From a virus (Duplodnaviria; Caudoviricetes): a DNA stretch of 41,697 bases. The translations under genes and the position numbers were made by a program. The stretch lies in the IMG/VR virus record IMGVR_UViG_3300020171_000733, positions 1 through 41,697 of that record. The stretch is one strand, 5' to 3'. Shown here in pieces: positions 1-41,697 of this stretch (positions within the stretch are counted from its first letter, which is position 1; the number at the start of each line of letters is the position of its first letter). A model generated the notes under the pieces. That model was not told the DNA's origin and searched no databases. It saw only the letters and a list, made by a program, of their open reading frames with translations.

Positions 1-173
1 TGAATTTCATCTTAAATTCCTTATGGCATTTAAACTCATGCATTTTTCATTCAGCTTTTTGATCGCATCGTTTATTTCATCCTTAATTATATGTTTCATC
101 AAATGCTTAAATGCAAAATATGCTATGAATATCACAGCCAGAGGATATGTCACGCTGATTATTGTATCTATTA
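1..173. repeat. Terminal direct repeat, copy 1 (assembly overlap of a circular/permuted genome)
   Basis: 1-173 matches 41525-41697 except one base (a128 vs c41652). Confidence 0.97.
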
Positions 174-180
174 TTTCCAT
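7..180 (-). CDS. Small membrane protein (57 aa, MEIIDTIISVTYPLAVIFIAYFAF...)
   Basis: Translated by hand; one hydrophobic helix; stop overlaps the next ATG (ATGA) across the genome junction. Confidence 0.65.
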   Translation of the reverse strand: MEIIDTIISVTYPLAVIFIAYFAFKHLMKHIIKDEINDAIKKLNEKCMSLNAIRNLR

Positions 181-185
181 TATGT

Positions 186-1124
186 CTAAACAAATTCCTT
201 ATGCTTTAGATTCTTCTTGAGCATTGTGAGCGCCTTGTTATATTCATCATAATAGCAAACATTGCAAACACTCCCGTCGAAATTCCTCCCCTCATTGATT
301 ATATTCTCCAGATCTTCAATATTTCCCATGGACAATACCATGTCTTTTTTCTGACCTTTGACTGAATACTGCGATCCGCAGCAGGGGTATATCTTCCTGT
401 CAGGGCTTATCACAGGTTTCAACAGCGAAATATAGCATTCTTTTCTACCTTTTGTATAATTTTTTCTTCCTTGGTATATCACCAAATGATCATCTATCCC
501 TCGCCCTTTGATCCTATTTTCAACCTCTTTTACGTCCATTGAATTCTCCAGATCAAGCAGGTCATTGACCATCCTGATATGGGTGAAATTATGCTCGTTC
601 GCAAAATATATCATCTTTTCAATCCGATCATAGTTCGGCCTAGCGGACACGACATGGGAGAACGCAAAGTCAGTCTTGTTGTTTCTGACAGCCTCCTCAA
701 TACTCCTATAAGACGACTCGCGGCTGTCATCTGAGGAGATCCTGCACCAGGTCGGATCAGATTTCAGTTTGTCCAATAGAATCCCGTTGCTCACCAGGCC
801 AATCCTGATGTTCTGATTCTCCGCGTATTTGATCACATTGTTTATGTTGGGGTGGCACATTGGTTCGCCCCCTCCCGTGATTGTGATTGCCTTCGTCCCC
901 AGTTCCTTCAACCTGTCGATTATGCCGTACAGTTCGGGGAATGTGAATGACAGTTTCTTGTCCCTGTCATCGCATGAGCAGAAAGAACACGACAGATTGC
1001 ATGTATTTGTAGGCATGAGCTGGGCGTGGACGGGGATTATCTTCCCATTATAGACTGATAGGGTGTATAACAGCTTGATTGGAAAACTGCTCGCACTTGT
1101 GTATGATTCCTTTATGTCCTTCAT
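186..1124 (-). CDS. Radical SAM protein with C-terminal SPASM/twitch-like Cys motifs
   Basis: CNLSCSFC (CxxxCxxC), TGGGEP motif, C-terminal C...CC...CxxC; start moved to 1124 because of an ATGA overlap. Confidence 0.9.
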   Translation of the reverse strand: MKDIKESYTSASSFPIKLLYTLSVYNGKIIPVHAQLMPTNTCNLSCSFCSCDDRDKKLSFTFPELYGIIDRLKELGTKAITITGGGEPMCHPNINNVIKYAENQNIRIGLVSNGILLDKLKSDPTWCRISSDDSRESSYRSIEEAVRNNKTDFAFSHVVSARPNYDRIEKMIYFANEHNFTHIRMVNDLLDLENSMDVKEVENRIKGRGIDDHLVIYQGRKNYTKGRKECYISLLKPVISPDRKIYPCCGSQYSVKGQKKDMVLSMGNIEDLENIINEGRNFDGSVCNVCYYDEYNKALTMLKKNLKHKEFV

Positions 1125-1259
1125 TTTCTGTCCTTTGCTTGGTTGTTTATGCATTTTATCATCTCATCCCAGTCATTATTACAATCTAAGTTTTTGCATC
1201 CTCGGCAATACCTTGACCAAAAGTTAACGCATTTCATCATGTCATCTTGGCTTAGTTCT

Positions 1260-1886
1260 TTATATACCATTATCTTTAAAAAACTTATCAAATCCTTCTT
1301 TTAATATTTTTAACTGATCTAAAGTATAATTGTGAGAGTTGAGATATCCAAAATTATTGTTTATGAAGAGAAAATATGGCTTGTTATAATCAGCATGTTG
1401 GATTGTATTGATGACCCTTTGAAGACTTACATTGTTATTTTTGGGAAAATTAATCTCTTTTTTTATTAATTCTCCTTTCAGTATATATGTTCCATCATCT
1501 TCTTTCAATTCTTCTTGTTTGACCAATTCAAAGAAGCACTTATAATTATTTTGAAGAGCCCAAGTTGTATAGAACAGATGCCAGTCTTCTGTAAAAAAGT
1601 GGAGATGCTCATGATGCCGGAAAGCGCCTGTCCCCTTGATTGATGGAACAACATAAATGAATCTTCCCCCATCTTTTAGAACTCGATAACACTCTTCCAT
1701 AAGGAATCGGATATCTTGTATATGCTCAAGGGTATGTTCTGAATATATCTCATCAATTGAATTATTCGAAAATGGAAGACCTTTATTTAGATCCCTTACA
1801 TAATCTGGACAAGTAGATGGATCTATGTCTATTGTAGTGTATCCCTCCATCTTTTTGAATCCGTTTCCTAGTAATAGTTTAATCAT
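1260..1886 (-). CDS. Class I SAM-dependent methyltransferase (Methyltransf_11-like, sugar-associated type)
   Basis: LLGNG..IDID..DLNKGLPF..DEIYSEHTLEHI..ECYRVLKDGG. Confidence 0.85.
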   Translation of the reverse strand: MIKLLLGNGFKKMEGYTTIDIDPSTCPDYVRDLNKGLPFSNNSIDEIYSEHTLEHIQDIRFLMEECYRVLKDGGRFIYVVPSIKGTGAFRHHEHLHFFTEDWHLFYTTWALQNNYKCFFELVKQEELKEDDGTYILKGELIKKEINFPKNNNVSLQRVINTIQHADYNKPYFLFINNNFGYLNSHNYTLDQLKILKEGFDKFFKDNGI

Positions 1887-2443
1887 TTTAAGCAAATTGT
1901 ATGAATCTTAATCCAGCTTGGAAACTTAACCATCCCCATTAGTGAACCTTCCGGAACATCATAGCATAGATTATCATGGGGGCCAGATTCATAATACACA
2001 TTCTCAATCACTTTTAGATCAGCCTCATTGCATAATAATTTAATTCCTTGACTTGTGAATCTCCAGTAATCTGGGTATTCTAACCCTTTTATTTCATTGC
2101 CATGCATTTTGAATAAGAAGGTATTGATAGTGCATAATAACCCCCCTTTCTTTAAAATTCTACTAACTTCTTTCATTACTTTGTCCGGATGTTTTGAATG
2201 TTCTAACATGTCTATGAGTAAAACAGCATCAAAACTTTCATTTTCAAATGGCAATTCTTCTGCATTTCCTTGTACAAAGTTCCTCATATCCTTGTACTTG
2301 GTCCAATCCATTATATCAAAATTCGTCAGATCTTTGAACCCATAATCTGTATCTCCACAGCCAATGCTAATCATTTTTTTATCTTCCAATTTATAATGTC
2401 TGACAAACTCCTCGACATATTTTGTGCCTAATTCGCTAACCAT
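1883..2443 (-). CDS. Class I SAM-dependent methyltransferase
   Basis: ISIGCG, GNAEELPFENESFDAV, LEH, EVSRILKKGG, DYWRFT. Confidence 0.9.
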   Translation of the reverse strand: MVSELGTKYVEEFVRHYKLEDKKMISIGCGDTDYGFKDLTNFDIMDWTKYKDMRNFVQGNAEELPFENESFDAVLLIDMLEHSKHPDKVMKEVSRILKKGGLLCTINTFLFKMHGNEIKGLEYPDYWRFTSQGIKLLCNEADLKVIENVYYESGPHDNLCYDVPEGSLMGMVKFPSWIKIHTICLK

Positions 2444-2735
2444 TTATTTTCTCCATGAGATAATAATACTGAGTAGGTCTGTGAATTGCTAAGAATTCTG
2501 CAAATGCCAATGCATTCTTGTGGGCTGCGTTCTTGCCAAACTTATGACAAGTAACACAAAGAGTAATCCCATTCTTTAGATTATGCCTTAACTCTTTATA
2601 CCCATGCTTTGGAAGGATATGGTGTGAATTGAGTGTTTTAATACTTCCACATATTGCACATTTATAATTGTCTATTCTCTTCACTTCGTCTGCCCAAATT
2701 TTATCAAGCTTCTTACTTGGTTTTTTTGTTTTCAT
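2436..2735 (-). CDS. HNH endonuclease (small, NinG-like)
   Basis: RIDNYKCAICG..SHHI..NGITLCVTCH. Confidence 0.85.
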   Translation of the reverse strand: MKTKKPSKKLDKIWADEVKRIDNYKCAICGSIKTLNSHHILPKHGYKELRHNLKNGITLCVTCHKFGKNAAHKNALAFAEFLAIHRPTQYYYLMEKING

Positions 2736-2854
2736 TATTATCCTTAAGTGCTTCTAAAATCTTCTTTATCTTTGCAAGTAATTCTTCCAATGTAATGTTC
2801 TTGGCTATGTACTCTTCATTCATCAATAGATCATAATCTTCATTATTTATTATA

Positions 2855-3592
2855 TCAAATCTGACCATTTTTTAGTTTGAATTTCTCCTCTGATTCCTTG
2901 TATTTATTATCATATTTATCTGCTATTTCATCCCCCCATTTGTTTCTGAAATATTCTTTATTTCTATCTCTTACTTTTACAAAGTCTTCGTTCTCCTTGC
3001 CCATATTATAATCATGCCAATGCCAAGTAAACCCATCTACAAATATTTTATATCCTGCTTTTTTAATAGCTTCTGCTAGATCCATGTCATCATACGTGTA
3101 AGGATTGTATGCTTCATCAAACATCCCAACCTCTTCCAACACACTTTTCCTTAGAAACATCAGATTGGTTATGTAATCGGTTTCTATGTATTTAAGTGGC
3201 ATTTGGAATTGATTTGGACAATACTGGTCAATATTCCCTGTGGCATGACAGCAAGGTCCGACCATTCCAGCTTTTGTCTCATTAAGGCATTTGACTAGGT
3301 TCACATCCCAGTCATCTGTTAGGTAATAATCCGAATTTACATAAGCCAGATATTCCCCCTTAGATTCTCTTGCCCCTATGTTGTATGACTTGGCAATCCC
3401 TTCATTCTTCTCATGAGTTATTATCCTGACCCGATCATCCTTGATTGAATATATATAATCCTTTATATCTTTTTCACTGTTATTGTCTATAATTATCAAT
3501 TCAAATGGGACAGTGGTTAGTTTCAAAATTCGATCAATGCATCTCTTGCATTTTTCTGGTTCTTTCCAAACAAGCAGTATTATTGATATCAT
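2855..3592 (-). CDS. Glycosyltransferase family 2 (GT-A)
   Basis: ISIIL..IIIDNNS..NEGIAKSYNIG..YVNSD..FDEAY..DDMDL. Confidence 0.92.
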   Translation of the reverse strand: MISIILLVWKEPEKCKRCIDRILKLTTVPFELIIIDNNSEKDIKDYIYSIKDDRVRIITHEKNEGIAKSYNIGARESKGEYLAYVNSDYYLTDDWDVNLVKCLNETKAGMVGPCCHATGNIDQYCPNQFQMPLKYIETDYITNLMFLRKSVLEEVGMFDEAYNPYTYDDMDLAEAIKKAGYKIFVDGFTWHWHDYNMGKENEDFVKVRDRNKEYFRNKWGDEIADKYDNKYKESEEKFKLKNGQI

Positions 3593-3720
3593 TTTCTTAG
3601 GTGTTTTTTCAGATGGGGGCATTTCTCTGGATCGTGATCACAGTATCTCCCGTTGTACACATTGTCGCACATTCTCCTCCTCCAGCCGAATCCTCCATCC
3701 CTCTGGAACGGGCAATTCAC
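3589..3720 (-). CDS. Small 4-Cys protein (43 aa, GTG start)
   Basis: Fills the gap with GTGA and ATGA overlaps at both ends. Confidence 0.5.
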   Translation of the reverse strand: MNCPFQRDGGFGWRRRMCDNVYNGRYCDHDPEKCPHLKKHLRK

Positions 3721-4985
3721 CCGATTAGGAACTGTTCCCTTGCGATCCAATGCTTTGGAGTTTCCTCCAAAGTGAATCCTGACTCTTTTAATTTGCTTTT
3801 CCACCATGATCTGTCCTCCTTTATCCTATGCGTTTTATCTCCGTCCGCCTCCGGTGTTCCTTTGATTGGAACGCTGAATATGAAATGTTCACCAGCTTTT
3901 TTAATTCTTCTTAATACATCATCTATATCTTTGTAATCTAAATGTTCCAATATGTCTATACAAATCACTAAATCCCTTTTTTCCAAATCGATCTCTTTTA
4001 TGTCCTGGCACCTAAAAAAGTCCCCATAGGTCTGCTTGTCCAAGTTTATGATATACTGCGACTTGTCAATCCCGATGCAATCTATCCCCAGGCGGTTGAA
4101 CAGATAAGTAAGCTGTCCGGCCCCTGTTCCCAAATCCCATACTGTTTTCGGATGGAAATGGTTTATAAAATCCATGGCAAAGAAAGTATGTTTTAATTCC
4201 ATGTCCGTCCGGTTGAGGAAATAATTCATGTCATCTATGCCCAGTTGATCCAGGAAGAAGTATTTTCTCAGTATCTCCGGCAGGTCCTCATAACTGACCC
4301 TTTCATTGGGATAAGTTTCAAAGATATGGGATTCGAACCATCTGACCAGGAAATCGGGGGAGTGTATGTTCGATTTATTCATATGCCCTATGAATTTTTT
4401 CCTTATGTCAAACATGTTCTTGCAATATCCTAGATGCCATATTACCACTTCGTCATTCTCCTCATATTTTATGTTGTCTACTCCAAAAATACTCAAAACT
4501 GTGTGTTCTAATTCTGGATAAAAATATCTATAATCTACTTTGAAAAGTCTATTAGGCACATGATGTGTTTTTTGGGTTGAATCTTCTCGACTGAAGTTCC
4601 ACAATAAATGCCGCATTTTAGGAGAGATGATCTTACTTTCAGTCTTGTTTATGACCTCAATCAGTTTGTCTGGATTTTCTAATACCTCATCTGGATCAAG
4701 AACTAAAACCCAATCCGAAAAGAAATCCCTTTGTAATTCTTGAAGATAAATGTTTCTTTGTTTTCCGTTCTGTATTTTATCGTTTGGATCCCATTTTGCT
4801 TGAATGAATCTGACCGGAATGCCAGTAGTTTGATTAAATTGTTTGACTATTTCTGATACTTTAGGATCTTCCATCCCCCACACAAAAATCACTTGTTTGG
4901 CAATCTTAATTATAGATGCAAGACTTAACTCAAGAGTATCTGAACAAGAATCCCCAATATAAGATACAACTACTTTGTCTATCAT
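3717..4985 (-). CDS. GT2 glycosyltransferase fused to a C-terminal class I methyltransferase
   Basis: N-term KQRN..WVLVLDPDE..WHLGY; C-term WDLGTGAG..GIDKS..DILEHL. Confidence 0.88.
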   Translation of the reverse strand: MIDKVVVSYIGDSCSDTLELSLASIIKIAKQVIFVWGMEDPKVSEIVKQFNQTTGIPVRFIQAKWDPNDKIQNGKQRNIYLQELQRDFFSDWVLVLDPDEVLENPDKLIEVINKTESKIISPKMRHLLWNFSREDSTQKTHHVPNRLFKVDYRYFYPELEHTVLSIFGVDNIKYEENDEVVIWHLGYCKNMFDIRKKFIGHMNKSNIHSPDFLVRWFESHIFETYPNERVSYEDLPEILRKYFFLDQLGIDDMNYFLNRTDMELKHTFFAMDFINHFHPKTVWDLGTGAGQLTYLFNRLGIDCIGIDKSQYIINLDKQTYGDFFRCQDIKEIDLEKRDLVICIDILEHLDYKDIDDVLRRIKKAGEHFIFSVPIKGTPEADGDKTHRIKEDRSWWKSKLKESGFTLEETPKHWIAREQFLIG

Positions 4986-6226
4986 TGGCATAACCTCTTG
5001 ATTCTTTCTTCCCAAGCAGGGGCCACTACTCTTTCAAAATCATAATCCCTTAAAACTGCAATTCTCCCATTCTTTCCATACTGTTTTCTTAATTCTGGAT
5101 TATTATAAAATTTGACAATCTTTTCTGCTCCATCATAAACATCTGCTATCCCCCTCTCAACATGCCAGGATCCTAAAATAGTTCCATTCATCATTCTCAT
5201 GTCATAGTTAGATTGTCCGGATTCAAACATATTCACATGCTCAGTTCCAGATAATTTGATTCCTTCTCCGCAGTTGTTGTCTATTATTAATTCTTGAGTG
5301 GTGGTAAAATCAGTCACTAATTGGGGGATCTCCATGGCCATTGATTCGATTATAGTTATCCCAAAACCTTCTCCACTAGTAGTATCTAATTTCATGTCCA
5401 TCACTTGGTAAATGTCTGGCATCTTCCGATAATCAAAACCTTTATTCCAGGACATTCCAGAGAAAATCACCCGATTCTGCAACTTGAATTTTCTAATCAT
5501 TTCTCCCATGTCAAAATAAGCTGCAGGATCCATTGGATCACAATGACAGAACATAACTGCATTTGGAATCTTGTCCTTGACTATCGCCATTATCTTGAAC
5601 ATTCGATCACTCATTTTTCTTGGTTGGTTTCTGAAAACTGCCCCTATGACAAATTTATCAGTCAATCCCATCTGGGCTCTTAATAAATTCCTCTTATTCT
5701 CATCTGGTTTGAACAAATCTACATCCACTCCATGAGGGATATAATCACAATCTATTCCATGAATTTGTTTAGTCTGAGCTTGGGCGAATTTGCTCATAGC
5801 TACTGGCATATTTACTTTTCTAAGTATCAAAGAGCAATCTCTTCCTGGATTCATTGGTAAATTACTTCCCCCGTCACTTGGAAACCAAATTCCAGTCCTG
5901 GCAGGGGATAGATCTTGTTGTAAAAATCCTGAATCCATCAACATGAATGTGTCTAGTAAAACTCCAAAGAAGTCTGGCTTTATTTCCCTTAATCTTGTCT
6001 GTAATATATCTTGGAAATACGGCCTCGCTCCGTTTCCATATATCTTGAAATTGAATTTGGTTCCGTCTTCTAGTTCAGCCCCTGGCATTATTGTCTGACC
6101 AGTTCTGCAATGATCGAAATAATGTATCTCATGTCCTTTGCTGGCCAGATAATTCATTAATCTTTTTGACTGATCTGAGAACCCAGTTGAAAGAAATGGC
6201 GAATCCGAAAGCCAGCATATTTTCAT
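4982..6226 (-). CDS. Glycosyltransferase family 4 (GT-B)
   Basis: SDSP..TGF, IPHGVD, RNQPRK, TSGEGFGITIIESMAME. Confidence 0.92.
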   Translation of the reverse strand: MKICWLSDSPFLSTGFSDQSKRLMNYLASKGHEIHYFDHCRTGQTIMPGAELEDGTKFNFKIYGNGARPYFQDILQTRLREIKPDFFGVLLDTFMLMDSGFLQQDLSPARTGIWFPSDGGSNLPMNPGRDCSLILRKVNMPVAMSKFAQAQTKQIHGIDCDYIPHGVDVDLFKPDENKRNLLRAQMGLTDKFVIGAVFRNQPRKMSDRMFKIMAIVKDKIPNAVMFCHCDPMDPAAYFDMGEMIRKFKLQNRVIFSGMSWNKGFDYRKMPDIYQVMDMKLDTTSGEGFGITIIESMAMEIPQLVTDFTTTQELIIDNNCGEGIKLSGTEHVNMFESGQSNYDMRMMNGTILGSWHVERGIADVYDGAEKIVKFYNNPELRKQYGKNGRIAVLRDYDFERVVAPAWEERIKRLCQ

Positions 6227-6474
6227 ACTTTTAAATCTCCTAAGTCCAACTCTTTGGCTTCTTTCTTTATTGCTTCTTTTATATCTGCGTAAGAACATCC
6301 GCTTTTTAACACAATGCATTTGGTTCCAGAAATCTGAGTGAACTCAATGTGCCAAGATGTTCCAGCTCCTCCGGCCATTATGACCATCTCTTGGGGTAAA
6401 GTGATTCCAAATACGTCTTCTCCGTAATTTCCTTTTCGATTGACTAATTTTCTTATATCGTATATATTTCTCAT
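6223..6474 (-). CDS. AbrB/SpoVT-like DNA-binding protein
   Basis: RKL..G..FGITLPQE swapped-hairpin pattern. Confidence 0.55.
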   Translation of the reverse strand: MRNIYDIRKLVNRKGNYGEDVFGITLPQEMVIMAGGAGTSWHIEFTQISGTKCIVLKSGCSYADIKEAIKKEAKELDLGDLKV

Positions 6475-6728
6475 AAATTCCTCAATGCTCTTGATAATAT
6501 CTGATTGGCCATAATCAGTTCTTTAACCTTTTTTTTAGTCTTGTAATCCTTTGTCTTGGGCTTATTGATTGATTTGATCAGTCCTTTCTTTTTGAATGAT
6601 TTGAGCCTATTTAATATTTTCTTCTTTTCATTGGTTAGTTTTACTTTTACTATGTCTGAATCTGATTCATTGAATTCTATATTGAATATCTCTATTCTTC
6701 TGCCTACTTTTGCTATTCTTAAGTACAT
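6471..6728 (-). CDS. Hypothetical basic protein
   Basis: ORF with ATGA coupling. Confidence 0.6.
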   Translation of the reverse strand: MYLRIAKVGRRIEIFNIEFNESDSDIVKVKLTNEKKKILNRLKSFKKKGLIKSINKPKTKDYKTKKKVKELIMANQILSRALRNL

Positions 6729-6734
6729 CTTTTT

Positions 6735-6866
6735 TTAAATTATGTTGAAATGCTGAAGTAATTTGATTATCACCCAGATTATGAAACTCCAAAATGCGAT
6801 TGCTCCTGCTATTCCCAAAGCCCATAGCGTCTTCAATTGCCATGGTATCTCTTTAAAAAAACTCAT
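6735..6866 (-). CDS. Small membrane protein (43 aa)
   Basis: Translated by hand; GGAGG SD; hydrophobic segment LWALGIAGAIAFWSFIIWVII. Confidence 0.6.
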   Translation of the reverse strand: MSFFKEIPWQLKTLWALGIAGAIAFWSFIIWVIIKLLQHFNII

Positions 6867-7057
6867 TTTAAATCCTCCTCAATTATATTAAAAAATTCTA
6901 TAATAAATTCTTCTTGAGTAAGATTAGGTAACCCTATTTTTTGTCTTTCTTTACAGTCTTTTATCCAATTTATCGCTTCTTGTCTTAAATCAGATAAAGA
7001 CGCCACTGAATATGGCAATATTCTCAAATCTTTTAAGGTTTTCAATTCAGTAGTCAT
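6863..7057 (-). CDS. Small LKTLxDL...RQEAINWIK...FFNIxEEDLK family protein, paralog 1
   Basis: Clear paralog of 7054..7272. Confidence 0.8.
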   Translation of the reverse strand: MTTELKTLKDLRILPYSVASLSDLRQEAINWIKDCKERQKIGLPNLTQEEFIIEFFNIIEEDLK

Positions 7058-7272
7058 TTCAAATCCTCCTCAGTTATATTGAAGAAAAGCATAAATTGTA
7101 TTGCTAATTCATTTCCTATTTCTTTACTATTATCCCAACTTCTATAACCCTTTATCCAATTGATTGCTTCTTGCCTAATCTTTTCAATATCACAATCAAA
7201 ACTTTCTCCGCAGGCGGCACAATTACAATGGTTCTTCGTGCCAAATAAATCTTCTAATGTTTTTAATTTCAT
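7054..7272 (-). CDS. Same family, paralog 2 (with Cys-rich insert)
   Basis: Shared motifs with 6863..7057. Confidence 0.8.
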   Translation of the reverse strand: MKLKTLEDLFGTKNHCNCAACGESFDCDIEKIRQEAINWIKGYRSWDNSKEIGNELAIQFMLFFNITEEDLK

Positions 7273-7376
7273 TTTAAGTCACTCTCCTTCACATTCCATT
7301 TAGTACAAAACTCTTTAAGAGATTCTTGTTCTTTCCAGTCTTCCAAACAATCATCATGAATCTTTCTTTTGTCCAT
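7269..7376 (-). CDS. Small protein (35 aa) ending WNVKESDLK
   Basis: Translated by hand; C-terminus resembles the two paralogs; ATGA coupling. Confidence 0.5.
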   Translation of the reverse strand: MDKRKIHDDCLEDWKEQESLKEFCTKWNVKESDLK

Positions 7377-7485
7377 CGCACTCCTTTTTATGTTTTTTAT
7401 AATTCTCTATATTCCTGAACCCCTCTCCGCACTCGCATTTGTAATGATCAATAGGGTGATATCTGCCTAATCCTCCGCCTGTCAT
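7354..7485 (-). CDS. Small C2HC zinc-finger protein (43 aa)
   Basis: YKCECGEGF..YKKHKKEC. Confidence 0.6.
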   Translation of the reverse strand: MTGGGLGRYHPIDHYKCECGEGFRNIENYKKHKKECDGQKKDS

Positions 7486-7567
7486 TTGTTACTCCAAAAA
7501 TGCTGTACAATTTTGACTAAAATTAGCGCCCCTAGTGTTGATAAATAAGCTATTAATATTTCTTCCA

Positions 7568-7762
7568 TTATTTTACCTCCTGTTTGCAATTTCTGCAGAA
7601 TTTCCTGATCTTTATGTATGAAGGGAGAATTACCCAACCATCATATTTTTCTGCTACCCTTAATTTTTCTGCAATTCTTTCTATTTGTTGCATTGGGATA
7701 TCATTGGGTATTTGGAAGTAATATCTGCTTCCTTTCTCTAGTCTTATTTTTCTTGTTTTCAT
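7568..7762 (-). CDS. Hypothetical protein with C-terminal CxxC
   Basis: ORF track. Confidence 0.55.
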   Translation of the reverse strand: MKTRKIRLEKGSRYYFQIPNDIPMQQIERIAEKLRVAEKYDGWVILPSYIKIRKFCRNCKQEVK

Positions 7763-7833
7763 TTTAACAATGCCCCCATAGGAAAAATATATTTATTATA
7801 AAATTCTTGAAATAACACCATGTAAAATATATC

Positions 7834-8334
7834 TTATTTTTTAATTTCATTTTTTACCTCAAATTCATTCCATCGTTCATCTATAATCCTTTGCATAGGT
7901 CTAGTTATATAGGTATATTGTCTCATTTTCATGTGCCAAGATAAATGAAATCCACTATTCTTAAATAACATTAGATTATCAATATCATTATTCTTTTTAT
8001 TTTCATCAATATGGTGGACAACCTCTCCTTTAGTTAAATATCTTCCAATATGGGCTTCAACCATTAATCTATGTTCAGGTACATATCCCTCTTTATTTGC
8101 AAATGGATGTTCTAGCTTATACAAAAAAATATATCCTGCCCTATCTATTTTTCTAGGATAAATCTTTTTAAAACAAGGATTTTTATCTCCTTTCATTCTT
8201 AATGAAATATTATTCTTCTGTTTATCTGAAAGAAAACATTTTCCTTTATGTGATTTATGATAACAAGGTTTACATCTTGCCCCATTCTCCCAAACAGGTA
8301 TTCCACAATTAATACATTTATATTGTTTATTCAT
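7834..8334 (-). CDS. HNH endonuclease (HNH_3 type) with N-terminal Zn finger
   Basis: GYVPEHRLMVE..VHHIDENKKNN..NLMLF. Confidence 0.9.
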   Translation of the reverse strand: MNKQYKCINCGIPVWENGARCKPCYHKSHKGKCFLSDKQKNNISLRMKGDKNPCFKKIYPRKIDRAGYIFLYKLEHPFANKEGYVPEHRLMVEAHIGRYLTKGEVVHHIDENKKNNDIDNLMLFKNSGFHLSWHMKMRQYTYITRPMQRIIDERWNEFEVKNEIKK

Positions 8335-8519
8335 TGTAATTTTTTCTGTTTATCTTTCCTCATTACTTCTTTAATATGCCGACAAACCCTATTTCCATTT
8401 TTCCAATTGTCTGAGTGAAGAGTTCCCCACATGCAATTACACAAAATATCCTGTATTTGACCGTTTTCTATTCTGACAATCTGCTGGTATTTTCCTATGT
8501 TGAATATCTTCTGATTCAT
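8331..8519 (-). CDS. SWIM zinc-finger protein
   Basis: CNC-x15-CRH followed by helix. Confidence 0.75.
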   Translation of the reverse strand: MNQKIFNIGKYQQIVRIENGQIQDILCNCMWGTLHSDNWKNGNRVCRHIKEVMRKDKQKKLQ

Positions 8520-8740
8520 CTGTGTGAGGTTGAATTTGCAAACTCTGCTGATTGTTTTCTCTCGAAGCTTTTTCTGATTTCTGCACTCTTAATACGGCCT
8601 CTTTCGAGTTCCCTTTCGTGGAATAACCTGTTAGATTCTCTTTCAAAAATCATAGTTTCCAATTTAAGTTTATACTTTAATTCTATATTTTCCTTTTCCA
8701 ATTCTAATAATTTCTTCTTGTGATTAAATTCATTATCCAT
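8516..8740 (-). CDS. Hypothetical coiled-coil protein
   Basis: ORF track; charged heptads. Confidence 0.6.
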   Translation of the reverse strand: MDNEFNHKKKLLELEKENIELKYKLKLETMIFERESNRLFHERELERGRIKSAEIRKSFERKQSAEFANSTSHR

Positions 8741-8903
8741 GATTATGAGCCCAGTTATAGTGATGGGTGCACTCGTTTTTTCGCAAACATGATCCCCCAC
8801 TTTTAAGTTTTATTTATGTTAATTATACGCCATGTATAATGGAGTTCTAACTTGTCAAGGTGGGGGCCAAATTTTTCGTTTTGTTTTCTTGAGGTTAAAA
8901 CTA

Positions 8904-9200
8904 TTACTTCTCTTTGTTTATCTTATTGAACCTGTCTAAACTATCATCCACGCTCTTAATCAACTCGACTATGGTCTCCTTTCTTTCGGCCATTGTTGAC
9001 TCGAAGTTCTTTACGACTTCTTTTCTGTCTTCTATCTCCCTATCAAAGCCCATTATGGTATCACTTTTGTTTCTTTCAACAGTCTTCAATTCCTTCTGTT
9101 TCTGAAGCAGAGTTTGGTTCAGGGAGTCTCTCTCCTTGATCAATTCTCGTTTTTTGGATTCAAGCTCACATATTACTTCATATCTACTTTTGGTTTCGAT
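8904..9200 (-). CDS. Coiled-coil protein, probable ATC start
   Basis: GGAGGT SD 8 nt before in-frame ATC; in-frame stop immediately upstream. Confidence 0.65.
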   Translation of the reverse strand: METKSRYEVICELESKKRELIKERDSLNQTLLQKQKELKTVERNKSDTIMGFDREIEDRKEVVKNFESTMAERKETIVELIKSVDDSLDRFNKINKEK

Positions 9201-9201
9201 T

Positions 9202-9657
9202 TTATTTTACCTCCTTTATTTCTATTTTTTCAGTCTTTACTTCAATCTTTTCCTTTAAAGGCAAAGAACCCATCAAATTGTAGATTTCATTGGCTATCTT
9301 GCTAAGTTTTTCCAATTGTTTTTCAGCCTCTTGGATATCTTTGCTCTTTTCTATTAAAGCTACTACAAGATCTTTGGCATAACTAGCCGCATAACTTTTA
9401 TCCCTCGAATCGGAAGTTTCCTTAACGTATGGCGGAAGGCTGTTTTCCTTTTTCTTTAGAATCTCCACCTTCTCATAATTTCTCCACTGCCCGTTCAGTA
9501 CATATGTCACTTTTACCTCATCCCCGATTCCCACTTCCAGTTCCTTTCCAAACTTGTTGGCATACCACTGCTCATCGGTCAGTTGCATCCCTTTCCTGTC
9601 TTTTCTCAGAGACTTCACAACGCCTATCGCAGTCATCTTTTGTTTTTCATTTTCCAT
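9202..9657 (-). CDS. Putative OB-fold ssDNA-binding protein
   Basis: Beta-rich N-term (GVVKS..IGDEVKVTY..GQWRN), helical C-term; own TATA promoter; fold inferred by eye. Confidence 0.45.
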   Translation of the reverse strand: MENEKQKMTAIGVVKSLRKDRKGMQLTDEQWYANKFGKELEVGIGDEVKVTYVLNGQWRNYEKVEILKKKENSLPPYVKETSDSRDKSYAASYAKDLVVALIEKSKDIQEAEKQLEKLSKIANEIYNLMGSLPLKEKIEVKTEKIEIKEVK

Positions 9658-9732
9658 TGTTTTTAAGAGTCTTTTTGTAAAGTTGCTCCCCATCAAGGTT
9701 TTATTCTTGATATAGTTAAATAAACAAATAAG

Positions 9733-9746
9733 TATTTAAATGTTGT
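9733..9746 (-). promoter_or_regulatory. Archaeal-type BRE-TATA promoter
   Basis: AACATTTAAATA on minus strand. Confidence 0.6.
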
Positions 9747-9771
9747 TTTTTCTGTTGATTTATTTTTGTCA

Positions 9772-9942
9772 TTATCCAGTGACTTGTTTATTATAATCCT
9801 TTAATTTTTTATATTTCTCAATCTGTTCCGGAAGTTGATTATAATTTCCTTTCTTCCAACCCTCAATAATGATCTCTTTCAGTACTTGCTCAAGTATTGA
9901 AATTGAAGCGTGGCCAACTCTTTTGTCCATTTCATATTTCAT
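9772..9942 (-). CDS. Hypothetical protein (56 aa)
   Basis: Translated by hand; ATGA coupling. Confidence 0.5.
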   Translation of the reverse strand: MKYEMDKRVGHASISILEQVLKEIIIEGWKKGNYNQLPEQIEKYKKLKDYNKQVTG

Positions 9943-10109
9943 TTCTTCTCCTTTTGGTGTGATTTTAATTCTAACTCAATCCTTTCTAAAGTGTTTGCTA
10001 TCCTATTTAATTGAAATAATATATCCTGGTCTGTAGATTGAGGGTAATAAATGAAAGGATTTACAGTATTGTTTGGTGGAATAAATCCGACTGTCGGTTG
10101 TTGTGTCAT
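9939..10109 (-). CDS. Hypothetical protein (56 aa, MTQQPTVG...)
   Basis: Translated by hand; GGTGA SD; ATGA coupling at both ends. Confidence 0.55.
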   Translation of the reverse strand: MTQQPTVGFIPPNNTVNPFIYYPQSTDQDILFQLNRIANTLERIELELKSHQKEKK

Positions 10110-10426
10110 TTCTCACCGTCCTTTGGTTGGCATGATGGACATAACCAAACTTTGTATTCTTCTGAAAATGGATGATAGTAAGACATCCCACATAGTAAGT
10201 TTGGATTTCTTTCATTTCTCTTGCCACAGCCTTGCTTTTCTACAAACATTAGTTTATCGGTATGTTCAGAGGTTGTATGGGAACCCTCACAAATGCCACA
10301 GCCCTTCTTTTGGCATGATTTATTTATCCATGTATTCCACATATCTTCTAAAACTTTAATTCTATTTTCAAGTGTGATAATCTTATTCTTAAGTATATCC
10401 ATTTCATTTAAACAACAAAGGTTCAT
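10106..10426 (-). CDS. Zn-ribbon protein (GCG..CG..LCPSC)
   Basis: Shares its C-terminal module with 10423..11202. Confidence 0.7.
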   Translation of the reverse strand: MNLCCLNEMDILKNKIITLENRIKVLEDMWNTWINKSCQKKGCGICEGSHTTSEHTDKLMFVEKQGCGKRNERNPNLLCGMSYYHPFSEEYKVWLCPSCQPKDGEK

Positions 10427-10446
10427 TTCTCACCGTCCTTTGGTTG
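10106..10446. repeat. 24-bp direct repeat at 10106-10129 and 10423-10446 (gene 3' ends, QPKDGEK*)
   Basis: tcatttctcaccgtcctttggttg occurs twice. Confidence 0.95.
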
Positions 10447-11202
10447 ATTGTTTAGATTGTTTACTTTACCATTGAACAATTCTTTGGGTTTGCATGATGG
10501 ACAAAGTTCTGTTATTCCGCATTCAAACCAAACTCCCGGATATTTCTCAAACATTATGCCACAGCCCTGTACTGAATTTTTTGGTACCGAATCATCCTTT
10601 AATTTGAATTGTCTATAAACATTCTGGTCATTATAAACAATACACTCATCTTCTTTAAGAGAATTATCAATTTCTATTCTCATTCCAAATAATGTCTCAG
10701 TGTTCCATTCAACAGGAGTGGGAATTTTTATTCTTAACTTGTGAAGAGTTATTTGATTAAATTTTATTGTATTCGGTTCTCCATAATTGTCTTTTATATA
10801 TCCCCTAATGCCTTCTGTAATAGTTTCAAAATAGCCATTTCTCCCCACCGAGGCAGGATTATCAGGAGCCAAAGCAGAGGATTTACACCCACTTAAGGTC
10901 GCAACTTCCAGTAATTTAGAGTTATCACACCCTATTTCTTGGTTTAACGACTCCGATTCATCAGCTACTTGTGATATTTCGCTTGTGTCCTTATTAGACG
11001 ACTTCGGCAGTTGATTATTATTTTCTTGGGGGGTTAGAAAGGGGTTCTCCCCTTTCATGAGCATGGCCTTCAGCTCTGAAACAATTATCACTTTATGACA
11101 AGCCCATTGGTGGCTTTCACATCTTTCAATCTTCTTTAAAACATCTTTGATTGCTTGGTTATATGCTTTCTCTGCCTCTTCTCCACAGTTTTCACAACTC
11201 AT
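10423..11202 (-). CDS. Mosaic protein with C-terminal GCG..LCPSC Zn ribbon
   Basis: ORF track. Confidence 0.7.
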   Translation of the reverse strand: MSCENCGEEAEKAYNQAIKDVLKKIERCESHQWACHKVIIVSELKAMLMKGENPFLTPQENNNQLPKSSNKDTSEISQVADESESLNQEIGCDNSKLLEVATLSGCKSSALAPDNPASVGRNGYFETITEGIRGYIKDNYGEPNTIKFNQITLHKLRIKIPTPVEWNTETLFGMRIEIDNSLKEDECIVYNDQNVYRQFKLKDDSVPKNSVQGCGIMFEKYPGVWFECGITELCPSCKPKELFNGKVNNLNNQPKDGEK

Positions 11203-11654
11203 TGTTTATTCTCCCTAAGTGTTTTCTTTTTAGCACAATACTCTTTCATATGCATACTGATATGGTCTTTTGGAAGCATCGCTTTCAAATTAGAAGGTTC
11301 ATCATTTATAGGATTTCCATCAATATGATGGATAACATATCCTTTTGGAATTTTCCCATTATGTTTCTCCCAGATATATCTTGCATAGAGCATCCATTTC
11401 GCTGGAGTTTCCTGTATCTTAATCCAATTTCTCATTCCTTGTCCTTTCTTATTTATTATTTTTATTGTTCCAACTGGATGAGTATATCTTCCATTAGAAA
11501 ATCCATTAGTGTAATGTTTATGCATTTCTTCTTTTGACATTCCCTTATTCCATCCTTTATGTCCTTGAAGAGCAATGCTTAGTTGAGGACATTTCTTATT
11601 CTTATTCCAAGGAGTTCTTCCTTTGTTTACTTGATTTCCTTTTTCAAATTTCAT
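11199..11654 (-). CDS. NUMOD3-like + HNH endonuclease
   Basis: PWNK/GWNKG repeats; IHHIDGNPINDEPSNL. Confidence 0.88.
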   Translation of the reverse strand: MKFEKGNQVNKGRTPWNKNKKCPQLSIALQGHKGWNKGMSKEEMHKHYTNGFSNGRYTHPVGTIKIINKKGQGMRNWIKIQETPAKWMLYARYIWEKHNGKIPKGYVIHHIDGNPINDEPSNLKAMLPKDHISMHMKEYCAKKKTLRENKQ

Positions 11655-11847
11655 TTAATTTCTCCATTAGTTCTTTCTTTTCAATTAAAACTAATACTCC
11701 TGCTGTATGTATTTTGCATTTATCAATGAGGTCTTTTGTTGATTGAAGCATTGAGGCACGTCCTCTTTTAAAACCATATTCAGTGCATAATACTTCTTCA
11801 GCAGTGCACATTCTATCTTTTTGTTTTGGTGTTTTCATTATTTCCAC
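11644..11847 (-). CDS. Hypothetical protein
   Basis: ORF track. Confidence 0.55.
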   Translation of the reverse strand: MEIMKTPKQKDRMCTAEEVLCTEYGFKRGRASMLQSTKDLIDKCKIHTAGVLVLIEKKELMEKLNEI

Positions 11848-12077
11848 CTTTTATTCAAGGCACATTTTGTATTCAGACAATTTTCATTCCTGCATCCATC
11901 ATATTTGTTTCTCATGCAGTGTTCCAAACATCTTCTGGCTGTAAGCATATCCTTCTTGATATTTACATCAGTCCATGCTTTCTCTATAACTAATGCTGTT
12001 TTCAATTTTGTGTTTTCTTCTTTTAGTTTTTCGGCTATTATTTCTTTTGCCTTCTTTCTCCAAGAATATTTTGTCAT
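11838..12077 (-). CDS. Hypothetical Cys-rich protein
   Basis: CxxC..C..C..C near C-term. Confidence 0.6.
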   Translation of the reverse strand: MTKYSWRKKAKEIIAEKLKEENTKLKTALVIEKAWTDVNIKKDMLTARRCLEHCMRNKYDGCRNENCLNTKCALNKRWK

Positions 12078-12229
12078 TTCTTCACACACAGATAATAAGA
12101 TTTTAATTTGGTTAATTTATTATTTGTATATCTCATGAATGAGGGGCCCAGATAAGGGCAAGTTTTTACTTTATTTACCTTATTGCATTCTGATCCATAA
12201 TCCTTACATTTGAATTCTAATTTTTCCAT
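12074..12229 (-). CDS. Small 4-Cys protein (51 aa; CPYLG..YYLC)
   Basis: Translated by hand; ATG 22 nt after TATA at 12251; motif shared with 41216..41410. Confidence 0.65.
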   Translation of the reverse strand: MEKLEFKCKDYGSECNKVNKVKTCPYLGPSFMRYTNNKLTKLKSYYLCVKK

Positions 12230-12260
12230 ATTATTCCTTGTTTAATTAAGTATTTAAATA

Positions 12261-12476
12261 TTACCAATCAGCCACCATGTCATTGCAATTAACCGAATTA
12301 ATAGACTTGGACAAATCATATCGATATACTGTATTGCAAAATGGACATCTGGCCCATTTAATCCCATATCTTTTATCTTCTTTTATTTCAAATAATTTTT
12401 TGCAGTGATTGCAGTCAAAATGTATGGTTTTCCCCATATGATTTTCTGACTTTTGAATTACAATATCCACATCCAT
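12261..12476 (-). CDS. Zn-ribbon protein
   Basis: CNHC..CPFC. Confidence 0.7.
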   Translation of the reverse strand: MDVDIVIQKSENHMGKTIHFDCNHCKKLFEIKEDKRYGIKWARCPFCNTVYRYDLSKSINSVNCNDMVADW

Positions 12477-12578
12477 TCTTTTTTTCTCGACCTTTCTTTC
12501 CTTTTGGACAGACTAAATCTCCTTTATTCTCTCCCCATCTGATCACTTTCAATTTCTTTCCACAATTGGGGCAATGCT

Positions 12579-12896
12579 TCACTTTAATCCTGCCTTCTTC
12601 AGATCATTTTCAATCTCTTCCTTTATTTCTTTGGTAATGTTTTTCTTCTTATAGATATCCCCAGATTCATCAATTGCAAATGCATCATCATTGTCTAATT
12701 TGATCTTTCCAGCACTTGCTAAATCATTCATATATTCATCAAATTTGTTATTGGAAATGCCTAATTCTATTGCAGCAAGACCCCTTAATTTCTTTATTGA
12801 TACAGTCTTGTCCTGTATGGTCGTTTCCATGATTCTTTTATAGATCCAATTGAGATTCTGTTTCTTAATCTCTGAGGACCACATTGTCATTGTCAT
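12579..12896 (-). CDS. Winged-helix DNA-binding protein (candidate origin-binding protein)
   Basis: ELGISNNKFDEYMNDLASAGKIKL wHTH pattern; GGAGGT SD; adjacent to iteron region. Confidence 0.6.
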   Translation of the reverse strand: MTMTMWSSEIKKQNLNWIYKRIMETTIQDKTVSIKKLRGLAAIELGISNNKFDEYMNDLASAGKIKLDNDDAFAIDESGDIYKKKNITKEIKEEIENDLKKAGLK

Positions 12897-12929
12897 TTTT
12901 TATAACCTCCCAAATATCCTATGATTTTG

Positions 12930-13150
12930 ATGTTTATAAATATTTCTATACACAACCCATCACACACACCATTTACACCTCAAACGATGTAAAGACCCCC
13001 CCTTCTTCTTCTTCTATTCTAAATTCATAAAACTCCGTAAAAAGCTGTCCCATAAAAGCTGGATTCGCCCAAACAAAAAAGAAAAGGATTTAATTTCTTA
13101 TTTTTTCTTCCTTCTTTTTTCCAAGCATTATGCATATGGTGTGTGTATAA
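12930..13150. other. Putative replication origin with iterons
   Basis: Largest non-coding gap; three related 12-14-bp motifs, homopolymer and purine tracts. Confidence 0.45.
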
Positions 13151-13219
13151 CTAAAGAATTTATCCATCGGCCTTTCGGCCGAGGATTGATTAATCAACTT
13201 TAGCGCAGGTCGCCACCCT
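13150..13219 (-). ncRNA. Putative structured ncRNA (three-way junction with GAAA tetraloop)
   Basis: TATA at 13241 with no ORF downstream; TCGGCC-GAAA-GGCCGA hairpin. Confidence 0.45.
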
Positions 13220-13282
13220 AATTATTCTAGTATTATTAAATATTTAAATGTTTCTGTTATCACTATTTAGTATCATTTATAC

Positions 13283-13504
13283 TTATATGTAATTAACCAC
13301 TAAAAACACTGATACAGAAAGTGCCATACTGGCCAATGCCAATGCCCAATATGCTCTTGCTTTATTATTTGAATGATCGGCATATATTTTCTTATGATCT
13401 TCCATATTCTCGATCTTAAGATCATTGACAGATTTGACCAATCCCTCTATAATTTCATAGATATCATTATTAGTGATTTTTTTGAATGTCTTTCCGTTTA
13501 CCAT
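13283..13504 (-). CDS. Holin/XhlA-like small membrane protein
   Basis: Coiled coil plus single C-terminal TM; last gene of late operon. Confidence 0.5.
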   Translation of the reverse strand: MVNGKTFKKITNNDIYEIIEGLVKSVNDLKIENMEDHKKIYADHSNNKARAYWALALASMALSVSVFLVVNYI

Positions 13505-14040
13505 TTTATATATTTCGATTTTGAAATATCAGTTGGGGTTATAAGATCAAAGCTTTTTTTGAATTCACTCAGTTCCTTGTCTTTTTTCTTGTTAAAACCA
13601 AGCATTATCTTTTTGTCAGAACAATCGTACAATAGCCTGCAAACCGCCTCAGAGCATATTAAAGCGCGACTTCCAGTAAATCCTATGGATTTGTTCCTGA
13701 ATATCAAGATCAGCCCTATATTGATCAAATCAAGAAACCCATATGGTCTGCCTTCGTATTTTTTGGCTGTTTCTTCAACATTCTTTAAAGGAATTTTAGA
13801 TTCTCCTATTACCACTTGTCCACAGTTAATGCAATTAGTCAACCAAGGTTCATACACATCCACAATTTCAAATCCCTTAGACATCGCCTGGGCCATTCTT
13901 AGAGGTTTGACATTTGTTATAATGGCAGTATGAGTAAACCCATCAATTCCGTAAACTTTCATGTTGTACCATCGAATAGTTTTCCCAAAGAAGTCTTCAT
14001 AGTACTTGAAATTTAGGATCTGTCCGGTTTTAAATTCCAT
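13498..14040 (-). CDS. Permuted papain-like amidase (YiiX/YebB, NlpC/P60 superfamily)
   Basis: FTHTAII..YEGRPY..LICSEAV: His before Cys, permuted order. Confidence 0.85.
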   Translation of the reverse strand: MEFKTGQILNFKYYEDFFGKTIRWYNMKVYGIDGFTHTAIITNVKPLRMAQAMSKGFEIVDVYEPWLTNCINCGQVVIGESKIPLKNVEETAKKYEGRPYGFLDLINIGLILIFRNKSIGFTGSRALICSEAVCRLLYDCSDKKIMLGFNKKKDKELSEFKKSFDLITPTDISKSKYIKW

Positions 14041-14041
14041 T

Positions 14042-14542
14042 TTATGCCCACTCCAATATTGTAATGCCACTTGTAAATGTTGCACCATTAATTACATAAG
14101 GTACAACCTGAATTATTAAACCACTTACTTGTTGTCCAGATGTTAAAGTATGTAAATATTCATAATTTATATTTGCAGCTGAATTCCATCCAGTATTACC
14201 ACCAAGACTAGCTGCCGTATAGTTCCAACCAAATATAGTATCATCAAATACAGTTGAATAACTGCTTCCTGCTTGTGCCACTTCTATCTTTAGATTAACA
14301 GGACTATTTGATGTACCTGATAAGACACCATTTACATTTGCTTTTCCTATTAATTTAATTTTGGCATAATTTGTAAGTACACTAGGCGTTATTGAACCCA
14401 ATGTATTTATTGCGGAACCAGAAGAAGTAATAACATTAAGACCAGAAGTATTAATAATTGCTATTTTACTGAAAAAATGATTCACTTCCTTTGAGTACAA
14501 TACATCTCCATCTACTTTAGGAAATACTCCACTCCCTGTCAT
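14042..14542 (-). CDS. Tail fiber/tip-associated protein
   Basis: N-term FPKVDGDVLYSKEVN anchor-like motif; beta-rich; position. Confidence 0.55.
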   Translation of the reverse strand: MTGSGVFPKVDGDVLYSKEVNHFFSKIAIINTSGLNVITSSGSAINTLGSITPSVLTNYAKIKLIGKANVNGVLSGTSNSPVNLKIEVAQAGSSYSTVFDDTIFGWNYTAASLGGNTGWNSAANINYEYLHTLTSGQQVSGLIIQVVPYVINGATFTSGITILEWA

Positions 14543-14567
14543 TTTAATTCTCCTATTATGTTAAATA

Positions 14568-15062
14568 TCATGGCATCACCTTAAGAGTGGTCTGTTTATT
14601 AGTGAACGATGACGAACCATTCTCTGCAATAATATTTGAAGTGCTGGTCAATTTAATTTGAAAACCATTAGCTTTCATTCCTGCTGTCAATAATGCTACT
14701 CCTTTGAATATTGAACAATTGGCTCCAGAAACAGTTGAAGCACCACCAGTACTAACTGAAATATGGCTTCCAGTAACTAATGTTCCATATTCTCCACCTG
14801 TTTCTTTTATTTCTATTAATAATGTAACCGAACCACCACCTTGACTTCCTCCTCCACTTCCACCAGAAGAAGTACCTAATATTTCTACTTCAACATAATT
14901 TGCATTTGTCAAATCAGTAGATGGAATTGCAGTCATTTCATAACTTGCTGTAGCAGTTCCTCCTGAAGTTGTATCAAATGCAGTACTAGTATATAATTGA
15001 CTTATCTTGATTACATTCAATACTTCATCTGCATCAGCAACTTGTCCATTAGATATAGTCAT
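14568..15062 (-). CDS. Tail fiber/tip-associated protein
   Basis: N-term NGQVADADEVLN; beta-rich; own late promoter. Confidence 0.55.
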   Translation of the reverse strand: MTISNGQVADADEVLNVIKISQLYTSTAFDTTSGGTATASYEMTAIPSTDLTNANYVEVEILGTSSGGSGGGSQGGGSVTLLIEIKETGGEYGTLVTGSHISVSTGGASTVSGANCSIFKGVALLTAGMKANGFQIKLTSTSNIIAENGSSSFTNKQTTLKVMP

Positions 15063-15083
15063 TTTCTTTTATATTTTTTTAAT

Positions 15084-15115
15084 TATTTAAATTTTCAATT
15101 ATCTGTATATACTAC
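15084..15115 (-). promoter_or_regulatory. Late promoter motif AGTATATACAG-N11-TTTAAATA
   Basis: 32 bp identical to 26931-26962; TATA 22 nt from ATG. Confidence 0.8.
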
Positions 15116-15483
15116 CCAGTTTCCCATGTTTCTTCAATACGCAATTCAGTATTGCCTTGGAAATTTACATTCGGAAGTGAACTTCTCGACCATAAAGACC
15201 CAGTCAATGCAGTTCCAGATTTGAATATTCCAAATTCACTCAAATTAAGTCCACTCATCTCGACTGAATTCCAATCTGTAGTGAATTTTATCTTCTGAGC
15301 AGATGGATAACTTGTCTCAGTGAATGCATGTCGACTTTCTTCATTATATAATTTAACATCAGTTACTATGGCTGTTCCTGATCCACTTCCTATTCCACAA
15401 TAAAGAGGAATCTGTGAACCCCCGGTAATACTCCCTCCTATTAGATATATAATATCTTGCCTACCATATGATGTAAAAACCAT
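15112..15483 (-). CDS. Tail collar/fiber-attachment protein
   Basis: MVFTSYGR..GIGSGSG..LSEFGIF pattern typical of tail-collar domains. Confidence 0.6.
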   Translation of the reverse strand: MVFTSYGRQDIIYLIGGSITGGSQIPLYCGIGSGSGTAIVTDVKLYNEESRHAFTETSYPSAQKIKFTTDWNSVEMSGLNLSEFGIFKSGTALTGSLWSRSSLPNVNFQGNTELRIEETWETG

Positions 15484-15517
15484 GATTATCTAATCCCTCC
15501 AAAATTAATAAACTTTA

Positions 15518-17101
15518 TCATGTTAAATAACATCCACTCCAGATGGTTGTCCAATTTGAAGATTGTGTGCCTAATAAACTTGTGCCTAAAATTGCAGCTA
15601 AAGAGTTTCCTAATACAAAACTTAAATTTGCAGTATCTCCCCATTTGGCAGTTCCCCATATTCCAAATGGAGTAGAACCCCAAATCATTGTATCTCCTGC
15701 AATATTCTTTTCATAAACTGTACATCCAGATTGTCTTATCGCAAAAGATCCTGTTGTAGCATGATATCTTGTGATTACATCAGAATCGCTTATGTCTGTT
15801 CCTTGAATCTTCTTCAATTCTAATAAAATATCTTTAATCGTGTCAGTCACATCCTTCAATTTCTTATTCACTGTTAATGTCAGCACTTTTTCTGAATAAT
15901 TATTCTCTGTATTAAAATCATAATTTGCTTCTAATATGTCAAAAGAACTTCCAGAGATATTATGATTAGGTAAATAAATTCCAATAGTATTTCCAGGGGT
16001 TAGATTAGTAATATTTTTCAACTTCAATGTTCCTTGTATCTTTGGATCCTTGCTTCTTTCCAATTCGCTTAACATCAGTTCTTCGGCCATGTGGGGGTCT
16101 TTAATATCTTTATTGACAATCAATTTGACTCTTTTTCCGTAATTCTGGATTGAGTTATCATCTTGGGTATATTTTACAATTGGCAACTCTCGGTCATAAG
16201 TGATTACTCCCGAACCAGCAGATGGAATATTATCTCCCCAAGTGTCTCCAGAAGTGAATATGATCTGTTTATTATCAAAATCTACCAAATAACCAACTCC
16301 GCTTAATTGACCAATTGTCATATTTAAGATTCCCCCTTTATATGGGGCTCCATTCCATTCTACTAAAGTATTATGTGGTTTATTCAATAAAGTCGCTATA
16401 CTCCCTGTCAAAGACCCAGGATTGAACTCTTCTTTGTATCCTCCCAGATACCTATCTCCATAGACCCAAATTGAATTATATATTGTCTCTCTTCTTTCTT
16501 CAAAATTTGCTGAAACTACGTTAGAAGATCCCAAACGATACCCTGAATCAGTTGCTCCTTTTTGCTCAAAATGAAGGTATTTATCATTGTCTACATAGAA
16601 TATAGAATTCGATAAATTGGCCAATTGCTTGACTGCATCATAAGCATTCATCTGATTAAACACCATTTTAGTGACTGTATAATTTGAATCAATCACGCTT
16701 CCAGCAACTGCTAGGACATCACTTACATACTTTGTGACTATATCTCTGACTATTGAACCTGCAGGTAAATTAGAATAAACTTCTGGCTCGACTGTCACAT
16801 CCATCAATCTGGCAGAATAGTCCCTTCCAGCTAGACTTATTTTTTCTTCTACTCCTTCTCCGTCAAATTTGATTTCTTCTAGAACTCCTTTGAATATTGT
16901 AGATGCAGATGCTGGAGAACCCGCTTGTATCTCAACTTCATTGCCTATTGTGAAATCTGACTTATGCAAACCAGCAGTATTCCAGAAATCCGTATTGAAA
17001 TTGCTTACTGCATTCTGTTCAGAGATAGTCTTGACTATCCCTATATTGACTGCATCTTTATATTCCACCCCGCTTATGTAAAAGTTTGTTTCAATTGACA
17101 T
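15518..17101 (-). CDS. Baseplate hub/tail-tip protein
   Basis: Follows TMP; IFKG..LAGRDY..FYVDNDKYLHF..NSIWVYG..SIQNYG. Confidence 0.75.
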   Translation of the reverse strand: MSIETNFYISGVEYKDAVNIGIVKTISEQNAVSNFNTDFWNTAGLHKSDFTIGNEVEIQAGSPASASTIFKGVLEEIKFDGEGVEEKISLAGRDYSARLMDVTVEPEVYSNLPAGSIVRDIVTKYVSDVLAVAGSVIDSNYTVTKMVFNQMNAYDAVKQLANLSNSIFYVDNDKYLHFEQKGATDSGYRLGSSNVVSANFEERRETIYNSIWVYGDRYLGGYKEEFNPGSLTGSIATLLNKPHNTLVEWNGAPYKGGILNMTIGQLSGVGYLVDFDNKQIIFTSGDTWGDNIPSAGSGVITYDRELPIVKYTQDDNSIQNYGKRVKLIVNKDIKDPHMAEELMLSELERSKDPKIQGTLKLKNITNLTPGNTIGIYLPNHNISGSSFDILEANYDFNTENNYSEKVLTLTVNKKLKDVTDTIKDILLELKKIQGTDISDSDVITRYHATTGSFAIRQSGCTVYEKNIAGDTMIWGSTPFGIWGTAKWGDTANLSFVLGNSLAAILGTSLLGTQSSNWTTIWSGCYLT

Positions 17102-18504
17102 TATAATGATATTTTCTTGGTTATTTTTTTATAAATTGAATCTGCGATAGCATCTGAGTTTACCCCATAATTATCTCCATTGATTATAATAGTAGTTCCT
17201 TTTCCTCCGAAATCCTTCATGCCAATTATTGTATCTTGGGGGTCTGTCTCAATCAATTTCCCCTGTTTTGTTATTATAAAATCTCCCACCTTTTCTGCTT
17301 TGGATTCGGATAAGAATTTTGACGCTTTGGATAATAATCCCATCGGGGAATATTCATTTATCTTCTTCAAAACATTCCAGACTTTCTCGATTATGTCTAA
17401 GAACTTCTCTTTTATCCAATTATAAACATCTTTCAGTTTTCCCCACCAACTGACTATTATCTCTTTGAAGTTTTCCCATAATTGGCTTATCCATTCTGTG
17501 ATTTTGCCCCAATTAAGAATCAATGCGACTATTATTGCTATCAATGCTATTATTGCCAAGATTATTAATGTAATTGGGGCGAATACAATTGCCATGATCC
17601 CCCCGGCTGCATTCAGAACCATTATTGCACCTGCTATCATAAGTATCACTCCGAATAATACCAACAATCCAGCAACCAATAATCCAGCAATCGCAATTGT
17701 TTTCTTTTGACCATCGGTTAATCCATTAAACCAGTCGACTAATATCTGGAGTTTTTCTATAATTTTAAGAAAGATAGGTAAAACTGCTTCGCCTAATTCT
17801 TTTCTTAAACTGGCAAAACTATTTTGTAATTTTACTAAGGCTCCCTCTGATGTTTCTCCAGCGACTTTATTCATTCCCTCATATGTAGAATTAAGTATGT
17901 CTGTTAATGCTGTTATTCTTTCTGTCTCTGTTCCTGTTGATAATAATAGCTTTTGTTCTTCTGTTAGGACAAAACCGGTCCTGGTTAAACTTGCAAATTG
18001 TCCGTTTAATGCCTGTGCCAATCCATTTGCCAATGCAATGGCATCCCCGGTTGTAGCGCTTACTCCTTTTTCTGCAACTAGATAATCTAAAAATGCAGGT
18101 GTAAGGGCCCCAATCGATTCAGATTGCAGATCAAATGTGGCCAATTGCGCTTGAGCAGAAGTAATTACTTCTTCATTGATAACGCCGACTTTTTGCAAAG
18201 CACGAGCCTGATCAAATAATACTTCAATCTGTTCTTCTGATGCACCTCTTGAAGTTTTTAAGATATGGGCTAATTTGTTCTGTTGTGTTTCAAATTTGGC
18301 TGCTTCTTTGGCCATACTTCCAAATGCTAGAATTCCCGCTGTCCCTGTTGCAGTCATAATAGCCCCAGCGGCCATCATTTGTTTGCCTAAAGATTTGAAT
18401 GCATTTTCTGCAGACTTGGCTACATCGGAGAATTCATCTATTGCTTTGATAACTATCGCTACGACTGCTCCTCCTGCCGCTCCTGCTCCTAAATTTCCTA
18501 CCAT
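17101..18504 (-). CDS. Tail tape measure protein
   Basis: IKAIDEFS start, Ala/Gly helical region, TM segments, Trp repeats. Confidence 0.92.
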   Translation of the reverse strand: MVGNLGAGAAGGAVVAIVIKAIDEFSDVAKSAENAFKSLGKQMMAAGAIMTATGTAGILAFGSMAKEAAKFETQQNKLAHILKTSRGASEEQIEVLFDQARALQKVGVINEEVITSAQAQLATFDLQSESIGALTPAFLDYLVAEKGVSATTGDAIALANGLAQALNGQFASLTRTGFVLTEEQKLLLSTGTETERITALTDILNSTYEGMNKVAGETSEGALVKLQNSFASLRKELGEAVLPIFLKIIEKLQILVDWFNGLTDGQKKTIAIAGLLVAGLLVLFGVILMIAGAIMVLNAAGGIMAIVFAPITLIILAIIALIAIIVALILNWGKITEWISQLWENFKEIIVSWWGKLKDVYNWIKEKFLDIIEKVWNVLKKINEYSPMGLLSKASKFLSESKAEKVGDFIITKQGKLIETDPQDTIIGMKDFGGKGTTIIINGDNYGVNSDAIADSIYKKITKKISL

Positions 18505-18689
18505 TATCTTCTTTTAGACTTCCTTTCAGCCTTTTTTCTTTCTGAATCTAATTTCTTGAGATACAATTTTAACCCACTGAACTCTCTCAAAGTTAGATTT
18601 CGAACATCCTCAAGCTTCCATTTAAAATGATCGCATATGGCGAATTCATTAATCAAATAACTTGAGGCTTCGTAAAATCTTCGTTTAAA
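18504..18689 (-). CDS. -1 frameshifted extension (gpGT-like) of tail assembly chaperone
   Basis: Slippery T_TTA_AAC at 18683-18689 in frame; -1 frame ..AICDHFKWKLEDVRNLTLREF.. ends at TMP start. Confidence 0.75.
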   Translation of the reverse strand, partial: FKRRFYEASSYLINEFAICDHFKWKLEDVRNLTLREFSGLKLYLKKLDSERKKAERKSKRR

Positions 18690-18889
18690 CCATTCACTTC
18701 ATTGACTAGATTAGTCAATTTAATTCCATCTTTTACACCTAGGTCATTAAATTCATCTTCTGTCATTTCAGTAGACATTTTAATCATTTCTTTCAACATT
18801 GTCTTCTGATCTGTGGTGGTATTTCCGATTAAGTCCTTATATTTAAGTTCCTTAACAACGTACTTTTTTCCTTTTATTTCTATTTCCAT
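18653..18889 (-). CDS. Tail assembly chaperone (gpG-like)
   Basis: Between tail tube and TMP; GGAGGT SD. Confidence 0.8.
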   Translation of the reverse strand: MEIEIKGKKYVVKELKYKDLIGNTTTDQKTMLKEMIKMSTEMTEDEFNDLGVKDGIKLTNLVNEVNGLNEDFTKPQVI

Positions 18890-19031
18890 ATAACCTCCTT
18901 ATATTTTTTGTTATCTCATAAATTAACCATAAAAGAAATAAGACAAATGGAATAAAGAATCCTCTATTCCATTCAATCATAATTCCTAATAATGAAGTTA
19001 TCACTATGAGGCAAAATGTTTTCAATTTCAT
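18852..19031 (-). CDS. Possible small two-TM protein (59 aa)
   Basis: Translated by hand; TGATG coupling to the tail tube stop. Confidence 0.4.
   Translation of the reverse strand: MKLKTFCLIVITSLLGIMIEWNRGFFIPFVLFLLWLIYEITKNIRRLYGNRNKRKKVRC
18946..18973 (-). terminator. 12-bp hairpin followed by U-rich tract after tail tube gene
   Basis: AATGGAATAGAG-GATT-CTTTATTCCATT. Confidence 0.4.
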
Positions 19032-20023
19032 CAGTAAAGATCCCCCTCCTGATTATACTCAAGTACAGAGACGCTTCCTGCCTTTATTTCAAGTGATGTA
19101 GTGCTTACTCCTTCTGTCTCACTTGGAATATCCGCAGACATTATCCTGCATCCACTCAAAGTAATCACAGAATGCATTGATCCAATTGCTGCTAAAGCTC
19201 CTGGATTTGCGTTCATGTCTATAACTGCATTGAAAGATGTTCCGCTTTTATAATAGTTATTATATAAAGCGATATTCTCAGTTTGCAGATTTGCAGTAAT
19301 GCTTAAAGTGACATCTCTGTTTAAAGGAATCGGAATTCCTATAACACTTGAACCATTCAAATAATGCGGTCGTTCGAAGTTATTTGCAACTTCCAGACTC
19401 ATATCTGTAACGCTATCTAAAGTCGTTCCAGCCGGAATTTGAACTATTATGTCTTTCCACATATAGGTCCTAGATCCGTTGACTGTAACACTAGATGGTC
19501 CACTTACTGAATCTGTCATATTCTGCGCCAAATAAGAGACTTCTGCACTGACTAAATCACCTTGACTAGCTGAAACAGTCATTGTGTCAACCATACATCC
19601 TTGAGCAGTTCTTACAAAAGATCCTCCTTGAGTCATCTTTCCATCTTCTATCTGAAACGATATGAATGGGTTAAGTGTGCCGGATGTGTATGCATTTTGT
19701 CTTGCATCGTTGTTCACTGTTGCATATGCCCATGTATTGCTTGCTCCAGTTGTGAAAGTTGCACTCCCTAAAGCGTATCCCAACATTCTCATGTTTTGCG
19801 GGTAATAAGTAAGTGTTCCTTCAAAATCTTTAGCAGTGTCTTCAAACACAGATACTCCTCTATCGCTTGTTCCTAAGAATCTTTCCTCTTGAATGTTGAA
19901 ATTCTCAGAAATAGCATTTGAAGTTACCTTTCCTATCCAGACAGCAGTTCCACTAGCATTTCCATAAGTTCCGCTTTCTAATTTTAAAGCTACTCTGTTC
20001 TGTTCGTTAACATATCTTGCCAA
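19031..20023 (-). CDS. Tail tube (major tail) protein
   Basis: ESGTYG start, GCMVDTMTVS, EVANN motifs; position; GGAGGT SD with TTG start. Confidence 0.85.
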   Translation of the reverse strand: MARYVNEQNRVALKLESGTYGNASGTAVWIGKVTSNAISENFNIQEERFLGTSDRGVSVFEDTAKDFEGTLTYYPQNMRMLGYALGSATFTTGASNTWAYATVNNDARQNAYTSGTLNPFISFQIEDGKMTQGGSFVRTAQGCMVDTMTVSASQGDLVSAEVSYLAQNMTDSVSGPSSVTVNGSRTYMWKDIIVQIPAGTTLDSVTDMSLEVANNFERPHYLNGSSVIGIPIPLNRDVTLSITANLQTENIALYNNYYKSGTSFNAVIDMNANPGALAAIGSMHSVITLSGCRIMSADIPSETEGVSTTSLEIKAGSVSVLEYNQEGDLY

Positions 20024-20051
20024 ATTTTTCTACCTCCTTTATAATTGATTA

Positions 20052-20504
20052 TTAATTTAATACATACATATAACTGATATTTATGATTTTTGATTTGATT
20101 GAATTTTCTCCAGATAAATCCATGTTCATGACACTGTCTAATTTAAAATCATGCAAATCTGCATACGAACTTGTCCCACTAGTTCCTACAGGAAACTGGT
20201 TTGTTCTTAATACCTCGAATGTTCTGTCAAATAGTTTATCTCTTTCAGCAACACTTCTGGCCCATATTTTTATCTCTATTGGGATCTTCATCATGAAACT
20301 TTCAGACTGAAAACCTAGTTTATTTACGGCGGTTATGCCATTATCTTTGATTGTTATAAGTGGATAAGTTGATGTCCTAGATGGATAAGAAGTCATAATA
20401 AATTTATCCCCTGCTGGTCGAGTGACTGGATCTGGGACATTTCCAGAGAGAGCATTCTTTAGAAAGAATAACGTATCCCCGATTATGCTCCCTGCATTTA
20501 CAAT
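20052..20504 (-). CDS. Tail terminator/completion protein, probable ATT start
   Basis: YPLITI..IWARSVAERDKL; frame open upstream to ATT preceded by GTGAGGT. Confidence 0.7.
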   Translation of the reverse strand: MVNAGSIIGDTLFFLKNALSGNVPDPVTRPAGDKFIMTSYPSRTSTYPLITIKDNGITAVNKLGFQSESFMMKIPIEIKIWARSVAERDKLFDRTFEVLRTNQFPVGTSGTSSYADLHDFKLDSVMNMDLSGENSIKSKIINISYMYVLN

Positions 20505-20566
20505 TTTAACCTCACTTGGTAATACCAGACATCACTTTATCTGGTCAAGATAATAAATGAATTAAC

Positions 20567-20597
20567 TATTTAAATTTTAGATTTTCTGTATATACTA
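20567..20597 (-). promoter_or_regulatory. Late promoter motif
   Basis: tatttaaa-N11-ctgtatatact on + strand. Confidence 0.75.
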
Positions 20598-21041
20598 ATA
20601 TCTCATTATTTCATCAACAGCATTTTTGAGACTTCCCATTAGAGTATATTCAACCGCATCCTTGGTTCTTTCTTTTGTGCTAATTACGTGACTTCTTCCC
20701 ATTCCTGCCAATAATTTTATCACATCTACTGTGTTTAGATCTGAATCAATATATCCCACTTCTTTTGGCCCTATGATCATATAAGTGACTTTTCCTTCAT
20801 TTATTATTGGAAATACTGTTATACTATTCGCTAATGTTCCAGTCCTGACGCTTCGAGGGTTGGTTCGGTTTCCGACAATGTCTTCTTGTAATTCTGACAT
20901 GACTAATTGTCCTGCTTGAATCATGTATCTATCCCCTTCCATCGGAAGATAACTCAATTCTCTTAATTTATTTTGAACTTCCGTTACTCCTTTCATGGTT
21001 ATTTCAACTGTCCCACCTCTTGAAGAAATTGTTTTAACCAT
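20595..21041 (-). CDS. Neck/tail completion protein (HK97 gp10-like)
   Basis: VRTGTLANSI motif. Confidence 0.75.
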   Translation of the reverse strand: MVKTISSRGGTVEITMKGVTEVQNKLRELSYLPMEGDRYMIQAGQLVMSELQEDIVGNRTNPRSVRTGTLANSITVFPIINEGKVTYMIIGPKEVGYIDSDLNTVDVIKLLAGMGRSHVISTKERTKDAVEYTLMGSLKNAVDEIMRY

Positions 21042-21458
21042 TTATTCTCCGTATAAACTTCCTGCGGTTAAGGCTCGAATATATACTTTCTTAAATACAT
21101 CTTGCCCAGCCCATGTGGCTGAATCAACCCCCGGATAATTAATGTAATAATTCACACCAGTAGGAGACCCTAATTGAATTTTTACAGAAGTAGATCCTGT
21201 CTGAGTTGGAATGCTCCCTGATAAAAATAATTTCTTATCGCTTAATGCAATTTTTCCTTGCTCAAGTAAGACTGAATCCTCTGAACTGTCAGGTGATACC
21301 CCCATATATATTCCGCTTGTCCATAATGCGTTTCCACTTAAAGTTAAAGTAGTTTCATCATCCCATACGCTTCCGCAAACTATGTCATAATATTTTATAG
21401 AACATTTATTTCCTGCCACCTTGTGCAAGAATCCCAATCCATCAGAGATTAAGCTCAT
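21042..21458 (-). CDS. Head closure (stopper) protein
   Basis: Size, beta pattern and position. Confidence 0.6.
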   Translation of the reverse strand: MSLISDGLGFLHKVAGNKCSIKYYDIVCGSVWDDETTLTLSGNALWTSGIYMGVSPDSSEDSVLLEQGKIALSDKKLFLSGSIPTQTGSTSVKIQLGSPTGVNYYINYPGVDSATWAGQDVFKKVYIRALTAGSLYGE

Positions 21459-21823
21459 TCTAATACTTTATAAAACCCTCCAGCTTTTCCTAGGCGACGG
21501 AGATGTTCATTTCCTATCTTCTCCCAAGAATCTGATTGAGTTCCGTAATTTTTAGTAGCGCTTAGTCCTTCGATACTGCTCTGAACAATTCCGCCGTTCT
21601 GTATTTGCAATCTCATAGACAAATCAGACATACAAAAAGCTATTATAGCTGGTTGGTATCTTTCTAAAATTGCTAAACTTCCAATTGTTTCTCCTGTCCA
21701 GTTTTGCACTCTTAACATAGATTGATTGGCCATTTCGATTAATATTCCAGAAATAGAAGTGGGCACATTGTCCACACTATTCAAACAATGCGTAGCGATC
21801 GATCCTAAATTCATATTTGACAT
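21455..21823 (-). CDS. Head-tail adaptor protein
   Basis: Helical, VQNWTG, SSIEGLS; position. Confidence 0.65.
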   Translation of the reverse strand: MSNMNLGSIATHCLNSVDNVPTSISGILIEMANQSMLRVQNWTGETIGSLAILERYQPAIIAFCMSDLSMRLQIQNGGIVQSSIEGLSATKNYGTQSDSWEKIGNEHLRRLGKAGGFYKVLE

Positions 21824-21826
21824 TTT

Positions 21827-22516
21827 TTACCACCTCTGGGCAATCACATGACCTCCCCCTGCTGGAGTTGTGAATGGATAGGCTAAACCCGCACCATCAT
21901 TATATAATGTCCCTGCTCCAGTTCCGACTTCAGCATCACTTAGTTGTCTATCCCAAATAGCAATCTCATCCATCAAATATTCTGTACAGGCATTTACAGA
22001 TGTTCCTATTACTGAATTATAATTTCCTGTAAATGTAATAGTAAATGGAGAATTAAGGACTTGACTTCCATTAACATAAATTTTAAGATGGCCTGCCCCA
22101 TCATTGGAAATAGTAATATAATACCATGTGTTTGTGTTAAAAACACTTGATTTGGCAGTATTATATCCTGACTTATCTACAAATATTCTAAAATCAGCAG
22201 CAGTATAAAGTATTATTCTATATGTATTTGTGTTAAATGCTCCACTCCACTGCTGAAAGATTGTTCCATAATTAGTTGTATCAGCAGGAGTTCTGAACCA
22301 AAATCCGAGAGTATAGGCTGCTGATGGATCAAGCAGTCTTGCCCCATAGGTTATATAATCTGCAAGATTATTGAATCCATAAGATGTATTTATTTTTCCC
22401 GCAATATTTGTTGTTGCGCCATTATTCGTCCCATTATTCGCCCCAACTGCATCAATAACTGCTCCATTAACTTCATCCAGTTTATAGTAATGTGTTAAAT
22501 TATCAATCAAAGCCAT
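21827..22516 (-). CDS. LamG/concanavalin A-like virion protein
   Basis: HYYKLDE..NTWYYI..IYVNG..MDEIAIWDRQLSDAEV. Confidence 0.9.
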   Translation of the reverse strand: MALIDNLTHYYKLDEVNGAVIDAVGANNGTNNGATTNIAGKINTSYGFNNLADYITYGARLLDPSAAYTLGFWFRTPADTTNYGTIFQQWSGAFNTNTYRIILYTAADFRIFVDKSGYNTAKSSVFNTNTWYYITISNDGAGHLKIYVNGSQVLNSPFTITFTGNYNSVIGTSVNACTEYLMDEIAIWDRQLSDAEVGTGAGTLYNDGAGLAYPFTTPAGGGHVIAQRW

Positions 22517-22631
22517 GATCTCACCTCATCCAGTTTCCTGTCTACGAAACTACCATGTTCGAAAAAGAAATGCCATAGCTTACGCATCATTTTTTTTGCC
22601 ATCTTTATTTCCTCAAAGTTTTAATTTTAGT

Positions 22632-24239
22632 TTATACTCCACTTATGAGTAACATACCTAAAGCATTACATTGAAGTGGAATTATTGTAGAAGTTCCAGA
22701 TTGTAATCCGCACATTATCATATACATCGTTGCCTGACTGCCTATTGTGACATTAGAATAAGTGGTCTGACTGCCCAATATAAAAGTGCCTGAGGGAATG
22801 ACATAACCATAGTTCAATCCAGATACCCCGATCGTGTTTGTGACTATCACTGATCCTGCTTGAACTGTGACCCCTCCGCTGATTCCCCAAGGGGTTACAC
22901 TTTGTATTAAATCAATATATCCTGTCTGAGATCCCAATATAAACGTGCCTGAAGGGATTACAGATGTGTAATTATTCCCAGAGATTGCGACTGTGTTTGT
23001 CACTATAACCGATCCCGCAGATATGTTTGAGTAAAATGTTCCAGATGGTGAAACCGAAGTCCAGAACGTGCCAGTTGGGTTCGATGCCACATAGAATGTT
23101 CCTGAATGACCAACAGTAGCATAAAACGTTCCACTAGGCGATACATTGATATTATCAACATCTAAACTGATTGAACCTATCACAATCGGCTGAGCTACAT
23201 CTACATAAATAGTTTGAGAACCAAGTATGAATGTGCCACTTGGAGATACGCTTGAATAACCTGCTGTTACTATAACACTTCCAGCTTGTACATTGCTATA
23301 AAATGTTCCAGAAGGAATGACATAACCATAATTAAGTCCGCTCACCGACCATGGGATTGTCCCTTGATTCACTGCGCCTGATATTGGTAAGGCAACTCCA
23401 CCACTTGCTGCCACAGTAGAATAAAAAGTACCAGATGGTTCAACATGAAGATATTCTATGTCTATCGCTATGCTTCCTATTGTCAATATTCCTGAAACTG
23501 CCACCACATTGCTTACATTAGCATAGAAAGTTCCAGAAGGTATAACATATCCATAGTTCAATCCACTACATGCTACTGTATTTGTGACAATGACCGAACC
23601 AGCTGGGATATACATAGAACCTATTAAATCTCTCCCCTGTGTTACTATAACAGATCCTGCTGGTACATACATGCTTCCAACCATATCCCTGGATTGGGTT
23701 GTTATGACTGAACCAGCTTGTACATTTGCATAGAAAGTACCTGATGGGATAACTTTAGAATAATTCAAACCACTGACTCCCCAAGGATCAACATTCTGAA
23801 CTGCATTGACATAAGTGGTCTGACTTCCTAAAATAAATGTGCCCGATGGAATGACTTTAGAATAATTCAAACCTGAACATGCCCATGCTGTTCCGCTTTG
23901 TACAGCTAGAACTCCTCCGGATGTCTGAGCAATTAAAGTCTGATCAGCTCCGACTTTTCCATAAACTGCGTTAGGGGCAGTATTATCAGTTGAGAAGACT
24001 TTGACATTTCCTATTACAACCCCTGATACTTCCAATTCTGTATCTGTCATTAATTTTCCATCCTGAGTGAAATGGAAAGGGACTGCATCTAAATGAGAAT
24101 AAGCGAATCCCCCAGTAGTAAATACTCCTCCAGCTAATTGAAAGACTGGAGAACCTTCCATTGAAGGAACTCCTTCTTGCCCGAAAGATCTATACTTTCT
24201 ATCTGTAAGGGTCAATCCTGTGATATTGTTTGAATCCAT
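22632..24239 (-). CDS. Repeat-rich virion fiber protein (PSGTF/AGSVIVT/SGLNY/LGSQ repeats)
   Basis: Imperfect internal repeats; located between MCP and neck genes. Confidence 0.7.
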   Translation of the reverse strand: MDSNNITGLTLTDRKYRSFGQEGVPSMEGSPVFQLAGGVFTTGGFAYSHLDAVPFHFTQDGKLMTDTELEVSGVVIGNVKVFSTDNTAPNAVYGKVGADQTLIAQTSGGVLAVQSGTAWACSGLNYSKVIPSGTFILGSQTTYVNAVQNVDPWGVSGLNYSKVIPSGTFYANVQAGSVITTQSRDMVGSMYVPAGSVIVTQGRDLIGSMYIPAGSVIVTNTVACSGLNYGYVIPSGTFYANVSNVVAVSGILTIGSIAIDIEYLHVEPSGTFYSTVAASGGVALPISGAVNQGTIPWSVSGLNYGYVIPSGTFYSNVQAGSVIVTAGYSSVSPSGTFILGSQTIYVDVAQPIVIGSISLDVDNINVSPSGTFYATVGHSGTFYVASNPTGTFWTSVSPSGTFYSNISAGSVIVTNTVAISGNNYTSVIPSGTFILGSQTGYIDLIQSVTPWGISGGVTVQAGSVIVTNTIGVSGLNYGYVIPSGTFILGSQTTYSNVTIGSQATMYMIMCGLQSGTSTIIPLQCNALGMLLISGV

Positions 24240-24298
24240 GTGTGACTATATCCTCCTTTTTTTCTTGTTGAAGTAGGCGAACAGAGGAGACCGCACTA

Positions 24299-24535
24299 CT
24301 ATGTAAACGTTCTGCTTCCTAACTGAACCCAGATCTGGTCATTCGGTGTCTTGCCCATGTAGAGCTTCTTGGCCGAATTGTCATATGCGATCTGACTTCC
24401 AACATTCACTACAAGAAGTCCAGAAGGATTTCCTATGACATATACGATTTTATCGGCTGTGTCAGAGTTCATTCTAACTAAACTACTAGGTGCTGTTGTT
24501 TGCAGCAAGCTTCCTGGTGATACTGTGTCTCCCAT
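24299..24535 (-). CDS. Small virion/head-associated protein
   Basis: GNPSG..VGSQIAYD..LYM..WVQ motif seen in fiber adaptors; follows MCP. Confidence 0.55.
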   Translation of the reverse strand: MGDTVSPGSLLQTTAPSSLVRMNSDTADKIVYVIGNPSGLLVVNVGSQIAYDNSAKKLYMGKTPNDQIWVQLGSRTFT

Positions 24536-24643
24536 TTTTGTGTTGTGATTTTTAGGTCTTGTCTGACCGCAACCTTTTAATTAAAAAAGGTAAAAATAAG
24601 TATTTACTACAGTGATTGCCAACTGTCTAGCCATCTGAAATAA

Positions 24644-25510
24644 CTAAGAAGTCGTTATTAAACAGATCGCCTGTGTTCTCAGCGACTGGACAACTATTCT
24701 CTGTGTTATTGCAACTGCACTCATATCATAAAGTGGTAAATCAAAATTCTCGATTGTGATTCCCCTTTTCTCTGCCATCATGTAGGCAAAGTTTCTATCT
24801 ATGACATATGCATATTTGGCATAAGTGCTTGAAGGTGCGGCATTAGTTGAGAATCTATGAACTTTCATTCCATAGATTGATCCTTTGAGTGTTCCTGTAT
24901 CCATTACACTGGAATTTCCAGCTTTTTGGACCTCAACAAAAACATCCATGTTCCTCAAGTCCTGATAAAATTCATTTCCAACAATTATATCAGTAGCATT
25001 GTAATCATTGTTTTCAAGGATTAAAATAGCTGCTGTGATATTTGCCAAAGTTGCTGCTGCTCCACCTGTTACGTCTGAAGGGCTGTCATCTAAAGCGTCT
25101 TGGATGATTAGCTTTGTTTCATTCTCTGCGAATCTTCTACCGACAATCTTGAGATTGTGGTCAAGCAGATTAAACATAGAATCTTCCATTAGTTCTTTAG
25201 TTATTCTGATAGCTGCTCCATACTTTACTGGCTTAAGATTTTGTGAAGTGAAGTCAGTTTCCGTCATAGGAATCTCTGCTCCTTCTCCAACTAATCTTAC
25301 TGTTCCAGTATTAGGTGTTTGCAAATTAACATCAATTGAGCTGCCTGGTATCTGTGCTGGACCGAAGTATAAGGCACAAAGTTCTCTTGGAAGAAGAGCC
25401 TTTTCAGTCTCTTCTATGAGTGTCTCATAAATCTTCTTAGGGATTAAGAGACTTCCTTCTGTTCCTTTACCTGTGTTCAACAGTTCTTGTATGTATTGAT
25501 ATTCTACCAT
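24644..25510 (-). CDS. Major capsid protein (HK97 fold)
   Basis: GSLLIPK..VGEGAEIP..KYGAAIRITKELMEDS..IYGMKV. Confidence 0.95.
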   Translation of the reverse strand: MVEYQYIQELLNTGKGTEGSLLIPKKIYETLIEETEKALLPRELCALYFGPAQIPGSSIDVNLQTPNTGTVRLVGEGAEIPMTETDFTSQNLKPVKYGAAIRITKELMEDSMFNLLDHNLKIVGRRFAENETKLIIQDALDDSPSDVTGGAAATLANITAAILILENNDYNATDIIVGNEFYQDLRNMDVFVEVQKAGNSSVMDTGTLKGSIYGMKVHRFSTNAAPSSTYAKYAYVIDRNFAYMMAEKRGITIENFDLPLYDMSAVAITQRIVVQSLRTQAICLITTS

Positions 25511-25512
25511 TT

Positions 25513-25944
25513 TTAAGCTGCTATCTTTACAAGAGCGTAGCTTTCAGAACCTCCACTTGTTAGTGCTCTTCCGATTTTGTAAAATACTGAACCAAGTGCA
25601 TTCTGTTGAATGCAATTTGTGCTTAGTATTTCTACTCCAAATCCTGCCGTAACAGTATTTGAGCATTCAAGTATGAATGTGCCTTCGAGTGCTAATGTGA
25701 CTGGTGTTCCAGATGCTGCATTATGTAATGCGACTCCTGTGAACTGTCCTCCACTTGCTCCCAAGGTAGCTACTAAATCAGAAGCGACATAACTATTGGC
25801 TCCCGAACTTACTACGTCTAAACCTCCAGATATCCAACATAAGTTTCCGCCTGAGATTGCCGATCCTGCGTAAGCTGTTATTGTCTTTGGGGCTACTCCG
25901 TCCCAAATCATCACTGCTCCTGCTGGATTTCCGTCATTTCCCAT
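25513..25944 (-). CDS. Capsid decoration/cement protein
   Basis: FTGVALHNAASG..EGTF..IGRAL; between protease and MCP. Confidence 0.75.
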   Translation of the reverse strand: MGNDGNPAGAVMIWDGVAPKTITAYAGSAISGGNLCWISGGLDVVSSGANSYVASDLVATLGASGGQFTGVALHNAASGTPVTLALEGTFILECSNTVTAGFGVEILSTNCIQQNALGSVFYKIGRALTSGGSESYALVKIAA

Positions 25945-26237
25945 TATTTATATAGTGCGAAACCTTTTGCTGACTTTTCAAGTATGAATCCATCCTTAAC
26001 TTCTTCCTTAACTTCTGCTTTCTCGTGTGTGACCACTTTGACAGATTTAAGTTGTTCCATTAAGCTTTTGATGACTTCATCTGAAAAGTTAGATACATCA
26101 AGTGATTGGACAGATTTCTCATTACAAAGCTTTTTATAGCTTTCAATTAGATTCTGTCTCTTCTCTGCTTCATATACCTTGACTTTCTCTTGAAGTTCTG
26201 CAATAACCTTAGAGTTGTCCTCTAAAGTTTGTTCCAT
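25944..26237 (-). CDS. Nested in-frame scaffold protein (97 aa)
   Basis: Internal AGGAGG SD before ATG (KGGK-MEQ); acidic coiled coil. Confidence 0.6.
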   Translation of the reverse strand: MEQTLEDNSKVIAELQEKVKVYEAEKRQNLIESYKKLCNEKSVQSLDVSNFSDEVIKSLMEQLKSVKVVTHEKAEVKEEVKDGFILEKSAKGFALYK

Positions 26238-26909
26238 CTTTCCTCCTTTTATTTTTTCAATGTTTCCCATTGATAATGATTCTTGATTTATGGCTTCTCT
26301 CATGGCCATTACGAAAGTGGCACCTTGGTCTGCCGGACAGGGCACTAAAGAAAGCTCGGCAAAATTTATCCCCCTGGCAATCATACTCCCATCTTTATCT
26401 TCTACTAATTCTTTTGCATATGCCCCGACAGAAACAGTATTTAATACTCCCTCTTGGATCATTGATTTGATTTTCTCATCTGTTATTTTAGCTTTGAAAT
26501 CTATTCTTTTTAATTCATTGTTCCATTCTGCCTCTATGACCTTTCCTTTGATGTTCTCGACTTTCTGCTCGTGATCTACTAAAAGAGGCTTATTCATCAA
26601 ACTTGGAACTGCCTTTTCTAATTCTTCAGCGATGTATTTGTGATTGTTTAAAGTAGTCACCTCATTTATTGCTACTCCAGAAATCATAAAATCTTTAAAT
26701 CCTTCAGAGATTACTCTTTCAGAGAATTCAATCGGGATAGCATATTCAAGCATGAATTTTTCACTTGGTGATTTGCCATATTTTTTCTTATAAGTCGCAG
26801 TGGCCATTGCATAAGCTTTTGATTCTATTTCTTTATCGGAAAGATTGGGATATTGCGACCTAAGACTTTTCTTTATTGCAGAAACCATGTCATCAAAGGC
26901 TTTGGGCAT
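25944..26909 (-). CDS. Prohead protease with N-terminal ChaB-like and C-terminal scaffold regions
   Basis: LLVDH, VSVG, ELSLVPCPAD. Confidence 0.9.
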   Translation of the reverse strand: MPKAFDDMVSAIKKSLRSQYPNLSDKEIESKAYAMATATYKKKYGKSPSEKFMLEYAIPIEFSERVISEGFKDFMISGVAINEVTTLNNHKYIAEELEKAVPSLMNKPLLVDHEQKVENIKGKVIEAEWNNELKRIDFKAKITDEKIKSMIQEGVLNTVSVGAYAKELVEDKDGSMIARGINFAELSLVPCPADQGATFVMAMREAINQESLSMGNIEKIKGGKMEQTLEDNSKVIAELQEKVKVYEAEKRQNLIESYKKLCNEKSVQSLDVSNFSDEVIKSLMEQLKSVKVVTHEKAEVKEEVKDGFILEKSAKGFALYK

Positions 26910-26930
26910 CCCAATTAAACCTATTTTAAG

Positions 26931-26962
26931 TATTTAAATTTTCAATTATCTGTATATACTAC
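26931..26962 (-). promoter_or_regulatory. Late promoter motif
   Basis: TATA 22 nt from protease ATG. Confidence 0.8.
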
Positions 26963-27291
26963 TTTTGTTCAGTTAAATCTGTAAATTCTTCATGTTGTCG
27001 CTCACGATATAATTGTGAATCAGATCCTTTCTTAGTTCTGGGGGGATTCCTAGCATTGAATTCTAAATGTGCTCTTGTCCCGGCTAACTTGTTTGTTATT
27101 CCTAAAGAATTAAGTTTTCCAACTGCTCCCCCTGATCCAGTCCAGTCTGTCCAACCCCCAGTATTTCTCACATCATCGGTATTAAGTGCAGAAGAAGGAC
27201 TTGAACATTCATGAACAATATCTGTTGTATCTGCAGAGCAGTAAATTCTTGCTTGGCATCTAGGGCAAAAGTAAAATCCAGGTAAACTCAT
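26959..27291 (-). CDS. Hypothetical protein (CxxC..HxC)
   Basis: ORF track. Confidence 0.65.
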   Translation of the reverse strand: MSLPGFYFCPRCQARIYCSADTTDIVHECSSPSSALNTDDVRNTGGWTDWTGSGGAVGKLNSLGITNKLAGTRAHLEFNARNPPRTKKGSDSQLYRERQHEEFTDLTEQK

Positions 27292-27881
27292 TTTAATCCC
27301 CTATGGATATCTTTATGACAATCTTGACATAAAGTCTGGCCATTAGTTATATCAAATATCCATTCTTTTTTATTCTTTTCTACACATTCTTTTATAGGAT
27401 AAATATGATGAGCATGAATATATCCCTTTTTCAAACAGCAACAACATTCATAATTATCTCTTTGGAATACGGACTTTCTCCATTCTCTCAATTCGTGACA
27501 TGTTCTTAATCTATGATTTTCAGTAGATATTCCACCTTTCCATGCACCATTTTTATCTCCCCTCAAAGAACCCCTTTCAATGATCGTTCTACTTCTTTTT
27601 TCTAGTGCTTCTTTTGTTTTTATCTGAGATTTATTTGAGCATTCTAAAGAACAATATATTTTTCTTTTGCTTTCATAATCTTTGAATTCTTTTCCACATT
27701 TTTTGCATCTAATATTTATTTTATCAATTCTTTTTCCTAATTTTCCAAATTGATTTCCTTTTTCAAATGGTTTAAATGTGATCCCCTTATGATAACATTT
27801 ATTGCATCTTGTTCCATTTTCCCAAACAAGATTCCCACAATCAATACAATTGAATCTTTTGACTTGTATTTTTACTCCCAT
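27288..27881 (-). CDS. HNH endonuclease with Zn fingers
   Basis: WRKSVFQRDNYEC..AHHI..NGQTLCQDCH. Confidence 0.9.
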   Translation of the reverse strand: MGVKIQVKRFNCIDCGNLVWENGTRCNKCYHKGITFKPFEKGNQFGKLGKRIDKINIRCKKCGKEFKDYESKRKIYCSLECSNKSQIKTKEALEKRSRTIIERGSLRGDKNGAWKGGISTENHRLRTCHELREWRKSVFQRDNYECCCCLKKGYIHAHHIYPIKECVEKNKKEWIFDITNGQTLCQDCHKDIHRGLK

Positions 27882-28030
27882 AGTTCAAGCATCCTCTTTT
27901 TGTTTCTTTCATTGACTATCATAAAGCAATTTCCACACAACCACATTCCATTTATATTCATTATAACTATCCCTGGCTGAGTTGTTGCACCGCATTTTTT
28001 ACATGCGCAATTAATTAATTGATTATCCAT
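27872..28030 (-). CDS. Small Zn-finger protein
   Basis: CACKKC..WLCGNC. Confidence 0.6.
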   Translation of the reverse strand: MDNQLINCACKKCGATTQPGIVIMNINGMWLCGNCFMIVNERNKKRMLELWE

Positions 28031-29952
28031 TATCCTGTTATATCTTTTGACACTGGCAAACTTGAACATCTGCAATATGGATGAATACTATTTCTCACAT
28101 CTGTGTATTCATTCAATGTAAAAATCTGTCCGTTTAGACCCATACACTCATTACAAGTTCTTTCACTTATACTTGCTAACCATGATACTTTTTCATATCC
28201 TGCTTCTTTATAATCCTCGATTAAACCTAGATTGGCTAATCTTAAAGTTTCAGTCCTTGCTATTGCTATTGGTCTTTCCTCTTTGGTCAGTCTTAATTTT
28301 TTGTCCCCATCTTCTGTCAGAGTATATCTATCTTTTAGATCTATGTTTTCTTTTATGTCATTGGAAATATCTGATATTGATTTTCCATCTTTAAAACCAT
28401 TCTTCAATATAATCTTAAGTTTTTTAATATCCTCTTCTTTTAATAATCCTAATTCAATGGCTTTTTCGTAAGTCATGTCTTTTTGAAGACTTGCATTTAA
28501 TTTTTCAAAATCATCTTTGGTTATTTCCTTGTTGATGCTCTTCAGATAATCTTTGTAATTAAATCCTATGAATTCGATTAATGGCTTGTCATTAAACATA
28601 TCCAAACTTTCATGTATATGAATGCATTGAGCTATTGGAATCTTGGGTTGTTTTTCTGATTCTTCTTTTTTTCTTTCTTTGTCTGGAGTTTTAGTTTTTG
28701 TATTTCCTAACTGTGTTTGCATGTTGATTCTGTCCTCTTCCGCTCGTGCAGTTACGTCTTCTACACTAGGTAAAATATCAATATCTATTCCAAGCAATTT
28801 GGCCACTTCTATCTCAAGAGATGCCTTCAATTGTGGAGATATCCCTAAAGTGGCCATCATTCTCTGCAACCGGTCTAATTTATCATTAATATCAGATTCA
28901 GAGGCCATATTCCATTCAAATTCTACCTTTGCTTGTCGGCCATTATTGGCTAGAACAACTTTGAATATCCTCTCTTCAACTATTCGCTCTATAATCGTCT
29001 GAATAGATTTGATTCTTCGCATGAATGTGTCTTTCTGGTCTTTGGCTATTCCTTCTGGGATGTTTCCTTTTCCCATTATTACTTCAGGGACCTGGAAATC
29101 ATAAATCAACATGGACATATCATGATCTAATATCCCTGCAAACTTTTCTCCCAAATTCCCAAAATCAACAGATTTAATATCCACTCTATGATCAGTGACC
29201 CACTCTTGGAAGCATCTTAGATATTCTAATTTACCCCCCATTGCACTTAGATCCCCTGGTCTGGCAGGTTCTTCGGGTGTTCCAACTTTAATATGATAAG
29301 GTGTACCAGCTTTTCGTGAGACAACCAAATGCATGTCTTTCTCATTTTGCAGCAAATAATTTATATGAGTCAATGCTGGGTAGATTATCCCATAACCATA
29401 TGCACTATCCCCTATCTTATTAATCGGCAAATGGATTATCTGATTAGGATTGAAATTATTTATTTTATTCAAGTTAAAGTTTTTGTCTATTTTTCCAAAA
29501 TATTGGTTATATCCAAGCACTTCTCCTTTTCTGTTCCTTTCTATGAAGATATTATTTGCATTTAAAACTCTGATTTGATTCTCATTATCTATTTCCATGA
29601 ATCCATTCCCTTTGGCCAATGCTTCTCTTAGCCAGTCTCTTATGATAATCTTGAAGTTGCTGTCTTCTATCCACATCCTGATTATGTCTTCTGAAATCTG
29701 ATCATCTTTGCAATGCACTTGGAAATCTGTCCCTGCGATAAAATCTACATGCTTATCAACTGCACTTGTTGAGAATCCGAATTTTTTGTAGACTCCCTCT
29801 GCTTGTTCAAAAGAAAAAGGATGCTCTTCTCCTAGACTTTTTGGAAACTTAACTTCATTTATTACAACTTCTCCTTGTAGTTTTTCAGAAATGATCTTAT
29901 CAGGGATATAGATTATGTCTCTTATCCCTTCTTTTACTTTCACTCTCTTCAT
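28030..29952 (-). CDS. Portal protein fused to a C-terminal MuF (Phage_Mu_F/SPP1 gp7) domain
   Basis: KGNGFMEI, IIHL..YG portal motifs; IARTET..ERTCNEC..HPYCRC MuF motifs. Confidence 0.9.
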   Translation of the reverse strand: MKRVKVKEGIRDIIYIPDKIISEKLQGEVVINEVKFPKSLGEEHPFSFEQAEGVYKKFGFSTSAVDKHVDFIAGTDFQVHCKDDQISEDIIRMWIEDSNFKIIIRDWLREALAKGNGFMEIDNENQIRVLNANNIFIERNRKGEVLGYNQYFGKIDKNFNLNKINNFNPNQIIHLPINKIGDSAYGYGIIYPALTHINYLLQNEKDMHLVVSRKAGTPYHIKVGTPEEPARPGDLSAMGGKLEYLRCFQEWVTDHRVDIKSVDFGNLGEKFAGILDHDMSMLIYDFQVPEVIMGKGNIPEGIAKDQKDTFMRRIKSIQTIIERIVEERIFKVVLANNGRQAKVEFEWNMASESDINDKLDRLQRMMATLGISPQLKASLEIEVAKLLGIDIDILPSVEDVTARAEEDRINMQTQLGNTKTKTPDKERKKEESEKQPKIPIAQCIHIHESLDMFNDKPLIEFIGFNYKDYLKSINKEITKDDFEKLNASLQKDMTYEKAIELGLLKEEDIKKLKIILKNGFKDGKSISDISNDIKENIDLKDRYTLTEDGDKKLRLTKEERPIAIARTETLRLANLGLIEDYKEAGYEKVSWLASISERTCNECMGLNGQIFTLNEYTDVRNSIHPYCRCSSLPVSKDITG

Positions 29953-29974
29953 TAAAATATTATATTTTACTAAT

Positions 29975-30005
29975 TATTTAAATGTTCAAAAACCTGTATA
30001 TACTA
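29975..30005 (-). promoter_or_regulatory. Late promoter motif
   Basis: TATA 23 nt from portal ATG. Confidence 0.8.
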
Positions 30006-30077
30006 AGGTCACAGCCGGAATTGAACCGGCATCAAAGAGGTACAGACTCCTTATGTTAACCATTACACCATATGACC
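30006..30077 (-). tRNA. tRNA-Thr(UGU), atypical loop (C33)
   Basis: Acceptor GGTCATA/TGTGACC; AGGAG-TCTGTAC-CTCTT; GCCGG-TTCAATT-CCGGC. Confidence 0.75.
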
Positions 30078-30078
30078 A

Positions 30079-30149
30079 TGGGCATAGAATGAATCGAACA
30101 TTCATCATCAGCACATCGGGCTGACGCATTACCATTATGCAATATGCCC
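30079..30149 (-). tRNA. tRNA-Ile(GAU), atypical loop (C33, G37, U38)
   Basis: GGGCATA/TATGCCC; TCAGC-CCGATGT-GCTGA; GAATG-TTCGATT-CATTC. Confidence 0.8.
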
Positions 30150-30190
30150 TTTGTTTAATTGTTCAATTTATATACTTTACAATTAAACTA

Positions 30191-30261
30191 TTCCCCTACC
30201 AGGGGTCGAACCTGGACCACAGAATTCAAAGTCCTGTATGCTTCCATTGCACCATAGGGGT
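30191..30261 (-). tRNA. tRNA-Gln(UUG)
   Basis: CAGGA-CTTTGAA-TTCTG; CCAGG-TTCGACC-CCTGG; A1:A72 mismatch. Confidence 0.9.
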
Positions 30262-30262
30262 A

Positions 30263-30333
30263 TGGGACTGTTCAGAATCGAACTGAAATCTGATGTTCCC
30301 AAAACACCTATACTGCCATTATAATACAGCCCC
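30263..30333 (-). tRNA. tRNA-Pro(UGG)
   Basis: GGGGCTG/CAGTCCC; GGTGT-TTTGGGA-ACATC; TTCAG-TTCGATT-CTGAA. Confidence 0.9.
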
Positions 30334-30341
30334 GACTAGAA

Positions 30342-30374
30342 TTATTGCGTCGTGATGGGCTGTTGTGTTGTCAT
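30342..30374 (-). CDS. Putative leader peptide MTTQQPITTQ of the tRNA operon
   Basis: ATG 22 nt after TATA (30396-30403), the same spacing as leaderless genes; composition matches the four tRNAs. Confidence 0.6.
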   Translation of the reverse strand: MTTQQPITTQ

Positions 30375-30395
30375 AAGTAAATGTGTGATCTTTTA

Positions 30396-30409
30396 TTTAT
30401 AAATGTTAT
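30396..30409 (-). promoter_or_regulatory. BRE-TATA promoter of the tRNA operon
   Basis: AACATTTATAAA. Confidence 0.7.
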
Positions 30410-31791
30410 CTCTTGTTTGCTCCGAAGACCTCATAAGGGGCAGATTGTTTACAAGAAAGCGCCAAAGCAATCGACCAGAACGCATCTCCATGACCGTCTG
30501 CTGTCTCAATTGAATCAAGGTTGTTATTGACCGCTAGGATACTATTGATCATTCGTTGGTCATTCTGCAGTCTTAATTGTCCAATCAGAACAAACTTTTC
30601 AAAATTACTCGCCAGACTGAATTTCTCCTTGGCGGTAAATGGGACTGGCCTCCACAAACTCCTATGACAAACTCCAGACTCCATGAATGATTCGAGCTCT
30701 CCTCTAGTATTATCAAACCTTATCTGATCAATCATTAGAACCTCGGCTATGTTGTTGATGAATTCCACTTGCTTGAGATAGTCCCAGTTGTCGAAGAAAA
30801 TCTGATATATCTGCCTGTATAATCCTTTAGGATTCACTTCAAAGACAGTAAAATGAGACGGATGGACATGCTTGCCTATATCAAATCCTCCAACTATCAT
30901 CGTTTTAGATGATTTGCTCTCAGTCTTCTTTTGATTGATTAATTGGTTGTCTATCAGATTCAAGATAGCATCTCTTTTAAAGAATGCATCCTCTGACCAG
31001 ACCGGAGAGCATTGATACTCTTTGTTAAATGCTCTTTCGCCTAGTTCGACGTTTCTCAGATCGATCAGTCTCTCATAGGGGAACAGTTCGGGCCACAATA
31101 CCTCATGAGTAACTTCATTTATTATTGCTGGATTGCACGACCATGCAAAGTTCTTGTTCTCCTTCAGCTTGAAGAATAAATCCTGACTATGCTGGGCCGT
31201 CCCTAGTACTTTAATCTCCCCTCCTTCGCTTGGGATAGACATTATTTCTTCGAAGAATATTCTGTTAGCCTTCTCTATTTTGACTGGTTCGAGCATAATT
31301 GTCGGATCACTAAGCACATCATCTGCCAAAATCAACGTCGCCCTACGTCCTCTTTTTAGAGACTCCATTCCGCTCGGTTCGATTCTATGTATGAACTGTA
31401 TCTTCTCATAATCACTCTTAGACCAGGTTCCCTTAATCTCGGACTCAGCAGAACTCAGATCCCTATATTCCTTGAAATAGGGGTTCAATTGAATTAACTT
31501 CTTGATGTTTCTGATATGGTATCTGGCTAGATCTTCCTTCAAACTAATGTACAATATCTCCTGATTCTCTTGGACTGACCTGAACAGTTTCCACATGATG
31601 TAGGCATATCCTATTGTAGATTTAAGATGCCTTCTAGCCGATAGGATGGCCACATTCCGATTGTCCTGTATCAAATCCGCCCATTTGTCCAAGTGAGGAG
31701 TGGGTTTGATATTCTCATAGGACTTAAAAAATATATTATTCAGAAAGACCTTGAAAGATTGTACTGCCTCAATGATGAGTTTTTCATTCAT
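30406..31791 (-). CDS. terL: Terminase large subunit
   Basis: Variant Walker A ARRHLKST, Walker B ILADD, GTAQ, FNKEYQC, nuclease GFDIG and HGDAFWS. Confidence 0.93.
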   Translation of the reverse strand: MNEKLIIEAVQSFKVFLNNIFFKSYENIKPTPHLDKWADLIQDNRNVAILSARRHLKSTIGYAYIMWKLFRSVQENQEILYISLKEDLARYHIRNIKKLIQLNPYFKEYRDLSSAESEIKGTWSKSDYEKIQFIHRIEPSGMESLKRGRRATLILADDVLSDPTIMLEPVKIEKANRIFFEEIMSIPSEGGEIKVLGTAQHSQDLFFKLKENKNFAWSCNPAIINEVTHEVLWPELFPYERLIDLRNVELGERAFNKEYQCSPVWSEDAFFKRDAILNLIDNQLINQKKTESKSSKTMIVGGFDIGKHVHPSHFTVFEVNPKGLYRQIYQIFFDNWDYLKQVEFINNIAEVLMIDQIRFDNTRGELESFMESGVCHRSLWRPVPFTAKEKFSLASNFEKFVLIGQLRLQNDQRMINSILAVNNNLDSIETADGHGDAFWSIALALSCKQSAPYEVFGANKR

Positions 31792-32972
31792 AACTTCACC
31801 GCTTGTTGTTTTGTCAATTTCTCGAAACGTTCGATTATGACTGAACAATAAAACGGATCTATCTCCATTCCGTAACACGTCCTGTTAGTTTGTTCACATG
31901 CTATTAAAGTGCTGCCTGAACCTAAAAATCCATCATATACTATCTCATTTTGCCTGCTTCCATGCCTTATTAATTCGCTTAGAAGATTGATCGGTTTCAT
32001 GGTTGGGTGCTCTTTACTGACTAATGGTTTATCAAAGTTTAATACATCTGTTTGAAAATCTCCGTAGAATTCATGTTTGCCCATCCAACCATATATAATA
32101 TTCTCACTTTTAGGATTATAATCCAATCTGCCCAATACATGATTATTTTTTATCCATTTTAAGTCTTGAGAATAGTAAAGTCCTGCTTCTGAAAAAGCGT
32201 TAATGACGTTAGCTATCTCCTTGCCGGATGTAAAGAGATATACTGTATTCTTGTTTTCATAAGGAATTACTTTAAGAAAATCTACTATTAACTTCTTGAA
32301 ATCAATGATATTATCATTTTCTATTGGTGTCTGGTTACGATTGCCTTTATCTATCTTATTTAAAAAATCATTCTTAGAACTGTAATCTACATTGTATGGA
32401 GGGTCAGTTAAGATCATATTAGCCTTTAAACTCTGCATTAGAGCCCCAACGTCTGCTTTGTTTGTGCAATCCCCACACATTATGCGGTGCCTTCCTAATT
32501 GCCATATTTCTCCTTTTTCTATCTTATATTTGGCCTCTTTGGGTTCTTCAAAATCATCCTCTTCTGTCTGAATGAATTTGCTTATTTCATTCTCAGACAA
32601 CCCAGTTAAATCTAGAGGGTAGTTTAATTTACTTAAGTCAATTATCTCATCTTTAAGTAAATCATAATTCCAATCACTGTATTCAATGCTTTTATTATCC
32701 ATGATTCTGAATCCACGAATTTGTTCATCAGTTAAATTATCCGCCCAGATCACTGGAACTTCTGTCATGCCTAATCTTTTGGCACTTTCAATTCTAGTAT
32801 GACCCGCAACAATAACATTATTTTTATCTAAAATAATTGGCACCAAGAATCCATATTGTGATATACTTTTCATCACAATTGGAATAGATTTTTCATTACG
32901 CCTTGGATTTTTGGAGTAAGATTGAATCTCCGCAATTGGGATATATTCAACAGATATTCTTTCTTCTGTCAT
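31788..32972 (-). CDS. ParB-like domain + N6/N4 DNA methyltransferase (beta class)
   Basis: KNPRRN..IVAGHTR; TDPPY; HPTMKP; FLGSGST. Confidence 0.93.
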   Translation of the reverse strand: MTEERISVEYIPIAEIQSYSKNPRRNEKSIPIVMKSISQYGFLVPIILDKNNVIVAGHTRIESAKRLGMTEVPVIWADNLTDEQIRGFRIMDNKSIEYSDWNYDLLKDEIIDLSKLNYPLDLTGLSENEISKFIQTEEDDFEEPKEAKYKIEKGEIWQLGRHRIMCGDCTNKADVGALMQSLKANMILTDPPYNVDYSSKNDFLNKIDKGNRNQTPIENDNIIDFKKLIVDFLKVIPYENKNTVYLFTSGKEIANVINAFSEAGLYYSQDLKWIKNNHVLGRLDYNPKSENIIYGWMGKHEFYGDFQTDVLNFDKPLVSKEHPTMKPINLLSELIRHGSRQNEIVYDGFLGSGSTLIACEQTNRTCYGMEIDPFYCSVIIERFEKLTKQQAVKL

Positions 32973-33475
32973 ATATTCCTCCAATTAATTCCAGTTTTTA
33001 TCCCACTAATGCATCCCCTACTAACTCCAAATTTCTCGGCTATTTTTGTCTCAGGGATTTTCTGAAGCAATAAATATCTAATATCATTCACTTGATATTG
33101 ATTTAACTTTGAATTATAGTGATTTTCACCTCTTATGGGTACATTTAATCCATTTTTAAAACTATGAATGACATTCTCTTTCCATGTAGCCCATTCTAAA
33201 TTAGAAACATCATTATTACTCTTGTCTCCATCCTTATGATTGATGGTAGGTTTATTATCAGGATTTGGAATGAATGCTTTTGCCACTAATCTATAGACTT
33301 TTTCTTTCTTTGCAATCCCTTTATCATTGAATAATTTGACATAACAATACCCTTTTTTATACTTAAGAATTTTCATTTCCTTAAACTGCCCTGTATGATT
33401 ATAATTTTCACTGAATACTCTTCCTTCACTTGATATAAGATATCGAGAATATCCTTCTATTTTTCCTATTTCCAT
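32969..33475 (-). CDS. NUMOD4-HNH endonuclease with C-terminal HTH
   Basis: YLISSEGRV..RLVAKAFIPNP..NHKDGDKSNN..NLEW. Confidence 0.92.
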   Translation of the reverse strand: MEIGKIEGYSRYLISSEGRVFSENYNHTGQFKEMKILKYKKGYCYVKLFNDKGIAKKEKVYRLVAKAFIPNPDNKPTINHKDGDKSNNDVSNLEWATWKENVIHSFKNGLNVPIRGENHYNSKLNQYQVNDIRYLLLQKIPETKIAEKFGVSRGCISGIKTGINWRNI

Positions 33476-33870
33476 TATTCCATCTTCCTGGCTAATAATA
33501 TCAAATTCTGAATAGACATGGGATCAGTTTTTAATTCTATTTTCTCTGGTTCTACTTTTATCATCCCTAATTTGCCTAGTCTTTCAGTCTTAGAATTAAT
33601 CACTTCATTTAATGCCCTTAGATTAGGTGCGTTCTGTTCTTTTTGAAATAGTTTCCATGCTTCTTCTTGCAATCTTATATAATTATTTACAACTTCTTTG
33701 GTCAGACTGGAATTATCCATCTGCCTGTTTATTTCTTTAAATCTTTCTTCTTTATACTTGCCTACTGTAGTCCTATCTAGATTTAATGCTTTGGCTATCT
33801 CTGTGTCTGAGTAACCCATTAACTTCAGCAGTTCAACCTGCTTCTTTTTTACTTCTTTATCTGCTGACAT
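33475..33870 (-). CDS. terS: Terminase small subunit (HTH)
   Basis: GYSDTEIAKALNLDRTTV HTH; LGM..PEKIE C-term; upstream of TerL. Confidence 0.65.
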   Translation of the reverse strand: MSADKEVKKKQVELLKLMGYSDTEIAKALNLDRTTVGKYKEERFKEINRQMDNSSLTKEVVNNYIRLQEEAWKLFQKEQNAPNLRALNEVINSKTERLGKLGMIKVEPEKIELKTDPMSIQNLILLARKME

Positions 33871-33898
33871 AGAATATGATGAATATTGATGAGTGAGT

Positions 33899-33963
33899 GC
33901 ACCGGATTGAGCACTATCTGCAGTCCAAACTGGTGGTTTAGCTAACACTCAATCCGTTTGTGC
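33899..33963 (-). other. Long imperfect hairpin upstream of terS
   Basis: CGGATTGAG...CTCAATCCG core inverted repeat, extended by GU pairs. Confidence 0.6.
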
Positions 33964-33965
33964 CT

Positions 33966-34409
33966 CTAATCAAAGATTGTGAATTCACAGCCCCTAACAT
34001 TGCATCTGTATTTCTTCCATTTGTCCATGGTTATGCCTTTTGTCTTCTCTTTTCCAGCATTCTTGGTTTCTCCTTCTTTTATGAATTTGAACCTTTCAGG
34101 TTTGCCGTAATCTTCTATATCTGGTAATTTGATTCCTAATTTCTTGAAATTAGCAACATATCCAGATTCTCCTTCTATCTGCTTGATCAATTGCTCATAA
34201 TCTTGATAGCAACATCTTCTGCAGAATGGCTTCTTCTGTTTTCTGTACTCTTGGGCTTTCTCTTCTACTTTAGCATGAAAGTCATCTTTATGGGTTTTGA
34301 CTACTCCTTTGCTATTCATTATAGGAACGAAAGCTGAGGTATTGTCTCCTCTAACAGGGCCAGTTACTTCGCTTTTGTCAGGGTCTCTTACTATTATTGA
34401 ATCTGCTAT
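33966..34409 (-). CDS. Hypothetical Zn-binding protein, probable ATA start
   Basis: CRRC..CNVRGC; frame open to ATA 6 nt after AGGAGG. Confidence 0.6.
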   Translation of the reverse strand: MADSIIVRDPDKSEVTGPVRGDNTSAFVPIMNSKGVVKTHKDDFHAKVEEKAQEYRKQKKPFCRRCCYQDYEQLIKQIEGESGYVANFKKLGIKLPDIEDYGKPERFKFIKEGETKNAGKEKTKGITMDKWKKYRCNVRGCEFTIFD

Positions 34410-34422
34410 ATTATTCCTCCTT

Positions 34423-34629
34423 TCAATGTTTTGAAAATGATCGTGATATTTGTCCCTTGTGTTTGTTTTTCATTGTACATTCTCTGCATCTTTTGCTTGG
34501 CTTGTATTTAATATTGCCACATCTGCATAAATCATATCTCCAAGGTTCATTGAGTTTGGTTCTTTTCTGCCTTTGCAGTTTTTCCCTTTTTAACATCATT
34601 GATATGTTCATATTTAGTATGCTGTCCAC
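34423..34629 (-). CDS. Small Zn-finger protein
   Basis: CRCG..CREC; true start may be further downstream. Confidence 0.5.
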   Translation of the reverse strand: MDSILNMNISMMLKREKLQRQKRTKLNEPWRYDLCRCGNIKYKPSKRCRECTMKNKHKGQISRSFSKH

Positions 34630-34688
34630 ATGATGAATAAAGCATTAAACATTGATTTGGTTTATGTTGATATATTCCCTTAGGCATT

Positions 34689-34985
34689 TTATTTTACCGC
34701 CGAATTCTCTTTCTCTTTTACTCCTTCTCTGATTTGGGTATTGAGTGTTTTGATGCTTTGTTCATTTTCTTTTAATTCTCTGTCTAATTCGCCTATGCCT
34801 TTTTGAAGCTCTTCTATTTTCATCTCTATAATTATCTTTGAATTTGCTAGATCTAATTTAAGCCTTTGCATGTCCAGGTCAGTCTTGGCCAGAAAGAAAG
34901 TGAGTCTTTCATTTCTCTTAGTCAATCTGTCTATACTTATTCGGCTGAATCTTTTCTCTTCATCAGTCAATTTTCTTTTAATCAC
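34689..34985 (-). CDS. Coiled-coil hypothetical protein
   Basis: ORF track. Confidence 0.65.
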   Translation of the reverse strand: MIKRKLTDEEKRFSRISIDRLTKRNERLTFFLAKTDLDMQRLKLDLANSKIIIEMKIEELQKGIGELDRELKENEQSIKTLNTQIREGVKEKENSAVK

Positions 34986-35523
34986 ATGATCCCCCAGTTA
35001 ATATCAATGCAAGTGATAAAATAAATGTTATCAACCCTATCCAAAATGCAAAGAATTTCATAAAGAAATGGTACTTAATCCACCATGCTCCTTCTGCGAT
35101 CCAATCACTCCTGTAACCTTCTCCAATGATATAATTCCTTAAATTGTCCATCTTCTGAGTATAAACATCTTGCATGGTCTCAGCTTGGGTATTGTTTGCA
35201 TATACTTTCTCTTTCCAATCTTGGACTGCTTTGGCTCTTTCAAGTATTGCATCTAGATGTTGATATTGGAATTCCATCTTGTTGTTTGGTTTCTTGAATA
35301 TCCATGCGCTGTAATCATCTTTTGTAAGTCCAGAATTATTTATCGCAAGATATCCCTCATTCAGTTGGGTTAGTATGCATTCGGGGGTTATGCAATCTAC
35401 TGCATTGTCAAAGTATGCTCCAATCTGACTTTCATATTGATAATTCACATAAACACTATATCCAATTATTCCAACTGGCACAATCATTAGCATCATTCCC
35501 AATAATATCAATAATATCTTCAT
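34978..35523 (-). CDS. Membrane protein (N- and C-terminal TM)
   Basis: Two hydrophobic segments flanking a soluble domain. Confidence 0.75.
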   Translation of the reverse strand: MKILLILLGMMLMIVPVGIIGYSVYVNYQYESQIGAYFDNAVDCITPECILTQLNEGYLAINNSGLTKDDYSAWIFKKPNNKMEFQYQHLDAILERAKAVQDWKEKVYANNTQAETMQDVYTQKMDNLRNYIIGEGYRSDWIAEGAWWIKYHFFMKFFAFWIGLITFILSLALILTGGSCD

Positions 35524-35702
35524 TTTAATTCCTCATAATCCCCCCTATCTTTCATGTATTTAATTATAACATCATTTACTAAAGCATTCCTGTCGAAGCC
35601 TGGGCTGTCTATTCTCATCTTGTCCATCCAATCTAAGATAAATCTAGGCAGAGAGAAAGTCGTGCTAAATTTCTTCAATAATGGATTTTTTACTATCTTC
35701 AT
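35520..35702 (-). CDS. Ribbon-helix-helix DNA-binding protein
   Basis: TTFSLP..LDWMD..DRNALVNDVI. Confidence 0.65.
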   Translation of the reverse strand: MKIVKNPLLKKFSTTFSLPRFILDWMDKMRIDSPGFDRNALVNDVIIKYMKDRGDYEELK

Positions 35703-35724
35703 TGTTAATTGTTTAATTAGTTAG

Positions 35725-35755
35725 TATTTAAAGGTTGGTTGAATCTGTATATACT
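35725..35755 (-). promoter_or_regulatory. Late promoter motif (N12 spacer)
   Basis: TATA 23 nt from ATG. Confidence 0.75.
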
Positions 35756-35759
35756 TTAT

Positions 35760-36218
35760 TTATTTAAGATATCCCAATTGTCGATGATATTCTTCATGTT
35801 CACTATGATTTGCAAATAGCATGAGATTATCAGGAGCATTATGATTACGAATTGTATCAATGTGGTGAACTTCCTCCTCTTTTGTCAGGAAACGTTTTAA
35901 TTGCATTTCCATAATTAATCTATGTTCAGCAACATATCCCCTCTTATCCGCATTTGGATGACCAATCGCTTTTATTCGGACATACATTTTCTTATTAGTA
36001 TATCTCCCACCTTTCCAATTATGGTTTTTATCTAATCTCTGTGCATCACCTATTTTCTTTTTAGTTTCCTCACTTTGATGTCTGCCTCGAATAGCATTGC
36101 CTATCTTTCGCTTTGTTTCATCGCTTAATTTCTTTCCTGTGATTGCTATCCTTTGCTTTTCTCTATGTTCTGCACTTCTTGGTTTCTTCTGTTTCCAATG
36201 AGTTCCAAAGTTTACCAT
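35760..36218 (-). CDS. NUMOD3-HNH endonuclease
   Basis: SDETKRKI/SEETKKKI repeats; YVAEHRL..VHHID..NLMLF. Confidence 0.92.
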   Translation of the reverse strand: MVNFGTHWKQKKPRSAEHREKQRIAITGKKLSDETKRKIGNAIRGRHQSEETKKKIGDAQRLDKNHNWKGGRYTNKKMYVRIKAIGHPNADKRGYVAEHRLIMEMQLKRFLTKEEEVHHIDTIRNHNAPDNLMLFANHSEHEEYHRQLGYLK

Positions 36219-36499
36219 ATTCCATTCCTCTTGAAATATATCCTCTCTATCACAAAAATAATCGTCATAAGAACTATCAGATTTACATAAAGACTAGCAG
36301 TTAATTGGCCATTGTTTAAGATTATTCCCCATATCAAAAAGAACAATTGCATTATAATCATTCCTAACCATAGCCCATTCCAATAAGAAAGTTTAATTAT
36401 TTTATTATTTATATTTTCCAATAGTGTACGAGATTTACATAAAAGTTCTATGGTCTTCTTTGCCTTGACAAGTTCATCTTGATATTCTTTTTCTTTCAT
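36212..36499 (-). CDS. Membrane protein (2 TM)
   Basis: Hydrophobic segments. Confidence 0.65.
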   Translation of the reverse strand: MKEKEYQDELVKAKKTIELLCKSRTLLENINNKIIKLSYWNGLWLGMIIMQLFFLIWGIILNNGQLTASLYVNLIVLMTIIFVIERIYFKRNGIW

Positions 36500-36665
36500 T
36501 TGAACACTCCATCTTGACAGGATTCGCAAAGGCCTGAGATCTTAAACTCTTCTTTGCTTAATTCATCTCTGAATTCGGTTATCCTCTTTCCACATAAAGG
36601 GCAATTTCCTTCATCAAATTCATCCATTTCTTTTTCAAATCCCATTTTTCTCATTAAATCTTTAT

Positions 36666-36926
36666 TCATCTTCCATCTCCTAATTCCTGAAGTGTCATGA
36701 TTTTAATAGGATAATTCTTCTCTATGTTTCCACGATTCTTCAAAAGCAATGGACAATCTGTGACAAAGATATCCTGTTTCGGATCTGTTGTTAAAGAGCA
36801 AAAGAAATTAAACAAACTTAATAAATCCCCTTTTTTCAATAGGCAAAAATTCCGTTTGCTGTCTCTGACTATTTCTTTCAGATTCTTTCTGTTGAAATCA
36901 GTTATTTCCTTTGTTGTAATCTTCAT
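36666..36926 (-). CDS. Hypothetical protein
   Basis: ORF with AGGAG SD. Confidence 0.55.
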   Translation of the reverse strand: MKITTKEITDFNRKNLKEIVRDSKRNFCLLKKGDLLSLFNFFCSLTTDPKQDIFVTDCPLLLKNRGNIEKNYPIKIMTLQELGDGR

Positions 36927-37056
36927 TTTTTCTCCTTAAATCTTCGGATTCTTTCGATTATTACCTTATCATTGCAAAAGTCACAGCATTGTCCTTTAGC
37001 TAAAGGTTCAGCATTATGACCGTATCTTCCGGCTTCCTTTTTGCAGATACAACATT

Positions 37057-37407
37057 TCATTTCCAGCTTGCCTCTATGGTTTTTATCCCATTGTATTCAT
37101 CAATTAATCTGAGTAATTCCTTGGCTTCTTCTATTGACCAGGTGTAATCTTCCATTGTGGCTTCTATCTTGAATCCATGCCCCCATTCCAGGCATTTATC
37201 CCTAAAAAGAATTATCCTCTTTTTCAATTCCTTGGGCATTTTATCTGGCATCTCCAATTCATACAGATGATCTGAACTTCCATTAAACCACAAACTCGGC
37301 TTTAATCCAAATTCAAATTCTCCCCTACTTTTCCACATCTCAGCATGAGCTAAAAACATACCCAGACAATAGGTTAAACCTTTCCCAAATTCACTTTCAG
37401 TTTTCAT
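37057..37407 (-). CDS. Hypothetical protein
   Basis: ORF track; SEFGKG..WFNGSSDHLY. Confidence 0.7.
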   Translation of the reverse strand: MKTESEFGKGLTYCLGMFLAHAEMWKSRGEFEFGLKPSLWFNGSSDHLYELEMPDKMPKELKKRIILFRDKCLEWGHGFKIEATMEDYTWSIEEAKELLRLIDEYNGIKTIEASWK

Positions 37408-37536
37408 TTCATATCCACCTTTTTGATCTTGACATTGTGCTTTAACATTGTTAGGAGAGATTCAAGATCGTCCACATGAAAAAGGGTTGTCCATTCCCCT
37501 CTAATCTTTCTTTCTATGATCAGTAAAGGAACTTCA

Positions 37537-38031
37537 TCAACCTGCCAGTATCTTTTTCTTATTTTCATTTTTCAATTTTTGAACTTTCTTTCTCCTTTTG
37601 AGCTTTAATGAATTTTCAAGGTTTTCATACCTTCTTTCCATAGTAGTTATAGTCCTTTCAGTCCTTTGGAGGCATGCTTCTGTATCCTCTGGATTTTTCA
37701 AGCTACTCTGGATATACCCACTTTTCTTTTTCACTGGGACAAGTCTTATCGGGAATTCTCTCCAGAAATTTAAGTCAGAAATACATAATCTTACAGTTCC
37801 TTCAGATAATTCCAAATTATTCGCAATATTTTTATATGATTCCTCTTGAAGAAATATCTTATAAACATAATCAGCTACTCTTCTTAAGTCTGAATTTAGC
37901 ATTATGAATTTCTTCTTTATTATCTCATCTTTCAAGGAAGCATAAGTTATACTCCTATTGACCTTCTCATCAATTTCAATAGACTTTTCAGGAGTAATGT
38001 TTGAAATGAATGGTATTCTAAATCCTTTCAT
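37537..38031 (-). CDS. HTH-domain protein
   Basis: SYKNIANNLELSEGTVR. Confidence 0.65.
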   Translation of the reverse strand: MKGFRIPFISNITPEKSIEIDEKVNRSITYASLKDEIIKKKFIMLNSDLRRVADYVYKIFLQEESYKNIANNLELSEGTVRLCISDLNFWREFPIRLVPVKKKSGYIQSSLKNPEDTEACLQRTERTITTMERRYENLENSLKLKRRKKVQKLKNENKKKILAG

Positions 38032-39071
38032 ATTCTCTCCTTTATCTTCTCAGACAATTGAGTGGCCCTTTCCAATATCTCCATAAGCCTATCTAATTGA
38101 TCATCCAATGTACCTTTTTGAGACTCATCCATTGTAGGGATCAGATGTATGCAAACCACAAGAAGCTTTAATGTCTTTTCCAGATTCTTGTAATCATCTG
38201 TAACAGAACTCCTGAATTCCCTAATCCATTGCTTTGTTTTGACAAGATTCTTCTCAAATTCCCTTTTGTTCTTCATTGAATCAAGAACTTTTACATGGGT
38301 CTCTACATGATCATCTATGAACTTAAGGTTCTTATGCTCCTTGATTGCCTTATCCCTCAGATCCTTGTCCTTGAACTTGGATATTTTCTCTGCATGTTCT
38401 GGAGAAATATCATTAGAAAATAATGCTTTTTTAACTTCTGCCGAGGCGTTGTTTATCACCTTGACAATCGTGTTTACTTCTTCTTGATTTTTATGTTTGG
38501 CTATCTTTAAAACTTCTTTTTTATCTTTTTCATCTTTTATCGACGATATTCTCACGAGGCTTGTTCTTGGGATATCCTTCACTTCACTGGGTTCAAATCC
38601 CAGTAGTTTTAAATCATCTCCGACAGTATCCCTATGCATATTTACTATCTTGGCTAATTGTTCGATATTTATATCTCCTTTTTTACTTGTATTAAATCCT
38701 CCACCATCTTTTATATGATATAATTTATGAATATCGGCGATTTTCTTTAAAAATTTAGCTCTTTCGATGGGTTCTAAATCTTCTCTATGAACATTCTCAA
38801 TCAAACTCTCAACCATCCATTCTCCCTCTTCCTTATATTGTTTTACTATTGCCTGGATATTTTTTATCTTTGCAATTTTATGGGCTTTCCATCTTCGTTC
38901 ACCAGCAACAAGTTCATATCCACTTTTTACTTCTCTAACGGTAATTGGATTGATTTGACCATTAGAAAGAATAGATTCAGCCAGTTCTTGCAATTTCTCC
39001 TTGTCGAAATTCTCTCTAGATTGCTGAGAATTGGGCTTTATCTTGTCTATCGGAATTTCCCTTATTTCCAT
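38028..39071 (-). CDS. ParB/Spo0J-like protein
   Basis: ELAESI..NPITVR..LVAGERRWKA..ENVHREDL; HTH. Confidence 0.92.
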   Translation of the reverse strand: MEIREIPIDKIKPNSQQSRENFDKEKLQELAESILSNGQINPITVREVKSGYELVAGERRWKAHKIAKIKNIQAIVKQYKEEGEWMVESLIENVHREDLEPIERAKFLKKIADIHKLYHIKDGGGFNTSKKGDINIEQLAKIVNMHRDTVGDDLKLLGFEPSEVKDIPRTSLVRISSIKDEKDKKEVLKIAKHKNQEEVNTIVKVINNASAEVKKALFSNDISPEHAEKISKFKDKDLRDKAIKEHKNLKFIDDHVETHVKVLDSMKNKREFEKNLVKTKQWIREFRSSVTDDYKNLEKTLKLLVVCIHLIPTMDESQKGTLDDQLDRLMEILERATQLSEKIKERI

Positions 39072-39092
39072 AAATCCCTTACATTGTTTAAT

Positions 39093-39106
39093 TATTTAAA
39101 TGTTTC
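39093..39106 (-). promoter_or_regulatory. BRE-TATA promoter (leaderless ParB-like gene)
   Basis: GAAACATTTAAATA, 22 nt from ATG. Confidence 0.7.
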
Positions 39107-39142
39107 TATTTGGGTTATTTAGGTATTACTACCAATCAGTGA

Positions 39143-39295
39143 CTAATTATTGTCATATTCATAGGATACCCTGATCTCACAAGTTTCTAAGCAGTTTGGG
39201 CAATATGGCCATTTCCGTTCGGTTGAGTCTAAAATTAAAGCATTATTAGCGAATATCTCTTGATTGCATTTCTTGCATCTTAATCGAGTTATCAT
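39143..39295 (-). CDS. Small Zn-ribbon protein (50 aa)
   Basis: Translated by hand; CKKC..CPNC; ATGA coupling. Confidence 0.6.
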   Translation of the reverse strand: MITRLRCKKCNQEIFANNALILDSTERKWPYCPNCLETCEIRVSYEYDNN

Positions 39296-40335
39296 TTTAG
39301 AATATCTTTAATCAATTTGACAGTCTTATCCCAAGTGTTGTTTTGCGCAGTCTCAATTGCGTTTAAACCCTTCTTTTTTAATAGTTCTGGATCAGAATGC
39401 GCGGTTCTCATAACTTGTCTTAATTGCTTAATATCTGGAGTAGCCCAATTAGTATTTTCATAAAACACTTCGTTTTTGATTTCTTCCATCTTATAATCAA
39501 TTAGCCAACCATTCTCATTGTTTAAGAAATCCATATATCCTGACCATCCGGTCGCTATTACGGGCAATCCACAGGCCATTGCTTCTATTACCTGTAGACC
39601 ATAAGATTCTGCCCGACTAGGTGAGACTAAAACATGCCCTTGATAAATCTCTCTTAATTTATTGTGAGGATACATATTGAAATCCAGGTAAATTTCAGGG
39701 GAGTCTGGTTTGACTATTTTAGTCAGATACTCGGTTATATAATTTCCATAAGCTTGATTGATGTGGATTCTTAAGATTGCTTCTCCTTTCTTGAATTCGC
39801 TTAGATAAGCTTCTAGAGCATATTGCAGCCCTTTTCTGTCCCATTTGTTTCTGAATCCTCCTGTAAACACAAATGTAAAAACCTCTGGTTTCTTAGTTGG
39901 GAAAAAATGTTCTAATGAAACCCCATGAGGGATTACTACTAATTTACTACTAATTACTATTGATTTAGTAGTATTTAGTATTGCTTGTTTTGTATGTTCA
40001 CTTGGGACAAAAACATATTTGATTCTTGGATCTTCCAGATTCTTTATGAAAGACTTAGGGATTCTATCCCCTTCCCAAACACAGAATCCTATGTTATTTT
40101 CTCCGGAAATATGCATGGGCCAGTTGAATGGGAGATCAATGATTAAATTCCACTCCCCATTTTCTGGCTTTCGATTAATCATTTCTACTTCTGCATCATT
40201 TAATTCCCTTTCGAATCCTTGAGGGATAAATGTTGTCAACCTGGTTGGCATTATCTTAAACAATGCATTGGCTAATGAACGGGTGTGACTTGCATAGCCC
40301 GACGTAGAGGCAATTTGCCCACAAATATTTATCAT
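39292..40335 (-). CDS. Glycosyltransferase family 4 (GT-B)
   Basis: SGYASHTR, VPSEH, IPHGV, RKG, SRAESYGLQVIEAMACG. Confidence 0.93.
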   Translation of the reverse strand: MINICGQIASTSGYASHTRSLANALFKIMPTRLTTFIPQGFERELNDAEVEMINRKPENGEWNLIIDLPFNWPMHISGENNIGFCVWEGDRIPKSFIKNLEDPRIKYVFVPSEHTKQAILNTTKSIVISSKLVVIPHGVSLEHFFPTKKPEVFTFVFTGGFRNKWDRKGLQYALEAYLSEFKKGEAILRIHINQAYGNYITEYLTKIVKPDSPEIYLDFNMYPHNKLREIYQGHVLVSPSRAESYGLQVIEAMACGLPVIATGWSGYMDFLNNENGWLIDYKMEEIKNEVFYENTNWATPDIKQLRQVMRTAHSDPELLKKKGLNAIETAQNNTWDKTVKLIKDILK

Positions 40336-41219
40336 TTGAATATCAAGTTAGTGCTTATTGCTAACTCCTCCTCTGTTGGTTCTAATAAGTTTAACCCCAG
40401 TTTATTATGATATTTATCGATAAAATTTCCATTCTGTTCAACCAGTTTTATTGTATCTTCTTTAAGTACTTCTTCATTGAATTTTACTAGTTCGTTTGAA
40501 TCTGGGAATCTTTCTCCACCAGACATGCACCCTAAATGCCAAGCGATTGCATTCATGTGATTTCCTATTTTGAATCCATTTACTATGGCATTGAAACTGA
40601 ATAATTGTTCTTCTCTGAACCCATGCTTGCTCAATCGAGTGGGGGCATACCTTACCTTGTCAAATACTTCCCTTTTGATCAGGGCAGAGCTTCTGAAATG
40701 ATCACTTGGTATTATTTTGTTATCAGTGTATAGCATTCCATAATCATCAGAATTCATTATGAAATTTCCTTTGTTGTCTAAAACTACCCTTGCTCCGATC
40801 TTCATCTTTTCTGGATCTCTAACAAATTGAGGGGCACAACCAGGGGTTACTCCGCTCATTATGTCAAATTCTTTCATGCCTTCAATCAATTTTTCAATAA
40901 AATCTGGCTCACAGATTACATCATCATCTATTCTTAGATAATAATCCCATGGATCTTTTAATGCTTCGTCTAATATCCTTTGTCTGGCCAGACTGACCCC
41001 ATGGGGGAATTCTGTCCTTAGAAATTTGATATTATGATTATCCATTTTAATAATATTGGATATGCAATTGAAGAAATGATAATTTTGTAAAGCAGTGCCT
41101 CCTTGATCATCTAGTATGTACAAATCCCAATCTTTATGTGTTTGATTCTTAAGACTTACCATAAGTAATGATAGTTCTGTTGGTCGATCTCGTGTGTTTA
41201 CGCAAATTGCAACTTTCAT
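40332..41219 (-). CDS. Glycosyltransferase family 2 (GT-A)
   Basis: TRDRP..ILDD..RIDDD..REE. Confidence 0.9.
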   Translation of the reverse strand: MKVAICVNTRDRPTELSLLMVSLKNQTHKDWDLYILDDQGGTALQNYHFFNCISNIIKMDNHNIKFLRTEFPHGVSLARQRILDEALKDPWDYYLRIDDDVICEPDFIEKLIEGMKEFDIMSGVTPGCAPQFVRDPEKMKIGARVVLDNKGNFIMNSDDYGMLYTDNKIIPSDHFRSSALIKREVFDKVRYAPTRLSKHGFREEQLFSFNAIVNGFKIGNHMNAIAWHLGCMSGGERFPDSNELVKFNEEVLKEDTIKLVEQNGNFIDKYHNKLGLNLLEPTEEELAISTNLIFK

Positions 41220-41410
41220 TTTTTCTTCCTGCACATGTAATAATCCTTCCCGTTTCTGTATATTGTTCCGCCCAAATATCGGCAGAACCTATGCTCCTCT
41301 GGATCATGATGGATATAATAGCATACTTTCTCTTTGTCTATATTTATTGAAATATCCTTCTTACCACTTACACAATCATCTATTGTTTTCTGGAATTTAC
41401 TTTTTGTCAT
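41216..41410 (-). CDS. Small 4-Cys protein (CRYLG..YYMC)
   Basis: Motif shared with 12074..12229. Confidence 0.65.
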   Translation of the reverse strand: MTKSKFQKTIDDCVSGKKDISINIDKEKVCYYIHHDPEEHRFCRYLGGTIYRNGKDYYMCRKKK

Positions 41411-41534
41411 TTTTAACACACCTATCCTCCTTACACACATATCTGATTATCACCTTTCCAGTCTCATGGTCATAGCATGAAACTGCTTCTCCATTACATT
41501 CACATTCCTCTTTACATAATGTTATGAATTTCAT
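41397..41534 (-). CDS. Small Cys-rich protein (45 aa)
   Basis: Translated by hand; ATGA-coupled to the gene at 7..180 through the terminal repeat. Confidence 0.5.
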   Translation of the reverse strand: MKFITLCKEECECNGEAVSCYDHETGKVIIRYVCKEDRCVKNDKK

Positions 41535-41697
41535 CTTAAATTCCTTATGGCATTTAAACTCATGCATTTTTCATTCAGCTTTTTGATCGCATCGTTTATT
41601 TCATCCTTAATTATATGTTTCATCAAATGCTTAAATGCAAAATATGCTATGCATATCACAGCCAGAGGATATGTCACGCTGATTATTGTATCTATTA
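41525..41697. repeat. Terminal direct repeat, copy 2
   Basis: Matches 1-173. Confidence 0.97.

What the first reader, a model, noticed from the sequence alone, without database searches (positions are those of the whole stretch)
30006..30409. Viral tRNA operon headed by a leader peptide made only of the four cognate amino acids: candidate tRNA-depletion-sensing switch
Seen: a TATA box (30396-30403) lies 22 nt before an ATG, the same spacing as this virus's leaderless genes. It opens ATG ACA ACA CAA CAG CCC ATC ACG ACG CAA TAA = MTTQQPITTQ, ending 8 nt before tRNA-Pro. All nine post-Met codons are Thr, Gln, Pro or Ile, all four occur, and the four downstream tRNAs are Pro(UGG), Gln(UUG), Ile(GAU) and Thr(UGU). 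A crude uniform-codon chance is (13/61)^9, about 1e-6, not corrected for composition or post-hoc selection. The leader can also pair with the first tRNA: ACAGCCC-(ATCA bulge)-CGAC with GTCG-GGGCTGT, which sequesters the 5' acceptor strand of tRNA-Pro. Established: leader peptides rich in cognate codons sense charged-tRNA shortage in trp/his/thr/ilv attenuators, and phage tRNAs can replace host tRNAs cut by anticodon nucleases. Inference: a ribosome stalled on the leader when these host tRNAs are depleted frees the tRNA fold or permits read-through, giving on-demand production of replacement tRNAs. I know of no description of this for viral tRNA operons.
Basis: partly seen in the sequence, partly recalled or inferred. 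Interest (0 to 1): 0.93.

Follow-up and report, generated by a model that had tools for sequence, protein, structure and literature searches.

The report
Archaeal virus tRNA-shortage leader switch
A virus that likely infects tiny DPANN archaea puts a 10-codon mini-gene, spelled only in the four amino acids of its four tRNA genes, directly in front of them, and related viruses pair different tRNA sets with matching mini-genes, so the virus likely makes these tRNAs when ribosomes stall for lack of them.

Summary
Observation confirmed. A TATA box, a start codon 21 nt later and a 10-codon frame (Met, then only Thr/Gln/Pro/Ile) end 8 nt before tRNA-Pro, Gln, Ile, Thr in a head-tail virus whose terminase relatives occur in Nanoarchaeia genomes. 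Four other likely archaeal viruses each carry two tRNA sub-operons with their own matching leader; the true pairing of 8 units ranks 3 of 40,320. Two leaders in Nanoarchaeia-class genomes hold all 20 amino acids in 33-35 codons. Several arrays lack a leader. There is no bacterial terminator. Modelling frees the tRNA-Pro acceptor stem only while a ribosome sits on codons 2-10, but this gate is window-specific and fails once tRNA-Gln is included. Best reading: a stall-activated attenuator, likely acting through the archaeal terminator aCPSF1/FttA (5 of 5 host-class genomes); the effector is unproven. This scan already noted bacterial-phage versions on other DNA (one later marked in doubt), but no archaeal one. 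Ten paper searches found no description.

The parts
30396..30403 (-). Archaeal-type TATA box of the tRNA operon
   Evidence: same 21-22 nt spacing as five protein genes of the window; relatives also have TATA-like sites right after the terminase (by eye)
30342..30374 (-). Leader mini-ORF, likely leaderless: Met + 9 codons, all Thr/Gln/Pro/Ile, then stop
30326..30363 (-). Predicted leader:tRNA-Pro hairpin (5' arm 30363-30349 with a 4-nt bulge; 3' arm 30336-30326 includes tRNA-Pro nt 1-8)
   Evidence: z -3.9; ribosome walk
30263..30333 (-). tRNA-Pro(UGG)
   Evidence: 52.9 bits
30190..30262 (-). tRNA-Gln(UUG), abutting tRNA-Pro
   Evidence: 56.8 bits
30153..30188 (-). 10-bp inverted repeat around a TATA-like site (30174-30167); only 17 nt before tRNA-Ile, 4-5 nt short of this virus's spacing. 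Spacer hairpin, operator or internal promoter
   Evidence: similar promoter-like stretches in Nanoarchaeia-class genomes (L250, L251); a related contig lacks 8 nt here
30079..30149 (-). tRNA-Ile(GAU) with unusual C33 and G37
   Evidence: 63.6 bits
30006..30077 (-). tRNA-Thr(UGU) with unusual C33
   Evidence: 57.5 bits
30406..31791 (-). Terminase large subunit (upstream flank)
   Evidence: PHROG 38, E 5e-37; 47-48% relatives in two Nanoarchaeota/Nanoarchaeia MAGs
28030..29952 (-). Portal-MuF fusion with its own TATA box (downstream flank)

Best explanation
The virus has a 10-codon leader made only of Thr, Gln, Pro and Ile codons in front of its Thr, Gln, Pro and Ile tRNA genes, and this leader likely acts as a shortage sensor: a ribosome slowed on any of these codons would let the tRNA transcript be completed, while fast translation would shut it off. 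Shown: promoter geometry, frame, codon match, co-variation across viruses, absence of a bacterial terminator, aCPSF1 in the host class. Predicted: a hairpin that traps tRNA-Pro's 5' strand unless a ribosome sits on codons 2-10. Inferred: the leader is translated from a leaderless transcript, co-transcriptionally. A held ribosome keeps the termination nuclease aCPSF1/FttA off the nascent RNA, as a stalled ribosome keeps Rho off in tnaC/mgtL, and here also lets tRNA-Pro fold. Once viral tRNAs accumulate the stall ends, giving negative feedback with OR logic (one codon or more per tRNA).
For: (1) Window: 9 of 9 codons cognate, binomial P 7.6e-7 on the window's amino-acid frequencies; shuffle nulls 1.2e-4 to 0.5%. 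(2) Co-variation: L203 11/16 for Tyr-Lys-Asn-Leu and 13/17 for Thr-Cys-Met-Ser-Ala-Trp; L166 13/18 and 10/18; L301 18/21 and 21/22; L167 11/18. The true pairing ranks 3 of 40,320; I read the two higher ones as swaps among like-set units. The reduced set of 5 units from 3 viruses ranks 1 of 120. Within one virus each leader scores only 0-0.29 against the other sub-operon's set (L203, L166, L301). L301, L167's leaders, L468 and L496 were read after the hypothesis was formed. (3) Every tRNA of the set has a codon in its leader in 6 of 8 units; the misses are His in L301's second leader and an internal Met in L166's second. (4) L468 holds all 20 amino acids in 32 post-Met codons (P about 2.5e-4). 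It precedes an array that likely continues on a viral contig and then covers all 20. L496 holds all 19 non-Met residues in 34 codons (counted by eye). (5) Over 10 leaders, G/C-ending codons are 59 vs 28 expected and distinct codons 162 vs 146 (0 of 5,000 simulations each). (6) Three-state switch predicted in the window. The ATG-to-tRNA region folds better than shuffles (z <= -2.1) in 7 of 10 units. (7) aCPSF1 (TIGR03675) over cut-off in 5 of 5 Nanoarchaeia-class genomes. FttA/aCPSF1 is described as Rho-analogous, Spt5-linked and U-tract-binding (PMC13681488, PMC8716108). (8) Related arrays lie beside tRNA repair genes (CCA-adding enzyme, RtcB, RlaP, RNA ligase).
Against: No orthologue of this leader was found: the closest terminase relatives (67%, 53%, 50%) have no tRNAs here. 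Arrays without a leader exist: L282 (6 tRNAs), L281, L031, L494; L470 and L493 are unclear. There is no U4 tract in the window's 8-nt spacer, and one in only 5 of 10 spacers. With tRNA-Gln included, the native Pro stem has P <= 0.001 in every ribosome state. The first tRNA is not gated this way in the 9 other units. Leaders were picked by eye with the tRNA sets in view, and some tRNAs were relabelled or added by eye. L166's second unit alone is not significant (P 0.07). L496's all-amino-acid leader precedes only 6 visible tRNAs. A TATA-like site before tRNA-Ile could uncouple Ile/Thr from the leader. Some leaders are weakly similar, so units are not fully independent. Coupling in DPANN is unproven.
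Confidence: 0.6

Rival explanations
1. Same sensor, but the output is post-transcriptional: the whole array is always transcribed, and the stalled ribosome only decides whether the precursor folds, is processed or is degraded.
For: In the window the leader pairs directly with tRNA-Pro nt 1-8, and the switch is three-state. The 8-nt spacer leaves no room for a terminator. Trapped Pro is predicted to mispair with the start of Gln. Leaderless poly-Cys sORFs in mycobacteria work by a stalled ribosome blocking a structure (10.1101/834739, abstract).
Against: None of the 9 other units gates its first tRNA. Folding of one tRNA would not explain codons for up to 13 downstream tRNAs.
Confidence: 0.17
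2. Reverse polarity: translation of the leader is simply needed to carry polymerase into a non-coding array, and its codons match the viral tRNAs so that it stays translatable (positive feedback).
For: It explains the codon match without a switch. Uniform U-rich terminators are lacking.
Against: Leaders sample rare G/C-ending codons, and the window's Pro codon is not read by its own tRNA-Pro under ordinary wobble. All-20-amino-acid leaders are the most stall-prone design possible. Leaderless arrays are apparently expressed without one (L282).
Confidence: 0.1
3. In this window the element is chance or a decayed relic: an A/C-rich hairpin arm behind a family-wide promoter, with Ile/Thr driven from an internal promoter.
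For: With the hairpin fixed, 0.5% of shuffles match. No orthologue was found. It is the shortest leader. There is an internal TATA-like site.
Against: The same design recurs with other tRNA sets. All four amino acids are present and no other. The internal site is 4-5 nt too close to tRNA-Ile, and 8 nt closer still in a relative.
Confidence: 0.1

Closest known systems
Multivalent leader-peptide transcription attenuators of enterobacterial amino-acid operons (thrL, ilvL; trpL, hisL) - features recalled, not from a call
   Same: Short leader rich in codons for the operon's product; senses charged tRNA by ribosome speed; alternative RNA pairing; several amino acids in one leader
   Different: It controls tRNA genes rather than enzymes; it is viral with a likely archaeal host; it has a TATA promoter and a likely leaderless start; there is no hairpin + U-run terminator; up to 20 amino acids are sensed in relatives
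uORF-dependent, Rho-dependent attenuation (tnaC, mgtL, corL; PMC12360218 passages)
   Same: A ribosome held on a leader prevents factor-dependent termination; mgtL works through proline codons (title of Gall 2016 in that paper's reference list)
   Different: Archaea lack Rho (own knowledge); the proposed factor is aCPSF1/FttA; no loading site was identified here
Polycysteine leaderless sORF attenuators of mycobacteria (10.1101/834739, abstract)
   Same: A leaderless short ORF heads an operon; a stalled ribosome blocks an inhibitory duplex
   Different: There the output is a ribosome-binding site and one amino acid is sensed; here the trapped element is a tRNA acceptor strand
Phage tRNAs as counter-defence to anticodon nucleases (PMC10264068 passages)
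   Same: Viral tRNAs with odd anticodon loops (C33 in Ile and Thr); repair genes nearby in relatives
   Different: My term search of that paper found no 'promoter' or 'archae'; the passages seen do not address how the tRNAs are regulated
Codon-matched attenuators before bacterial phage tRNA arrays
   Same: Leader codons mirror the downstream tRNAs
   Different: Those notes describe a predicted transcription stop signal; this is the archaeal-virus form without a bacterial terminator

Membership tests
Classical ribosome-mediated transcription attenuator | Short leader ORF with an initiation signal at the operon's 5' end | tested here: met
   TATA + 21 nt + ATG, as for five genes of the window
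Classical ribosome-mediated transcription attenuator | Leader enriched in codons tied to the operon's product | tested here: met
   9 of 9; co-variation ranks 3 of 40,320
Classical ribosome-mediated transcription attenuator | Mutually exclusive RNA structures chosen by ribosome position | tested here: inconclusive
   Met up to the end of tRNA-Pro; lost when tRNA-Gln is included; not shared by the other units
Classical ribosome-mediated transcription attenuator | Intrinsic terminator (GC hairpin + U run) between leader and first gene | tested here: not met
   0 terminator-like sites in 29900-30500; 8-nt spacer
Classical ribosome-mediated transcription attenuator | Expression responds to aminoacyl-tRNA level | not testable with these tools
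   Needs a reporter or in vitro system
Factor-dependent uORF attenuation (tnaC/mgtL type) | Host has an RNA-loading termination factor | tested here: met
   aCPSF1 in 5 of 5 Nanoarchaeia-class genomes; the exact host is unknown
Factor-dependent uORF attenuation (tnaC/mgtL type) | Factor loading site whose exposure depends on the ribosome | tested here: inconclusive
   U4 tracts in 5 of 10 spacers, none in the window's; accessibility by ribosome state was not computed
T-box riboswitch | Rfam T-box stem I / antiterminator match | tested here: not met
   Whole-window Rfam scan at E <= 1 gave only 4 tRNAs
Permuted or split archaeal tRNA gene | An upstream 3' half with T-arm completing an incomplete tRNA | tested here: not met
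   tRNA-Pro is full length; no T-loop in the leader (by eye)

The most novel reading that the evidence does not exclude
Viruses of DPANN archaea use a general 'checklist' attenuator: a designed mini-peptide with at least one codon per downstream tRNA (all 20 amino acids for a full array), coupled to aCPSF1/FttA termination instead of a hairpin terminator. This would be ribosome-mediated transcription attenuation in archaea, and a feedback loop by which a virus detects host tRNA destruction and replaces exactly the missing set.
Probability: 0.45. Interest if true: 0.93.

Novelty: new variant of a known kind. Interest (0 to 1): 0.85.

Why it matters
Viral tRNAs are thought to replace host tRNAs lost to defence nucleases, but how their supply is controlled is open. 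A codon-matched leader gives a direct, testable feedback circuit. [quoted passage not shown] A 70-nt natural element whose output should depend on ribosome position would be a compact reporter for that coupling and for aCPSF1 polarity. Leader codons also predict which tRNAs a truncated or decayed array held.

Tried and rejected
Direct orthologue searches failed: single-protein scans of viral contigs; a 16-nt leader motif (20 hits, none with a tRNA); a tRNA-Pro pattern (0); blastn against 50,697 phage records (0); blastn against 401 Nanoarchaeia-class genomes (only short tRNA or promoter pieces). Sequencing runs: no RNA holder listed; two small-share runs laid only short pieces outside the tRNA region. 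A blind scan of 165 loci (143 with a tRNA call; mostly unrelated phages and host tRNA pairs) gave 7 candidates at uncorrected P < 0.01, one being L301's second leader again. It did not flag L468's leader, whose visible tRNA set is partial. ARAGORN with forced introns miscalled tRNAs and was discarded. Permuted or split tRNA, T-box, and a bulge-helix-bulge processing site in the leader (bulge on the wrong side, by eye) were rejected. A shared 'first tRNA gate' across units was rejected. The FttA paper PMC7103508 was not held, so its sequence preference is not cited. Left uncomputed: pyrimidine accessibility by ribosome position across units, and an empirical control for all-amino-acid mini-ORFs.

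Full report
Setting. The window is one 41,697-nt virus record with nearly all genes on the minus strand: terminase, portal-MuF, capsid, tail tube, glycosyl- and methyltransferases. Terminase relatives are numerous (173 at E <= 1e-40). One is named from a Candidatus Nanoarchaeia archaeon, and the only 2 genome hits are Nanoarchaeota/Nanoarchaeia MAGs at 47-48%. With the TATA promoters, the host is likely a Nanoarchaeia (DPANN) archaeon. This is inferred, not shown.

Observation. All stated features are present. The TATA-to-ATG gap is 21 nt, as in five protein genes. The nine codons after Met are Thr x4, Gln x3, Pro and Ile, and the four tRNAs are Pro, Gln, Ile and Thr. Better nulls raise the chance from 1e-6 to 1.2e-4 (mononucleotide shuffle) or 0.5% (hairpin bases fixed). 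On the window alone I first put the sensing idea at 10%.

Relatives. I aligned 59 terminases and 48 portals and fetched loci. Of 229 loci scanned, 37 had a tRNA call. The closest relatives carry none at this site, so there is no orthologue. Larger arrays in the wider group gave the decisive pattern. L203 (portal 41% identical) has a leader at 1045-1098 before Tyr, Lys, Asn, Leu and another at 2010-2066 before Thr, Cys, Met, Ser, Ala, Trp. L166 (minus strand 2037-1978 and 1044-985), L301, the same DNA as L302 (2590-2658 and 4257-4328), and L167 (2830-2889 and 4192-4266) also have two each. L166, L167 and L301 are viral by terminase or tail genes. Their archaeal nature rests on TATA promoters and intron-bearing tRNAs; two of five intron folds show a 4-bp helix with a 3-nt bulge.

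Statistics. Cognate fractions for 8 units are 9/9, 11/16, 13/17, 13/18, 10/18, 18/21, 21/22 and 11/18, with P from 7.6e-7 to 0.07. The true pairing ranks 3 of 40,320; it ranks 3 of 5,040 without the window, and 1 of 120 for five units from three viruses. Left out: L167's second unit (contig ends after two tRNAs), one unassigned intron tRNA in L167, and L468. Changed by eye: L166 'Gly' to Pro, L167 'Ser' to His, L166 Lys added (32-bit Rfam hit), and L203 Asn kept despite its endonuclease-bearing intron. Leaders were chosen by eye: TATA gaps of 17-27 nt in five units, an SD-like site in two, longer 5' regions in the rest. Four leader pairs show weak similarity.

All-amino-acid leaders. Tandem-tRNA patterns over 401 and 351 Nanoarchaeia-class genomes (26 and 12 with a match) gave two more. 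L468 (1187-1288) holds all 20 amino acids in 32 codons (P about 2.5e-4). Its array ends at a contig end. A second contig of that genome starts with 15 called tRNAs, an archaeal RNase P RNA (95 bits) and viral plus tRNA-repair genes. The join is likely but has no overlap. L496 (minus strand 2458-2351) has a TATA box at 21 nt and all 19 non-Met residues in 34 codons, but only six visible tRNAs, broken by a LAGLIDADG gene, in a contig not shown to be viral. Without a leader: L282, L281, L031, L494. Unclear: L470, L493. None seen in three distant arrays (L280, L284, L287; L287 is cut by its contig end). Over 10 leaders, rare G/C-ending and distinct synonymous codons are in excess, which fits codon sampling or structure.

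Mechanism. No bacterial terminator lies in 29900-30500. In the window a modelled ribosome gives OFF (none bound), ON (A site on codons 2-10) and OFF (at the stop) for the tRNA-Pro acceptor stem. With tRNA-Gln present, equilibrium folding loses the stem in all states; the model lacks tertiary contacts and co-transcriptional order. Other units have structured leaders and spacer hairpins but no first-tRNA gate, and U4 tracts in 5 of 10 spacers. Archaeal termination uses U-tracts and aCPSF1/FttA, described as Rho-analogous and Spt5-linked (PMC13681488, whole text; PMC8716108, passages). aCPSF1 is in 5 of 5 genomes tested. I therefore commit to stall-dependent anti-termination with negative feedback, like mgtL/tnaC (PMC12360218, passages), with the window's hairpin as a local addition. 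The sensor is about 0.8 likely; the effector about even. A TATA-like site before tRNA-Ile is 17 nt away, too close by this virus's spacing, and 8 nt closer in a related contig, so it probably does not uncouple Ile, though this is not settled.

Comparison and novelty. It works like a multivalent attenuator but fails the terminator feature, so it is not filed as a classical one. Ten searches of the held library (listings only) showed no paper on leader-peptide control of viral tRNA genes or on such control in archaeal viruses; subscription journals are largely missing. Also read: PMC10264068 (passages) and 10.1101/834739 (abstract and outline). No supplements were seen. This scan holds 8 listed notes on bacterial-phage versions, one later marked in doubt, and none on archaeal viruses or this genome. 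I had already read the L203, L166, L301 and L167 leaders when I saw those notes; they are not counted as support.

Verdict: real and well beyond chance at family level; a new variant of leader-peptide attenuation; mechanism inferred; interest 0.85.

Noticed in passing
L469 958-1181 (G297:C14): An archaeal RNase P RNA (95 bits, above cut-off) embedded inside a viral tRNA array, beside CCA-adding enzyme, RtcB and RlaP genes: a virus-borne tRNA maturation and repair kit.
   Followed up: partly
L203 1272-1760: tRNA-Asn with a 415-nt intron holding a 120-aa ORF (PHROG 5018, unknown function; endonuclease-like by eye): a possible homing intron in an archaeal-virus tRNA.
   Followed up: partly
window 30079-30149 and 30006-30077: tRNA-Ile and tRNA-Thr have C at position 33 (normally U) and Ile has G37; possibly nuclease evasion.
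   Followed up: no
window 30153-30188; also 39093, 35718, 12247, 36806: A 10-nt motif recurs next to several TATA boxes in the virus and as an inverted repeat around TATA-like sites in Nanoarchaeia-class genomes (L250, L251): a candidate operator.
   Followed up: partly
window 30262-30263, 30077-30079; L282 1398-1784: Viral tRNAs abut with 0-1 nt spacers and several arrays start about 20-25 nt after a TATA box, suggesting leaderless transcription and 3'-cut punctuation.
   Followed up: no
L166, L167, L301: The two sub-operons split the amino acids similarly (Asn/Thr/Ser/Leu/Cys/Ala versus Glu/Gln/Pro/Arg/Phe/Asp/Val/Gly/His/Ile), roughly by the first base of the codons read.
   Followed up: no
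L331 about 690-930: A GC-rich, likely bacterial phage with a short leader rich in Leu/Pro/Trp/Gln (9 of 21) and a terminator-like hairpin before those four tRNAs.
   Followed up: no
window 17655-17690 (+): A Gln/Pro/Ile-rich repeat on the plus strand, antisense to the tape-measure-like gene; it gave the only other 9-codon runs of these residues.
   Followed up: no
window 186-6319 and 39292-41234: A cluster of glycosyltransferases, methyltransferases and a radical SAM protein: a virion or DNA modification module.
   Followed up: no
L492/L493 (G781): A near-complete array of about 28 tRNAs in a Nanoarchaeia-class MAG with a 21-codon upstream ORF rich in Gln and Asn, the first two tRNAs; status unclear.
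   Followed up: partly
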